DNA of 64,000 nt from an uncultured Holophaga sp. (lineage in GTDB: Bacteria; Acidobacteriota; Holophagae; Holophagales; Holophagaceae): the NCBI GenBank assembly GCA_963664825.1, contig OY761614.1, positions 320,001 through 384,000 of the forward strand. The letters are read 5' to 3'. Numbering within the stretch: position 1 is the stretch's first letter; each line of letters opens with the position of its first letter. Under the pieces are notes generated by a model that was given only the letters and a program-made list of their open reading frames with translations, was not told where the DNA came from and made no database searches. This document shows, piece after piece, positions 1-64,000 of this stretch. A program made the translations under genes and the position numbers.

Positions 1-744
1 GTGGGAGAACCGGGGCGGCGGCTCGTGGAGGCCTTCCTTCCGGAACTCCGCCGGGAACTCCGCCTCGATTTCATCATCGTCAACGGTGAGAACTCGGCCC
101 ACGGCCACGGCATCACGGAGCGCATCGCGCGACAGTGGCTGGATGAATGCGGCGTCGATGTCATCACCACCGGCAATCACGCCTTCGACGTGAAGGACAT
201 CACCACCTACTTCGCCAAGGAGCCGCGGCTCCTGCGCCCGGCGAACTATCCACCCGGAACCCCCGGCGCGGGCCACGTGAAGCTGCACACGGCCACAGGC
301 CAAGAAGTGCTGGTGATCAATCTCATGGGCCGGGTCAACATGCCTCCCTGCGATGATCCCTTCCGCTGCGTGGACGCGCTCCTGGCCAAGGAAAGGGCCG
401 ATCTCGTGCTGGTGGATATGCATGCCGAAGCCACCAGCGAGGCCCTGGCCATGGGCTACCACCTGGAGGGCCGCGCAGCCGCCGTGGTGGGCACCCACAC
501 CCATGTGCCCACCCTGGACGCGCGAGTCCTGCCCGGGGGCACGGCCTACGTCACTGATATCGGCATGGTGGGCCCCTACGACGGCGTCATCGGGATGAAG
601 AAGGAGGCCAGCCTCAGCCGCTTCATGAGGGCCAAACCGGACCGTTTCGAAGTCACCGAAGGCGATCTCCAGCTGCACGGCCTCTGCATCGTCACCGAAG
701 GCAAGAAGGCCATCAGCGTCGAACGGGTCCTGAGGCGCCTCTGA
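1..744 (+). CDS. YmdB/TIGR00282-family metallophosphoesterase (5' end outside window)
   Basis: Motifs NGEN, TTGNH, DMHAEATSE, VGTHTHV and TDIGMVGP; the usual N-terminal GDxVG is cut by the window edge. Confidence 0.92.
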   Translation: MGEPGRRLVEAFLPELRRELRLDFIIVNGENSAHGHGITERIARQWLDECGVDVITTGNHAFDVKDITTYFAKEPRLLRPANYPPGTPGAGHVKLHTATGQEVLVINLMGRVNMPPCDDPFRCVDALLAKERADLVLVDMHAEATSEALAMGYHLEGRAAAVVGTHTHVPTLDARVLPGGTAYVTDIGMVGPYDGVIGMKKEASLSRFMRAKPDRFEVTEGDLQLHGLCIVTEGKKAISVERVLRRL

Positions 745-1160
745 TGAAATACGGGAAGCGGGGCCTCCAGCCCATCGGCTCGGTGGTGGCCGATCCGCGG
801 GCCGTCGAGCGACGTGCGGAATCGCGCCTGGCCAGGGCCTGGCCCCTGGTAGTGGGCCCCACCCTGGTGAACTACACCTGCCCCTTGAGGGTCCGCAGGG
901 GGAATTTGGTGATGGGATGCTGGAGACCCGAACTGGTGCCCAGCCTCCGCAAGGCCGCCGAGGCCGTCTGGCCCGAGATCCAGGCCCGCCTGGACCGGAT
1001 GCTCAACCTCAAGCTGCGCCAGTTGGAGGTGCTCCCCTGCGACCCGCCCCCCCCGGAAGAACCCGCCCCCGCGCCCGCCCCGCCCCAGGACGCCTTGGCC
1101 GCCGTCCTCCGCAAGCTGCGGGATCTCCGCAAACAGGGATGGACGGGCCGCAGCTCTTGA
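744..1160 (+). CDS. DUF721/DciA-family protein
   Basis: AWPLVVGPTL...PLRVRRGNLVM pattern typical of DUF721; start overlaps the previous stop (TGATG). Confidence 0.7.
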   Translation: MKYGKRGLQPIGSVVADPRAVERRAESRLARAWPLVVGPTLVNYTCPLRVRRGNLVMGCWRPELVPSLRKAAEAVWPEIQARLDRMLNLKLRQLEVLPCDPPPPEEPAPAPAPPQDALAAVLRKLRDLRKQGWTGRSS

Positions 1161-1184
1161 GGTAGCATCGATTCTTCTCTTCCA

Positions 1185-1305
<121 letters not shown>

Positions 1306-1636
1306 AACGTGAGGATTCGAACCTCCGAGCGACCCCGCCCGAGGCGTGCCATGCGGCACGCCGAAGCGGGGAAAAAGACCGAATCCGCGCACCAACACAT
1401 CGGCGCCGCAAAGGGAGCCAGCTCCCGAAGCTGCGAGCCACCCCGCGGAGACAGCGCGGTGCGCTCCGCCACAACATCTCGCGCAATGCCCGGAGCGACA
1501 CACGCGTAGAAAGGGCGGCAGATCGGCAACGCGCCAGCCTTCCAGGGAAAAGCCTGTTGAACAGGGGTGCAGGGGGTGCATCCGTTCTGAGCCTGAGCGG
1601 CCAGGACTGCACAAGGTTTCCGGGTAGCGATCCGCA

Positions 1637-3265
1637 GTATCGATTCACCCCCCCCCCATGCAGGCTCAACTCGTGATTGAGGATAAAATCACCGCAAGTG
1701 AATAATTCGCTTGTACTTTGGTCTCAAACCAGTCAGATTCTGAAGGATGGAGCTTGATCCTGTTCTGACTGATCCGCGTTATCTGGCCCTGGCTGCCGAG
1801 AACGGGGAACTGCGTGCGGAAATGGTCTGCCTGCGGGAGGCGATGGAACGCCTGGAAAAATTGCTGGAGTCGCTCCAGGATCGCCTCGGGAAGGACAGTC
1901 GCAACAGCAGCAAGCCCCCCAGTTCGGACGGACCCGCGGCGCCACCCAAGCCACCGGCGCCGCCCACGGGGCGCAAGCGCGGCGGCCAACCGGGACGGAA
2001 GGGATCCGCTCGGGTGATGCTGCCGGAAGGCAGCGAGGACCGTACGGTTTCGGTGCCCCTCGCCTGTTGCCCCCACTGCCGAGGCGAGGTTCCTTCAGGG
2101 GCCATCACCGGGACGCGCCTGCACCGGGTGGTGGATCTGGCTCAGCGCCTCACAGAAGTCATCGCCTACGCGCTGGAGGAGGGGATCTGCCCGCACTGCC
2201 AGAGGAAGGTGCAGGCGCCGCTTCCCCCAGAGGCTGCGCCGGGCGGGATCGGCCCGCGCCTTCAGGCTGCGGCGGCCTATCTGCGCACAGAGGGCCGCAT
2301 GAGCCTGACGCCGCTCCAGCGTTTCCTCTCGGAGGTGACGGGCGTAGCGGTCTCACGCGGTTGGCTGCACGAGAGCGGTGTGGCGCTGGGGAGCCACCTA
2401 CTCCCCGCCTGGGAGGACCTCTCCCAGCAGATCCGTACGGCGGATGTGCTCAACCTCGACGAGACCGGCTTCGGCCGGAAGGACCGGGACTGGATCTGGG
2501 TGGCCCTTTCCGCCCGTACGGCCCTCTTCCACTTCAGTGACACCCGTGGGGCGAGGGCCCTAAAGGCGATACTTCCCGAGGACTTCCAAGGCGTGATTGG
2601 CACGGACCGCTACGGCGCCTACAACGCCTTAAAATCTGCCGTTCGCCAGTTCTGCTGGGCCCATTTGCGCCGCGAGTTCGTCGCCCTGAGCGAATCCCAG
2701 AAGCCCGAGGTGGCCGCACTGGGAAAGCGACTGCTCGCCGAGCAGGAGGAGATCTTTGCGCTGTGGCACACCTTCCGGGCGGGCGACATCAGCCGGAAAG
2801 AGCTCCGGGCCTGCACCGCCATCAATCTGGCGCGGCTCAAACGCGGTCTGATCCAGGCCAGCGCGATGGATCACAAGGCCGCCCGAAACCTCGGGAAGGA
2901 CCTCCTCCGGAAATGGGACAAGCTCTGGGTGTTCCTGAAGGTCGAGGGCGTGGAGCCGACGAACAATGCGGCCGAGCGGGCCCTGCGCCCCCTCGTGATC
3001 CTCAAGCGGATCTTCCAGCGACTGCCCAGCGCGGACGGAAAGCGATTCTTCGAACGCCTCCTGAGCCTGGGCACCACCGCCCGCATCCGCGGCGTCCCCT
3101 ACTTCGACTGGCTGCTCAGGGCCCTCCACTCCGCCCGATCCAACCAGCCCCTACCGGCACTGGAACCAGCCTGAGGCTGCCAGGGCAAGCGGGACATCAC
3201 CAGCCCATCATGGCTGCCTGCCACCGGCTTACGTGGTCACAGGGACAAGGGGGGTGAATCGATAC
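1637..3265 (+). mobile_element. IS66-family insertion sequence, single-ORF (ISBst12-like organisation), copy 1, 1629 bp
   Basis: 17-bp terminal inverted repeats GTATCGATTCACCCCCC; 8-bp target duplication GATCCGCA at 1629-1636 and 3266-3273. Confidence 0.95.
1747..3174 (+). CDS. IS66-family DDE transposase
   Basis: NSSKPPSSD, GGQPG, zinc-ribbon CPHC pairs, LDET, TDRYGAY, QFCWAHLRR, PTNNAAERALRP. Confidence 0.96.
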   Translation: MELDPVLTDPRYLALAAENGELRAEMVCLREAMERLEKLLESLQDRLGKDSRNSSKPPSSDGPAAPPKPPAPPTGRKRGGQPGRKGSARVMLPEGSEDRTVSVPLACCPHCRGEVPSGAITGTRLHRVVDLAQRLTEVIAYALEEGICPHCQRKVQAPLPPEAAPGGIGPRLQAAAAYLRTEGRMSLTPLQRFLSEVTGVAVSRGWLHESGVALGSHLLPAWEDLSQQIRTADVLNLDETGFGRKDRDWIWVALSARTALFHFSDTRGARALKAILPEDFQGVIGTDRYGAYNALKSAVRQFCWAHLRREFVALSESQKPEVAALGKRLLAEQEEIFALWHTFRAGDISRKELRACTAINLARLKRGLIQASAMDHKAARNLGKDLLRKWDKLWVFLKVEGVEPTNNAAERALRPLVILKRIFQRLPSADGKRFFERLLSLGTTARIRGVPYFDWLLRALHSARSNQPLPALEPA

Positions 3266-3649
3266 GATCCGCAAGAGGGCCCTGGGCCCGCGCGGCCCCT
3301 CCTCGCTAGCGCCGGAGGCCTTGACGATTCATCTTTCAAACACCCGAATGGGTCTGTATGATCTTCCCATGCAACCCTTCAAGCGGGATTCCCTCCGGGG
3401 GCCAGTGTCCGTGGGACAGACTGGCCACGTGCGATTGGGCTCCACCCAGATCCCAAGGCTGGGGCGCATGGTCCTGTGCCGAGACGCGCATCCAAGGAGA
3501 GTCGCTTCCCCGAGATGCGATTGAAAGATCGTCTTCAGTCCGGCTATTTCGGGTCCGCCTATTCCGATCTTTCAATTCGCCAGTTCCACAGCTCGATCAG
3601 CACGCACAACATACAACTCGCCATTTAGGCATGTTTCTGGGCTCGTTGT

Positions 3650-3675
3650 CGGGTACGTCCAATACCTAGTTAGGC
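3650..3675 (+). other. Putative integron attI site (core GTTAGGC at 3669-3675)
   Basis: GTTRRRY core just before the first cassette ORF with no upstream inverse core or palindrome; roughly complementary to the inverse core ACTTAAC of the next attC. Confidence 0.5.
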
Positions 3676-3716
3676 GTCTACAAAGCAAGCTAAAAGCACA
3701 AGCAAAAGGAGCACCA

Positions 3717-4064
3717 ATGGACGCCAAAAATCCACAAAAAGTGCAATCAGAATCAAGATTGTCCAAACTCGCCACTACGGCTACAATTGTAGCCTTTTTA
3801 CTTATTTTCTTGCCATTGCCAGGAGTTTGGCTAACATTCCAGAATATAGCACCCAACCACCAGCATATTTGGAATTTGGGGTACAGCACACCTACACTTA
3901 TAGGTGCAATCCTTGGAAACTTCACCGTGAATGCTCTGTTTACAGTTCCAGGGATAATTCGTGGTATCATCAACTACAGGCAAACACGTCAGTTTATTCA
4001 TCTGACCCTTTGCATTTTGAGCGTTCTCATGCTTTTGGGTTACACAATAGCTGGGATTCTATGA
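3717..4064 (+). CDS. Cassette-borne small membrane protein, unknown function
   Basis: AAGGAG RBS, about three hydrophobic segments, AT-rich relative to the backbone, followed by attC. Confidence 0.75.
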   Translation: MDAKNPQKVQSESRLSKLATTATIVAFLLIFLPLPGVWLTFQNIAPNHQHIWNLGYSTPTLIGAILGNFTVNALFTVPGIIRGIINYRQTRQFIHLTLCILSVLMLLGYTIAGIL

Positions 4065-4071
4065 TCCCACC

Positions 4072-4195
4072 ACTTAACCCTGGGCTCAACCCGGACGCTG
4101 CCTCTGGGAGGCACCGTTGTCGACCATCGTTCGAATTCCTCGTCACTCCTGCGCCGCGCCGCTTCGGCAGCGCCGGTTAGCTTTGATCGTTAGAG
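4072..4195 (+). repeat. Integron attC site 1 (124 bp)
   Basis: ACTTAAC ... GCTCAACCCGGACGCTGCC / GGCAGCGCCGGTTAGC ... GTTAGAG; imperfect palindrome homologous to attC2. Confidence 0.88.
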
Positions 4196-4202
4196 GCTCC
4201 TC

Positions 4203-4982
4203 ATGCCAAACCTCCGCCTGCTCTCACTGATCACGATTTTCGTGATCCTTGTAGTAGCAGCGGCCATTTATCATATCGCCCCAAATGATCTCTCTGGTTA
4301 TGGCAGTATCGCCTCAGCGGGTGGCAGCTTGCTTGCAGTGATTTGGTTTTCCGGAAGCCTCTGGTATCAATCAACACAGTTAAAAGAGCAGCGTGCTCAG
4401 TTTCAAGCTCAATTTAGGCATCTCCAGGAAGCTTCAAGGCGCGATTCTTTGGTGCTCGCCAAATCTATTTTAGAACGTGCCGAGGAAAAGGCCATCGCTC
4501 TCCATGGTAAAATCAATTCGATAGATGAATTATTTCCCTTATATATGCAATTCGATGAATTGAAGCCATTGATTGAATCGACAGACCCGGCTGTCGTACA
4601 GGATGCCTACTCCAGCTGGATCAAAAAGGAAGGCGCTGCCACCACCTTCATAAAAGGGATCAAATCTGCGGCTTCGGTCTACCTTCAAAGTATTGAAACG
4701 AAAGACATTGATTATACGAAAACACCAGAAGAGTTCGTTTTAATTTACGGCTGTTGGTTTTGGGGCCAGCCATTTTTCGAAGCCTATCAAGGCCCTGCCA
4801 ACCTTCTGTGCGATTGGATGGTCCGACTTGAGCCTGGTCGCAAAGCCGCTCATTTGGCAGGTATTGCATCAGCGGGCAGAATGTTTGGGATCAATTTCTT
4901 AAAAATTGATAAAGTTCGAGAAGATATCCAAGAGCACCGTGAAAAGGATTACCCTGTGCCAAAGATTGCGGAAGGTCTCTAA
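4203..4982 (+). CDS. Cassette-borne hypothetical protein with two N-terminal TM helices
   Basis: Fills the interval between attC1 and attC2; its TAA stop lies inside the inverse core CTCTAAC. Confidence 0.82.
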   Translation: MPNLRLLSLITIFVILVVAAAIYHIAPNDLSGYGSIASAGGSLLAVIWFSGSLWYQSTQLKEQRAQFQAQFRHLQEASRRDSLVLAKSILERAEEKAIALHGKINSIDELFPLYMQFDELKPLIESTDPAVVQDAYSSWIKKEGAATTFIKGIKSAASVYLQSIETKDIDYTKTPEEFVLIYGCWFWGQPFFEAYQGPANLLCDWMVRLEPGRKAAHLAGIASAGRMFGINFLKIDKVREDIQEHREKDYPVPKIAEGL

Positions 4983-5100
4983 CCTCGCGCTCAACCCGGA
5001 CGCTGCCTCTGCGAGTCACCGTCCTCGGTCAGCGTTCGGATTTCTCGTCTCTCACGCGCCGAGCCGCTCTGACAACACCGGTTAACTCTGCTCGTTAGCC
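4977..5100 (+). repeat. Integron attC site 2 (124 bp)
   Basis: CTCTAAC ... GCTCAACCCGGACGCTGCCTCTG ... CACCGGTTAAC ... GTTAGCC; CTCTAAC is the exact complement of the upstream core GTTAGAG. Confidence 0.88.
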
Positions 5101-5341
5101 CTCAATCCCCCTTCCCCCACGGAGCCCTCCATGACCCCTCACTTCGACAATCCGACCAAGCAGGAGATTTGGGCCACGGTACGAAAAATGAACGACGTCT
5201 GGACCAAGGGTGATCCCAGCGATCTGGTCAATTATTTCCACAAGGACATGATCGCAATCACACCGGCCGACCACCTCCGGCGGGAGGGTGCCGCGGAATG
5301 CGTGGCGGGCTGGAGCGGCTTTGCAAAAGCGGCCAAAATCC

Positions 5342-6970
5342 GTATCGATTCACCCCCCCCCCATGCAGGCTCAACTCGTGATTGAGGATAAAATCACCGC
5401 AAGTGAATAATTCGCTTGTACTTTGGTCTCAAACCAGTCAGATTCTGAAGGATGGAGCTTGATCCTGTTCTGACTGATCCGCGTTATCTGGCCCTGGCTG
5501 CCGAGAACGGGGAACTGCGTGCGGAAATGGTCTGCCTGCGGGAGGCGATGGAACGCCTGGAAAAATTGCTGGAGTCGCTCCAGGATCGCCTCGGGAAGGA
5601 CAGTCGCAACAGCAGCAAGCCCCCCAGTTCGGACGGACCCGCGGCGCCACCCAAGCCACCGGCGCCGCCCACGGGGCGCAAGCGCGGCGGCCAACCGGGA
5701 CGGAAGGGATCCGCTCGGGTGATGCTGCCGGAAGGCAGCGAGGACCGTACGGTTTCGGTGCCCCTCGCCTGTTGCCCCCACTGCCGAGGCGAGGTTCCTT
5801 CAGGGGCCATCACCGGGACGCGCCTGCACCGGGTGGTGGATCTGGCTCAGCGCCTCACAGAAGTCATCGCCTACGCGCTGGAGGAGGGGATCTGCCCGCA
5901 CTGCCAGAGGAAGGTGCAGGCGCCGCTTCCCCCAGAGGCTGCGCCGGGCGGGATCGGCCCGCGCCTTCAGGCTGCGGCGGCCTATCTGCGCACAGAGGGC
6001 CGCATGAGCCTGACGCCGCTCCAGCGTTTCCTCTCGGAGGTGACGGGCGTAGCGGTCTCACGCGGTTGGCTGCACGAGAGCGGTGTGGCGCTGGGGAGCC
6101 ACCTACTCCCCGCCTGGGAGGACCTCTCCCAGCAGATCCGTACGGCGGATGTGCTCAACCTCGACGAGACCGGCTTCGGCCGGAAGGACCGGGACTGGAT
6201 CTGGGTGGCCCTTTCCGCCCGTACGGCCCTCTTCCACTTCAGTGACACCCGTGGGGCGAGGGCCCTAAAGGCGATACTTCCCGAGGACTTCCAAGGCGTG
6301 ATTGGCACGGACCGCTACGGCGCCTACAACGCCTTAAAATCTGCCGTTCGCCAGTTCTGCTGGGCCCATTTGCGCCGCGAGTTCGTCGCCCTGAGCGAAT
6401 CCCAGAAGCCCGAGGTGGCCGCACTGGGAAAGCGACTGCTCGCCGAGCAGGAGGAGATCTTTGCGCTGTGGCACACCTTCCGGGCGGGCGACATCAGCCG
6501 GAAAGAGCTCCGGGCCTGCACCGCCATCAATCTGGCGCGGCTCAAACGCGGTCTGATCCAGGCCAGCGCGATGGATCACAAGGCCGCCCGAAACCTCGGG
6601 AAGGACCTCCTCCGGAAATGGGACAAGCTCTGGGTGTTCCTGAAGGTCGAGGGCGTGGAGCCGACGAACAATGCGGCCGAGCGGGCCCTGCGCCCCCTCG
6701 TGATCCTCAAGCGGATCTTCCAGCGACTGCCCAGCGCGGACGGAAAGCGATTCTTCGAACGCCTCCTGAGCCTGGGCACCACCGCCCGCATCCGCGGCGT
6801 CCCCTACTTCGACTGGCTGCTCAGGGCCCTCCACTCCGCCCGATCCAACCAGCCCCTACCGGCACTGGAACCAGCCTGAGGCTGCCAGGGCAAGCGGGAC
6901 ATCACCAGCCCATCATGGCTGCCTGCCACCGGCTTACGTGGTCACAGGGACAAGGGGGGTGAATCGATAC
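5342..6970 (+). mobile_element. IS66-family insertion sequence, copy 2, 1629 bp
   Basis: Same TIRs and length as copy 1; own 8-bp target duplication CAAAATCC at 5334-5341 and 6971-6978. Confidence 0.95.
5452..6879 (+). CDS. IS66-family DDE transposase (same protein as copy 1)
   Basis: Translation identical to 1747..3174. Confidence 0.96.
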   Translation: MELDPVLTDPRYLALAAENGELRAEMVCLREAMERLEKLLESLQDRLGKDSRNSSKPPSSDGPAAPPKPPAPPTGRKRGGQPGRKGSARVMLPEGSEDRTVSVPLACCPHCRGEVPSGAITGTRLHRVVDLAQRLTEVIAYALEEGICPHCQRKVQAPLPPEAAPGGIGPRLQAAAAYLRTEGRMSLTPLQRFLSEVTGVAVSRGWLHESGVALGSHLLPAWEDLSQQIRTADVLNLDETGFGRKDRDWIWVALSARTALFHFSDTRGARALKAILPEDFQGVIGTDRYGAYNALKSAVRQFCWAHLRREFVALSESQKPEVAALGKRLLAEQEEIFALWHTFRAGDISRKELRACTAINLARLKRGLIQASAMDHKAARNLGKDLLRKWDKLWVFLKVEGVEPTNNAAERALRPLVILKRIFQRLPSADGKRFFERLLSLGTTARIRGVPYFDWLLRALHSARSNQPLPALEPA

Positions 6971-7163
6971 CAAAATCCATCATTGGCAAGAGAACGACCC
7001 GATCATCAACGTCTTTGGCGACTCCGCCGTCGTCGCCTACTACTTTGATATGTCATTTGACATGGGTGGGCAGACCATCAATCTGGGCGGGCGAGACATG
7101 TTCTTCTTCATCAAGGAAAACGGTCGCTGGTGGGTTGTCGCGGATCAGTATTCCCCCTACCCC

Positions 7164-7256
7164 GCCTGACAAATAGTTCAGCCAAGACGCTACCCCTGGG
7201 AGGCAACCCCTCCCGATTTCTCATCCGGTGCCGCCGCTTGGCTTCCGTCGTCCCTC
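7164..7256 (+). repeat. Degenerate attC site 3
   Basis: GCCTGAC...TTCAGCCAAGACGCTACCCCTGGGAGGCA...GATTTCTCATC...CGCCGCTTGGCTT...CGTC aligns with attC1/2, with mutated cores and an internal deletion. Confidence 0.62.
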
Positions 7257-7299
7257 TTGTTTGTAGATCCGTGCCCAAGTTCAATTCCACGAGACGAAC

Positions 7300-7935
7300 A
7301 TGCAGCTTCCAGACCCTAACAAGACCTATCCCCGTTCCAACGACCCTCAAACGGTGTATTTAAAAAACCACGTCCACAGCGAATCCATCGAAATCGGAGA
7401 TTTCACGATATACAATGACTTCATCAACGATCCCCGGGACTTCCAGAAGAACAATGTGTTTTACCACTACCCGATCAACAAAGACGGCATCAAGATCGGA
7501 CGATTCTGCTCGATTGCGTGCGGCGCGAAATTCCTGATGAACAGCGCCAACCATACCCTTGGATCTTGCTCCACATATCCATTCCCAATCTTCTACGAGG
7601 AATGGGGAGGCGAAGTCGCTCCCAGGGAGGCTTGGGACAACCACGGGGACATCATCATTGGCAACGACGTGTGGATTGGCTATGAGGCCATCGTGTTGTC
7701 TGGCGTGAGAATCGGAGATGGCGCGATTATTGGCAGCAGAACACTAGTGACAAAAGACGTTCCACCCTATGCAATTGTGGGTGGAGTCCCGGCCAAGCTA
7801 ATACGATATCGATTCGATGCTGCAACGATTGACAAACTCCTTTCACTGCAGTGGTGGAATTGGCCAACCGAAAAGATATCCAAGCATCTCGACGTCATCA
7901 GATCCGGCGACACCCATCGACTCTGCGCCCTCTGA
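7300..7935 (+). CDS. Vat/CatB-family hexapeptide-repeat O-acetyltransferase
   Basis: IGRFCSIA, ANH, STYPF, GDIIIGNDVWIG, VTKDVPPYAIVGGVPAKLIRYRF, WWNWP. Confidence 0.9.
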   Translation: MQLPDPNKTYPRSNDPQTVYLKNHVHSESIEIGDFTIYNDFINDPRDFQKNNVFYHYPINKDGIKIGRFCSIACGAKFLMNSANHTLGSCSTYPFPIFYEEWGGEVAPREAWDNHGDIIIGNDVWIGYEAIVLSGVRIGDGAIIGSRTLVTKDVPPYAIVGGVPAKLIRYRFDAATIDKLLSLQWWNWPTEKISKHLDVIRSGDTHRLCAL

Positions 7936-7966
7936 ACCCAACCCAGCCCCCCAGGAGCCTTCCCCA

Positions 7967-8713
7967 GTGGACATCCCACGGATCTTCACCATCACCGAGA
8001 GCGCTCACCGCATCCACAACCCGATCACACCCGAAAAGCTCGCCACCCTCGGCGCGGCGCTGCGTCTGGAACCGGGGGCCCGAGTGCTCGACCTGGGCAG
8101 CGGTTCGGGGGAGATGCTGTGCACCTGGGCCCGCGATCACGGCGTCACCGGCACCGGCATAGACATGAGCCAGCTCTTTACCGAACAAGCGAAATCCCGG
8201 GCCGTAGAACTCGGCGTTGCCGATCGGGTCCAGTTCATCCACGGCGATGCGGCCGGCTACGTCTCCGATCAGAAGGTCAGCGTGGCCGCCTGTGTGGGCG
8301 CCACCTGGATCGCCGGTGGAGTCGCCGGCACGATCGAGCTTCTGGCGCGAAGCCTCGGCACCGAAGGGATCATCCTCATCGGCGAGCCCTACTGGCGGCA
8401 GTTGCCGCCGACGGAAGAGGTTGCCAAGGGCTGTCTGGCCCACTCCATCTCCGACTTCCTCCTGCTCCCAGGCCTTCTCGCGTCTTTCGGCCACCTCGGC
8501 TGCAACGTCGTGGAAATGGTCCTGGCTGACCAGGACGGCTGGGACAGGTACGAGGCGGCCAAATGGCTCACCATGCGCCGATGGCTCGAGGCCAATCCCG
8601 ACGACGCCTTTGCGCAAGAAATCCGGGCCCAACTCAGTTCGGAACCCGAGCGCTATGCCGCTTGCACGCGGGAATACCTGGGCTGGGGCGTGTTCGCGCT
8701 GATGCCGCGGTGA
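7967..8713 (+). CDS. Class I SAM-dependent methyltransferase, YjhP-like (GTG start)
   Basis: AGGAG RBS; DIPRIFTITESAHRIHNP N-terminus; VLDLGSGSG motif I; REYLGWGVFALM C-terminus. Confidence 0.88.
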   Translation: MDIPRIFTITESAHRIHNPITPEKLATLGAALRLEPGARVLDLGSGSGEMLCTWARDHGVTGTGIDMSQLFTEQAKSRAVELGVADRVQFIHGDAAGYVSDQKVSVAACVGATWIAGGVAGTIELLARSLGTEGIILIGEPYWRQLPPTEEVAKGCLAHSISDFLLLPGLLASFGHLGCNVVEMVLADQDGWDRYEAAKWLTMRRWLEANPDDAFAQEIRAQLSSEPERYAACTREYLGWGVFALMPR

Positions 8714-8780
8714 GTCAAACAAATCGTTCACCCCTAGCGCTACCTCTTGCTCTTACCACCATCCCTTTTTTGAGGTTCCC

Positions 8781-9473
8781 ATGAACCAGACCCTCCAGCC
8801 AGCTCCTGGATCGAAGGCGGCGAGAAACTGCGGCATCATTTCCATCATTTTAAGCTTTACCTGCATCGGCCTTCCGATTGGAATCGTCCTTGCGATCATT
8901 GCGCTCGTGCAGCAGAGCAAGGCGAAAGCGGCGGCCAAGGCTGAGCCAAATCTTTACGAAATGCCGACTCAAACCGGCCTCGTCACCGGCATCATCGGCT
9001 TGGTGATGCCTGTGCTCATGCTGCCATTTATTGGCATCGTCAGCGCAATCGCCATTCCAGCGCTGTTGGGGCAACGCGCCAGGGCTAGGGACAAGGCCTC
9101 CATCTCAAGCATGATGTCCAAGCAGACTGACCTCCTTGTCGAATATCAGAAATTATCCGAGAGCCAAACACCCACTCCCGAAATCCCGGCTAAGCTCGAA
9201 TCATTCTTGGAAAACAGTGCTCGGCAGGAGCGCAACCCCTGGGCACCGACGGAGGGTTCCGCAGCCTTTGATTTCCATATCCGCGTCGCAGCGAACCTGG
9301 ATAAGAGCGCTATCGAGAAGATGGCCATCGGTGAAGCTACGACCCTAGGCCGTCCGGTATTCGTCATTGAACTCCCCGCCCATGGGGAGACTGGATATTT
9401 GGCCAGCGCCGTGCTGGTGCAGAACCACCTAAATAATGGGCCGGTCTATTCCAAGGTCGTGCCTCTCGAGTAA
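8781..9473 (+). CDS. DUF4190-like membrane protein with a pilin-like IGIVSAIAIP segment
   Basis: Two hydrophobic hairpins followed by IGIVSAIAIPALLGQRARAR; GAGG RBS. Confidence 0.6.
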   Translation: MNQTLQPAPGSKAARNCGIISIILSFTCIGLPIGIVLAIIALVQQSKAKAAAKAEPNLYEMPTQTGLVTGIIGLVMPVLMLPFIGIVSAIAIPALLGQRARARDKASISSMMSKQTDLLVEYQKLSESQTPTPEIPAKLESFLENSARQERNPWAPTEGSAAFDFHIRVAANLDKSAIEKMAIGEATTLGRPVFVIELPAHGETGYLASAVLVQNHLNNGPVYSKVVPLE

Positions 9474-9653
9474 TCCAGAGTGGGTGGGGTTCACCCCTCA
9501 GCGCTTCGCCGTCCGCTCTTTATTTCCCGCCCCGCACCCGCGGGGCTTTCTCGTGCAGGCTCTTCTTCCCTGTCCATCGTCTCCGTGGACGCCTGCCCCA
9601 GGTGATACACTCGGCGCCAATCCAGGGCTCCCGAGCCCCTCCCAGGCCCCCCC

Positions 9654-10292
9654 ATGAGTCTTCCCATCTGGATCCTCTTCGTGACCGTGGCCCTGGCCGC
9701 CGTGCTCAGTCCGGGCCCCGCCGTGCTGCATGCGATCACCAACAGCATGGCCTTCGGCTGGCGCCGGGTGGTCTTTTCCTCCCTGGGCAACATCCTCGGT
9801 CTGCTGGCGCTTTCCGGTCTGGCCGTGGCGGGCCTGGGCGCCCTCCTCAAGACCTCCCTGGTCGTCTTCTCCGTCCTCAAGCTCCTGGGCGCAGGCTACC
9901 TGATCCTCCTGGGCATCCGGCAGTGGCGGGCCCGAACCAGCGTGTTCACTCAAGGCGATGCCACAGCCCTGCCCGAATCCCTGAGCAACGGCCGCATCCT
10001 CCTCAAGGGCCTGATGGTGGCCTTGACCAACCCCAAGGCCATCCTCTTCTTCAGCGCCCTATTCCCCCAGTTCCTCCGGTCGGACCGGGCCCTTTTCCCC
10101 CAGTTCCTGATCCTCATGGCCACCTTCATGGCCCTCTCCTTCCTGGCCCTGATGGGCTACGGAATGCTCGCCCACACCGCCCGGACTTGGTTCTCCGACG
10201 AACGCCGCTCCACCTGGTTCAACCGCGCCTCCGGCGGGGCGTTCTGCCTGCTCGGCCTCGGCATGCTGAGACTCAAGGCGGCCCGCGCGTGA
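9654..10292 (+). CDS. LysE/RhtB-family amino-acid exporter
   Basis: SPGPA, LKLLGAGYLILLG and LTNPKAILFF motifs. Confidence 0.93.
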   Translation: MSLPIWILFVTVALAAVLSPGPAVLHAITNSMAFGWRRVVFSSLGNILGLLALSGLAVAGLGALLKTSLVVFSVLKLLGAGYLILLGIRQWRARTSVFTQGDATALPESLSNGRILLKGLMVALTNPKAILFFSALFPQFLRSDRALFPQFLILMATFMALSFLALMGYGMLAHTARTWFSDERRSTWFNRASGGAFCLLGLGMLRLKAARA

Positions 10293-10530
10293 TACCGGCT
10301 TGAATCGGAAGGGATGATTCACCGCAAGAACGCAGAGCGAGCTTTAGCGAGCGGGCGGTCCCCTCTTCCATGGCAGAGAACCGAAGGGCCTGCACGGCTC
10401 TTCTCCGTGCCTTGTTCCCTGTTTCCGTGATGCGTTTTTTTTGGCTTGCCATTTGACACGCTCCCCCTGGGAGACGCGTTCCCGCTCCCTTCCCTCTTCG
10501 TGCGATGATGGTGCCTTGGAGAAACCACGC

Positions 10531-11628
10531 ATGGCCCCTCGCAAACGAACCCCGACCGAGATGCCCGAAGACGCCCCCGTGAAGGAAGCGAAACCCAAGG
10601 CCACCAAAACCGCCGTAAAGAAGCCCGCCAAGGCCGCGCCGAAAGTTGCCGCGCCGAAGGCCGAGCCCGCCAAGCGGAAAGCCAAGGCTGCACCCAAGGC
10701 AGCCCCAATGCCCGAGGTCGTGCCCGCCCCGAAAGCGGCCCCCCGGAAGCGCGCCGCTAAGCCCGTGACGGCAGCCAAGCCCATGGCAGAGGCCGAGCCT
10801 CTGGCAATGGCCAAGCCCGCTCCTTCAGAGGTGAAACCGACAGCGGCCTTCACGCCCCACGCCCAGAAGGTGATGGAAGCCATCGCCGCAGGTCGCGCCA
10901 TCGAGCTCATCTTCACGGATGCCGATGCTTATCCGCCGCGCACCTTCGAGGCCAGGCAGCTGCTCTTCGATGTCTTCACCGGCAGCTGGTTCGTCTGGGG
11001 CTGGGATCGCCGCTACAACGCCGAGCGCCACCATCGCCTCGATCTGCTCGCCGAGATCAATCCGGTGGAGGGCCCCGGCCGCTCCGCCCAGGGCCCCTTC
11101 CCCGAAGGCACGCCCTTCAATCAGATCGGCGGCTGGCGCGGAGGAGAGCCCATCCCCGTGAAGGCCGTGCTCCAGAAGCAGTGGATCTTCGCCGTCAAGC
11201 AGGCCCCCGCCCCCTTCCCGGATTTCCGCATCGAGGATCTCGAGGACGGCAAGGCCCAGATCAGCTTCACGGGCACCGATCTCCGGGCCATTGCCCGCTG
11301 GTGCATGCAGTTCGGGGATGGTCTCCAGGTGCAGGAACCCCAGCGTCTGGTGGACCGCATCCGCCAGGTGGGCGTCTCCTGGGCCGGCAAGGCCGCAGCC
11401 GTGCCGCCGCCCGCCCCACGGGCCCAATCCCGGCCTGAACCTCGCCCTGAAGCGAGGCCTGAAGCCCGTCCCGAATCCCGCCCAGAGCCCAGGCCCGAAC
11501 ACAGGCCCCGGAAGGAATTCCGGGAATCCCGGGAGCCGCGAGAGGCCCGGGAATCACGCGAGACCCGGGAATCCGAGGCCCCCAAGGGCAAGCCCGCCCG
11601 TCTTGAGGTCCGCGTCGAGCGACTCTAA
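10531..11628 (+). CDS. WYL/WCX-domain protein with a Lys/Ala/Pro-rich N-terminal tail and charged C-terminal repeats
   Basis: GGAGA RBS before ATG 10531; WYL-like RTFEARQLLF...GSWFVWGWDRRYNAERHHRLD; WCX-like RWCMQFGDGLQVQEPQRL. Confidence 0.72.
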   Translation: MAPRKRTPTEMPEDAPVKEAKPKATKTAVKKPAKAAPKVAAPKAEPAKRKAKAAPKAAPMPEVVPAPKAAPRKRAAKPVTAAKPMAEAEPLAMAKPAPSEVKPTAAFTPHAQKVMEAIAAGRAIELIFTDADAYPPRTFEARQLLFDVFTGSWFVWGWDRRYNAERHHRLDLLAEINPVEGPGRSAQGPFPEGTPFNQIGGWRGGEPIPVKAVLQKQWIFAVKQAPAPFPDFRIEDLEDGKAQISFTGTDLRAIARWCMQFGDGLQVQEPQRLVDRIRQVGVSWAGKAAAVPPPAPRAQSRPEPRPEARPEARPESRPEPRPEHRPRKEFRESREPREARESRETRESEAPKGKPARLEVRVERL

Positions 11629-11649
11629 GCACAGCCGCATTCTCTTGCC

Positions 11650-11675
11650 CAGATGGCCCGCAATCGGGCCATCTG
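11650..11675. terminator. GC-rich hairpin after the WYL gene
   Basis: CAGATGGCCCG-caat-CGGGCCATCTG. Confidence 0.5.
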
Positions 11676-11677
11676 GC

Positions 11678-11712
11678 ATATTCTTGACCAATTCAATCAG
11701 GAACCCTAGACT
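11678..11712 (+). promoter_or_regulatory. IscR/Rrf2-type operator upstream of the Rrf2 gene
   Basis: ATATTCTTGACCAATTCAATCAGGAA resembles, from memory, the IscR type-1 site pattern (TTGACCAATT..TC.GGAA); located about 30 bp before the gene. Confidence 0.6.
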
Positions 11713-11741
11713 GGTTTTCTTCAGCTGATGGAAGGCTCCCC

Positions 11742-12245
11742 TTGAAGATCTCGGCCCGCGGACGGTATTCCATGCAAGCCCTCTTCGACCTGGCCCACCA
11801 TAGCCACGGGCAGCCGATCCCCCTGCATCTCATCGCCCAGCGCCAGGAGCTGAGCCTCCCCTTCCTGGAGCAGATCTTCAACAAGCTCAAGAAGGCCGGC
11901 ATCGTCACCAGTGTGCGCGGCCCCAAGGGGGGCTACATCCTCACCCGCCCCTGCAACGAGGTCAGCGTGGGAGATGTGCTGCGCCTGACCGACAGCAGCT
12001 TCTACGCCAGCGCCAAGGAGGATCCCACCAGCGCCCGCTCGCTCCTCCAGGCCGACGAGAAGATGAACCGGCTCCTCTGGAAACAGCTCTCCGATCACGT
12101 CACCCACTTCATGGACACGGTCTCCCTGGCCGATCTCTGCGTGGAGAGCGGCAGCAACGCCTGCCCGGCCTGCACCTGTCCCACCTACACCCACGACGTG
12201 GAAGACCAGATCAAGCGCGGCGCCCGCAAACCCTGCGAATTCTGA
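11742..12245 (+). CDS. Rrf2-family transcriptional regulator (IscR-like)
   Basis: KISARGRY, IAQRQELSLPFLEQIFNKLKKAGIVTSVRGPKGGY. Confidence 0.93.
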   Translation: MKISARGRYSMQALFDLAHHSHGQPIPLHLIAQRQELSLPFLEQIFNKLKKAGIVTSVRGPKGGYILTRPCNEVSVGDVLRLTDSSFYASAKEDPTSARSLLQADEKMNRLLWKQLSDHVTHFMDTVSLADLCVESGSNACPACTCPTYTHDVEDQIKRGARKPCEF

Positions 12246-13075
12246 TGTCCAACCCCTGCGCGCTGCCCACCCTTTCCCTGCCGCCCACGGAAGAGGAGCT
12301 GAAGGCCCTTCCCAAGCTGGAGGAGCGCCTCCGCCGCCGCTTCGGGGTCTGCGTCACCGAATACAAGCTCATCGAGGACGGGGATCGCATCCTGGTGGGC
12401 CTCTCCGGAGGCAAGGATTCCTGGGCCTGCCTGGATCTGCTCCATTCCCTGCGCAGGCGGGCCCCCGTCAAGTTCGAGGTCCACGCCGCCACCATCGACC
12501 CGGGCTTTCCCGGCTTCAACCCGGACCGCATCGCGGAAGCCTGTGAGCGAATGCAGGTGCCCCATGTGATCCTGCCGGCTCCCATCGATCCGCTGGTGAG
12601 GAAGAGGCCGGAAACCACCCCCTGCGCCATCTGTTCGCGCCTGCGCCGGGGCGTCCTCTACACCTACGCCAAGACCCACGGCTACACCAAGATCGCCCTG
12701 GGCCACCACCTGGACGACCTCATCGAGACCCTGCTTCTCAATCAGTTCTTCGAGGGGCGCCTCTCCACCATGCCCCTCAAGCTGCGGAGCGATGACGGCG
12801 CCAATACCGTGATCCGCCCCCTGGGCACCTGCGAGGAGGAGGATCTTCGCCGCTTCGCTTGGCTCAAAGGCTACCCCATCGTCCCCTGCGGCTGCCCCCT
12901 CTGCGGTGCCTCTAGCCTCGAATCCAGCCGCGCTCAGGTGAAGGCCCTCGTCGCCACCCTGCGCGAGACCATCCCGGATATCAAGTTCTGCATGCTGCGG
13001 GCTATGAAAAATGTGAAGACCTCCCATCTCCTGGACAAGGAGCTTTTGGCCCTACCGAGGGAATTTGCCAAGTAG
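12245..13075 (+). CDS. ttcA: tRNA 2-thiocytidine(32) synthetase
   Basis: PP-loop SGGKDS, CAICSRLRRG, ALGHHLDD, IRPL, CGCPLC. Confidence 0.9.
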   Translation: MSNPCALPTLSLPPTEEELKALPKLEERLRRRFGVCVTEYKLIEDGDRILVGLSGGKDSWACLDLLHSLRRRAPVKFEVHAATIDPGFPGFNPDRIAEACERMQVPHVILPAPIDPLVRKRPETTPCAICSRLRRGVLYTYAKTHGYTKIALGHHLDDLIETLLLNQFFEGRLSTMPLKLRSDDGANTVIRPLGTCEEEDLRRFAWLKGYPIVPCGCPLCGASSLESSRAQVKALVATLRETIPDIKFCMLRAMKNVKTSHLLDKELLALPREFAK

Positions 13076-13124
13076 GGGAGCCTCCCTGATAAGGTGAAGG
13101 TGATTTCCCCTTGGGGAGCCAGCC

Positions 13125-13547
13125 ATGCAGAACCTCACCGCCGCGTGGGCCCGGAAGGCCGAAGCCGATCTGGATACGGCCAAGCGGGAACTCCACGTCA
13201 AGGAGGAGCCCAACTTCGAGGCGGTCTGCACCCATGCCCAGCAGAGCGCCCTCAAGTATCTGAAGGCTAGGCTCCTGAAGGCCGAGATCCCCTTTCCATC
13301 CACCACCCACCTGGTGGTGCTCCTGGAGCTATGCCTGGACGAGGAGCCTGACTGGGAGGAATTCCGCCCCCACCTCCGTTCCCTGAACCATCTAGCCGCC
13401 CAGCTCGAGGATCCCGAATATGTGCCCGATGGCCCCATGGCCGCCGAAGCCTACAGCCTGGCCCGCGCCTTTGGGGAGAGGGCCCGGACCGGACTGGAAC
13501 TGGAACTGGAACTGGAAATCATCTCAGGCGCAGCCACAGGCCTTTGA
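13125..13547 (+). CDS. HEPN-domain protein
   Basis: W..KAEADL..A and VCTHAQQSALKYLKA...P.TTHLVVLL signature. Confidence 0.8.
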   Translation: MQNLTAAWARKAEADLDTAKRELHVKEEPNFEAVCTHAQQSALKYLKARLLKAEIPFPSTTHLVVLLELCLDEEPDWEEFRPHLRSLNHLAAQLEDPEYVPDGPMAAEAYSLARAFGERARTGLELELELEIISGAATGL

Positions 13548-14709
13548 GGTAGAAGCCCTCAGGATGATTCAGGCCGTAGGGGTGGTCTCCGGGCTGCCCC
13601 AGGTGGGCAATGATCTGCGCCTCGCGCTTCGCCTCCAGCAGGGCCGTCCAGACCGCCTCCTGGAAGCGGGAGCGTTCAAGATGCTGGCTGCAGGAGAAGC
13701 ACCAGAGCATGCCCCCGGGGGCGGTCGCCTGGGCGCCGAGCCTGAAGACATCCTTGTAGGCCTTGAAGGCCGCGTCCACGTCCTTGCGCTGCTTGGCGAA
13801 GGCCGGGGGATCCACGATGACCCGGTCCCAGGAGGCCGGTTCCAGGGAGCGCATCAATTCAAAGGCGTCCCCCTGCATCCGAATATGCCGGGAGGGATCC
13901 AGTCCGTTCAGGATCCAGTCCCCTTCGGCTTGGTCCAGGGCGGGCCCTGAGATATCGAGGGTCGCCACCTCCCGGGCTCCCCCCAGCCCTGCCTGGATCG
14001 AGAAGCCGCCGGTATAGCCGAAGGCGTTGAGCACGCGGCAATCCTGGGAGACCCGCCCCAGGCTCAGGCGATGTTCCCGCTGATCCAGGAAGAAGCCCGT
14101 CTTCTGGCCCTTGAGGAGATCCACGGAAAACGTGGCCTGGCCTTCCCGGATGAGCACGGGCCCCGCCAGGCTGCCCTTCAGGAGCCGGTTGACGGGTCCG
14201 AGGCCTTCCTCCTTGCGGCCGGACTGGCTGCGTTCCACAAAGACACGGCAGCCTTCCAGCTTGGCCAATTCAAAGAGCACCGGCCACCAAGTCTCCCGCA
14301 GGGCTTCCAACCCGGCGGTACCCACCTGGATCACCAGGGCCTGGGCATAGCGATCCACCACCAGGCCCGGAAGGCCATCCCCCTCCCCGAAGACCCAGCG
14401 GCAGCCGCCTTCGGTGTTCTCCAGCCCCAGCGTCTTCCTCAGCACGAGTGCGGCCTGGAGGCGCTCCCTGAAAAATTCCGCGTCCAGGGGTTGATCCTCG
14501 AAGCGGAAGATCCGCATAGCCAGGGGGTTGCTCGCCGAGGCCGTACCCACCCCCAGCACGTTTCCACTGGAATCAGCCAGACGCACCAGAGGCCCAGATG
14601 CAGGTTCGGCGAGGGCTCCCGAGAAGACCCAGGGGTGGCGTTTCGTGAGGAGGGTCTCCTTGCCCGGCTTCAGGCGGAGGATCGGATAGGGCCAGCGGGT
14701 AGCGTCCAT
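13519..14709 (-). CDS. rlmI: RlmI/YccW-family class I SAM-dependent rRNA methyltransferase
   Basis: PUA-like HPWVFSG, EGDGLPGLVVDRY, GQKTGFFLDQRE, DPPAFAK, YLKG. Confidence 0.88.
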   Translation of the reverse strand: MDATRWPYPILRLKPGKETLLTKRHPWVFSGALAEPASGPLVRLADSSGNVLGVGTASASNPLAMRIFRFEDQPLDAEFFRERLQAALVLRKTLGLENTEGGCRWVFGEGDGLPGLVVDRYAQALVIQVGTAGLEALRETWWPVLFELAKLEGCRVFVERSQSGRKEEGLGPVNRLLKGSLAGPVLIREGQATFSVDLLKGQKTGFFLDQREHRLSLGRVSQDCRVLNAFGYTGGFSIQAGLGGAREVATLDISGPALDQAEGDWILNGLDPSRHIRMQGDAFELMRSLEPASWDRVIVDPPAFAKQRKDVDAAFKAYKDVFRLGAQATAPGGMLWCFSCSQHLERSRFQEAVWTALLEAKREAQIIAHLGQPGDHPYGLNHPEGFYLKGLWLRLR

Positions 14710-14719
14710 AGGTTCTTCC

Positions 14720-16402
14720 TCAGACCAACATCACCAGGAGCGCCTGGGCCAGCATGATCTTCAGGATGGTCGCCAGGGGGTAGACCGTGGCGAAGCCCAC
14801 ATTGGGCATCTCGTTCTTGGTCTGCTGGCAGGCGTAGCCCAGTAGCACGGGCTGGGTGTGCATGCCCGCCACGATGCCGAACATCACGTTGAGGGGGATC
14901 TTGAAGAGCTTGTGACCGACCCAGTAGGCGAGGGTATCGGCCAGGGTGGCCACGATCAGGGCGCTCGTCAGGAAGATGGGCAGCCAGGCGATGTTCTTGG
15001 TGAGGATCTGCCGGAAGCCTTCCCCGGAGATGATGCCGATGCCCGCAGCGAAGAGCACCAGCCCGAACTGGCGGATGGTGTGGTTGGCGCTGTAGGGGAT
15101 GTTCCAGATGAAGGGACCAAACTTGTGGTAACGCCCCAGGAGCAGGCCCACCACCAGGGGGCCCCCAGCGAAACCGAGCTTGAATATCATGCCGTGGCCC
15201 AGGGGAAAGGGAATCTGCCCCACCGCCAGGCCGAGGGCCAGGCCCATGGCGAAGGTGAGGAAGGAGGCCTCGGAGAGTTCCCGGTAGCTATCGCCGAAGT
15301 ACTCCTCGATCGCAGCGATATTGCCCTTGGCGGTGGCCACGCGGATGCGGTCCCCCAGTTCCAGCACGGTATCCGCATCGGGTACGAACCAGACATCCCC
15401 CCGACGCAGGCGCGTGATGATGCAGTTGTGCTTCTCCGGCAGCTGCAAGGCCCGCAGGGTGCGCCCGATGACATCATGGCTGCTGACGAAGACCCGGGTG
15501 GAATCGTACTCGCTGATATCGTTTTGAAGGGCGGTCTCCGAGGTCTTCCCCAGGAGGGCCGTGGCGCGCAGCACATCCTCGGGCGTGCCCACCACCATGA
15601 GCAGATCCCCCACCTGGAGGGTGATATCCAGGGGCGCCATGGTGAATTCGGCGCCGCGCTTCAGGCGATCGAAGACCACCTTGCAATTGGCCTGCTCCCG
15701 CAGATCCACATGGGTCTTCCCCGCGCCCGTCTCCAGCACTTCGATGGTGGCCACCACCAGATGGCTGGAGCCCGAACTGTAGCCGTGCAGGCTCGCGGCC
15801 TCCTTCTGGAGATCGACCTTGAAGAAGCGGCGGCTCAGCACCATGGAGAGCATGGGGATCAAGACGCCGACGGGGTAGGCGATGGCGCTGGCCACGGTGG
15901 GCTTGGCGATCTCCATGGCATCGGAGGTGGTGCGCTTCAGGGCCTCAATGACGCCGGCCAGGGCAGGCATGTTGTTGAAGGAACCCGTGAGCAGGCCCGC
16001 GGCGTACTTGCTATCGAAGTGGAACAGCCGCTTGGCGATGACGGCGATGAGGAAGGTGCTGAAGATCATCACAATGGCGACCACGGCGTTCTTCTGGATG
16101 CCCTCCTTGGTGAAGGCGGCCCAGAAGCTGTGGGCGATGGCCAGCCCCATGGCGTAGACGAAGATGGCCAGTCCCAATTCGTAGACGAGCTTCATCTCCT
16201 TGGAGACGTCCTTCTTGAGGGCGGGATCCAGGTCCGGCGCCAACACCACGGCCCCGAGAGCGATGCCCGCAAACAGGATCGAGGCGATGCCCAGGGAGGC
16301 CCCCGCGATCTTGATCTTGCTGATGGGATATCCCAGGGCCACTACGGCGAAGAGCAGCAGCAGCGGATTGTGCGCAAAAAACCACATGACGGAGTGGAAC
16401 AT
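14720..16402 (-). CDS. AspT/YidE/YbjL-family antiporter with TrkA-C domains (paralog 2)
   Basis: ELGLAIFVYAMG, AYPVG, LGFAGGPLVVGL, GMHTQP, ATVYP. Confidence 0.9.
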   Translation of the reverse strand: MFHSVMWFFAHNPLLLLFAVVALGYPISKIKIAGASLGIASILFAGIALGAVVLAPDLDPALKKDVSKEMKLVYELGLAIFVYAMGLAIAHSFWAAFTKEGIQKNAVVAIVMIFSTFLIAVIAKRLFHFDSKYAAGLLTGSFNNMPALAGVIEALKRTTSDAMEIAKPTVASAIAYPVGVLIPMLSMVLSRRFFKVDLQKEAASLHGYSSGSSHLVVATIEVLETGAGKTHVDLREQANCKVVFDRLKRGAEFTMAPLDITLQVGDLLMVVGTPEDVLRATALLGKTSETALQNDISEYDSTRVFVSSHDVIGRTLRALQLPEKHNCIITRLRRGDVWFVPDADTVLELGDRIRVATAKGNIAAIEEYFGDSYRELSEASFLTFAMGLALGLAVGQIPFPLGHGMIFKLGFAGGPLVVGLLLGRYHKFGPFIWNIPYSANHTIRQFGLVLFAAGIGIISGEGFRQILTKNIAWLPIFLTSALIVATLADTLAYWVGHKLFKIPLNVMFGIVAGMHTQPVLLGYACQQTKNEMPNVGFATVYPLATILKIMLAQALLVMLV

Positions 16403-16505
16403 GGACTCTCCACATCGGCACCGAAGTGCATTCCTTGAGGGGGGAGCCGCAGACAGACAACTGGCGGACTCCCGATGCCTTCATGCTAACCCAAGGCGAG
16501 GTCCC

Positions 16506-18155
16506 TCAGCGAATCAGGACCAACAGCGCCTGGGCCAGGATGATCTTGAAGATCATGGCCACCGGATAGCTGGTGGCATAGCCGATGGCGGGCAGATCGT
16601 TCTTGGTTTGGTCGCTGGCAGCGCCCAGCACCACAGGCATGGTCATGGCCCCCGCCAGGATGCCCAAGAGGAGGTTCATGGGGATCTTCAGCAGCTTGTT
16701 GCCCACACCCACCAGGAAGAGACCCGTGACGAAAGTCACGGCGGCCCCCACCAGGAAGAGGGGCATGCCCATGCCCCCCCGCAGATTATCCAGGAAGCCC
16801 ACCCCCGCGATGGTGCCGATGCCCGCGGAGAACAGCAGCAGGCCCAGCTGACGGATGGTGAGGTTGGCACCATAGGGGAAATGCCAGACGAAGCGCCCCA
16901 CGCGGTTCACCTTGCCCAGGAAGAGGGCCATCACCAACGGTCCCCCGGCGAATCCCAGCTTGAAGGTCATGCCCCCAGGAAGGGGGATGGGCAGCATGCC
17001 CAGGGCCAGCCCCGCGGCCAGTCCCATGGCGAAGGTGAGGAAATCCGCCTCGCTCACCTCCCGGTAGGAATCGCCGAAGAGGGCCGTGACCTCCTCGACG
17101 CGCTCCCGGCGCATGGTGATGCGGATGCGGTCGCCCAGTTCCAGGCGGGTATCGGCGTTGGGCACGAACCAGAGATCCCCCCGGCGCAACCGGGTGACCA
17201 TGGCGTCGAAATCCGAGGGCAGACGCAGCTCCGAAAGGGGACGGCCCACCACCGCCGGATCGCTCACGAAGAGCATCCGGTATTCGAAGTCCCCGGCGTG
17301 GCCTTCCAGCTGCTCGATGGGAGAAGCGACGGCCTCTCCCAGGAGGGTCACCAGGGCGTCCAGCTTCTCGGGTTCGCCGATCACCGTGATGACATCCCCG
17401 CTGCGGAGGGCCGTATCCCCCTTGTAGAGCATCAGCTGGCCCTCCCGCAGGATCCGGCCGAAGACCACTTCGCAGTTCTGGCGGGCCACCACGTCCCGAC
17501 GGGTCATACCCTCGGCTGCGGGCTGGGTCACGCGCACCGTGCGGGGTTCCAGCCGCGAAGCGCCGCTCCGGTATTGGGTGAGGCCCTCGGCCTCCTTCTT
17601 CAGATCCACCCGGAAGATGTGCCGGGCGATGAGGATCACCAGCAGAGGCGCGAGTACGCCCATGGGATAGGCGATGGAATAGGCGAAGGCGTGCTGGGAG
17701 AGATCGGCCGCAGTGCCCCCCTGGCCCTTGATGGCCTCCACGGCACCGGCCAGGGCCGGCGCATTGGTGAAGGCGCCGCTGAAGAGGCCGGCCCCGAAGA
17801 AGCGATTCCACCCGAGGAGCTTTGAAATCCCCACGATCAGGAAGGCCCCGAAGAGGATCGCCAAAATGGTGATGGCGGTATTCTTCAGGCCCCTCAGGTT
17901 CATGGCGGCGAAGAAACCCTGGGCGCTGGTGAGGCCCACCGTGTAGACGAACATGGAGAGGCCCAGCAGGTAGATGATATCGGGCAGGGGTTTGATGCCC
18001 GGCAAGCAGCCCAGGCCCACGCCCACGAAGAGCACGGCGGCCATGCCCAGCGAGGCCCCGGCGATGCGGACCTTGCCCAGAGGCCAGCCCAGGGCCACCA
18101 CCAGGAAGAGCAGCAGCAGGGGGCTCTCGTTGAGGATTCGGACCAGTGTGTGCAT
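16506..18155 (-). CDS. AspT/YidE/YbjL-family antiporter with TrkA-C domains (paralog 1)
   Basis: LGLSMFVYTVG, GAFTNAPALA, YSIAYPMG, LGFAGGPL, YATSYP; start could be 18167. Confidence 0.9.
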   Translation of the reverse strand: MHTLVRILNESPLLLLFLVVALGWPLGKVRIAGASLGMAAVLFVGVGLGCLPGIKPLPDIIYLLGLSMFVYTVGLTSAQGFFAAMNLRGLKNTAITILAILFGAFLIVGISKLLGWNRFFGAGLFSGAFTNAPALAGAVEAIKGQGGTAADLSQHAFAYSIAYPMGVLAPLLVILIARHIFRVDLKKEAEGLTQYRSGASRLEPRTVRVTQPAAEGMTRRDVVARQNCEVVFGRILREGQLMLYKGDTALRSGDVITVIGEPEKLDALVTLLGEAVASPIEQLEGHAGDFEYRMLFVSDPAVVGRPLSELRLPSDFDAMVTRLRRGDLWFVPNADTRLELGDRIRITMRRERVEEVTALFGDSYREVSEADFLTFAMGLAAGLALGMLPIPLPGGMTFKLGFAGGPLVMALFLGKVNRVGRFVWHFPYGANLTIRQLGLLLFSAGIGTIAGVGFLDNLRGGMGMPLFLVGAAVTFVTGLFLVGVGNKLLKIPMNLLLGILAGAMTMPVVLGAASDQTKNDLPAIGYATSYPVAMIFKIILAQALLVLIR

Positions 18156-18371
18156 GTTCACCCCCAAAGCCAGGCCTGCCCAAGACAGGATCGGGACGGA
18201 GCGTGCAGGAATGCCGGACCCGTTGCAACCATTTTATCCGACCCCGCCTGCCTCCTTGTCACGCCGCTGTTCCGGGGATCGCCACGCCCTCGAAGCTGAA
18301 GTGTCCCCGGAAGGCATCTTCTTAAGGCGGAAAGGCTGGCGTCTGCCCCGGAAATTTGAAAAGCTGGGTCC

Positions 18372-19361
18372 ATGAGCACAGCCCTCCATCCCCAGAACGT
18401 CATCGCCCTGGTCTGGGATTTCGACAAGACCCTGATCCCGGGCTACATGCAGGACCCGATTTTCGACGAATACCATATCGACGGGGCCACCTTCTGGCGG
18501 GAGACCAACGCCCTGCCCCTCTATCTCCAGCGGGCCGGTGTCCATGTCCACCCGGATACCTCCTACCTCAACCATCTCCTGACCTATGTCCAGCACGGCC
18601 GCATGCCGAACCTCACCAACGCCAAGCTGCAGCAGCTGGGGGCGAAGATCGTCTTCCATCCGGGGCTGCCGGACTTCTTCCAGCGCCTCAAGGAGGAACT
18701 GGCCGCCTACCCGGACGCCGAGCGCTTCGAACTCAGGCTGGAGCACTACATCGTCTCCACCGGACTCAGGGCCATGATCGAGGGCTCGGCCATCCGGCCC
18801 TTCGTGGAAGGGATCTGGGCCTCGGAATTCATCGAGGCGCCGCCCCCCCCGGGCTTCGACCCCGACGAGACGATCCGTCTCGATGACCCGGACCGGGGCA
18901 GGCCCCTCATCCCGGTCCAGGGCATCACCCAGATCGCCGTGGCCTACGACAACACCAGCAAGACGAGGGCCCTCTTCGAGATCAACAAGGGCGCCAACAA
19001 GACCGCAGGCATCGACGTGAACGCCAAGATGGGCGACGAGGACCGGCGCGTGCCCTTCCAGCACATGATCTACATCGCCGACGGCCCCAGCGATGTGCCG
19101 GCCTTCTCCGTGATGCGCCAGAACAGGGGCACGGCCTACGCCGTATACGACCCCAGCAATTCCTTGAGCCTGGAGCAGGTGGATCGCCTGCGCCGGGATG
19201 GCCGCATCGACCACTTCGGCCCCGCCGATTTCCGTCCCGAGAGCCCCACCAGCCAGTGGCTGACCATGCAGGTGCGCCGCATCGCCGAAGGCATCATCGC
19301 CGACAGGAAGACCGCCCTCTCCGCCCGGGTAGGTTTCGCCCCGAGGCATCTGCCGCACTGA
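18372..19361 (+). CDS. HAD-superfamily hydrolase
   Basis: WDFDKTL motif I, IVSTG motif II, KTRALFEINKG, YIADGPSDVP motif IV. Confidence 0.85.
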   Translation: MSTALHPQNVIALVWDFDKTLIPGYMQDPIFDEYHIDGATFWRETNALPLYLQRAGVHVHPDTSYLNHLLTYVQHGRMPNLTNAKLQQLGAKIVFHPGLPDFFQRLKEELAAYPDAERFELRLEHYIVSTGLRAMIEGSAIRPFVEGIWASEFIEAPPPPGFDPDETIRLDDPDRGRPLIPVQGITQIAVAYDNTSKTRALFEINKGANKTAGIDVNAKMGDEDRRVPFQHMIYIADGPSDVPAFSVMRQNRGTAYAVYDPSNSLSLEQVDRLRRDGRIDHFGPADFRPESPTSQWLTMQVRRIAEGIIADRKTALSARVGFAPRHLPH

Positions 19362-19645
19362 AAAGGTGCACTCCCGGTAGTCGCCGACGCAGGAGGCGGC
19401 GTAGAGCTGCGGGATCCAGGCTCACCCGAAGGGTGAACTGGAAACCGCAGCGTCCGGGAGTGCCCGAGATAAAGGTGCACTCCCGGTAGCCAGCGCCGAA
19501 GGCGATGGCGTCAAGCAGCAGGGCATAGGCTTGGGCGCAGCCCAAACTATGCCCTGCTGCGTCCGGGAGTGCCCGAGGTGAAGGTGCACTCCCGACAGCC
19601 CGCCCCCGCAGGGGGTGCGACAAGCCCAAGGACTCCGGGAGGAAC
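19362..19645. repeat. Structured tandem repeat with 109-nt period (two full units and one truncated unit)
   Basis: RAAGGTGCACTCCCG begins at 19362, 19471 and 19580; units 1 and 2 close with CGTCCGGGAGTGCCCGAG; internal hairpins covary. Confidence 0.92.
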
Positions 19646-19666
19646 CTCGCGCCCCGTGCGAATCGG

Positions 19667-20815
19667 CTACTGGAAGTCCACCGCGTATTCCCCGTCCCGC
19701 ATGAGGGGCAGGATCTTCCCGTCCTCCAGGATCAGATCCACGCGCTTCACCTTCACATCGGGCTGGGTCTCGGGGACGTAGACGCGGTCGATGTGGATGA
19801 CGGCGCCGGGACTGGAGAATTGCTTGGGCCCCACTTGGCCCCCGAAGTGCTCGCTGCGGCCGAAGGCGATGTGCAGGCCCAGCTTCTCGTCCAGGAGGAT
19901 CTCGCCGATGGGCTTCAGGCCGAAGGCCGCCAGCACGCCCAGGCCCAGTTCCGCCAGGTTTCCGTAGGCGGGTTCCGCAGCCAGATGCTCGGCTTCGGCT
20001 CTCGAGGCAGGTCCCTGGGTGAGCACTTCCACGGCCTTGTTGTTCTCGATGCGATAGCGCACGATCTCCGTACCGAACTGTACGGGCAGGATGCCGGCAC
20101 TGCGGCTGGGCTCGGTCTCCCCCTCGAAGGGCACGATGTAGGTCTCGCCCGAAGGCAGGTTGCCGGCCACGCCGGGTTGGGGCAATAGGCCGCCGGAGGC
20201 GTGGGCGCTACGGAAGCGCAGATCCAGGTGCAGCGACTCCTCGCCGCCGGGATGGGAGAACTGGAAGTCGGCACCGGTGGCGCGATCCAGGAGGCCCTTC
20301 AGGAATTCCACCCGGCGGTTCACTTCCGTGTAGTCCAGGCGCAGGGCCGGGATCATGTCCTGGCGGAAGCCCGGCATGGTGGCAGCGCGGATGGGATGCT
20401 TCTTGGCGGCCATCTTCAGGGGGGCCGTGGCGGAGAATTCCGTGGGGGCGATGAGGATGGGATGTGTGGCGTAGATCTCCCCAAAGGAAATGGAAGCCCC
20501 AGCGTCCAGGCCTTCTGTCGTCCTGGGCAGGGGGCCGCCCTTGTGGATCCAGCAGCGCTCGGGCAGGTCCCCGTTATTGGTGTGGACATTGGGATAGAGC
20601 ACGAGGTCGGTCTCCATGCCCAGGGAGGCGCGATGGGCCTTGAGTTCGGCCACCCAGGCCTGGGCGATCTCCCGGCGGGCGGCCCAGTCTGCGTTATCCG
20701 GCGACTGGGCGTCAGGTAGATCCACCAGGAAAGCCAGGGCCTTCTCGCCCGCCTGGGGCAGGAAGACCCGCTTCACCAGAGCCACCAGTTCCTCACCACT
20801 CAGCCGCTCTGACAT
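19667..20815 (-). CDS. M29/aminopeptidase-T-like metallopeptidase
   Basis: GNLPSGE, NLAELGLG, LLDEK, LHIAFG and IHID motifs. Confidence 0.75.
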   Translation of the reverse strand: MSERLSGEELVALVKRVFLPQAGEKALAFLVDLPDAQSPDNADWAARREIAQAWVAELKAHRASLGMETDLVLYPNVHTNNGDLPERCWIHKGGPLPRTTEGLDAGASISFGEIYATHPILIAPTEFSATAPLKMAAKKHPIRAATMPGFRQDMIPALRLDYTEVNRRVEFLKGLLDRATGADFQFSHPGGEESLHLDLRFRSAHASGGLLPQPGVAGNLPSGETYIVPFEGETEPSRSAGILPVQFGTEIVRYRIENNKAVEVLTQGPASRAEAEHLAAEPAYGNLAELGLGVLAAFGLKPIGEILLDEKLGLHIAFGRSEHFGGQVGPKQFSSPGAVIHIDRVYVPETQPDVKVKRVDLILEDGKILPLMRDGEYAVDFQ

Positions 20816-20867
20816 GAATGCCTCCAGACCCCAGTATTCTCCGAGAGGCCCATCGAACGCAAAGGTT

Positions 20868-22787
20868 TCAAGCCGCTCCTCCAGAGGCTCGCCTGGCGAG
20901 TTCCCGCGCCACCACCTGGGCCTTCACCAGTTCCGGGGCTGTCCATCTCCCGGCGGCGCGCGCCTCGGCCAGCGCCTCCTGCACGAGGCTGGCCAGATCT
21001 GTCCACAGTTTCCGATCCTCCAGGGCGATCTCCGGCAGGACCAGGGCCACCCTCTGCCGGACGGCCCAGGGGTTGCGCCCCTCCCAGGCCCCGCGCACCT
21101 GGCCCATGAAAAGCCGCCCCGCGCCGGGCCCCAGGTCCGCCTGCACCCGGACCAGGGCCTCCAGAGCCACGGCATGGAGGACGGGGGTCTTGAGTTCCTC
21201 CACCTTGGCGCAGAGCGTTTCGGTCGCTCCTGGATCGGCAATGTCGCACAGGGCCTGGGCCAAGGCGATCTGCATCCTCGGGCTCTGCCCGGAATGGAGG
21301 AGTTCGGCCAGGGCCGGGGCCACCTCCGCCGACGCGCTGCTGCCCAGGGATTCCAGGGCCTCCAGGGCCAGTTCCTCCCGGCTGGAATTGCGCACGAGCT
21401 CCAGAAGTTCCCGGGCGAGGCCTGTGAGGCGATGGAGCCCGATGAAACGGATACCCATCCGGATATCCTCCAGACGCTCCGCGCGGAGGAGCTCCCCCGC
21501 CACCTGTTCCGCCCCGGGAAGCAGCCCGAGATGGACCATGGCCCGCTGGGCGATATCGACGATGGAGTCCCGACAGGCCGCCAGGAGGATCGTACGCAGG
21601 GCTTCCTCTCTGCGCTCCCCCAGAACCTCCAGCGCCGCGGCCCGAGAGGGGTTGTCGGGGCAATGCAGCAGCAGTTCCATCAGCCCGGAGCTCTCAGTGG
21701 GGGCCAGGGAGGCCAGGGCCCGCGCCACGCCTTCCCGCCCGGTCTGAAGCCTCAGGGCGGCCTCCAGGATCGGCAGGACCTCCGAGGGGGGCAGGAACTG
21801 AGCCTTCACCAAGCCAGCCAACCCTTCAGCGCCGACATCCATGGCGAAGGCCAGCCGCCTAGCGCGCAGATTCATGGCCTCCGAGGTTTCGGTGTGAAGG
21901 GCCTGGAGCCGGGTGTTCTTGTTTGCCTGGATGGTGAGGAGGACCTCGGCTAGGAACCGATCCGGGAGGCCCACGGCCCGCTCCATCAGGCCTTCCGCAG
22001 CCTGTCCTGCCCGCAGAGCCTCCAGCACCTCCCCTTCCCGAGCCTGGAAGGGGGCCGAGAGGCGCGCCAGGGCAACCTCCCGGGCAGCCTCCCCAGTCAG
22101 CCCCCGAAGGGCCCCCAATAGCTCCTTCAGGAGCCGGTCCTCCAGCACTTCCCGATGACATTCCTCGAGGAAACCCGCCAGGAAAGCCGCAGCCTCCACC
22201 GACTGGATACTCCCCAACAGCCTTATGGCGTGACGAAAGATCAGCAGATCGGGATGCATGAGGAGATTCTTGAGGGAATCCAGCTTGGACGGATCCAGCA
22301 GCTGACCCAGCTGCCGAGCGGCCTCATTGGCCACGGAAGGATTTCCACTGCCCTCCAGCAGGAGGCCCAGATGATGTTCCCAGGCCAGGGCGGGGTCGGC
22401 CTGAGCCAGCACCTCGGCCACCCGCTCGGGGAATCCAGGGCCAGAAGCCACCTGGGCCAGCTCCCGGAGGGCTTCCAGGGCCTCGGGGTTCCCGATGCGC
22501 CCCAAGGCCTCCACGCCCAGGCCAAAGAATTCAGGGTCTGATTCATGCCGGAGCGCCCGGGCCAAGATGGGCACCGAGAGCGGCCAGGCGTAATAGAAAC
22601 AGCCCTCGAAGACCAATTGGCGGAAGGCGTGGGATGCGCCGGCCCGGTGGAGCCTGGGGCCGAGCTCCTCGAGACCTTCCGCCCCCACGTCATGCAGGGC
22701 GCGGAAGAAGCTCAGCTGATCGGCAGGTTCCGAGGCGTCCAGGTGATCCAGGATGGCGCAGAATTGTTCCTGGGCGCTGGAGCTCAT
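20868..22787 (-). CDS. HEAT-repeat protein
   Basis: Starts MSSSAQEQF with ATGA overlap on the upstream stop; repeated EALGRIG, RLLGSI, LEVLGE and LESLG helical motifs. Confidence 0.75.
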   Translation of the reverse strand: MSSSAQEQFCAILDHLDASEPADQLSFFRALHDVGAEGLEELGPRLHRAGASHAFRQLVFEGCFYYAWPLSVPILARALRHESDPEFFGLGVEALGRIGNPEALEALRELAQVASGPGFPERVAEVLAQADPALAWEHHLGLLLEGSGNPSVANEAARQLGQLLDPSKLDSLKNLLMHPDLLIFRHAIRLLGSIQSVEAAAFLAGFLEECHREVLEDRLLKELLGALRGLTGEAAREVALARLSAPFQAREGEVLEALRAGQAAEGLMERAVGLPDRFLAEVLLTIQANKNTRLQALHTETSEAMNLRARRLAFAMDVGAEGLAGLVKAQFLPPSEVLPILEAALRLQTGREGVARALASLAPTESSGLMELLLHCPDNPSRAAALEVLGERREEALRTILLAACRDSIVDIAQRAMVHLGLLPGAEQVAGELLRAERLEDIRMGIRFIGLHRLTGLARELLELVRNSSREELALEALESLGSSASAEVAPALAELLHSGQSPRMQIALAQALCDIADPGATETLCAKVEELKTPVLHAVALEALVRVQADLGPGAGRLFMGQVRGAWEGRNPWAVRQRVALVLPEIALEDRKLWTDLASLVQEALAEARAAGRWTAPELVKAQVVARELARRASGGAA

Positions 22788-23164
22788 GATTCCACCGCCA
22801 CCAGGCAGGTCGACACATGGTCCTGGATGAGCCCCTGCACGAAGGGCGTGATCAGCGAGAAGTCGACCCCCACCAGGGCATAGCCTTGGGTCTTGCCGAC
22901 CACCTTGCCCAGGATCCGAATCACCGTGGCCTGGAGGGGAACATAGGGCAGATTGGGGTGATCCAGGTAGAAATGCTCGAGCACCAACCCTGTATCGAGA
23001 TGGCGAACTTCGGGCATCTGGACCTCGAGGCCGCATCCGGAGGCACTGAGATTGGCCAGCCGACCTCCTTCGATCCTCCGATTCTGGATCTGGAAACAAA
23101 CCCTGTAGCTCGGATCCGAGACGCTCATCCTCGGGAAACGGCGCTGCTCGAGGTATTCGACCAA
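22784..23164 (-). CDS. Single PilZ-domain protein (c-di-GMP receptor); start approximate (TTG)
   Basis: QRRFPR (RxxxR) and NLSASG (N/DxSxxG) motifs; GGGAGG RBS. Confidence 0.8.
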   Translation of the reverse strand: MVEYLEQRRFPRMSVSDPSYRVCFQIQNRRIEGGRLANLSASGCGLEVQMPEVRHLDTGLVLEHFYLDHPNLPYVPLQATVIRILGKVVGKTQGYALVGVDFSLITPFVQGLIQDHVSTCLVAVES

Positions 23165-23307
23165 GGGGCCCTCCCATCGGCCTCCCATTCTTCCAGAAGC
23201 GGAAGGGAGCATCTGTGAATTCTGGGGACTTTCGGCCCGCCCCGCCATGGTCACACAAACGTTGACGCCCCCGCTCGCGCCCGTTGAAATGGAACGGGAG
23301 AAGATCT

Positions 23308-24027
23308 GTGACTCGGAAAGCCTCGAAGAAGCCCCTCCGGCAGCGGCTGCTGCACCTTTTGGGCTGGAGCGCCCTGGCCTTCCTGGGCAGCACCCTCCTG
23401 AGCGCCCTGGTATTCCGCTTCGTGCCCGTGCCTTTTTCAGGCCTGATGGTGGAACGCCGAGTGCAGTCCTGGTCGAGCGATGAGCCCTATTCCCCACGCT
23501 ATCATTGGGTTTCCCTGGATGATATCTCCCCCAGCATGGGAGTGGCCGTCATCGCCAGCGAGGACCAGAATTTCCCGGACCACTTCGGCTTCGACTGGAA
23601 GGCCATCGAGAAGGCCGTGGCCCATAACGAGAAGAGCCGCCGGAAGCGGGGCGCCTCCACGGTCTCGATGCAGACCGCCAAGAACCTCTTCCTCTGGGAT
23701 TCCCGCTCCTGGGTGCGCAAGGGCTTCGAGGCCTACTTCACGCTGCTCCTGGAGAGCACCTGGTCCAAGAGGCGCATCCTGGAGGTCTATCTCAATATCG
23801 TGGAATTCGGCGATGGCATCTTCGGCGTGGAGGCAGCTTCTCGCGCCTATTTCGGCAAACCCGCCAAGCGCCTCAACCCCGGCGAAGCCGCCCTCCTGGC
23901 CGCCGTCCTGCCCAACCCCCACAAGTTCCACGCCAACGCCCCTAGCGATTACATCCGGGGCAGGCAGGCCTGGATCCTGGGTCAGATGCACCGGCTGGGG
24001 GGCGCCCAGGTGGTCAAGGCACTCTAA
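23308..24027 (+). CDS. mtgA: Monofunctional biosynthetic peptidoglycan transglycosylase
   Basis: [39 protein letters not shown]. Confidence 0.93.
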
Positions 24028-24064
24028 GGGGAAGTGACTTCCTCCTTTTTCCTGCGACTTACGA

Positions 24065-25312
24065 TCATGGTTCGATCCGCATGCCCCGGGCCAGGGTGGT
24101 GCCCTTCGGGATCACCACGATGCCATCCTGGACGACCCAGGTGCCTTCGTCCCGGGAGGTGCCGCGCGGGAAGGGCCGAATCACCACATCGGCGCCGATC
24201 CGCACGTTCTTATCCAGGATGGCCCCTTCGATGTGGCAGCCGGAACCGATGCCCAGGGGCGTCAGGGAATAGGGGCGGTCATAGATATCGGCCCCCATGA
24301 CGATACTGTCCCGGATGGTGGTGCCCGCGCCGATCTGACTGCGCAGGCCGATGATCGAATGGGTGATCTCGGCCTTCTCGATGACGCAGCCTTCAGCCAG
24401 CAGCACTTCGGTCAAGCGGCTATCGGTGACGATGCTGCCGGGCAGGAAGCGCGAATGGGTGTAGATGGGGCGGTGGGCGTCATAGAAGTTGAAGGGGGAA
24501 TCCGGCCGCGTCAGCCGCAGATTCGTGTCGTAGAAGGATCGGATGGTGCCGATGTCCTCCCAATACCCGTCGAAGTCGAAGCCGAAGACCGGCTGGCGGG
24601 AGATGGCATAGGGGATCACGTCGCTGCCGAAGTCATCGAAATCTGGGTGCTGCTCCAGCAGATCCACGAGCACCTGGGTGCGGAAGGCGTAGATGCCCAT
24701 GGAGCCCAGGAAGGGACGCTGGGCGTCATCCCGGCTCACCATGCGGGCCTGGACCTCAGGGTCGGTGGGCTTTTCCACGAAATCCTGGATGCGCCCATCC
24801 TCGCCCCGTTTGAGGATGCCGAAGCGGGGCGCCTCCTCCTTGGCCACGGGCTGGACGGCCACCGTGATATCGGCCTCATTCTCCACATGGAAGGCCATCA
24901 TGGCCGCGTAATCCATGCGGTAGAGATGGTCCCCGGCCAGTATCAGCACGTGTTCGGCGCCGGTGCCGGTGATCTGGGCCAGCTGCTTGCGTATGGCGTC
25001 GGCCGTGCCCATGTACCAGGCATCGCTGGAGGGCGTCTGTTCCGCGGCCAGCACCTGCACCCAGCCCGTGTGGAAGGCATCGAACTTGTAGGTCTCGGAG
25101 ATATGCCGGTGGAGGGAGACCGAATTGAACTGGGTCAGCACGTGCACCCGGAGAATGCCTGAATTGATGCAGTTGCTGATGGGGATATCGATGAGGCGGT
25201 ACTTGCCCGCGATCGGCACGGCGGGCTTGGCACGCATCTTGGTGAGCGGATAGAGTCGCGCGCCCCGCCCACCCCCGAGGATGACGGCCAGGACATCATT
25301 CAGAACCTGCAT
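24065..25312 (-). CDS. glgC: Glucose-1-phosphate adenylyltransferase
   Basis: GGGRGARLYPLT, RAKPAVP, GTADA, FVEKP, SMGIY, YWEDIGT. Confidence 0.95.
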   Translation of the reverse strand: MQVLNDVLAVILGGGRGARLYPLTKMRAKPAVPIAGKYRLIDIPISNCINSGILRVHVLTQFNSVSLHRHISETYKFDAFHTGWVQVLAAEQTPSSDAWYMGTADAIRKQLAQITGTGAEHVLILAGDHLYRMDYAAMMAFHVENEADITVAVQPVAKEEAPRFGILKRGEDGRIQDFVEKPTDPEVQARMVSRDDAQRPFLGSMGIYAFRTQVLVDLLEQHPDFDDFGSDVIPYAISRQPVFGFDFDGYWEDIGTIRSFYDTNLRLTRPDSPFNFYDAHRPIYTHSRFLPGSIVTDSRLTEVLLAEGCVIEKAEITHSIIGLRSQIGAGTTIRDSIVMGADIYDRPYSLTPLGIGSGCHIEGAILDKNVRIGADVVIRPFPRGTSRDEGTWVVQDGIVVIPKGTTLARGMRIEP

Positions 25313-25401
25313 GGCTCCCTCCCCTTCTTCCATCGGCTTCCCGACAATCCCCTTGAATAACGACACTTCGAGCCGGAGGATTCGGCAAGATCCGTCCAGG
25401 C

Positions 25402-25773
25402 TCAGTTCAGGCCCAATTCCTCCAGGCGTTTCTCACCAATCCCGAAATGATGGGCGATCTCGTGGAGCACGGTGAGCGCCACCTCCCGACGCAGTTCCTC
25501 CGGCTCCTTAAAATCCTCCCGCAGGGCCCCCCGGTAGAGGGTTATGCGGTCGGGCATGTCCCCTTGGTCGAAGTGCCGCTCCGTCAGGGGAGTCCCCGTG
25601 TAGAGCCCGTAGAGCCCCCGATCCTTCGGAATCCCCATGGCACGAAGCAGCGCTGCGCTCGGCCATTCCTCCACGAGGATTTCCACATTCTCCAGATAGG
25701 GGCTGAATTCCGCCGGGATCAACTCGAGCGCCTCAGTCAACAGTTTATTAAAAGCCTGATCGATCTCCCCCAT
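25402..25773 (-). CDS. Zincin_1 (DUF1025-like) minimal metallopeptidase
   Basis: LYGLYTGTPL, PDRITLYR, HEIAHHFG. Confidence 0.88.
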   Translation of the reverse strand: MGEIDQAFNKLLTEALELIPAEFSPYLENVEILVEEWPSAALLRAMGIPKDRGLYGLYTGTPLTERHFDQGDMPDRITLYRGALREDFKEPEELRREVALTVLHEIAHHFGIGEKRLEELGLN

Positions 25774-25913
25774 GGCCCTTCTCCGTCCAAGCGGCCTACA
25801 GGTAGAACATAGGATCAATCAGCCCAATGCCCAGGAAATAGGCATAGGTATCGGTATTTTACGATGGCATCGCCTTTGAATAGTCTTAGGTTTCAGGTGT
25901 TCAGAGGTGCCCG

Positions 25914-26120
25914 ATGGCATACCTGTTCGAACGGCGGCAGAACTGGCATCGGATCATTGGCCTGGAGCGGCGAGGGGCCCCCTTCAGGACCCTGATGGGC
26001 CGCCCCCTGCCCGATCCCACCCGCCTATTGGACGAGGAGTTCCGGGCTGGAGAAGACCCAAGGCAAGAGAACGGCACCCGGAGGGCAGAGCCCTGGCGCC
26101 CGGGGAACAAGCAGCCCTAG
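25914..26120 (+). CDS. Possible small hypothetical protein (68 aa)
   Basis: GAGGTG RBS; fills an otherwise empty gap; no recognisable motif. Confidence 0.35.
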   Translation: MAYLFERRQNWHRIIGLERRGAPFRTLMGRPLPDPTRLLDEEFRAGEDPRQENGTRRAEPWRPGNKQP

Positions 26121-26157
26121 GACCGGTCTCTATCCTTATTTCGTTGCGGTCTGGGAC

Positions 26158-29100
26158 CTAGCTGCACCCCGTGGTGGCACCGCAGGTCTGGCACTTGAGG
26201 CAGGCGCCGTTGCGCACCAGGGTCAGGTGGCCGCATTCCGGGCAGGGATCGCCCGTGTAGCCCTTCTCCCGAGCGGTCCGGTAGGCCGCCGCGGCGGGCT
26301 GGACGGCTCCCGCGTGGGCGTGGACATGCATGGGCTCCGGGGCAGGCACGGGCTGAAGCTCAGGGCCAGAAGTTGTGGTCTCAGGGAAGAGCGGCGTCAT
26401 ACCGCCATTGCCGGCGCTGCTGATGCCGGGGGCATGGCTCTCGCGCTTGAGCCCACCGGCCAGCTGCATGAGCTGCTCGGGCTCCACCTGGGCCAGTTCG
26501 AATCGCCCCAGGTAGCTGATGGCCAATTCCCGGAACACGAAATCGATGAGGCTGGTGGAGAACTTCACCGTGTCGGAGCCCTGGATCATGCCATTGGGCT
26601 CGAAGCGGGTGAAGAGGAAGGCGTCGCAGAATTCTTCCAGGGGAACCCCGTGCTGGAGTCCCATGGAGACCGCGATGGCGAAGCAGTTGAGGACGGCGCG
26701 GAAGGCGGCTCCCTCCTTGTGGATATCCAGGAAGATCTCTCCCAGGGTGCCGTCCTCGTATTCGCCCGTGCGCAGGTAGAGTTTGGTGCCCCCCACAGTG
26801 GCCGCCTGGGTATAGCCGCCGCGGCGATTGGGCAGCTTGCGGCGGTAGGTGCGCACCACCTGCTGGGCCATGGCCTGAGCCACCGCCTGCACCTTGTCGA
26901 CCTTGGGCGCCTCATCGTCAACAAGAGTCTCCAAGCCATCGAGGAGATCGAGGTTGGTGGCCAGGGGCTGGCTCATCTTCGAACCATCCCTGTAGAGGGC
27001 CACGGCCTTGATCATGTACTTCCAGCTCTGCTCGTAGATCTCGCCCACCTGCGCCACGGTGTAATCCGCGGGGAGGTTGATGGTCTTGCTGATGGCGCCC
27101 GAGAGGAAGGGCTGGGCGGCGCCCATCATGCGGATATGCCCCATGGGAGCGATGTAGCGCTGCCCCTTGCGCCCACACTTATTGGCGCAATCGAAGATGG
27201 GAATATGCTCGGCCTTGAGGTGGGGCGCGCCTTCCACGGTCATGGTGCCGGCCAGCGCAGCCAGGAAGGTGGCCGCAACGTCTTCTCCAAAGGCGACCTT
27301 CAGCTTCTCCACGGGCACCACGAAGCTAGGATCGAAGGCCGTGGGGAGCTTGGCTTCCCAGCCCTTGATCTCCTCTTCGGAGAAACCCTTCCCGATCAGC
27401 TCCTGGCGGGTGATGCCGGGGGTCTCACCTGTGATCTTGAGCCAGCCCACCACGTAGCGTTCGATATCCAGGATCTGCTGGGGGTCGTAGCCCAGGCGCA
27501 TGAGGGCCTCGGGAATGGCGCCATTGACGAGCTTGAAGTAGCCTCCGCCCGCCAGCTTCTTGAACTTCACCAAGGCAAAATCCGGTTCGACCCCTGTGGT
27601 GTCGCAGTCCATCAACAGGCCGATGGTGCCCGTAGGTGCCAACACCGTCACCTGGGCATTGCGGAAGCCATGCTGCTCACCCAGGGCCAAGGCCTGGTCC
27701 CAGCTTTCCCGGGAGGCCTCCACGAGGGACTTGGGAATGCCCGTGCCCTTGAGTCCCCGCGGCGGGATGGAGAGGCTCTCGTACTCGGAGGCTGGCGCAT
27801 CGTAGGCCGCGCGACGGTGGTTGCGGATCACCCGCAGCATGGCGTTCCTGTTGGGCTCGTATCCTGGGAAGGGGCCCAGTTCGCCAGCCATTTCCGCACT
27901 GGCCGCATAGGCGTCCCCGGTGAGGATGGCCGTGAGGGCCGCGCACCACTGGGTGCCCGCTTCGCTATCGTAGGGAATGCCCATGCGCATCAGCATGGCG
28001 CCGAGATTGGCGTAACCCAGGCCCAGGGTGCGGTACTCGTAGCTGAGCTTGGCGATGGCTTCGCTGGGAAACTGGGCCATCAGCACCGAGATCTCCAAGA
28101 CGACAGTCCAGAGCCGGATCGCGTGGCGGTAGCCCACCAGGTCGAAACCGCCGTCGGAGGTGAGGAAGGCGCACAGGTTTAAGGAAGCCAAATTGCAGGC
28201 CGTGTCATCCAGGAACATGTACTCGGAGCAGGGATTGCTCCCATTGATCCGGCCCGCCTGGGGACAGGTGTGCCAATCGTTGATGGTGGTATCGAACTGG
28301 ACACCGGGGTCCGCACAGGCCCAGGCCGCATGGTTCACCTTGGCCCACAGATCCTTGGCGCGAAGGTTCTTCAGGGGCTTGCCGTCCACACGCCGAGTGA
28401 GCTGCCAGTCGCCGTCCCGCTCCAGGGCCCGCATGAAGGAATCCGGCACCCGCACCGAATTATTGGAATTCTGCCCCCCCACGGTCGCGTAGGCCTCCCC
28501 ATCCCAGGTGGTGTCGTACTGTTTGAGGTTGCGGGCGAAGTCGCCCTGCTCCAGGCGCCCCAGGCACTGGGCCAGGAAAGCAGCCGGCACGCCCTCCTTC
28601 TTGGCATGGGCCAAGGCCTTGCGTAACTTCTCGTTGGCGATGGGGTTGGCATCGCGGGTGGTCGAGCCCTCCACGGCCTCGCACATGGCGTTCCAGTGCT
28701 TGCCCAGCAGGATGGACCCGGCGGCCATCATGGCCACCTTGCGTTCCTCGCTGACCTTCCATTGGATGAAGGCTTCGATATCGGGGTGATCGAGATCCAG
28801 GGTCACCATCTTGGCGGCGCGACGCGTGGTGCCGCCGGACTTGATGGCCCCGGCGGCCCGGTCACCTACCGCCAGGAAGCTCATCAGGCCCGAGGAGCGC
28901 CCACCCCCGGAGAGGGGTTCCTCGGAGCCGCGGATGCGGGAGAAGTTGCTGCCCGTGCCCGAGCCGTATTTAAAGATGCGGGCCTCGCGCATCCAGAGAT
29001 CCATGATCCCGCCAGGGTTCACCAAATCGTCGCTGACACTCTGGATGAAGCAGGCATGGGGCTGGGGCCGTTCATAGGCACTGGTGGAGGGCTCAACCTT

Positions 29101-29553
29101 GCCCGTCGCAGGATTCACGAAGAAGTGGCCCTGGGCCGGCCCCGAGATCCCGTAGGCGTAGTGCAGGCCCGTATTGAACCACTGGGGGCTATTGGGCGCG
29201 CACATCTGGTTGGCGAGCATGAAGACCAGTTCGTCGTAGAAGGCCTGGGCATCCTCGGCGGAGGCGAAGTAGCCGTGGTTCTCGCCCCAATGCCGCCAGC
29301 AGCCCGCCAGCCGGTGAAAGACCTGGCGGGAATCCTTCTCGCCGCCCCCCGAGGCGTCGATGCCCTTCCGCCGGAAATACTTCTGGGCCAGGATATCCAC
29401 CGCCACCTGGGACCAGCTCTCCGGCACCAGGACATCCTTGGCCTCGAATACCACTGTGCCATCCAGCTTGGTGATGCGGCTCAGGCGGGGCACGAACGGA
29501 ATGCCCTCCAGTGCATCGTGGCCAACCTTGGTGAAGTGGCGAGAGATCTTCAT
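26158..29553 (-). CDS. nrdJ: Vitamin B12-dependent (class II) ribonucleotide reductase with C-terminal TSCPD-like and zinc-ribbon regions
   Basis: [41 protein letters not shown]-terminal CPEC...C..CG.TTGCS. Confidence 0.95.
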
Positions 29554-29695
29554 GGGGGGTGCTCCGAAGGCAACAGAAGAGATGGCACGGGCCGCACCCG
29601 TGCCATGAATTTTTTGAATCCCCAACAACCCTCGGCCTCGGCATCCAAGGCAACAGGGGGGAACCGCAAGCGATTGTGTCGGACTCAAAGGATCA

Positions 29696-29762
29696 CCCCA
29701 AGATGTAGGGGTGTCAAGGGACCCGTACCCTGGTTTTTTATCTAGCACCCAAGACATTGGAA
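29696..29762. promoter_or_regulatory. Pair of NrdR-box-like sites upstream of nrdJ
   Basis: CCCCAAGATGTAGGGG (29696-29711) and ACCCAAGACATTGGAA (29747-29762) fit acaCwAtATaTwGtgt; 51-bp spacing. Confidence 0.62.
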
Positions 29763-29820
29763 ATGCGTGGCTTCTTCACTCTCAGGCCCGCTGGGCCGGG
29801 TTCTGCTAGGCTGATGGCAA

Positions 29821-29911
29821 GCCGGGCCCCATGCATCGGCCCCCGTCGAACCTGGTCAGATCGGAAGAAGCAGCCATAAGACGAAGGGTCGAGTGCCGTG
29901 GTAAGCCCGGC
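29821..29911 (+). ncRNA. ffs: Small bacterial SRP RNA (4.5S)
   Basis: GCCGGGC...GCCCGGC terminal helix; domain IV motif GGTCAGATC-GGAA-GAAGCAGCC; extended -10-like TGcTAGGCT at 29804-29812. Confidence 0.82.
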
Positions 29912-30379
29912 CCTCCTTTTGCGTCGAGCGCCGCAGGTGCGGGACGGACGCTGCTACGCAGCGTTCGTCGGCAAAAGGAATCCCCATAGCCTGCCAAGCC
30001 GCGTAGCGGATTGGCAGATGCAAGAGATCCTCTCTCGAAGACGGCGCCCCTTTGGTCAGGCCGGGCTTACCACCCGATCGAGCTGCGCCGCCATCTATCG
30101 GACGCTTTGCGTCCTCCCACTCGCTGATGCTTGTGGAGATGGAGGGCTTGCCCTCTCGGGTCGCCACTGGCCTACGCGCCAAGAGGAGCCCCGCTCCGCG
30201 GGCTCGAGGCGCCCGCTGCACGACCCGCTAAAGGCGCGCATGTGGTAAGCCCGGCCCTTCGATCGCCCCTACCTTATCCATCCCTCTGCCTGAACCTCTG
30301 TTTCGAGCGGCGCATCTGGAAGGATGCCCTCCCACCCTTGAGTGGGGTTTTCTTTCCTGCCTTTCCCGGGAGCCTATCC

Positions 30380-31000
30380 ATGCGCCGCCTCCTTCCCTCC
30401 CTTTCCCTGCTGACGCTCCTGGCCTGTTCGGCCAAGCCTGAATTCATCTATGAAGCCCGCCCGGACGCCTCCCTGGAGACCTACCGAACGATGGCCTTTG
30501 ATCCTCGGAAAGTGGCCTGGGTATTGGAGGGGCAGCACCCTGTGCGAGCCGAAAACCTGCAACGCCTCGTCCGAGAGGCCCTGGAAACGCGGGGCTTCCG
30601 CCAGGTGGAACCGGAGGCCGCAGATATCTGGGTGGATGTCATCACCATGATGCCCAACCAAGGTGAAGCGTCCCGCGGGCCGGCACCTGAGCAGGGCGAA
30701 GGCGGACCTGGCGGAGCCGGGGGACATGGCGGGGGGCGAGGGGGAGGTGGCAGGCACGGCGCCTCCGGCAGTGGCCCCATCCGACACCCCATGGGCCTGG
30801 AGGGCTTCGACCCCAGTGGGGAGCTGACCTTCACCGTCCAGATCCTCACGCGAACCAATGCGCAGCCCCTGTGGACCGGTACCGTCCACCTGCCAGCCCA
30901 GAAGAAGGGCGAACAGCCCGACCGCCGAGTCTCCATGCAGGGGGTGGTGCGTCAACTCCTGGATCCGCTGCCGCGCAGCCAGGGGGCGGCTGTGCATTAG
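30380..31000 (+). CDS. DUF4136-like lipoprotein
   Basis: Lipobox LLAC; YRT..F, L..RGF, Gly-rich loop, GELTFTV...PLWTG pattern. Confidence 0.7.
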   Translation: MRRLLPSLSLLTLLACSAKPEFIYEARPDASLETYRTMAFDPRKVAWVLEGQHPVRAENLQRLVREALETRGFRQVEPEAADIWVDVITMMPNQGEASRGPAPEQGEGGPGGAGGHGGGRGGGGRHGASGSGPIRHPMGLEGFDPSGELTFTVQILTRTNAQPLWTGTVHLPAQKKGEQPDRRVSMQGVVRQLLDPLPRSQGAAVH

Positions 31001-31024
31001 ACCATCACGGATGGGCCCCAGGCA

Positions 31025-31459
31025 TCATTTCCGTTTTTTAGCCTCGCCCCTCACCACCAGCACATCACAAGGGGCGTGTTTCACCACCCGGGCGGCCGTG
31101 GAACCAAAGAGCAGGCGCTCCAGGCCCGAATGTCCCACCTGGGCCACCACGAGCAGGCATTCCGGCGTGGCCTCGCCCACCAGTTCCTCGGCGGGACTGC
31201 CCCACTTCACGATCGCCTGGGCGCCGGGGATCTCCTGGATCAGGACTTCCAGTTCTTCCCGGGCATGGTCCTCCATGGCCTTGAGCCATGTGGGATCCGG
31301 CAAGGCGATCTGCGCCTCGGGCAGCATGGGCGCCGGAGGTTGAAGCACGTGCATGGCCACCAGGGGCACGTCTATACGTGCCGCCCAGGCTGCACCCCGT
31401 TCCAGAGCCAACCTAGAGGATTCCGAGAAATCGACACCGACGAGGATGCGCTGGATCAT
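31025..31459 (-). CDS. Universal stress protein (UspA family)
   Basis: ILVGVDFSESS, GSPAEE, LLFGSTAARVVKHAPCDVLVV. Confidence 0.93.
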   Translation of the reverse strand: MIQRILVGVDFSESSRLALERGAAWAARIDVPLVAMHVLQPPAPMLPEAQIALPDPTWLKAMEDHAREELEVLIQEIPGAQAIVKWGSPAEELVGEATPECLLVVAQVGHSGLERLLFGSTAARVVKHAPCDVLVVRGEAKKRK

Positions 31460-31542
31460 GGCTTCGCTCCGGAAGAGGGTTAGTACTAGCATAGGTCGAG
31501 ACGCCTGAATGGCGAGGGAAGGGATAGCAGGTTCCTGTCATG

Positions 31543-31566
31543 GATTGGATGTTCAAACATCCAATC
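31543..31566. promoter_or_regulatory. Perfect 11-2-11 palindrome, putative operator between the divergent usp and pirin genes
   Basis: GATTGGATGTT-CA-AACATCCAATC. Confidence 0.65.
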
Positions 31567-31603
31567 TCTAAACGGGCGCTTCCAAGGGCCCGCAGGAGTT
31601 CCT

Positions 31604-32302
31604 ATGATCCGCATCCGGCCCTCCGCAGAGCGCGGCCATTTCGATTTTGGATGGCTCAACACGCGCCACACTTTCGCCTTCGGGGATTACCGCGATCCCG
31701 AGCACACGCAGTTCCGCGCCCTGCGGGTCCTCAACGAGGACCGCATCGCCCCTAGCCAGGGCTTCGGCACCCATCCCCACCAGGACATGGAGATCCTCAC
31801 CTGGGTGTTGGAGGGCGCCCTGGAACACAAGGACAGCCAAGGCGGCGGCGGCACGATCCGCCCCGGCGAGCTGCAGCGTATGAGCGCGGGCACAGGCATC
31901 CTCCACAGTGAATTCAACGCCTCGGCCACGGACCCCGTCCATCTGCTCCAGATCTGGATCCTGCCTGAAGCCCAGAACCTGGCGCCCCGCTACGGCCAGA
32001 CCGCATTCCCCCAAGAGGGCCGCCGGAACCGCTTCCAGCTCCTGGCCAGTCGCTCCGGTCGGGAAGGCAGCCTGGATATCCACCAGGACGCCGAGCTGCA
32101 CGTAGCCGACCTGGAGGCCGGGAAGGCGCTGGAATACCTGCTGGCACCTGCCCGCAGCGCCTGGATCCAGGTGGCCCGGGGAGGCATCACCCTGAACGGC
32201 CTGAGTCTGGGAGCCGGGGATGGCGCGGCCATTTCCCAGGAAACATCCTTGGACATCGCAGCCGCGGAAGCCTCCCAGCTGCTCCTCTTCGATCTGGCCT
32301 GA
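31604..32302 (+). CDS. Pirin-family protein (YhhW-like)
   Basis: HTFAFGDY, LRVLNED, GFGTHPHQDMEI, MSAGTGILHSE, LLQIWI. Confidence 0.95.
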   Translation: MIRIRPSAERGHFDFGWLNTRHTFAFGDYRDPEHTQFRALRVLNEDRIAPSQGFGTHPHQDMEILTWVLEGALEHKDSQGGGGTIRPGELQRMSAGTGILHSEFNASATDPVHLLQIWILPEAQNLAPRYGQTAFPQEGRRNRFQLLASRSGREGSLDIHQDAELHVADLEAGKALEYLLAPARSAWIQVARGGITLNGLSLGAGDGAAISQETSLDIAAAEASQLLLFDLA

Positions 32303-32303
32303 C

Positions 32304-33080
32304 ATGAGATCTCCCGTCCTCTTCGTCTCCCACGGTTCTCCCGAACTGGCCCTGGCCACGGAACACCCCTGGGCCCGCGCCCTGGCAGGCCTTGGCGAAA
32401 ACCTCCAGGCCAGGGCCATCCTGGCCATCTCCGCCCACTGGGGAGCGCCCCAGCTGCGGATCACAACCGCAGCCCATCCCGGTGTCCTCCATGACTTTTC
32501 GGGATTCCCCAAGGCGCTTCACGCCCTGGACTACCCGGCCCCCGGGGACCCTGCCCTCGCGGCAGCTGTGGCATCGCGCCTTGAAACCCAGGGCTTCAGC
32601 ACCACCCTGGATCCCCACCGCCCCTTCGATCACGGCGTCTGGGCCGTGCTGCGCCATCTGCGGCCCGCCGCCGATCTCCCGGTGCTCCAGCTCTCCCTGC
32701 CCCCGTGGGAACCCTCCCGGCTTCTGGAATTGGGCCGGGCCCTGGCCCCCCTTCGGCGGGAAGGCATCGCGCTCCTCGCCAGCGGCGGATTGGTGCACAA
32801 CCTGGGGCGCCTGGACTGGGATGAACGCGGCGCCGCAGCCCTGCCCTGGGCGGCGGAGGCGGAGGCCTGGGCGCTGGAGGCGATTCGGAAGGGCGACCTG
32901 GAAGCCCTCGCCGCCCACCGCACCCGCTGGCCCCACAGCCGCGACGCCGCCCCCACCACCGAGCACCTGGATCCCCTCTTCCTGGCCCTGGGCGCCACGG
33001 AAGAGGAAACTCCCAGGGAATTCTTCACTGGTTTCCAGCTCGGCAGCCTCAGCCTCACGAGCCTTGCCTGGGGCGCGTGA
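32304..33080 (+). CDS. DODA/YgiD-type extradiol dioxygenase (LigB family)
   Basis: FVSHGSP, ISAHW, HDFSGFP, DHGVW, SGGLVHNL, PTTEHL. Confidence 0.92.
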   Translation: MRSPVLFVSHGSPELALATEHPWARALAGLGENLQARAILAISAHWGAPQLRITTAAHPGVLHDFSGFPKALHALDYPAPGDPALAAAVASRLETQGFSTTLDPHRPFDHGVWAVLRHLRPAADLPVLQLSLPPWEPSRLLELGRALAPLRREGIALLASGGLVHNLGRLDWDERGAAALPWAAEAEAWALEAIRKGDLEALAAHRTRWPHSRDAAPTTEHLDPLFLALGATEEETPREFFTGFQLGSLSLTSLAWGA

Positions 33081-33277
33081 TCGTGTCCCGGGCCGCCCAG
33101 CGAAGCCCGAACCAGCAGATCCGAATTCCCACACCTTTCCTTTCTGGCAGCGTTCATCAGTGATCAAAGCCCAAAAGCGAAGGATCGCTGCTCAGCCTGA
33201 TGCGGGAGAGCTGAGCCTGGAATAGGCTTCAAACGAGGCCCGGATCCGTTTTATCCCCTGCATCCCGGCTCAAAATT

Positions 33278-34684
33278 TCACTCGGGATCTGCCATCGGCC
33301 TCGCCACGAGCCTCCGTTCCAGGCTGAAGTGGCCGTTGGCCAGTTTGCCCAGGGCCCGGGCCAGGGCCTCCCGGCTGCACGCGAGCGCCTCGCACCAGGC
33401 ATCCACGGGAACTTCGCCACCACTGGGGTGTTCGTCGATCCAGGCCTTCCAGAGCTCCCCCAGGGCCGCCAGATCGGGTTCCTGGCGATCCTGCCAGTTC
33501 CGTTCCTGGGGCCTGATGGGTTCGAAGAAGCGGGTGCCCCGCAGCTTCTCCGGCAGGAATTCCTGCTTCCGATCGTAGTCCTGGTGGCTGTAGAAGTAGC
33601 CCTTGCCCCGGCCCGCGCCGCGGCTCACGGCCGTGTGGGCGTCCCTCAAGGATTCGGGCACGGGATAATCCTCGGCAGCCAGAGCTGCGTCGATGGCCGC
33701 GATGGTGGCATTGCTCTTGGGCGCATTGGCCACATAGATCACGGCCTGGGCCAAAGGGATGCGGGCCTCGGGCCAGCCGATGCGCTCCACGGCGCGACTG
33801 GCGGTCTCGGCCAGGACGAAGGCCTGGGGATCGGCGTTGCCCACATCCTCGGCGGCACAGACCATGAGGCGCCGGGCGATGAAGCGGGGATCCTCGCCCC
33901 CGCGGATCATGCGGCTGAAGTAGTAGAGGGCCGCGTCCGCATCCGAGCCCCGCAGGCTCTTCTGGAAGGCCGAAGCCAAATCATAGTGGCCGTCGGCCCG
34001 GTCGTACATCATGCGCCCGCCTAGGGCCTCCTGGAGCACGGCCAGTTTGCGTTCGCCAGCTTCCAGATTCAGCCAGGTCTCCAGGCCCGTGAGCGCCGAG
34101 CGCAGATCGCCCCCGGCCCAGCGGCTGAGCCATTCCAACGCCTCCTGGGGTTCCGGTTCAGGGCACTCCCGGGCCCAGGCCCGGCGCAGGATGACGAGGA
34201 TTTCCTCGGGAGCGATGAGTTCGAGCGCCAGCAGCTGGCAGCGGCTGCGCAGGGCCGGATTCAGGTAGAAGGCCGGGTTCTCCGTGGTGGCCCCCACCAG
34301 GATGGCTTCGCCTCGCTCCAGGTAGGGCAGCAGGATGTCCTGTTGGGAGCGGTTGTAGCGGTGGATCTCGTCCAGGAAGACCACGGGCGCCGCGGCGCGG
34401 AAGAGGGGCATGTCCTTGGAATCAGAGAGGAATTTCTTGAGCTCGGCGGCGCTGCCTGTGGCCCCTGAAAATTCCAGGAAGGGGTGACCCGTGGCCTGGG
34501 CCAGGATGCGGGCCAGAGTGGTCTTACCCGTGCCCGGCGGGCCCCAGAAGACCAGGGAAGGCAGGCGCCCCCCGGCCAGCAGCTTGCGCAGCACGCCGGA
34601 CTTCCCCAGCAGGCGCGGCTGGCCCACCACCTCGTCGAGGCTCTGGGGGCGCATCCTTTCGGCAAGCGGGATATGGGATGACAT
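33278..34684 (-). CDS. rarA: Replication-associated recombination protein A (MgsA AAA+ ATPase)
   Basis: PLAERMRP, WGPPGTGKTT, LDEIHR, GATTENP, KSLRGSD, EDVGNADP. Confidence 0.95.
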   Translation of the reverse strand: MSSHIPLAERMRPQSLDEVVGQPRLLGKSGVLRKLLAGGRLPSLVFWGPPGTGKTTLARILAQATGHPFLEFSGATGSAAELKKFLSDSKDMPLFRAAAPVVFLDEIHRYNRSQQDILLPYLERGEAILVGATTENPAFYLNPALRSRCQLLALELIAPEEILVILRRAWARECPEPEPQEALEWLSRWAGGDLRSALTGLETWLNLEAGERKLAVLQEALGGRMMYDRADGHYDLASAFQKSLRGSDADAALYYFSRMIRGGEDPRFIARRLMVCAAEDVGNADPQAFVLAETASRAVERIGWPEARIPLAQAVIYVANAPKSNATIAAIDAALAAEDYPVPESLRDAHTAVSRGAGRGKGYFYSHQDYDRKQEFLPEKLRGTRFFEPIRPQERNWQDRQEPDLAALGELWKAWIDEHPSGGEVPVDAWCEALACSREALARALGKLANGHFSLERRLVARPMADPE

Positions 34685-34834
34685 TCAATAGACTCCGGCC
34701 CTTCCAGCCTACTCTGCCCTATGGGCGCATGCGCCTCCTGCCAATGGGATGTAGGAAGACATTCCGGACTCAGGGAGAAGGGCTGGAAGCAAGATGGCCT
34801 TCCCCGAAAGCGCCGCTGAGGGGACCATGGAGCC

Positions 34835-36544
34835 ATGACATGGCCTTCCCTTGAAACCTGCGATCGCCTCCGGCACTGGTTCCGTGAGAACCGTGTGCCC
34901 CTGCTCTTCCTGCTCCTGCTGCTGGCCATGGTGCCCATGCGGGATCTCTGGTCTCCGGATGAACCCGACTTCGCCCAGTGCGTGCGCGAGATGCGGGAGC
35001 GGGGCACCTGGATGCTGCCCTACCTCAACGGCCAGCCCTACAACGAGAAGCCGATCCTCTTCTACTGGCTGATGAAGGGCTGCGCCCTCGCGGGGGAACG
35101 GCTCACGGGAGGGTTCGGGTTCACCCACGGCATCGCCGCCTGGGCCCTGCGCCTGCCCTCCATCCTCGCCGCCGGGGCCTTCGTGTTCGCCTTCCGGGCC
35201 TGGGCCGCACGCTTCTGGAAAAAGGGGGCCACGGAAAGCGCCGTGATGGTGCTGGCCGCCACGCCCATCTGGATCTGGCAGGCCCAGTTCATCCAGATCG
35301 ATATGCTCTTCGCCGCGCTGGTGGCCTGGAGCTGGCTGGCCTGGCTGGGAGGCTATCTTCTCCTTCGGGGGGAGGTCGAGGGGAAGAGTCCTAGCGAAGG
35401 GGGACGCTGGTTCCTCATGGCCTATGTCTGCCTGGCCCTGGCCTTCCTGGCCAAGGGGCCCCTGGCCCTCGTGCTCTCCACCGCCCTGCTGCTGGCCTTC
35501 CTGGCCTGGCAGAGGGACTTCAAGGCCCTGACTCAGATGCGCCTGGGATGGGGACTCCTGCTGATCCTGGCCCTCGTGTCCCCCTGGTACGCGGCGGCGG
35601 GCATCCAGGGCGGACCCGCCTACGCCTACCAGATGATCGTCCACCAGAATCTCGAACGGGCCCTGAAGGCCTGGGACCACATCCAGCCCTGGTGGCGCTA
35701 CGGCGAATACATGGCCGGGGACTTCTTCCCCTGGACCCTGCTGCTGCCCTCCCTGGTCCTCTTCCTGAGGCGGGACGAGGCCCATCGACGGCCCGTGAAC
35801 CGCTTTCTCATGCTGGCCGTGGTCGTCCCCCTTGTGCTGTTCTCCTGTGCCCAGAGCAAGCAGGGCAAGTACATCCTCATGGTCTATCCCTTCCTCGCCC
35901 TGCTGATGGCCGGCATGGCGCGGGATTTGGCGGAGACCGAGCCTTCCCGCCGAGCCCGGCGCCTGGGTTCCCTGATTGCCGGGGCCCTGGGCCTGCCCGC
36001 CCTTGGCCTCGTGGCCGTCACCTTTCTGAATGCGGGAGGCCATCGGCTCCAGGCCCAGATGGCGCCCTACCTGGGGCCCGCCCGGCTGGGGGCCCTCCTG
36101 CTGCTAGCGGGGGCCTTGGTCCTGGCCCTCGGCGCCTGGCGGAGGACCGCCCACCATCTGGTCCGGAATAGCGCGATGACCCTCGGCCTGGTCTTCCTGG
36201 TGGCGGGCACCTGGGGCTTCCATCGCCTGGATCCCCACAAGGGATACCGGAATTGGACAGCGGCTGTGCGCCCGCTCATCCAGGGCCGCCAGGTCCACTA
36301 CTGGCAGACCATCCGCAGCGGCGCCATGGTCTACACCGATCAGCAGATGCCCGAACTGCGGACGGCGGAGGAACTGGACGCCCTGGCTCCGGGGGCACTC
36401 CTGGTGGCCTCGGGCCGGGACTGGCCCTCCCCGGAAGGCGGCCTGACGGAGGCCCACCGCGCCCGCTTCGAAGTCCTCCTGCGGATGCCCGTGGGGGGTG
36501 GCGAGTTCATGCTCTTGAAAAAGACGGAGACGTGTCTGCGATGA
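34835..36544 (+). CDS. ArnT-like GT-C (family 39/83) membrane glycosyltransferase
   Basis: WSPDEP.F...REM, EKPILFYW, RLPS, LAKGP, SKQGKYIL; many TM helices. Confidence 0.88.
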   Translation: MTWPSLETCDRLRHWFRENRVPLLFLLLLLAMVPMRDLWSPDEPDFAQCVREMRERGTWMLPYLNGQPYNEKPILFYWLMKGCALAGERLTGGFGFTHGIAAWALRLPSILAAGAFVFAFRAWAARFWKKGATESAVMVLAATPIWIWQAQFIQIDMLFAALVAWSWLAWLGGYLLLRGEVEGKSPSEGGRWFLMAYVCLALAFLAKGPLALVLSTALLLAFLAWQRDFKALTQMRLGWGLLLILALVSPWYAAAGIQGGPAYAYQMIVHQNLERALKAWDHIQPWWRYGEYMAGDFFPWTLLLPSLVLFLRRDEAHRRPVNRFLMLAVVVPLVLFSCAQSKQGKYILMVYPFLALLMAGMARDLAETEPSRRARRLGSLIAGALGLPALGLVAVTFLNAGGHRLQAQMAPYLGPARLGALLLLAGALVLALGAWRRTAHHLVRNSAMTLGLVFLVAGTWGFHRLDPHKGYRNWTAAVRPLIQGRQVHYWQTIRSGAMVYTDQQMPELRTAEELDALAPGALLVASGRDWPSPEGGLTEAHRARFEVLLRMPVGGGEFMLLKKTETCLR

Positions 36545-36948
36545 ATCCCTACCTGAAGTCCCTGCCCCTCATCCTGGCCGGCGTGCTCCTCAACGCCTTC
36601 GCCCAGATCGCCATCAAGAAGGCGGTGAGCGCCGCAGGCATCCAATGGACCCCGCCCGCACTGCTGCACCTCTTCCTCCACCCCTGGATGCTCACCTGCC
36701 TGGGCTGCTACGCCGTCAGCGTGGTCCTATGGGCTGGCGTGGCGCACATGGTGGACATGAACTACGCCTACCCCTTCCTGGCCTTAGGTTTCCTGGCCGT
36801 TGCGCTGATGTCCCGGGCCTTCCTGGCGGAGCGGATCCCGCCCCTGCGCTGGGTGGCTCTCGCCATCATCATCCTGGGAGTGGGACTCCAGGCCTTCACC
36901 GCCCCCAGCCACACCCCTCCGCCCCATCCGGAGCCAACCACGAAATAG
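36541..36948 (+). CDS. ArnE/ArnF-like SMR/EamA small membrane protein
   Basis: LLNAFAQIAIK, YAYPFLALG, FLAERI; ATGA overlap with the ArnT-like gene. Confidence 0.82.
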   Translation: MNPYLKSLPLILAGVLLNAFAQIAIKKAVSAAGIQWTPPALLHLFLHPWMLTCLGCYAVSVVLWAGVAHMVDMNYAYPFLALGFLAVALMSRAFLAERIPPLRWVALAIIILGVGLQAFTAPSHTPPPHPEPTTK

Positions 36949-37000
36949 GCGGCCACGGAAGGGATGTTGTACCCGGCCGACGGGGATAGAATCCATTGCG

Positions 37001-38119
37001 ATGCCATCTTCATCCAAGTTCCGAGCCCTGCCCATCGACTGGCCGCTCCCCGGCCAGGATCCGAAGGATGTGCGCATCCTGGTGCTGGATGACCAGGAGA
37101 TCATCCGCGTCCAGCTCAAGCGCATCCTGAAGAAGAACGGATTCACGACCCTGGAGGCCTCGGACGCCCACGCCGCCCTGGAGATCCTCAACCGGGAGCC
37201 CGTGGATCTCCTCCTCAGCGATATCCGCATGCCCGGAATGACGGGGCTGGATCTGGTGCACGCCCTGGCCCACCGCATGCCGGATATCGCCGTGGTCATG
37301 GTGAGCGGCATGGACAACCTGGAGATGGCCATGGAGTGCCTGCAATTCGGCGCCTACGGCTACGTGCTGAAGCCCTTCAAGACCAGCGGCATCCTCATCG
37401 CCGTGGCCAATGCCCTGAGGCGCCGCATGCTGGAGCTGGAACACAGGGATCGGGAGGAGATTCTCGCCCGCAAAGTGCGGGAACAGACCGAGGAGATCCG
37501 CGCCAGCCGGGAGGAAATCTCGTACCGGCTCCTCTCCGCCAGTGAGCACCGGGATAACGAGACCGGCGCCCACGTGCGGCGCATCGGTCTCTTCGCCGCC
37601 CAGATGACCCGCCTCCTGGGTTGGGACACCGAGGGCGTGGATTGCATCCTGGCCGCCGCGCCCATGCACGATATCGGCAAGATCGGTGTGCCCGACCGCA
37701 TCCTCCAGAAGGGCGGGCCCCTCACGGACGAGGAGTGGATCCTCATGAAGACCCACACCACCATGGGCGCCAATATCCTGCGGGATTCATCCGTGCCCTT
37801 CATTCAGATGGGGGCCCGCATCGCCGCCAGCCATCACGAGCGCTTCGATGGCACGGGCTACCCCATGGGTCTCAAGGGCACCCAGATCCCCCTCGAGGGT
37901 CGACTCATCAGCCTGGTGGATGTGTATGACGCCCTCTGCAGCAAGCGGGTCTACAAGCCGGCTTGGACCGAGGAGGAGACTCTCGGCTACCTCCAGGAAC
38001 AGGGGGGCAAGCACTTCGATCCGGAGATCCTGGGCCTCTTCCTGGGCCACTACGATCTGTTCCACCAGATCTTCCGCGATCATCCGGATCAGTACGCCCC
38101 CCAGGAACTGGCCCGGTAG
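37001..38119 (+). CDS. REC + HD-GYP response regulator (RpfG-like c-di-GMP phosphodiesterase)
   Basis: LVLDD, LSDIRMPGMTG, KPF; ETGAHVRR, MHDIGKIG, HHERFDGTGYP. Confidence 0.95.
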   Translation: MPSSSKFRALPIDWPLPGQDPKDVRILVLDDQEIIRVQLKRILKKNGFTTLEASDAHAALEILNREPVDLLLSDIRMPGMTGLDLVHALAHRMPDIAVVMVSGMDNLEMAMECLQFGAYGYVLKPFKTSGILIAVANALRRRMLELEHRDREEILARKVREQTEEIRASREEISYRLLSASEHRDNETGAHVRRIGLFAAQMTRLLGWDTEGVDCILAAAPMHDIGKIGVPDRILQKGGPLTDEEWILMKTHTTMGANILRDSSVPFIQMGARIAASHHERFDGTGYPMGLKGTQIPLEGRLISLVDVYDALCSKRVYKPAWTEEETLGYLQEQGGKHFDPEILGLFLGHYDLFHQIFRDHPDQYAPQELAR

Positions 38120-38271
38120 TCTGCGTTTCCTCCGGGAGATGTGACCTCCCTCACGGGCCCGAAGCCCGCCGTTACAGGAAAATAGCCATGGATTTAAGGG
38201 GTTCCGAGCCTAAAAGCCGCCCCTCCATCTCGTAATCACAGCGTTCTCGCCAGCTGGCCGTGGAGGTTTGC

Positions 38272-39384
38272 ATGTCCCAACCCAAGAAGGCATACCGGGT
38301 GCTCGCCATCAATCCAGGCTCCACCTCCACCAAGATCGCGGTGTACGAAGGGGACCAGGAGCGCTTCACCAAGGAATTGAAGCACAGCCCCGAGGAACTC
38401 CGGCCCTTCGACGGCAAGCCCATCACCGAGCAATTCCATTTCCGCAAGGACGCCATCGAGAAGTTCCTCCACGAGAGCGGCTTCAACATCCAGGATATCG
38501 ACGCAGTCTCAGGCCGCGGCGGGCTGCTGCATCCCATGCCCCACGGCACCTTCCAGGTCAACGCGCCCATGATTGCCGACCTCAAGGTGGGCATCCAGGG
38601 TCAGCACGCCTCCAACCTGGGCGGCCTCATCGCCCACGAACTGATGGAGGGCACCGGCAAGCCCGCCTTCATCGTGGACCCCGTCGTGGTCGACGAAGTG
38701 GCCGAACGGGTGAAGATCACCGGCCTCAAGCAGATCCGCCGCCAGGTCATCAGCCACCCCCTGAACCAGATCGCCACCGGCCACCGTTATGCCGAAGAGC
38801 AGGGCACGAGCTACGAGCAGCTCAATCTCATCGTGGCCCACATGGGCGGCGGCATCAGCGTCGGCGCCCACCGGAAGGGCCACTATGTGGACGTGAATAA
38901 TGCCCTGGGCGGCGAAGGCCCCTTCACCCCGGAGCGCGCGGGCTCCCTGCCCGGCTTCCAGCTAGTGGATCTGTGTTTCTCCGGCCAGTACACCCAGGCG
39001 CAGATCAAGAAGCTGCTGGTGGGCAAGGGCGGCCTCATGGACCTGCTGGGCACCACGAACCTGATGGAACTGGAAAACCGCTACGTCGCCGGGGATGCCC
39101 ACGTGATCGCCATCCTGGACGCCATGGCCTACGGCGTGGCCAAGGAGATCTCCAGCCTCTGGCCCGCCTTCGACGGGGAACCCGTGGACCAGATCCTCAT
39201 CACCGGCGGCATCGCCCGCTGCAAGCCCACGGTCGCCTATATCCAGAAGTGCCTGGCCGCCCTGCCTGCGGGCATCAGCGTCTACCCCGGCGAGAACGAG
39301 ATGCTAGCCCTGGTCATGGGCGCCCTGCGGGTGCTCAACGGCCAGGAGACCGCCAAGGTCTACGCACCATCCAGCGTCCGCTGA
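38272..39384 (+). CDS. buk: Butyrate kinase
   Basis: INPGSTSTKIA, GRGGLL, HASNLG, VAHMGGGISV, YPGENEM. Confidence 0.95.
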   Translation: MSQPKKAYRVLAINPGSTSTKIAVYEGDQERFTKELKHSPEELRPFDGKPITEQFHFRKDAIEKFLHESGFNIQDIDAVSGRGGLLHPMPHGTFQVNAPMIADLKVGIQGQHASNLGGLIAHELMEGTGKPAFIVDPVVVDEVAERVKITGLKQIRRQVISHPLNQIATGHRYAEEQGTSYEQLNLIVAHMGGGISVGAHRKGHYVDVNNALGGEGPFTPERAGSLPGFQLVDLCFSGQYTQAQIKKLLVGKGGLMDLLGTTNLMELENRYVAGDAHVIAILDAMAYGVAKEISSLWPAFDGEPVDQILITGGIARCKPTVAYIQKCLAALPAGISVYPGENEMLALVMGALRVLNGQETAKVYAPSSVR

Positions 39385-39595
39385 ACCCCACGGCCTTTCA
39401 CTCCTGGTCCCCAGGGCCGGGAGAGTCATGTACGACCCCAACCCTACGGCAATCCTGTGACAATTCTCAGAGAGATACACCCCAGCGTCATGGCGATGTA
39501 AAAAAGCGTCTACATCACAATAATAAGTAAACCGCTACCCCCTCTCACGCGTGAAACTTTTCCAGGGATGATTTCCCATTTCCCAAGGAGTTTCC

Positions 39596-40105
39596 ATGAA
39601 ATCTGTTCGCACTCTCCTCACCGGGCTTCTGCTCATTGGAAGCTGTAGCCTCTTCGCGGGCGACTACGACTCGCTTTTTAAGACTGTAAAAGCCAACTGG
39701 CCCAACAGGAAAATGGCAGCTGTCGTCTGTGACCTAGAAATGAGCCGCTTCGCTGTCGCGGATCTGGCTGCGGCCGCCCATGCAGCAGGCATTTCTCTGC
39801 AGGCTGTGAATGTGAAGGCAGACAAGGATGTGGACGCGGCCAAGACCTCCATCTACAACATGCGTCCCGATTTCATCGTAATGGTGGACTCCGATCCCGT
39901 CCTTGGTATCCATGGCAAGCTAACCAAGTCCTTCATCTCCAGCGCCTTGAATATCGGTGTCCCATCCGTAAGTACCCACGGGGACTTCCTGAAGGTCGGC
40001 GGCGTCCTGGCTGTGGGGCCTAAAACCGAGGGAAAGGTTCTGGCCAGCGGCAGGCTGACCAAGTCCCTGCGCCTGAAGGTCCCCGAAGGCACGACGCTCC
40101 AGTAG
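39596..40105 (+). CDS. Secreted hypothetical protein
   Basis: AAGGAG RBS, signal-peptide-like N-terminus, downstream hairpin. Confidence 0.75.
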   Translation: MKSVRTLLTGLLLIGSCSLFAGDYDSLFKTVKANWPNRKMAAVVCDLEMSRFAVADLAAAAHAAGISLQAVNVKADKDVDAAKTSIYNMRPDFIVMVDSDPVLGIHGKLTKSFISSALNIGVPSVSTHGDFLKVGGVLAVGPKTEGKVLASGRLTKSLRLKVPEGTTLQ

Positions 40106-40233
40106 CCCGCCCCTCTTCAAAGGCCCAGGCCACCTCAAGCCGCCTGGGCCTTTGGCTGTACATCCCACCTCCCCATCTGCCACATCCATAACTCCTACTA
40201 CCCGAACGCGCCGCTTTCTGTTTGGCTGGTGGT

Positions 40234-42063
40234 ATGAAAAACCGCCTCTGGATCCCGGCCATCCTGCTCCTGCTCTTCCTGGGAGCCACCACCGCAGGCC
40301 TCCTCCTCACCCGGGAGCCCGCGCCGGTCAGCGAGGAGGACCAGCCCGCTGCCAAAGCCAAGAAGGCCGGAGCCAAACCCAAGGAGCGCCGGGTCGATCA
40401 ACGGCCCCTGCTCACGGCCCGGCGCCTCGCGCTATTGGCCCGGACGCCGGAAGAGCTGGCCCTGGCCAAGCAGGCCGAGCGTCTGGCGAACCACGATGTG
40501 GATCTGGCCTTCGCGGAGGCCATGCGCCAGACGGTCGAGAGCGCTCCACCTCCGACGCCTGAACTGAAGGCCCTCCAAGCCGAGAAGGCCAAGGCCGAAG
40601 CCGCCGTGGAGGAGGGTGAGAAGAACCTCAAGCGCCTCAATGCACTGATCCCCACCGCGAAGGGAGCAGCCCAGAGCAGCCTGGAAGACCAGATCGAGGT
40701 CACCAAGGCCCAGCTCGAACTCGACCAGGACGAACTGGAGGAGGCCGCCGAAAACCTGGAACGCGCCGGAGGCGATCCCCAGGCCAAAATCCGGCGGCTG
40801 AGGGCCGCCCAGGAGGCCGCCGAGAAGGAGGCCAGCGCAGCCCAGCCCGGCGAAACAGCCCCTTCCAGCCTCCCGGCCCGCAGCCTCCTGGCCCGCTTCC
40901 GGGAGTGGGCCAACCAGCGGAGCAAACACACCCAGCTCCTCGGGGCCCAGCAGGCCGCCCAAACGAAGATGCAGCGCATGATCCTGCGCCAGCAGACCCT
41001 TGCCCAGAGCCTCCAACAGAGCAAGGAGGCCCGCGCCGTGGTCAAGCAGCAGGCCACGGCCCTATCCCAGTCGACCCATGCCACCAGGGAAGATTCCCAG
41101 GCAGCCCGGGAATCCATCCGTGCCTTCGCCCTGGAACAGCGCAAGCTGACGGCCATCGTGAGGCGGACCCAGGACCAGCGGGAGCTGGGAGAGACCTATG
41201 GCGCCTGGATCACCCTGACGGAGGGCTATCAGCGGACGGCCCTCCATAGCCTACTAAATACCCTCCTCATCATCCTGGGCGTGATGGCCCTCGTATTCCT
41301 CCTGGACCGCATCGCCGATCATCTCTTCACGAGCCGCTCCGTGGAGAACCTGCGGGCGGGAACCCATCGCACCGTGGTGAAGATCATCATCGGCTGCCTA
41401 GGGGCCCTAGTGATCGTCTTCGTGGTGGTGGGCATGCCCGCCCAGACCACCACCATGCTGGGCCTCATGGGCGCCGGCCTCACGGTGGCCCTCAAGGACT
41501 TCATCGTGGCCTTCTTCGGCTGGTTCGTGCTCATGGGACGCAATGGCATCCGGGTGGGCGACTGGGTGGAGATCAAGGGGGTGGGCGGAGAGGTCGTGGA
41601 AATCGGCCTGCTGCGCACCATCGTGCTGGAGACGGGCAGCTGGAGCGATTCCGGCCACCCCACGGGCCGCCGCGTGGCATTCGTGAACAGCTTCGCCATG
41701 GAAGGCCACTACTTCAATTTCTCCACCGCCGGTCAGTGGATGTGGGACGAGCTCAAGGTGCTCATCCCACCCGACCAGGATCCCTACCCCATCCTGGAGG
41801 GCGTCCAGAAGCTGGTGGAGGCGGAGACCCACGCCAATGCCGACATCGCCGAAAAGGAGTGGAGCCAGGTCACCAAGCGCTACCGTGTCCGGGCCTTTTC
41901 CACCACACCCGGCATCCAACTCGTGCCCACCAGCAACGGCATTGAGCTCCGCGCCCGCTACATCACCCGCGCCTTCCAACGCCATGAAACCCGCCGCGAT
42001 CTCTACCGGGCCGTGGTGGAACTCATGCACGGGAAGCGGGTACAGAACGCGAAACCAAGCTGA
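40234..42063 (+). CDS. MscS-family mechanosensitive channel with a long N-terminal coiled coil
   Basis: LGLMGAGLTVALKD, IRVGDWVEI, GEVVEIGLLRT. Confidence 0.9.
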   Translation: MKNRLWIPAILLLLFLGATTAGLLLTREPAPVSEEDQPAAKAKKAGAKPKERRVDQRPLLTARRLALLARTPEELALAKQAERLANHDVDLAFAEAMRQTVESAPPPTPELKALQAEKAKAEAAVEEGEKNLKRLNALIPTAKGAAQSSLEDQIEVTKAQLELDQDELEEAAENLERAGGDPQAKIRRLRAAQEAAEKEASAAQPGETAPSSLPARSLLARFREWANQRSKHTQLLGAQQAAQTKMQRMILRQQTLAQSLQQSKEARAVVKQQATALSQSTHATREDSQAARESIRAFALEQRKLTAIVRRTQDQRELGETYGAWITLTEGYQRTALHSLLNTLLIILGVMALVFLLDRIADHLFTSRSVENLRAGTHRTVVKIIIGCLGALVIVFVVVGMPAQTTTMLGLMGAGLTVALKDFIVAFFGWFVLMGRNGIRVGDWVEIKGVGGEVVEIGLLRTIVLETGSWSDSGHPTGRRVAFVNSFAMEGHYFNFSTAGQWMWDELKVLIPPDQDPYPILEGVQKLVEAETHANADIAEKEWSQVTKRYRVRAFSTTPGIQLVPTSNGIELRARYITRAFQRHETRRDLYRAVVELMHGKRVQNAKPS

Positions 42064-42378
42064 AACCCAATTGTGCCGGAAAATCAAACCCACCACGAAG
42101 GGGATAGAAAAGCTAGGAGCAAAGCCTCCTGTTCTTTTATTCGCAGGGAATCGTTGGTCATGCCTGGACCCGGATGCAGGTCTGCCTTATCCCTTGCATT
42201 GACCCTGTGTCCACGGGGTAGGAACTGCGAGGTAATGAATAAGATGTTGTTTTCATGGAATGGGGCTTGGTAAGCTAGAACCATTCAAACGCAAGGGTGA
42301 GACACTCTTTCATCCATCAGCGCCGCACCTTGCATTCGGGCTAAGGGTCTACAGCGGCCCTTAGTCTAGGGGGTTGCT

Positions 42379-44694
42379 ATGGCTTTGCGATGGAAGCGTT
42401 GTGGTCTGATCCTGTCGGCTCTGCTGGCCTGCGTCCTGCTGGGTTGCAGCGGCTCGGGCGGGGTCCCGGTCATTACGGCCTTCTCGGCAGGTTCCACCAC
42501 CGTGGATGCCGGGGGCACAGTCGAACTGGATTGGACGGTTTCGGGGGCCAGCAGCCTTGCCATCGATAACGGGGTGGGCACCGTCACCGGCCGCAGTTCC
42601 CTGAGGGTTACCCCTTCCCAGACCACCACCTACACCCTCACCGCCTCCAATGCCAAAGGCAGTGTCAGCGCCAAGACCACCATCACGGTGAAGGTCACCC
42701 TGAGCCTGGAGCAAACGGCCCTCGTGCTCACTCCCGGAAGCACCCAGCGCTTTTCGGCAACGGTCAAGGGTTCCTCCGCCGGGGTCGCCTGGAGCGTCCT
42801 GGAGAGCGGCGGGGGTTGGATCACCGCCGACGGAGTCTACATCGCCCCCAGCACGGCGGGGATCTACCACGTCCAGGCCACCTCTCAGGCGGACGCTACG
42901 GTCTATGCCAGGGCGGCCATCACGGTGGACAGCATCGGCGTCTCCGTCCTGCCGGGATCCGCTTCCCTGGCCCCCCGGGGCTCCCTGACGCTCACGGCCA
43001 CGATCAGTGGCGCCAGCACTAATTCGGGGGTGACCTGGTCGGTTCTCGGCAACGGCGCGGGCACTCTCGTGGATAAGGGCAATGGCACGGCGCTCTATAC
43101 GGCGCCCGGAACGGCGGGCACCTACCAGGTTCAGGCTGCCAGCCTCGAGGACCCGACCAAGACAGCCACGGTAGTCCTCACGGTGAACCAAGTGGCGGTG
43201 GTCGTGTCGCCCGTCTCCCAGCGCGTGCTGGCTGGCGCTTCCCAGCCATACACCGCCACGGTCACGGGCAGCTCCAACACCGCCGTGACCTGGTCCGTGG
43301 TCGAGACAGAAGGGGGGAGCATCTCCTCCAGCGGCCTCTACACGGCCCCTACCATCGCTGGGACCTATCACATCCAGGCCACCTCGGTGGCCGATGCCAG
43401 CGCCTCGGCCACGGTGCCGGTGATGGTGGAGCTGGTGGGGGTCTCTATCTCCCCCGCCCAGGCCACCCTCGCACCGGGAGCCCCCCAGCAGTTCGCGGCC
43501 CTGGTGGCGGGTACGGAGAACACCCAGGTCACCTGGCAGGTCCAGGAGGCGGGCGGTGGTCAGATCGATAGCAGCGGAAGCTACACCGCCCCTTCCGTGA
43601 CCGGGACCTACCATGTGAGCGCCTACAGCGTGGAAGATCCGGGCAAGTCCTCCACCGCGACGGTTTCCGTTCCCAGCCGCACCCTGACCGTGGCGCTGGG
43701 AACCGACGCGAGCGGCACACCTTCGGCGAGCACCTCCGCCGTGCATGGCCAGGTGATCAGCTACAGCTATGCCGCGGCCTCGGGCTACAACCTGCAGGTC
43801 CTAGTGGATGGGGCCACGGCCCCGGCCGCGGGGACGCTCATCATGGACCGGGACCACTCAATCAGCGTGTCAACGAGCCTTGCCGTGGTAGTCACCGCCT
43901 TTTATCAGCTGGCAACCACGGTTTCCGGGGCGGTGGGGGCTCCGATCGCTGGCAGCGCCGGCTATGCCCAGGGCACCGTGGTCGCCTACTCCTATGCCCT
44001 GCAATCCGGCTACATCGAACCACTAGTGGTCACCCTGGACGGCACGGTCATCCCGGCCTCGGGGACCATCACCATGAACGGCAATCACACCCTGAGCGCC
44101 GTTGCGCACCAAGAGGTCGTGGTGGTGCCCATCCTCACCACCCGTACCCTGACAGTCAACCTGGGTTCTGGAACCTCCGGAATCCCTGCCGCCACGACCA
44201 CCTGCAATGATGGGACCGCAGTCACCTATGTCTACGCCCTGACGACTTCAGCGCCCTCCGGCTACGTCCTGTCGTCCTGGTGGATGATGTGGCCGCCGCT
44301 GGTGGATGATGTGGCCGCCGCCGCGACGGGCACCCTCACCATGAAGGCCGATCACACCATCACGGTTGCAGCGGTGGTCCTGCCCTTCAGCGTCTCCATT
44401 GATGCGAGTGGCCCCAGTGGAGGGTCTAACCCTTTGAATACCCCCGATAATCTCGGCGATTCCTACAACGCTGGTGAAACTAAGACCTACCTCGCCAGGC
44501 CCAGTGGAGGGATCCCCCCCTACACCTATAAATGGGAATCTTTGAATACCAACCCGTATGTTGTCCGTTCCACCAACCAATACCTCACGCTCCCAAATAT
44601 GCAGAGTGATACGACCCCCTATTCCTGGAGGCTGACCGTCACGGACACTAGGGGGAAGAAGACTGATGAGTTTTTTTGGCTGGCAATGAATTAG
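42379..44694 (+). CDS. Surface lipoprotein with tandem Ig-like (Big_2-like) and other beta-rich repeats
   Basis: Lipobox LLGC; repeated VTWSV...GG.I...G.YTAP...GTYHV.ATS units. Confidence 0.85.
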   Translation: MALRWKRCGLILSALLACVLLGCSGSGGVPVITAFSAGSTTVDAGGTVELDWTVSGASSLAIDNGVGTVTGRSSLRVTPSQTTTYTLTASNAKGSVSAKTTITVKVTLSLEQTALVLTPGSTQRFSATVKGSSAGVAWSVLESGGGWITADGVYIAPSTAGIYHVQATSQADATVYARAAITVDSIGVSVLPGSASLAPRGSLTLTATISGASTNSGVTWSVLGNGAGTLVDKGNGTALYTAPGTAGTYQVQAASLEDPTKTATVVLTVNQVAVVVSPVSQRVLAGASQPYTATVTGSSNTAVTWSVVETEGGSISSSGLYTAPTIAGTYHIQATSVADASASATVPVMVELVGVSISPAQATLAPGAPQQFAALVAGTENTQVTWQVQEAGGGQIDSSGSYTAPSVTGTYHVSAYSVEDPGKSSTATVSVPSRTLTVALGTDASGTPSASTSAVHGQVISYSYAAASGYNLQVLVDGATAPAAGTLIMDRDHSISVSTSLAVVVTAFYQLATTVSGAVGAPIAGSAGYAQGTVVAYSYALQSGYIEPLVVTLDGTVIPASGTITMNGNHTLSAVAHQEVVVVPILTTRTLTVNLGSGTSGIPAATTTCNDGTAVTYVYALTTSAPSGYVLSSWWMMWPPLVDDVAAAATGTLTMKADHTITVAAVVLPFSVSIDASGPSGGSNPLNTPDNLGDSYNAGETKTYLARPSGGIPPYTYKWESLNTNPYVVRSTNQYLTLPNMQSDTTPYSWRLTVTDTRGKKTDEFFWLAMN

Positions 44695-44882
44695 GCGGCC
44701 CAGATCCTGCGGGGCTCGGAGAGACCCGCAGGACGTGACGCAGATCTGAAGCTTAAGGACGTCGGGAATAAAAACCCACCACGGAGATCACGCAGGCAAG
44801 AGCAGCCGCAGCAAGGCCTCCTGTCCCTCTCCGTGCCGAGGTGAATCCCGCCTGTTGAACACGAAACCCCATGCACCCCTGC

Positions 44883-44912
44883 GAAGAAGCCCGGCTTTCG
44901 CCGGGCTTCTTC
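44883..44912. terminator. Hairpin downstream of pta, between convergent genes
   Basis: GAAGAAGCCCGGC-tttc-GCCGGGCTTCTTC. Confidence 0.75.
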
Positions 44913-44928
44913 ATGGAACGAGGAAAGC

Positions 44929-45939
44929 CTACAGCGCCGTCTGGAGCACCGTCAGGATCACGGTATTGACCACGTCCTCGGCGGTGCAGCCGCGGCTGAG
45001 GTCGTTGCCGGGCTTGGCGAGACCCTGGAGCACGGGCCCGATGGCCGAGCATCCGCCGAAGCGCTCGGCGATCTTGTAGCCGATGTTGCCCGCGTTGAGT
45101 TCGGGGAAGACGAGCACATTGGCGTGGCCGGCCACCTTGGAGCCGGGGAACTTCTTCAGCCCCACGGCCGGAATCATGGCGGCGTCGAACTGGATCTCAC
45201 CGTCCACCTGGAGTTCGGGATTCCGTTCACGCACGATCCGCAGGGCCGTCCGCACCTTCTCCACCTTCTCGTGCTCGGCGCTGCCGGCTGTGCTGAAGGA
45301 GAGCATGGCCACTTTCGGATCGACTCCCAGCATGGCCTTGGCCGTGGCCGCCGAGGCCAGGGCCACGTCCGCCAGCTGTTCGGCATCGGGATCGGGCAGG
45401 ACGGCGCAATCGCCGAACATCATGGCGCCCTTTTCACCATACTTCTCGTCTGGATGGATCATCAGGAAGACGCTGCTGACGGTCTTGATGCCCTTGGCGC
45501 ATCCGATGGTGAGCAGGCAGGCCCGCACGGTTTCGCCCGTGGTATTCAGGGCCCCGGCCACGAAGCCATCGGCCTGGCCTGATCGCACCATCATGCCGCC
45601 GAAGTAGAGGGGCGATTCCAGCGTCGCAGCCGCCTTTTCCGGAGTCATGCCCTTGTGCTTGCGGGCCTCGAAGAAGGCATTGGCAAAGACCTTGGCATCG
45701 GGGTCGCTCAAGGGATCGCGCAGCGTGGCACCCGCGAGGCTCACGCCCAATTCCCCAGCCCTGGCCTGCATCTTCAGGGGATCCCCCAGCACGGTCACCC
45801 GACAGATACCTTCCTTCAGGAGCTGGGCAGCGGCCAGGAGGGTGCGGTCATCCACGCCTTCGGGCAGGACGATGTGGCGCTTCAGCCCCTTGGCGCGGGT
45901 GCGAAAGGCCTGGAACCAAGCTTCGTGAGTGGTGGTCAT
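44929..45939 (-). CDS. pta: Phosphate acetyltransferase
   Basis: [58 protein letters not shown]. Confidence 0.95.
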
Positions 45940-46131
45940 GATTTCCCCCTGAGGCTCTCATTTTCGCAGCGGGTCCGCGGGAACGGATCACAGCTCCAGA
46001 ATATCTGCGAATCTTCCTGCGCCCCGGGCCGGGAGTGCCATATTTTTTTATCAGTTTCATTGTGGTGAAATTTATTTGTGCATCCGGCTAAACTGGGTGC
46101 ATTGTCCCAGCCCTTCTCCAGGAGGCGTCCC

Positions 46132-47451
46132 ATGAGCCCGATTCCAGCCTTCCTCCCGAGCCTCCTCGCCGCGCTGGTGTTGGGTGGCACCGGCCTTCAG
46201 GCCCAGGCAGCCCCGAAGCCCAGGCCAGAGCCTTCGGTCTACACCCGGCGGGTCCATCCGGCGGAGCCCTCGACCTCCATCGACTGGAACGCCCGCATCA
46301 CGGCCCTTCTAAAGGAAGAGCCGGGGGACATCGTCGTCACGGCCGTGGGAGACATGATCTTCAACGAGCCGATCACCCAGCTCAAGGCCCCCGAACGCCA
46401 AGGCCTCTTCCGCATCATGCAGGAAGCCGATATCGCCTACGGCAACCTGGAATTCTCCATCAACGACCGGCCGGAACTCCAGCGGCCCTTCTACAATTTC
46501 CGCGCTGGGCGGGACTTCGCCTGGGAGGTGGCCCGCACGGGCATCAACCTGGTGAGCCTATCCAATAACCACGCCCTGGATTTCGGCCCCGAGGGGCTGA
46601 AGGAATGCCTGCGCGCCCTGGATCTCACCAATATCGACTATGCCGGCGCCGGGAACAGCCTGGCGGAAGCCCATGCCCTCTGCACGCACGAGGTCCAGGG
46701 CCAGAAGACCAAATTCGGCCTGCTCTCCTACATGCGCTACTGGTCGGCGAAATACCGTTCTAAGAATGCCGATGGGCCTTCGCTAGCCACCATCGACCCG
46801 GCTGTGATCCTGGTGGCCAAGGACGGCAAGGTGGAGACCATGGAAGGCCCCCTGGAGAGCGACGTGAAGACCATGGAGGACGATATCTTCCTGGGCCGTC
46901 GGCATTCGGATCTGCTGATGGTGGCCCTCCACAACCACGACGTCACCCACAATCGCACCTTCGGCATCCAGAATAAGACGCCAGCCACCGACGAGATCAT
47001 GTTCCACCGGGCCATCGAGGCGGGCGCCGACCTGGTGCTGGGCACGGGCCCCCACGTGCTGCGGGGCATCGAGATCCACAAGGGGAAGCCCATCTTCTAC
47101 AGCCTCTCCAACTTCATCTACCAGTACCGCACGCCGGACCGCATCCCCACCGACCTCCCCCATCAGCGGGATCTGGAAATGCCCCGGCCCACCAATGTCT
47201 CCGTCTGGGACCGCCGGGATTCCCCCGAGGTCATGGAGGGCGTTCTCGTGCGCATGATCCTGAACCAGGGGAAACTGCGCCGCATCCAGCTCATCCCCTT
47301 CGCCATCGACGACGAGGGCCCCCTCTACGGCGTGCCGCGGCTGGTGAACGATGCGCGCGCCAAGGCGACCCTGGAGCGGCTCCAGAAACTCTCCACGCCC
47401 TACGGCACGAAGATCACACCCAAGGGCTGGTACGGCGAAATCGAACTGTGA
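46132..47451 (+). CDS. CapA/PGA_cap-family metallophosphatase-like secreted protein
   Basis: AVGDMI, GNLE, SLSNNHALDFG, GTGPHVL, YSLSNF; AGGAGG RBS. Confidence 0.88.
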   Translation: MSPIPAFLPSLLAALVLGGTGLQAQAAPKPRPEPSVYTRRVHPAEPSTSIDWNARITALLKEEPGDIVVTAVGDMIFNEPITQLKAPERQGLFRIMQEADIAYGNLEFSINDRPELQRPFYNFRAGRDFAWEVARTGINLVSLSNNHALDFGPEGLKECLRALDLTNIDYAGAGNSLAEAHALCTHEVQGQKTKFGLLSYMRYWSAKYRSKNADGPSLATIDPAVILVAKDGKVETMEGPLESDVKTMEDDIFLGRRHSDLLMVALHNHDVTHNRTFGIQNKTPATDEIMFHRAIEAGADLVLGTGPHVLRGIEIHKGKPIFYSLSNFIYQYRTPDRIPTDLPHQRDLEMPRPTNVSVWDRRDSPEVMEGVLVRMILNQGKLRRIQLIPFAIDDEGPLYGVPRLVNDARAKATLERLQKLSTPYGTKITPKGWYGEIEL

Positions 47452-47538
47452 TGGAGGAGGGGATCCCGGAAGCCGTAACATCAGCGTCCATCGGCGTTCA
47501 GCCTTGTTTAAAAGTCCTTCAACTCTGATGCACGCCGT

Positions 47539-49635
47539 TCAGCTGATCTCAGCCAGCCTCAACCGGGCGTGTTCCTGGCGCAGCCAGGCCATCTGGCCTT
47601 CGCTCAGACCCCGTGCGAGGGTGAGCTCGGCCACTTCTCGGCAACGGCCCAGCAGCTTGCGATCCCTCAGGAGATCGGCGACCTGGAACTGGGGCACACC
47701 GGACTGGCGGGTGCCGAAGAATTCCCCCGGCCCCCGCAGTTCGAGATCCCGGGTGGCGATGCGGAACCCGTCCTGGGTCTCCACCAGGGCCCTCAGCCGC
47801 TCGGTTTCCGTGCCGCTGATCATCGCGAAATGGCTGCCTGCCGGACCGCGCCCCACCCGCCCCCGCAGCTGGTGGAGCTGGCTGAGACCGAAGCGCTCCG
47901 CGTGATCGACGACCATCACTGTCGCGTTGGGCACGTCCACTCCCACCTCGATGACGGTGGTGGCCAGGAGGATCCGGGATTCGCCTGAGACGAACCGGGC
48001 CATGCGAAGCGCCATCTCATCGGCCTTCAGGCGCCCGTGGACGACGTCGAGCCCCACCCCCGGAAACCGGGCCCGCAACAGTCCCTCCATGGCCTGGATA
48101 TCCCGAAGGGGCACCTTGGTCTCGTCCGTAGGATCGATGGCCGGACTCACCACATAGGCCTGATGGCCCTTGGCGAGTTCCCGCTCCACCAGATCCCAGA
48201 TGCGATCGGCGTTCTCAGGGTCGATGAGCCGCGTCTCGATGGGCTGGCGCCCCGGGGGCAGCTCATCGAGTACCGATTGTTCCAGATCGCCAAAGAGCGC
48301 CAGGGCCAGGCTGCGGGGGATGGGAGTCGCACTCATCACGAGCCAATGGGGATCTAGCCCCTTCCCCTTGAGGGCCTCCCGCTGCTTCACGCCGAAGCGG
48401 TGCTGCTCATCGACCACCACCAACTGGAGGTTCTGGAAGGCCACGGCCTCCTGGAAGATGGCATGGGTGCCCACCACATAGCGGGCCTCCCCGCTGGCGA
48501 TGCGCGCGAGGGCCTCGCGCTTCTCGGCGGCCTTCATGGGCCCCAGGAGCAGCTGCATCCGGGAGGCCTCCACCCCCAGAAGGCGCGCAAAGGTGCGGGC
48601 GTGCTGGCGGGCGAGCACTTCGGTGGGCACCAGCAGAGCCCCCTGGCCACCAGTTTCGGCCACCATGGCCAGGGCCAGGAAGGCCACCAGCGTTTTCCCG
48701 CTGCCCACATCGCCCTGGAGCAGGCGGTGCATGACGCGCCCCGAAGTCAGATCGTCCACGATCTCCTTGAAGGAGCGCCGCTGGGCCCCGGTGAGATGAA
48801 AGGGGAGATAGGCCCTCAGGCGCTCCCGCAGCTCGGGACTGGTGGGGATCTTGATCCCCCGCCGCCGGAGCCGACCCGCCCGGCGCAGACCCACCCCCAG
48901 CGCGAAGGCGAAGAGTTCTTCGGTGGCCAACCGCAGATGGGCAGGGGTCGTCCGGGCCTCGAGATCCAGGGGATCGGCCTCGTCCGGGGGCTGGTGTAGC
49001 AACCGCAAGGCGCTGATCAGATCCGGCAGTCCCTTGGAGAGCTCCGCCGGGAGCCATTCCTCGGAGGCCTGCACCTTCGCAAGGGCCTCCTGACTCAGCC
49101 GCCCCCGCAGGCGCCCGGTGATGGGGCCCAGCTTCCGGTAGAGGGGCAGGTAGCGCCGGATCCAGGGTTCCTCGGCTTCTGTGGCGCGACCCAGGACTTC
49201 GATGGCGGGACTGCGCATCTCCAACCCATTGCGCCCCAGGGCCAGGGGCCCGAAGGCGAGGATCCGGTCTCCGGCCTTTACCACCCTCGCCAGATAGGCC
49301 TGATTGAACCAAATGAGCCGTAGGGTGCCGCTTTCGTCTTCCAGAAGAACCTCCAGCAGGTTCATCCGCTGGACGCGAGTGGTGGTCTGGCGGAGATCCT
49401 TCACCACGCCGATGATCGTGATGATCTCCCGGTCGCTCCCGGAAGGGTGCCACCGGTCCAACTCCCCGATCCTGCGCACGGAACCCCGATCCACATAGCG
49501 GTGCGGCAGGGCCCACAGCAGGTCCCGGATGGATTCCAAACCCGCGGCAGCCAAGGCCGCCGCATAGGCGGGTCCCACGCCACGGAGGGCCGTCAACTTG
49601 GACGAAAGGGGCAGCTGAGGCAGGGACTCCGGCAA
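47539..49635 (-). CDS. recG: ATP-dependent DNA helicase RecG
   Basis: LLQGDVGSGKT, DEQHRFG, MSATPIPR, QLHQLRGRVGR, DLELRGPGE. Confidence 0.96.
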   Translation of the reverse strand: MPESLPQLPLSSKLTALRGVGPAYAAALAAAGLESIRDLLWALPHRYVDRGSVRRIGELDRWHPSGSDREIITIIGVVKDLRQTTTRVQRMNLLEVLLEDESGTLRLIWFNQAYLARVVKAGDRILAFGPLALGRNGLEMRSPAIEVLGRATEAEEPWIRRYLPLYRKLGPITGRLRGRLSQEALAKVQASEEWLPAELSKGLPDLISALRLLHQPPDEADPLDLEARTTPAHLRLATEELFAFALGVGLRRAGRLRRRGIKIPTSPELRERLRAYLPFHLTGAQRRSFKEIVDDLTSGRVMHRLLQGDVGSGKTLVAFLALAMVAETGGQGALLVPTEVLARQHARTFARLLGVEASRMQLLLGPMKAAEKREALARIASGEARYVVGTHAIFQEAVAFQNLQLVVVDEQHRFGVKQREALKGKGLDPHWLVMSATPIPRSLALALFGDLEQSVLDELPPGRQPIETRLIDPENADRIWDLVERELAKGHQAYVVSPAIDPTDETKVPLRDIQAMEGLLRARFPGVGLDVVHGRLKADEMALRMARFVSGESRILLATTVIEVGVDVPNATVMVVDHAERFGLSQLHQLRGRVGRGPAGSHFAMISGTETERLRALVETQDGFRIATRDLELRGPGEFFGTRQSGVPQFQVADLLRDRKLLGRCREVAELTLARGLSEGQMAWLRQEHARLRLAEIS

Positions 49636-49638
49636 GAC

Positions 49639-51003
49639 CTACACCTCGTCCGTGCTGCGTTCCATTTCTCGGTACCGCGCGTACTCGGCCTCGAAGTAGA
49701 GCGGCACGATGCCCGTGGGGCCGTTGCGGTGTTTGGCGATGATCAGCTCGGCGCTGCGATCCTCGTCCTCGCCTTCCATGGCAGGCTTCATCTTCCGGTG
49801 GATGAACATCACGATATCGGCATCCTGCTCGATGGCGCCGGAATCACGCAAGTCCGAGAGCTGGGGCCGGCCACCCTGGCGGTGTTCGACCTCGCGGTTG
49901 AGCTGGGAGAGCACGACCACGGGGATCTTGTGTTCCTTGGCCAGCAGCTTGAAGGCGCGGCTGATCTCGCCAATGCGCACGGCCTCACTCTGCTTGGCGG
50001 CGCGACTATCCTGGGGACTGCTCAGCAGCTGGAGGTAGTCCACGATGACCAGGTCCAGTTTCTGGTTGGCCTGAGCCAGGTGGCGCTCCACCATGGCCAT
50101 GATCTCCCGCACGGTGATGGCGGCCTGATCGTTGAGAAAGATGGGCAGCGCCCGGAGATCGTCCCGGGCCGCCAGCAGCTTGGCCTGCACGGCGTCGTTG
50201 AAGGCTCCCGCCTGGACGGCCTTCATGTTCACGGTGGCCTTGGCCGCCAGCAGGCGGTTGAAGACCTCCTCGTTGGACATCTCCAGGCTGAAGAAGGCCC
50301 CGTGGGCCCGCTGACGGCTATCGGCCGAACGCAGCAGCCAATTGAGGGCGAGAGCCGTCTTGCCGATGCCGGGGCGGGCCGCCAGAATGATCAGATTGCC
50401 GGGCTGGAAGCCCTGGGTGATCCCGTCCAAACGCGAGAAGCCCACCCGCAGCCCCACGGAGCCCTTGCCTTCCAGGCGGTCCAGCAGCTTGTCCATGGCC
50501 ACGTCGGAGACATCGCCCACGTGCTCGAGACCCCGGCGATCCCTCCCTTGGGCCAACCGGAAGAGATCCTGGGCCGCCCGCTCCACCAGCGTCTCCGGGG
50601 GGGCCTCTTCCTCGGCGGCCTGGCGCACCAGCTGGGCTCCCAGGCGAATCAGCTGGCGCAGCTTGCGCTTGCGCACCAGGAGATCGGCCAGCACCTGGGG
50701 CTTGCCCACCTCTTCGCCGGAGAGCAGTTCCACCAGGCCCGCGTAGCCCCCCACCCGCCCCAGATCCCCAGCCTGATCCAGCGCGTCCTTCAGGGTGAGG
50801 GCATTGACCTCCACCTGGGCCTCGATGAGGCTGACCAGGGCCTTGAAGACCACCCGGTTGGCGGGATGGACGAAGTCCTCTTCCTTGAGTTGGAAACCGA
50901 TCTCGGCGGCGGCGGATTCGGCGCCGGGGGCGCAGCAGGTGGCTAACAGTGCACGCTCGGCGTCCACATCCTCAGGCAGTCGTTCGGGAACCCACTCAGC
51001 CAT
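49639..51003 (-). CDS. dnaB: Replicative DNA helicase
   Basis: AARPGIGKT, FSLEM, VDYLQL, LSQLNR, LRDSGAIEQDAD, AKHRNGPTG. Confidence 0.97.
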   Translation of the reverse strand: MAEWVPERLPEDVDAERALLATCCAPGAESAAAEIGFQLKEEDFVHPANRVVFKALVSLIEAQVEVNALTLKDALDQAGDLGRVGGYAGLVELLSGEEVGKPQVLADLLVRKRKLRQLIRLGAQLVRQAAEEEAPPETLVERAAQDLFRLAQGRDRRGLEHVGDVSDVAMDKLLDRLEGKGSVGLRVGFSRLDGITQGFQPGNLIILAARPGIGKTALALNWLLRSADSRQRAHGAFFSLEMSNEEVFNRLLAAKATVNMKAVQAGAFNDAVQAKLLAARDDLRALPIFLNDQAAITVREIMAMVERHLAQANQKLDLVIVDYLQLLSSPQDSRAAKQSEAVRIGEISRAFKLLAKEHKIPVVVLSQLNREVEHRQGGRPQLSDLRDSGAIEQDADIVMFIHRKMKPAMEGEDEDRSAELIIAKHRNGPTGIVPLYFEAEYARYREMERSTDEV

Positions 51004-51085
51004 GGCCTATCCCTCCGCTGGCAAAAACGGAGGGATGAGGGAAAAACCTCCGGCGGGGAGCCGGCCCATCATTCGAAGCATGGCA

Positions 51086-54000
51086 TCAGAGCCCGGGAGC
51101 CATGTACCCGCCCCCGGTGGTATCGACGAAGATGGGGTTGGTGATGGCGATGGGATAGATGCCCTTCATCAGTAGATTCCAGGGTGTTCCAGCCTGATAG
51201 GCCCCCGTGGTGGAAAGGGGCACACCGGCCTCCACCAACACCCAGGCATCCTTGTCTGTGGGTAGGGTCAGAGTGTAGGTGCCCCGGGTCAGGCGCTTGT
51301 CATAGGCGGCATCAGTGGTCGCCAGGGGTTTGAGCTGGGTGATATCCAGGATCTGGGTGCTTCCGTTGATGGTCACGCGCAGTTCGTTCACGGGCACCCA
51401 TTCCGGGGCCCAGAGATTCACGGTGAGTGTGACTGAAGCAATGGGAGTGGACGTGGAGACCAGCCCGCCGGGGCCCACCGCTACCGTGCCACCCGCAGCC
51501 GTGAGGGTCACATCCAACAGGGGGCCCGTGGAAGCCACGGCGGCTCCGGATTGCAGGGCCTTGAGCACGGGAGACATATCGGCCTGGGTGAAGCCTGTGG
51601 CCTTCAGGTAGGTGCGAGCCAGGCCCACGGGCGTATCGAGGCTGAACCTGGCCGAGGAGAGACCGAGCCCCTTGGTGAAGAAGGTCGGGGTCTGCTGCTT
51701 GAGGAGGGAGAACCAATCGGCGCGGACGGCTTTGAATTCCGTGAACCAGGCCGTGGCGTTGTCCGCGACCTGAAGGCTGAGGGGTTGTCCATTGGCATCG
51801 GAACTTTCCCCCCGGAGCAGCTCCAGGGCGTCGAAGGCCCCTTGGGTCTTTCCACCGGCCAGGAAGCTGGAGGTGGACCACCAGGCATTGGCCCCCTGCC
51901 CTAGCTTCACCGTGGGATCGAACTGCTTCTGGGTGAAGAGTCCCTGGGGGCCGCGGGGGCGGTGGATCACGGTGTACTGGCCCTCGGCCTGGACCAGAAA
52001 ATCGGCCAGGGTCCAGGTCTTAGGATCCCGGGCCCCGCCGTTCCGCTCGTTGCGGGGCGTGGGAGTGAAGAGCGCCGTGGCGAACCCGTAGGCGCCTAGA
52101 TCCGAGCTGCGCGCTTCGATGACGAAGGGATCCGATCCGATGACGGTCCGATCCGCATCCACGATGGTCGACACCTGGAATTCGTTCCGGAAATTGGTAG
52201 CCACCCCCACCCCATCCATGAGGCGGTCCTTCTCGGTCATGCCCACCACCTGCACGCCTTCGGCCAGGGCTGAAGACAATTTTTCCACCGGAAGGATGGC
52301 CCCCGAGGTCGCCAGGGAAGGTCCGGGCAGATCGAAATTCGTCCAGCCCGAAGGCAGGGCCATGGTCTCCGCGGTGAAGACGTGGGAAGTGAGCGTCTGG
52401 CCGTCGAAGGCCTCCAGGGGCTGACTATCCAGCTGGGAGAGGGGCCCCCGAATGGCATAGGCCAGGTAAGAGCCCGGCGCCAGCCAGAAGGACATGGGGC
52501 TGCGGGAAGGCAGGGAAGCGGCGAAGACCTGGTTCCCGGCCAGGAAGCCGTAGACGCCGTAGTTGCTATCCACGGGCACGCAGGTCCGATAGACAGAGCT
52601 GAAGCTGCTGGAGAGGATGCGCGTCCGCTTGATGGACGGATCGGCGACGTTCTGTCCGAAGACCATGATGCGGGCGGGCTGGATGCTATTAGCCGTGCCA
52701 TCGAGTTGGCGGGTCGCGAAGCTGTGGGAGGTCACCTTATCGGCGATGACGGAGCCCAAGGGGCTCACGACACTGTCGTGTTCCGGGCAGATGTAATCAG
52801 CAGCACTGCTCGTGAAATAGGTGTTCTCGGTGGTGCTGTACTTCGGCACCACGACGGGCACCGGGAGATCCGGGTTGGCTGTATTGGTATTGGTATTGGT
52901 GTTCACGAGGTTATTGAACACCTTGGAACCAAGGGCATTCTCAACGGTCAGCCGGTAGGTCCCAACAGGCAGGATCAGGGAGAGCTGCGGGTAGTAGTAG
53001 CTCGTGCTGGTGGTCGTGTTCTCGAAAGGTTCCATCCACTCCAGGCGTTCCAACTTCCAGATGCCTCCCACATTCCGTTCGATACGGAACTGGGAGGGAT
53101 AGGGCCCCTGGCGCACGGCGGTGCCGGCTGGCTGGAAGACGAAACCGCCTCGATCCACCGACTGCCGGGTGAAACGATCGTAGTTCATGAGATTGAAGAG
53201 ACCCGAGGCCTGGTTGGCGATGCTCCCAGAGCTGCTGGTCCCGCCCGTGAGGTAGAGGCGCCTCGTATGGGTCATCGAAGCTCCCGCGGCCAGGTTCGCC
53301 ACCGGCAGCCCTCCCGCGATGAGCCGCTGAGGGAAGATGGGGCGCAGCTGATCCAGGACCTTCTGGGAATCGGAGGTCACCACCAGGCGATCCGTGTCCA
53401 TGGGCAGAAGCCCGAGGGTGGAATGGCCGTCCTCCGTGGTCCCCATGGGTTCCACGCCCATGAAGGCCACCATGGGCGCCTTCACAGCCAGGCTGAGATC
53501 ACCGAAGGTCGTGCCCACGCCGGTCTTGGCGAGGCTGGGAGAAGGGATCTCCATGCCCCAATCGCTCAGGGCCTTGTCATTCATGTCCTCGGAAGCCGGG
53601 ACATTGAAGCGGAAACCGCCGGAGATCTCCTGGGAAAGAAAATCGCCGATATTCCGAATGGGCAGGACAAGCGAGGTATTGTTCTTGACCGTGGTCTGGA
53701 GCAGGAAGAACTGATCAGCCTTCTGCAGGCTCACCACATGGGTCACGGAGACGCCCGTCACTCGCCCCAGGGAATCCACGGGCACGCCCAGCTTGCCCTT
53801 GGGGTCGTGGACATAACCCGTCATTTCGATGCGGCCCTCGGAATCGGAATTGATGGGCTTGAATTGATCGAAGACCAGGGAGATATCCGGATCCTGGTTC
53901 AGCACGGGCGTGAGCCGGTCCAGGGTATCCGTCGGCAGGGAAACCCGCTTGTAGTTCTGATCCAGGGCAATTTTCCCAGCATCGATGATGCTGCCCCCTC

Positions 54001-54298
54001 CGGGAGCTCCGGCCACACCTGGCCGCTCCCCGAAGGGCGTTCCATCCACGGCGAGCTCGAGATAATCGTTCCCAAGGTAGAAATCGCTGGGGGCACCCTG
54101 GGCCTTGAGGCCCTGGACGCGGTCACCCCCCACCTCGGAAATCTCTTCGGAAACCACGTCCGGACGCTGAATTCCCGTCGCGCGATAGCACCCTAAGCCG
54201 GGCAGGGCCACCAGGATGGCCGCCACCCAGGGCAGGGGCAGGCACCGAGAAGTCGGCACAGGGGAAGTGGAAAGGATGGAATTTGCGTGCTGCTTCAT
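51086..54298 (-). CDS. Large probable lipoprotein with a degenerate PHP/CehA-McbA-like C-terminal region
   Basis: Hydrophobic segment plus GLGC lipobox; later RGP, FDALELL, DWFSLL, RTYL, STGPLL and AITNPIF motifs. Confidence 0.6.
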   Translation of the reverse strand: MKQHANSILSTSPVPTSRCLPLPWVAAILVALPGLGCYRATGIQRPDVVSEEISEVGGDRVQGLKAQGAPSDFYLGNDYLELAVDGTPFGERPGVAGAPGGGSIIDAGKIALDQNYKRVSLPTDTLDRLTPVLNQDPDISLVFDQFKPINSDSEGRIEMTGYVHDPKGKLGVPVDSLGRVTGVSVTHVVSLQKADQFFLLQTTVKNNTSLVLPIRNIGDFLSQEISGGFRFNVPASEDMNDKALSDWGMEIPSPSLAKTGVGTTFGDLSLAVKAPMVAFMGVEPMGTTEDGHSTLGLLPMDTDRLVVTSDSQKVLDQLRPIFPQRLIAGGLPVANLAAGASMTHTRRLYLTGGTSSSGSIANQASGLFNLMNYDRFTRQSVDRGGFVFQPAGTAVRQGPYPSQFRIERNVGGIWKLERLEWMEPFENTTTSTSYYYPQLSLILPVGTYRLTVENALGSKVFNNLVNTNTNTNTANPDLPVPVVVPKYSTTENTYFTSSAADYICPEHDSVVSPLGSVIADKVTSHSFATRQLDGTANSIQPARIMVFGQNVADPSIKRTRILSSSFSSVYRTCVPVDSNYGVYGFLAGNQVFAASLPSRSPMSFWLAPGSYLAYAIRGPLSQLDSQPLEAFDGQTLTSHVFTAETMALPSGWTNFDLPGPSLATSGAILPVEKLSSALAEGVQVVGMTEKDRLMDGVGVATNFRNEFQVSTIVDADRTVIGSDPFVIEARSSDLGAYGFATALFTPTPRNERNGGARDPKTWTLADFLVQAEGQYTVIHRPRGPQGLFTQKQFDPTVKLGQGANAWWSTSSFLAGGKTQGAFDALELLRGESSDANGQPLSLQVADNATAWFTEFKAVRADWFSLLKQQTPTFFTKGLGLSSARFSLDTPVGLARTYLKATGFTQADMSPVLKALQSGAAVASTGPLLDVTLTAAGGTVAVGPGGLVSTSTPIASVTLTVNLWAPEWVPVNELRVTINGSTQILDITQLKPLATTDAAYDKRLTRGTYTLTLPTDKDAWVLVEAGVPLSTTGAYQAGTPWNLLMKGIYPIAITNPIFVDTTGGGYMAPGL

Positions 54299-54351
54299 CA
54301 GGGGATGCTCCCGGTGGGACCCGGTGGGGTAAGGGTCTATGCTAACTCACG

Positions 54352-55047
54352 ATGCGTTTCTCTGCCTTGACGAGTCTTGCCGGGGGTCCCTGGCGCCGCC
54401 TTTGGATCGCCCTGGCGCTCCTTCTCACTGGGGATCTGCTCTGGACCCTGGGAAGGTTCCCCGCTCAGGCCGCCGGGAGGATCCGAACGGAAGGGACCCT
54501 GCCCTCCGAGGGGATGCCCGTACTGGTCCTGGGAGCCAGCGTGCTGCCCGGCCGCGAACCCAACCAGGTGCTCCAGGGGCGCCTCCAAACGGCTCTTCGA
54601 CTCTACCAGAGCGGCCGGGTCCGCTGGTTCCTCGTCTCCGGCGATAATCGCAGTTCCTATTACAACGAACCCCAGGCCATGCGGAAGTGGCTTCTCCGAC
54701 AGGGCGTTCCGGCCAACCGCATCCTGGCCGACTATGCCGGGCGGCGCACCTACGACAGCCTGCGCAGAGCCCAAGTGGTCTTCGGTCTCCACAGGATCGT
54801 GATCGTCACCTCGGACTTCCATCTCCCCAGGGCCATCTTCGTCGCCCAGCATCTGGGCCTGGAGACCTGGGGGGTCGCCGCCCCCACCGAAGGTCATGCC
54901 TTCTTCCAGCGCCTGGGTTTCTGGACGCGGGAATACGCCGCCCGCCACGTGGCCCTCCTGGATGTCTGGTTCCCTCCCAACACCATGCTCGGCCCCCGGG
55001 AGCCCACGCCCGATGATTGGCTGAGCCCCGACAAGACCACGCCCTGA
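54352..55047 (+). CDS. SanA/YdcF (DUF218) family protein
   Basis: VLVLGA, LVSGDN, YNEP, DYAGRRTYDS, TSDFHLPRA, RE. Confidence 0.9.
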   Translation: MRFSALTSLAGGPWRRLWIALALLLTGDLLWTLGRFPAQAAGRIRTEGTLPSEGMPVLVLGASVLPGREPNQVLQGRLQTALRLYQSGRVRWFLVSGDNRSSYYNEPQAMRKWLLRQGVPANRILADYAGRRTYDSLRRAQVVFGLHRIVIVTSDFHLPRAIFVAQHLGLETWGVAAPTEGHAFFQRLGFWTREYAARHVALLDVWFPPNTMLGPREPTPDDWLSPDKTTP

Positions 55048-55094
55048 AGGCCATCGGCCCGGGTGCCCTTCGACTCCGGCGGGGTGCCCTCGAA

Positions 55095-56375
55095 TCAGAG
55101 GCCCCCGTCCCCCCAGGCCCCCTTCCGGAATTCCAGGCATAGCCAGAGCGCGAAGAGGAGAGAGGCCGCACCCAGCGCGCCATAGGCGCACGTGGGCCGC
55201 AGGGACTTGAGCGGGATGTAGAGGGCACTCGCTCCCGCCATGCCCGCGAAGGACGCGCAATTGGCGCTGGCCCAGACGGCGCCTCTGCGCTCAGGAGCAG
55301 GGCGGATCTGAAGGAAACTCTCGCAGGGAATGAGGAAGAGCCCGCCGGCCGCCCCCGCCAGGCCGATGGCGCCATAGAGGAAGGGCACCTGGAGGAGCGA
55401 GGGCAGAGCGGGAATGGCCGCGATGACTCCCATCAGGAGGCCCATGGCCGTGGCCGCGGGGATGAGCACCCTGAACCATCGAGCCCCCTTGGCGAAGCGG
55501 GCCGCCAGGAGCCCGCCCCCGGCCAGCCCAATCAACTGGGCGGCCACCAGCAGGCTGGTGCGGGTCTCTCCCAGATGGAATTCCCGGAGGCCCAGGGTAT
55601 TGATGATCAGGAGCTGGAAGACGCCCACGGCCCAGATGAATACATCCGCCAGTAAGATCCGCCCCAGTTGGTGGTCCTTCCAGATGCGCCCCAGTTCCCG
55701 CAAGGTATCCAAGGGCCCCGCCCATGGGAAGGGACGCCCGGTGTCTGCCGCGGCTCGGGTGGGGATGGCGAGGCTCACCACCAGGCCCGTCAGGCTGAAG
55801 AGGATCACGGCGCAGGCCACCACGCCCCGGCCATGGGGGGCGCCGAAGAGGGCAATCCCCTTGAGGTCCAGGGCAAATCCAGCCAGGGTGACGCCCACGA
55901 GGATCCCCACGGTGACGATCATGCGGAGCAGGGCATTGACCTTGGTCACCTGGGCCGAGGGAAAGAGCTCCGGGATCGAACCGTTCAACGCGGGGCTGAA
56001 GAAGGTGGACTGGAGCCCCATCAGGCCCACCATGCCCACCATGAGCCAGAGGTGGCCCGTGATCACCCCGGCCGCCCCCAGGAAAGCCGCCAGCAATTCC
56101 ATGGTCTTGGCGGCGATGACTACCCTCCGCTTGGGGTAGCGATCCGCCATCCAGCCTGCCGGTGCGGCAAAGCAAAGGAAGGGGAGGGTGAAGGCCAGGC
56201 CGGCCAAGCCCTGGAACCGCTCCTGACCGGCGACCACGGCCAAGAGCATCACGGCCTGCTTGAAGAAATTGTCGTTGAAGGTGCCCATGAAATAGGCGCC
56301 CGCCATGGCGGCGAAGGCAGCTCGGCCCTGGGGGAAGGGAGCGGCTTCAAGAGTTTCCGACACGAATCCTCGCAA
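55095..56375 (-). CDS. MFS transporter, LplT/Aas-associated type (start uncertain)
   Basis: GTFNDNFFK, AGWMADRYPK, QSTFFSPA; about 12 TM segments. Confidence 0.85.
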   Translation of the reverse strand: MRGFVSETLEAAPFPQGRAAFAAMAGAYFMGTFNDNFFKQAVMLLAVVAGQERFQGLAGLAFTLPFLCFAAPAGWMADRYPKRRVVIAAKTMELLAAFLGAAGVITGHLWLMVGMVGLMGLQSTFFSPALNGSIPELFPSAQVTKVNALLRMIVTVGILVGVTLAGFALDLKGIALFGAPHGRGVVACAVILFSLTGLVVSLAIPTRAAADTGRPFPWAGPLDTLRELGRIWKDHQLGRILLADVFIWAVGVFQLLIINTLGLREFHLGETRTSLLVAAQLIGLAGGGLLAARFAKGARWFRVLIPAATAMGLLMGVIAAIPALPSLLQVPFLYGAIGLAGAAGGLFLIPCESFLQIRPAPERRGAVWASANCASFAGMAGASALYIPLKSLRPTCAYGALGAASLLFALWLCLEFRKGAWGDGGL

Positions 56376-56534
56376 AAAAAGGAGACCGACAGGCCCGATT
56401 GTAGCGGTTGAGCGCGACCTTCCTGCAATTCAAGGTATGGAATAAACCGTTCGGCCGCCTGCTCCGAAGACTCCTAGTCAGGGCGCGGCCCTTGCCGCAT
56501 CATGTCACGAGGCTAGGTTCTTTCAGAGGTCCCC

Positions 56535-57281
56535 ATGTCCGAATCCCCGCTCATCCGGCTGCGCAATATCACCAAGGTCTACCTGATGGGTGACATGGAA
56601 GTGCGAGCCCTGGATGGGGTCGACCTCGATATCCAACGCGGCGAGTACGTGGCCATCATGGGCCCCAGCGGATCGGGCAAATCCACCATGATGAACATGA
56701 TCGGCTGCCTGGACAGCCCCACCTCCGGCAGCTATGACCTGAACGGCAAGGTGGTCTCGGCCATGTCCGACGACGAATTGGCCCAGATCCGCAACGAGGA
56801 GATCGGCTTCGTCTTCCAGACCTTCAATCTCCTAGCCCGTACCACCGCCATGCAGAATGTCGAACTGCCCCTCATCTATGCTGGCGTCACACCCGGTGAG
56901 CGACACACCATGTCCAAGAAGGCCCTGGAGAACGTGGGCCTCGGGGCACGCTCGGACCATATGCCCAACCAGCTCTCCGGCGGCCAACGCCAGCGCGTGG
57001 CCGTGGCCCGGGCCCTGGTGAACAACCCCTCGATTCTGCTGGCCGACGAGCCCACCGGCGCCTTGGACTCCAAGACCAGCATCGAGATCATGGCCCTCTT
57101 CGAGACCCTCTACCAGAAGGGCAACACCATCATCCTCGTGACCCACGAAGAGGATATCGCCCGGCACGCCCACCGCATCGTCAAGCTGTTGGACGGCAAG
57201 ATCAAGCACGACGAGCCCAATACTCCCATCACCCTGGAGCAGCATCTCGCCCACCTCCAGGCCTGGGCGGACCAGGACTGA
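56535..57281 (+). CDS. LolD/MacB-type ABC transporter ATP-binding protein
   Basis: [41 protein letters not shown]. Confidence 0.95.
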
Positions 57282-57282
57282 T

Positions 57283-59109
57283 CTACTTCAGCACGGGCAG
57301 TTCCAGGAAGGAGCCCTTCGCGCCCAGGAAGACGCGATGGGTGGCTTTCTGAAAATCCTCTGGCTTGGCCCCATAGATATCCATGAAGACCTGCGGATTG
57401 CGGTCCATGAGGGGAAACCAGCTGCTCTGTAATTGGACCATGAGTCGATGGCCCTTCTTGAAGGTGTGGCAGACATCGTTCAGCGGCCATTCCACCAGTG
57501 TCTGCTGGCCGGGCAGGAAGGGTTCTGGAATTTCCAGGCTCCTCCGGAACTTGCCCCGCATGACCTCCCCCCGCACCAGCTGCTGGTAACCCGCAAAGCG
57601 ATTGACCGGAGGTTCAAGGGGATCACCACTGATCTTCGCCTGGGGGTCGGGCATATCGTCCGGATAGACATCGACGACCTTCACCACCCAGTCGGCATCG
57701 GTGCCGCTGGTGCTCACTTCCAGATGGACCCGAATGGGCCCGGCCACCGTCAGATCCTCCTGGAGAGGCTCCCCCCGATAGACCAGGACATCGGGCCGAT
57801 TCGCCACGAAACGCTGATCGGCGGTCATGTACTCCACAGGCATCCCCGTAGCTAGACCATAGAAAAAGGGGACGGGCTTGGCCGGATCGCTGACAAATTC
57901 GTCGAAGCCTCCCCCGTCGGTAGCGGAACCCAACCCACCCCCCGGCCTGAAGAAGACACGGGTGGCCGCCGTTTCAGGGGGCCAGGCGTCCAACCGTCGC
58001 CAGCGGTTCACGCCGGTATTGAAGATCATGGCTCGGGGCAGCCCAGCCTCCCCCGCACCCTTCAGGTGCTGCATGAAGAAGGGAAAGAGGATCTCCTCCT
58101 GGAAGAAGACCGAAGTCTTGGAGCCGAAACGCACATCCCCGAGGCCTTCGCCCGGATCCCCTTCCCACTGGCCGTGATGCCAGGGCCCCATCACCAGGCG
58201 CGTGTCGGTGGTGGGGCTCTGGGCCCGCAGCGTCTTGAAGAGCTGAAGAGAACCGAAGAGGTTCTCCGCGTCGAACCAGCCTCCCACCGTCAGGACGGCG
58301 GGTTTCACGTCCTGTAGATGGGGCCGCAGGTTCCGTTGCTTCCAGTATTCGTCGTAGTTTCCGTGGGCCATCACCTCGTTCCAGAAGGGAAGCCCCCCAT
58401 GGAAGTGGCGTTCGTTCGCATTGGCCAGGGGACCCAAGCCCAGGAAGAAGGCATATCCGTCGCTGGTGCCGTGGGAGAAGGGAGCGCCGGGTGCCGACGT
58501 GGGCCCCGACCTGGGAGCGCCGAACCAGACTATGAAATTGAAGAGATGGGCCAGCCAGAGGGCGCCGTTGCGGTGGAAGTCGTCCCCCTGGAACCAGTCC
58601 AGGATGGGCGCCTGGGGGGATACGGCCTTCAGGGCCGGATGGGCATCCAGCATCCCGGCCGCAGCATAGAAACCCGGATAGCTGGTGCCCCACTGGCCGA
58701 CGCGGCCATTGTTCCGGGGCACATTCGCGAGCAGCCACTGGATGGTATCGAAGGTGTCGGTACTCTCGTCGATATCCCGGGGTTTGTGAGGGGTCAGATC
58801 CGTGAAACGCCCCCCGCTCATCATCCGCCCCCGAACGTCCTGGTAGACGAAGATGAAGCCCTCCCGCTGGAACCGGGGGGAGGGGCCGAGTTCCTCGGGA
58901 TAGGCATTTGGACCGTAGGGCGCCACGCCATAGGGAGTCCGGTTCAAGAGGATCGGGAGGCTGCGGCCCTTTTCACGCGGTGCATAGATCACCGTAAACA
59001 GCCGCGTCCCGTCCCGCATGGGCACCAGGACCTCCCGCTTGCCATAGTGGAGAGCCCCCTGGGCGCAGAGGACGGATGCACACAGGGTGACGGCGAAGGG
59101 CTGGATCAT
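57283..59109 (-). CDS. CocE/NonD-family hydrolase (alpha-amino-acid ester hydrolase-like)
   Basis: PMRDGTRL, RTPY, QDVRGR, GTSYPGF nucleophile elbow, GGWFDAE, GPWHHG. Confidence 0.92.
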   Translation of the reverse strand: MIQPFAVTLCASVLCAQGALHYGKREVLVPMRDGTRLFTVIYAPREKGRSLPILLNRTPYGVAPYGPNAYPEELGPSPRFQREGFIFVYQDVRGRMMSGGRFTDLTPHKPRDIDESTDTFDTIQWLLANVPRNNGRVGQWGTSYPGFYAAAGMLDAHPALKAVSPQAPILDWFQGDDFHRNGALWLAHLFNFIVWFGAPRSGPTSAPGAPFSHGTSDGYAFFLGLGPLANANERHFHGGLPFWNEVMAHGNYDEYWKQRNLRPHLQDVKPAVLTVGGWFDAENLFGSLQLFKTLRAQSPTTDTRLVMGPWHHGQWEGDPGEGLGDVRFGSKTSVFFQEEILFPFFMQHLKGAGEAGLPRAMIFNTGVNRWRRLDAWPPETAATRVFFRPGGGLGSATDGGGFDEFVSDPAKPVPFFYGLATGMPVEYMTADQRFVANRPDVLVYRGEPLQEDLTVAGPIRVHLEVSTSGTDADWVVKVVDVYPDDMPDPQAKISGDPLEPPVNRFAGYQQLVRGEVMRGKFRRSLEIPEPFLPGQQTLVEWPLNDVCHTFKKGHRLMVQLQSSWFPLMDRNPQVFMDIYGAKPEDFQKATHRVFLGAKGSFLELPVLK

Positions 59110-59187
59110 GGGCGCTCCGACGCCATTGTGCCAGTGAATGTCAAAGCGCCGGGCAAGCCCGGCGCCTTGAAGCGGAAAGGCGAACCA

Positions 59188-60030
59188 TCAGCCCTTGGGC
59201 TGGACGGAGGCCGGGGCCTCCTTGGCTTCAGGACCCGCCTTGGCATCTTCCTTCTTCTGGGCCCAGATGCCGGTGACGATGGGTGCATCATTCACCGTCT
59301 TCTTGGCCGGATCCCAGCTGCGCGTCACGTTGATCGTGAAGGGATTGCCCTTGGAAGACATCCAGCCGGGATCATCCACGATCACGTAGACGCTGCGGAC
59401 TTCCTTGGTCGGATTGGTGTAATTCACCTCGGGGTTGCCCGTGGGGATGAGGTTCTGGAGCATGCCCTGTTCGAGGCGCCCCCACTTGTTGACCATAGCG
59501 AGCCGGAACCAGCCCTCGTTGGGGTGATGGAGCCGAACATGAATGTTTTCCCCCGGGGGCACGCGGAACCCGTAGGCAATCCAGCCGGCCGGGAATTCCG
59601 AGACGCCCGTAAATTCGTTCACCTCTTCGCCGATGGGGTAGACGGCGATGAAGCCTTGGCGGGACATGACCTGGATTTCTTTCATGATATCCCGGTGCCG
59701 CCAGAACTTGGGCGTCGGCCTTACCATGCACCTGGGCATGGGCCTGGGGGTGATGATGGCGTTGGTGGCGGGGCGGATCGGGCGTTCCACGGTGGGACGC
59801 TGCACACCGGGCCGATCCATACTTGGCCGATTCCCCGTCGGACGGTCCACACTGGGCCGGTCCATGGTCGGCCTGTCCACACTGGGCCGATCCACCGTCG
59901 GGCGTTGCACGGAAGGACGTTCCACGGCGCGCCTGTCCTGGGCGGAGACCAAGCCGGTCCCGAAAACGGTGAGTCCGAGGGCGAGACCACCCAGCCTGCG
60001 ACCAGCGCTAGTCATTGGGTATATGGACAT
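59188..60030 (-). CDS. Secreted hypothetical protein with N-terminal pentapeptide xxRP[S/T/G] repeats
   Basis: AGGAGG RBS, signal-like N-terminus, about 10 repeats encoded at 59779-59925. Confidence 0.78.
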   Translation of the reverse strand: MSIYPMTSAGRRLGGLALGLTVFGTGLVSAQDRRAVERPSVQRPTVDRPSVDRPTMDRPSVDRPTGNRPSMDRPGVQRPTVERPIRPATNAIITPRPMPRCMVRPTPKFWRHRDIMKEIQVMSRQGFIAVYPIGEEVNEFTGVSEFPAGWIAYGFRVPPGENIHVRLHHPNEGWFRLAMVNKWGRLEQGMLQNLIPTGNPEVNYTNPTKEVRSVYVIVDDPGWMSSKGNPFTINVTRSWDPAKKTVNDAPIVTGIWAQKKEDAKAGPEAKEAPASVQPKG

Positions 60031-60167
60031 GCTGCCTCCTATCGGGAAATTTGGATTTTAGTCTGCATTCTTTATGCCACCCCCATGGAAGCGTTATTTG
60101 GAGGGTCCCGGGCTTGGGACCCTGGCTCCCGCGGCTACACTGGGAACCTCATCGGAGGGCTCCCTAA

Positions 60168-61535
60168 GTGTTCGGCAAGATTCAGCAGATCCATTTCGTG
60201 GGCATTGGCGGCATCGGCATGTCCGGCATCGCCGAAGTCCTCGTGAACCTCGGTTACAAGGTCAGTGGTTCCGATATCAAGGAGAGCGCCACCACTCAGC
60301 GCCTGGCCTCCATGGGCGTGGAGATCCAGATCGGCCACGATGCGAAATGCATCCAGGGTGCCCAGGTTGTGGTGATTTCCAGCGCCGTCCGGGGCGATAA
60401 CCCGGAGGTGGTGGCCGCCCATGCCGCCAAGGTCCCCGTCATCCCCCGGGGCGAGATGCTGGCCGAACTGATGCGCATGAAATATGGCATCGCCGTGGCG
60501 GGTTCCCACGGGAAGACCACCACCACCAGCATGATCGCCCAGGTCCTGAGCCAGGGCGGCATCGATCCCACCATCGTGGTGGGGGGCAGGCTGGGAGCCA
60601 TCGGCAGCAATGCCAAGCTGGGCAAGGGCCCCTTCCTGGTGGCCGAGGCCGACGAGAGCGACGGCAGCTTCCTCATGCTCAGCCCCACCATCGCCGTCAT
60701 CACCAATATCGACCGGGAGCACCTGGATCACTACAAGGATCTGGACGAGATCAAGGAGGCCTTCACGGCCTTCGGCAACAAGATCCCCTTCTACGGCAGC
60801 GTCTTCGCCTGCATGGACTGCCCCAATACCGCGGCCATTCGCCCTCGCCTCCGGCGCCAGGTCCGCACCTATGGCACCCATCCCCAGGTCGATATCCGGG
60901 CCTTCGATATCCAGCCGGAGGGCTTCCGCACCCACTTCAAGGTGCGGGCCTTCGGCCAGGAACTGGGGGCCTTTTCCCTGGGCGTCCCGGGCCACCACAT
61001 GGTCCTCAATGCCCTGGCCGCCATCGGCGTGGCGTTGGAAATGGGCGTTGAGCGCGAGATCATCCATGCCAGCCTCGCCAGTTTCACGGGCGCCGACCGG
61101 CGTTTCTCCAAACGGGGCGAGCGCAACGGCGTGACGGTCATCGATGACTACGGCCACCACCCCACGGAGATCGCCGCCACCCTGAGGGCCGCCCGGGAGG
61201 GTTTCCCGAACCGCCGGATCGTGGCCGCCTTCCAGCCCCACCGCTATTCCCGCACCCAGGCCCTCCTGGAGGAATTCGGCCAAGCCTTCTTCGATGCCGA
61301 TGTGGTGACCGTCACCGATATCTATGCCGCCAGCGAACCCCCCATCCCCGGGCTCACGGGTCTCACCGTGCTGGAGAGCATCCAGGCCCATGGCCAGCGG
61401 GAAGCCCACTACTGCCCCAAGGTGGAGGACCTGCCGACATTCCTGAATACCCTCGTGCGCCCCGGCGACCTGCTCATCACCTTCGGCGCCGGCAGCATCA
61501 CCCAGGTGGGAACGAAGTTTCTGGAACTGCCCTGA
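60168..61535 (+). CDS. murC: UDP-N-acetylmuramate--L-alanine ligase
   Basis: HFVGIGGIGMSGIA, GSHGKTTTT, EADESDGSF, DDYGHHPTE, FQPHRYSRT. Confidence 0.96.
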   Translation: MFGKIQQIHFVGIGGIGMSGIAEVLVNLGYKVSGSDIKESATTQRLASMGVEIQIGHDAKCIQGAQVVVISSAVRGDNPEVVAAHAAKVPVIPRGEMLAELMRMKYGIAVAGSHGKTTTTSMIAQVLSQGGIDPTIVVGGRLGAIGSNAKLGKGPFLVAEADESDGSFLMLSPTIAVITNIDREHLDHYKDLDEIKEAFTAFGNKIPFYGSVFACMDCPNTAAIRPRLRRQVRTYGTHPQVDIRAFDIQPEGFRTHFKVRAFGQELGAFSLGVPGHHMVLNALAAIGVALEMGVEREIIHASLASFTGADRRFSKRGERNGVTVIDDYGHHPTEIAATLRAAREGFPNRRIVAAFQPHRYSRTQALLEEFGQAFFDADVVTVTDIYAASEPPIPGLTGLTVLESIQAHGQREAHYCPKVEDLPTFLNTLVRPGDLLITFGAGSITQVGTKFLELP

Positions 61536-62108
61536 ATGGGCAAGCGCTTCACGGTCGCCATCACGGGGGCCTCCGGCTCGGGCTTCGCCGTGGCGCTGCT
61601 GAAACGCCTTGGGGCCAATGAAGAGGTCGAGGCGATCCCGCTGCTCCTTTCTCCCACGGGAGCGAACTGCCTCGCCGCAGAATGCGGCCTGAGCGCTGAG
61701 GGACTGGGAGCCTTGAGCCCCAAGATCCAGATCCAGGGCGAGCAGGAGCTGGGCGCTTCCATCAGCAGCGGCAGCCACCGCCAGGATGGCATGGTGATCC
61801 TTCCTTGCAGCGCCGGAACTCTTGGGCGCATCGCCTCCGGCACGAGCGATTCGCTTATCACCCGGGCCGCGGATGTGAGCCTCAAGGAACGCCGCCCCCT
61901 GGTGCTCTGCCTGCGGGAGACGCCCCTCAACCGCATCCACCTGGAGAATATGCTCCGCGCCCACGACGCCGGAGCCATCCTGATGCCCCTCATGCCGGGC
62001 TTCTACTACAAGCCGCAATCCATTGAGGAGCTCTTCGACGCCTTCGCCACGCGTGTGCTGGATCAGCTGGGGATTCAGGAAGAAGACTCGAGACGCTGGA
62101 AGGGATAG
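61536..62108 (+). CDS. ubiX: Flavin prenyltransferase UbiX/Pad1
   Basis: ITGASG, ISSGS, PCSAGTL, RAADVSLKERR, RETPL, PGFY. Confidence 0.93.
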   Translation: MGKRFTVAITGASGSGFAVALLKRLGANEEVEAIPLLLSPTGANCLAAECGLSAEGLGALSPKIQIQGEQELGASISSGSHRQDGMVILPCSAGTLGRIASGTSDSLITRAADVSLKERRPLVLCLRETPLNRIHLENMLRAHDAGAILMPLMPGFYYKPQSIEELFDAFATRVLDQLGIQEEDSRRWKG

Positions 62109-62295
62109 ACCAAGGCCCCCGAAAAGCTGAATCCGGAGAGCCCAGGGAGAGGAGTATCCTTGTCTCATCGGCTTGCCATGCGCTTCCTGATGTTTACTCG
62201 CTTCGCATCCGCCTGGCCCCGCAGATCACCCAAACACACCGAAGCTGTATGTCTTCAGCTACAAGCTCGTCTATCCCGAGCGGAGTGACTAAGCG

Positions 62296-63243
62296 ATGAA
62301 TCTGAACCCTCCCGTCCCCTTCCACCCCGCCCTCTGGGCCCCGGGGCCCCACGCCCAGACCATCCTTTCCCATCTATGGAACACGCCCTGCCCGCCCCTG
62401 CCCTGGATGCCCGCGCACCTGGATCTGGAGGAGATGGAGACCCTGCGACTGGAAATCCTGCCAGGACATACCGACACCGTCGTGCTCTATTTCCACGGCC
62501 TGGGGGGCCATGCGACGTCGAGCTACGTTCGGCGCAGCGCCGCCCTAGCCTCCGCCCGGGGACACAGCGTCATCGCCGTCAATCACAGGGGCGCCGGTCT
62601 TGGCCGAGGCCTGGCGAAAAAGCCCTACCACTGCGGTTCCACGGAGGATGTGGCGGCGGTCATCGCCTACGCGCGCCAGCGCTTCCCAGGCAAGCGGGTA
62701 ATCACCGTGGGCTACTCCCTGAGCGCGGCCATGCTGGTACTGCTCCTGGGCCGGGACCACCATCTGGTCCAGCCTGACGCCGCCCTGATCGTGAACCCGC
62801 CCGGGAATTTGGAAGCCTGCTCCCGCCGTCTCCAGCGAGGCGTGAACCGCCTCTACGAACGGCGTTTCGTGAAACTGCTGCGCTATTACGTGGCGGGCCA
62901 CCCCGGGGCCTCCCCGCTCCCTCCCACGCCCGATCTGTGGACCTTCGACGAGGCCTACACGGCCCCCGCAGGGGGGTTCAGGGACCGCGCCGATTACTAC
63001 GCCCGCTGCAGCTGCGGGTCCTACCTGGGCGGCATCCGAACGCCGGCCCTCATCCTCACCAGCGAGGATGATCCCTTTGCCCCGGCCTCCGACCTGGGCG
63101 AACCCTCCGCATCCGTGCACCTGCACGTCGAGCGCCATGGCGGCCACTGCGGCTACCTCGCCGCAGGCATCACCCCCCAGGGGAACCATCGCTGGATGGA
63201 TTACGCCCTGGACCACTACCTCACAGATCTGGAAAAGATCTAA
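62296..63243 (+). CDS. YheT-like alpha/beta hydrolase
   Basis: HAQTI, FHGLGG, GYSLS, DDPF, GGHCGY. Confidence 0.88.
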   Translation: MNLNPPVPFHPALWAPGPHAQTILSHLWNTPCPPLPWMPAHLDLEEMETLRLEILPGHTDTVVLYFHGLGGHATSSYVRRSAALASARGHSVIAVNHRGAGLGRGLAKKPYHCGSTEDVAAVIAYARQRFPGKRVITVGYSLSAAMLVLLLGRDHHLVQPDAALIVNPPGNLEACSRRLQRGVNRLYERRFVKLLRYYVAGHPGASPLPPTPDLWTFDEAYTAPAGGFRDRADYYARCSCGSYLGGIRTPALILTSEDDPFAPASDLGEPSASVHLHVERHGGHCGYLAAGITPQGNHRWMDYALDHYLTDLEKI

Positions 63244-63434
63244 GCCGCTGCTCAGGAATAACTCGAACGGCCAGCGGCGGAAGGGGTCGTAGCCGAACAG
63301 CCTGAACTGCACAGGTTATTCCGCTCGACTCCTAAACTCTCGTTGACGTCGTTCCTCCCCGGTACCAGGCTGGACCCGACGATTTTCACGTGACAACCCC
63401 CAGCACCGATGGAATGACATGCCGCGAGGTAGGA

Positions 63435-64000
63435 ATGGATGGATACAGGCTCGCCGATCTGATCGAGCTGACCAACCTTCAAAAGCTGACGAATGCCCAT
63501 TTCCGCGCGGCGGGCATGCCCATCGGCATCATCGACGCCATCGACGGTTCCCTGCTCGTGGGAGCCGGATGGCAGGATATCTGCCTCCGGTTCCATCGCG
63601 CACATCCGGCCTCCATGCAGCGCTGCCGGGAGAGCGACGACTATATCAAGGGGCACCTCATCGAGGGCGAGGCCTGCAGCTATAAGTGCAAGAACGGACT
63701 GTGGGACATCGGCATCCCCATTCTCGTGGCGAAGCAGCACCTGGCCACCCTGTTCCTGGGCCAGTTCTTCTACGAAGGCGAAGCCCCCGACCGCGCCTTC
63801 TTCGCCCGGCAGGCCAAAGAATTTGCCTTCGATACGGAGGCCTACCTCGAGGCCCTCGACCGGGTGCCCAGTTTCAGCCGGGAAAAGGTCGACGATATCC
63901 TCGAATACGACAAGGCCCTCGCCGGATTCATCGCCAATCTCGCCGAGCACGCGCTCCTGAAGCTCGGAGCCGAGCAGATCATCCGAGAAAGCGAACGGAA
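63435..64000 (+). CDS. PocR ligand-binding-domain sensor protein, runs off the window (absent from the ORF track)
   Basis: Reads MDGYRLADLIELTNLQKL...GWQDICLRFHR...RCRESD...YKCKNGLWDIGIPI...LFLGQF, open to the window end. Confidence 0.85.
   Translation, partial: MDGYRLADLIELTNLQKLTNAHFRAAGMPIGIIDAIDGSLLVGAGWQDICLRFHRAHPASMQRCRESDDYIKGHLIEGEACSYKCKNGLWDIGIPILVAKQHLATLFLGQFFYEGEAPDRAFFARQAKEFAFDTEAYLEALDRVPSFSREKVDDILEYDKALAGFIANLAEHALLKLGAEQIIRESER

Follow-up and report, generated by a model that had tools for sequence, protein, structure and literature searches.

MITEs are usually read as insertion sequences (IS) that have lost their middle, and any fold that they adopt is ascribed to RNA. 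MIRUs are sense-oriented, GC-rich repeats at gene boundaries, whose tandem arrays end in a partial unit. According to PMC12548453, their insertion sites are start codons, and an internal ORF provides translational coupling. RUP of Streptococcus pneumoniae is a MITE which is proposed in PMC2229807 and PMC3049150 to be moved by IS630-Spn1. The BOX repeats of the same species (PMC3049150) and the REP and BIME repeats (PMC3733652) are two further groups to which the locus described here can be compared.

The locus lies within a window of 64,000 nt (the whole stretch of DNA that was analysed) from an uncultured Holophaga sp. There, copies of a small DNA repeat with a Y-shaped fold are stacked into an array; the repeat is present in part of one bacterial family, the Holophagaceae. 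The array is not unique but a member of a dispersed repeat family, and it can be described as a composite variant of MITE/BOX-like repeats. In the reading that we prefer, and to which we assign a probability of about 0.6, the array is a worn, locally duplicated non-autonomous miniature transposon, the core of which likely folds as sense-strand single-stranded DNA. Like RUP, the Y repeat is short, non-coding, strongly folded and intergenic, with IS-like ends and a target duplication in its shelled sister copies, and one of its shells is of the IS630 type. It departs from RUP in that a single Y core recurs under the ends of two transposase families that are not related to each other, and in a worn form besides; in that 3 bp (TNA) or 5 bp are duplicated at the target where RUP has TA; and in its GC-rich, branched core with loops of the DNA type. 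The shells hold other folded cargos too. A composite build with variable module number, IS-like terminal repeats, strain length variation and nesting with other repeats are shared with BOX, from which the Y repeat is set apart by duplication of whole units, by modules of +21 and +56 nt in arms and tips, and by a strong sense and stop-codon bias. With REP/BIME it shares palindromic intergenic repeats that cluster downstream of genes, and GTAG-like feet in many units. However, Y units are branched and 105 nt long, whereas REP is a hairpin of 20-40 nt with a GTAG/CGTC tag; the foot of the Y repeat is not fixed, and the arrays of the window's subfamily (subfamily 1) that were read are head-to-tail instead of inverted dimers as in BIME. 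Moreover, the two main carriers have no RAYT, and sister copies have DDE target duplications, unlike the REP/RAYT system. Like MIRUs, Y copies are oriented with transcription at gene boundaries (39/41). Unlike MIRUs, they lie behind stop codons, and the window array sits between convergent genes. A search of the open literature returned no paper on Holophaga REPs, on GNA triloops in bacterial single-stranded DNA, or on IS1380 or IS630 MITEs of Acidobacteria; the family is undescribed as far as this search reached, and its novelty may depend on the repeats listed in PMC3733652.

The array lies between two convergent genes, of 329 and 382 aa, as the preliminary description had noted, and fills the gap between their stops (Table 1). 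Units 1 and 2 do fold as a two-hairpin Y with a closing stem (DNA folding z -7.5 and -8.9, with 0/200 shuffles equally stable; RNA folding z -7.1 and -9.2), and the GC/A internal loop and the c-GNA-g tips have the positions reported earlier. Unit 3 alone has no significant fold (z -1.0), while the whole stretch 19359-19669 gave a z of -10.1. A period of 109 nt had been noted, and the spacing is exact here (unit starts at 19363, 19472 and 19581); as a family trait, however, the period did not hold, as it is merely a 105-nt unit plus a 4-nt spacer and other arrays are spaced at about 108-166 nt. Two further points had to be revised. The hairpin of unit 3, first taken for hairpin 1, is instead a 21-nt insert module known from other copies, and the end of the element, first set at 19645, moves to about 19668, since the family tail can be followed by eye into the stop of the convergent gene.

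Table 1. Features of the array and of the genes that flank it (positions in the window).
Feature	Position	Strand	Remarks
Upstream gene	18372..19361	+	329 aa; weak HAD-like match under cut-off
TGA stop of upstream gene	19359-19361	+	anchor of the array
Unit 1	19363..19467	+	complete Y module, subfamily 1; covariance model 115 bits
Unit 1, closing stem, 5' arm	19365..19377	+	pairing in fold prediction
Unit 1, hairpin 1	19380..19400	+	tandem G.A mismatches, c-GCA-g tip
Unit 1, hairpin 2	19406..19451	+	GC/A internal loop (19420-19421, 19437), c-GAA-g tip (19428-19430)
Unit 1, closing stem, 3' arm	19454..19465	+	pairing in fold prediction
Unit 2	19472..19576	+	complete Y module; hairpin 2 a perfect 14-bp stem
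Unit 3, truncated	19581..19641	+	left stem, 21-nt insert module (about 19601-19621), right-stem remnant
Worn 3' tail	19642..19668	+	by-eye homology to family tail and to right end of IS630-type shell
Convergent gene	19667..20815	-	382 aa, no Pfam match; stop codon adjoins tail

A promoter and terminator scan found neither, and no terminator-like T-run was present. In sequencing runs X1 and X2, which come from one sample that is possibly the source of the assembly, one 808-nt contig each spans 19064-19871 with zero differences. Single low-depth contigs from runs X5 and X6, which belong to two other studies, carry a shorter unit 3. At the orthologous locus, an array was present in one of the seven congeners that have the upstream gene; there the first unit is near-identical, the second contains the 21-nt module, and the downstream neighbour of the array differs.

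We then turned to the family as a whole. Under strict filters and with few candidates scored per genome, a covariance model gave 20 matches in this genome and at least one match in 24 of 133 Holophagaceae genomes, one of which (G134) has a locus identical to one in G004 and may not be independent; the other 109 gave none. A first model had detected copies in 8/61 genomes, and the end motifs recur within this genome, with their exact pattern in one of 60 relatives (G004). Outside the Holophagaceae, none of 141 sampled genomes of the phylum had a match to this model under the same settings. A scan of GTDB returned 70 matches, of which 10 were true copies, all from one Holophagaceae MAG; the remaining 60, most of which look like a single coding motif, lacked both a right end and a module in their vicinity. 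Three subfamily-1 loci were recovered from metagenomes. Plasmids gave no match except short chance pieces, and viral contigs gave 0 matches for the junction and core patterns; the 66 and 2 viral matches for the shell-end patterns were not used as evidence.

The covariation anticipated in the preliminary description was found in the relatives. In 20 canonical units, 16 of the 39 pairs change on both sides, a number that was reached in 0/500 shuffles, which ignore kinship, and under a broader model of 53 units, whose alignment was fitted to the model, 33 of the 39 pairs of the 105-108-nt Y fold covary. Template-switch correction of quasi-palindromes during replication can also yield covariation. 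Such correction, together with gene conversion, could have produced the paired changes with no selected function, the DNA-stable loops merely surviving, and the perfect 14-bp stem in unit 2 at a place where most copies are mismatched, the mosaic make-up of the units and the many truncated copies would all fit. We regard this explanation as very unlikely, since asymmetric loops should then vanish, but the GC/A internal loop, like the G and A at the junction, has been retained across four genera while the adjacent pairs change on both sides.

Y units are mostly dispersed as single copies, and truncated copies are common. Their lengths are quantised, mostly at 105-106 nt, then at 126-127 and 162 nt, with 142 versus 163 nt in another subfamily, a pattern that shows arms and tips to take up plug-in modules of 21 and 56 nt. 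Far larger plug-in modules with further GNA-capped branches were seen in L162 and L075 (units of 257 and 247 nt). No Rfam family was matched at its gathering score by the array, the best being the Ruegeria Cis2_sRNA, a faint match (25.4 bits versus 50, E 0.004) that was kept as a lead only, and among seven divergent loci the only Rfam matches were to rRNA and tRNA. The reads of RNA run X15 do not extend over the array and speak neither for nor against its transcription. Given this lack of an Rfam family at threshold and the dispersal of units mostly as single copies, a processed ncRNA array, one of the options raised earlier, is unlikely.

The base pairs favour the plus strand, and the loop types point to DNA. 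In 53 aligned units read on the plus strand, G.T pairs outnumber A.C pairs (69 vs 22). Among the 140 loops of 69 units, which are kin and therefore do not give independent counts, 54 were GNA triloops (41 of them closed by C-G), 9 were c-AAA-g, and GNYA tetraloops outnumbered GNRA by 18 to 3, with 0 UUCG loops. None of these features was seen on the minus strand, and shuffled sequences gave 4 GNA triloops in 875 loops and a GNYA:GNRA ratio of 16:20. RNA prefers GNRA and UUCG loops. In DNA, d(GNA) with C-G closure is unusually stable, and AAA triloops and d(cGNNAg) tetraloops are cited alongside it in PMC3201870. With its GNA and GNYA loops and its lack of UUCG, the fold looks tuned as single-stranded DNA, in line with the plus-strand, DNA-like fold suggested in the preliminary description, and single-stranded DNA of the sense strand is the likely form in which it is conserved.

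We next compared the ends of the units, which define the subfamilies. Subfamily 2 and a subfamily in G019 have longer ends with inverted repeats (shell A). This repeat also forms the ends of complete IS1380-family elements, present in G001 and, with a 5-bp repeat, in G084; the complete IS1380 elements with matching ends, L409 and L308, scored 218 and 222 bits against NF033539 (cut-off 180). Twenty-four Y copies had both shell-A ends, and an exact 5-bp target repeat flanked 18 of these, or 23 if one mismatch was allowed; for both shells, a match between the repeats was among the criteria for choosing the right end, which raises the count. These copies sit on a sense stop in 14 cases and an antisense stop in 6, with neither in 4. 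Twenty further left-end matches to shell A, some of them false, had no scored right end. G019 carries seven near-identical young copies. The IS1380 transposase domain PF13701 was matched in 31/133 family genomes and in 0/5 carrier genomes. The IS4-type transposases of this genome were considered as parents and rejected, as their ends are unrelated. In G088, G092 and G067 (L266, L293-L301), IS1380-type MITE bursts carry different folded cargo, with 48 end matches in G088 and 47 in G092. An IS1380-type Y element also lies inside the left end of a subfamily-1 element (L571/L286, G004:C42, about 9570-9850), a nesting of two subfamilies.

Subfamily 3 has ends that differ from shell A and a 3-bp TNA repeat (shell B). 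These ends match a complete IS630 element, L540 of G034, which is flanked by a 3-bp repeat; its transposase, split by a frameshift, scored 127.5 bits against NF033545 on the C-terminal half (cut-off 100). L540 (G034:C7, about 400-1520) is inserted in a short tandem repeat. The usual target duplication of the IS630 family is TA, whereas that of L540 is 3 bp. The exact 3-bp repeat was present in 14 of 15 shell-B Y copies, which were sense in 10 cases, antisense in 1 and neither in 4; 9 further matches lacked a right end. With the L540 protein as a single query, run without a positive control, 0/5 carrier genomes gave a match. In G111, G084, G023, G025 and G010 (L479-L508, L533-L562), several other cargos lie within IS630-type shells that have 3-bp TNA repeats and can be as short as about 40 nt, and some of these cargos presumably resemble repeats found beside GxxExxY and four-helix-bundle genes.

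Including their shells, Y elements measure 128-285 nt around 105-nt units. The same 105-108-nt fold thus occurs under three end types, two of which match complete IS in relatives, and the complete parent IS were not found in the main carriers tested. The two sister subfamilies are true MITEs. Since one fold has two unrelated ends, and both kinds of end also hold unrelated folded cargos in other genomes, shell and cargo seem to evolve separately.

For subfamily 1 the case is less direct. Its units share the fold of the shelled units under one model. A comparison by eye shows its left end to be similar to the inner portion of both shells, and its tail to be similar to the IS630-type shell at the right end. 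From this likeness, the 5' closing arm of unit 1 is probably what is left, in worn form, of the inner half of a left inverted repeat of the transposon type. At the end of one contig from run X7, an intact shell-B left end is joined to a subfamily-1 stem. Four subfamily-1 copies (L066, L069, L165, L571), among about 36 tails, have CTGA on both sides, a 4-bp flanking repeat that matches neither shell exactly, and a third shell for subfamily 1 is possible. The window array itself has no intact inverted repeat and no target duplication, and no parent IS with subfamily-1 ends was found among 7/21 and 5/12 loci examined. The sisters are thus demonstrated MITEs, while for the array such membership is inferred, given its worn ends, the by-eye nature of the likeness and the lack of a parent among those loci. 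A candidate autonomous copy at G000 3070926 proved to be a deleted copy behind a response regulator, and identical multi-copy matches in G032 and G007, taken as candidate IS, are rRNA operons.

Neighbouring units within arrays were compared to see how they are related. They share the left-stem length variant in 15/17 pairs (shuffle p 0.002) and are identical in 8/17 pairs (shuffle p below 1e-5). Units 1 and 2 of the window have the same ends and show 32 differences over 106 columns. Each full unit of the window is less close to its neighbour than to 15-18 of the 19 other units, and hairpin 1 of unit 2 is the same as in 3 distant copies. These patterns would be explained by local duplication followed by exchange of arms with distant copies. 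In G000:C1:947300-947950 (-), the 3' end of a gene, which we take to be serS, is duplicated about 274 nt apart, and after each copy a subfamily-1-like left end runs into a different purine-bulged hairpin repeat. Directly behind a degenerate subfamily-1 start in L338 (G000:C1, about 729400-730900) lies an IS4-family element with a 10-bp repeat.

The position of the copies relative to genes was strongly skewed. Among 41 first-in-array subfamily-1 loci (12 of them in this genome, 26 in G004 and 3 on metagenome contigs), 39 begin -1 to +7 nt from a same-strand stop of a long frame, and none is antisense. The other two (L102 and L061, both in G004) lack such a stop; there the reading frame may continue into the element and stop inside it. 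Random intergenic placement would fall near a stop in about 1% of cases, an underestimate because the gene call was crude (2320 genes, 79% coding). In both shells the target repeats contain a stop triplet, mostly at a real gene stop, and the stop-to-element distance of up to 7 nt in subfamily 1 is close to the 6 nt of intact shell B. A short target motif does not account for the preference, as stops make up about 6% of harmless TNA sites by crude calls that miss genes. Placement at stops may belong to the transposases or to survival and not to the Y, since the complete IS1380 element in L308 also appears, by eye, to sit on a stop. The sense:antisense ratio was 14:6 and 10:1 in shelled copies and 39:0 in the worn subfamily, a bias for which the displaced non-template strand and the transcript are both possible causes. 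Both orientations were seen by eye on both replichores, with no visible leading/lagging bias.

Shell-less sense copies were found in the 23S-5S spacer of 11 genomes from four genera (one copy partial) and after tRNA-Ile in 3 genomes, with the rRNA/tRNA context confirmed by Rfam for three loci. In 3 genomes such copies sit between what we take to be nuoA and nuoB. The 23S-5S spacers of this genome (G000, near 1124050 and 643610, -) contain what appear by eye to be internally deleted Y remnants, where relatives carry a full Y element at the same site. Placement behind stops and in rRNA spacers is also what would be expected if the fold were kept as RNA, that is, as a 3'-end stabiliser, a processing signal or a modulator of translation termination, and both the sense bias and the RNA folding scores given above agree with this, as does long retention in the 23S-5S spacers with compensatory change. 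MITE transcripts can affect mRNA stability (PMC2229807). We nevertheless hold an RNA role to be quite unlikely: the loops are GNA and GNYA instead of GNRA or UUCG, 7 shelled copies are antisense, neither an Rfam family nor a terminator-like T-run was found, the 23S-5S copy of this genome is apparently internally deleted, and 109/133 family genomes have no match.

The same shell-less copies, in rRNA spacers and after tRNA-Ile and all in sense, bear on a further explanation, in which mobility resides in the bare Y core. Folded as a single strand, the core would serve, in the manner of REP, as substrate of an HUH/RAYT-type or other structure-specific enzyme and would insert into single-stranded DNA exposed where ribosomes do not follow transcription, as after stops and in rRNA operons, the IS shells being later captures. 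The DNA-type loops, the internal loop kept in 52/53 units (chosen by a model that contains the loop), the GTAG-like feet in many units, and 0/41 antisense subfamily-1 loci with no visible leading/lagging bias speak for it. The search for a partner enzyme gave a different picture. An HUH/RAYT partner had been proposed in the preliminary description, but PF01797 (Y1/RAYT) was not found in this genome or in G004, the congener richest in copies. Although Y1/RAYT genes occur in 14/37 relatives, the 30 Y1 loci fetched from relatives held no subfamily-1 array in a search for subfamily-1 end motifs. Reverse transcriptase, likewise suggested as a co-occurring gene, was not matched in this genome (PF00078, 0). 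GIY-YIG domains gave 2-3 matches in each of five genomes, carriers and non-carriers alike; one match in G004 lies near a shell end. No Y-enclosed gene was present in the loci read, the foot varies between subfamilies, and the youngest copies have DDE-type target duplications. On balance we consider movement of the bare core by such an enzyme unlikely.

Under the preferred reading of a worn miniature transposon, DDE transposases acting in trans would have spread the Y core, inserting it at targets that contain TGA or TAA. The window subfamily would have arrived in the same way, its ends decaying later, and the array would have grown by duplication in place, after which hairpins were presumably swapped with distant copies by recombination. 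Sense copies at gene ends would survive best, probably because the folded strand there is the non-template strand or 3' untranslated RNA. DDE transposases act on double-stranded DNA. Movement by DDE transposases therefore leaves the DNA-type loops and the internal loop unaccounted for, and the shell-less copies in the rRNA spacers of four genera could mean that the bare core predates the shells and had another way of moving in the past. A bolder and rather doubtful extension is that the Y core, far from being passive filler, is a portable single-stranded-DNA device with plug-in tips, moved between unrelated DDE shells, which would direct or license insertion at sites of exposed sense strand directly behind stop codons and stable-RNA ends, or would recruit a host replication or repair protein to such sites. 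If true, this would amount to a mobile-element layer nested inside MITEs, with targeting linked to translation termination.

The unusual traits of the family are thus that a single fold occurs in two unrelated shells, that its loops are of the DNA type and that it is placed tightly at stop codons. For the last of these the family offers a testable case, as complete parent transposases are available (L409, L308, L540). Arrays of this kind also call for caution in annotation, because in Holophagaceae genomes, rRNA spacers included, they look like ncRNA or CRISPR-like loci. Elsewhere in the window, positions 14720-18167 (-) hold two ordinary tandem AspT/YidE-type antiporter genes (PF06826 with TrkA-C).
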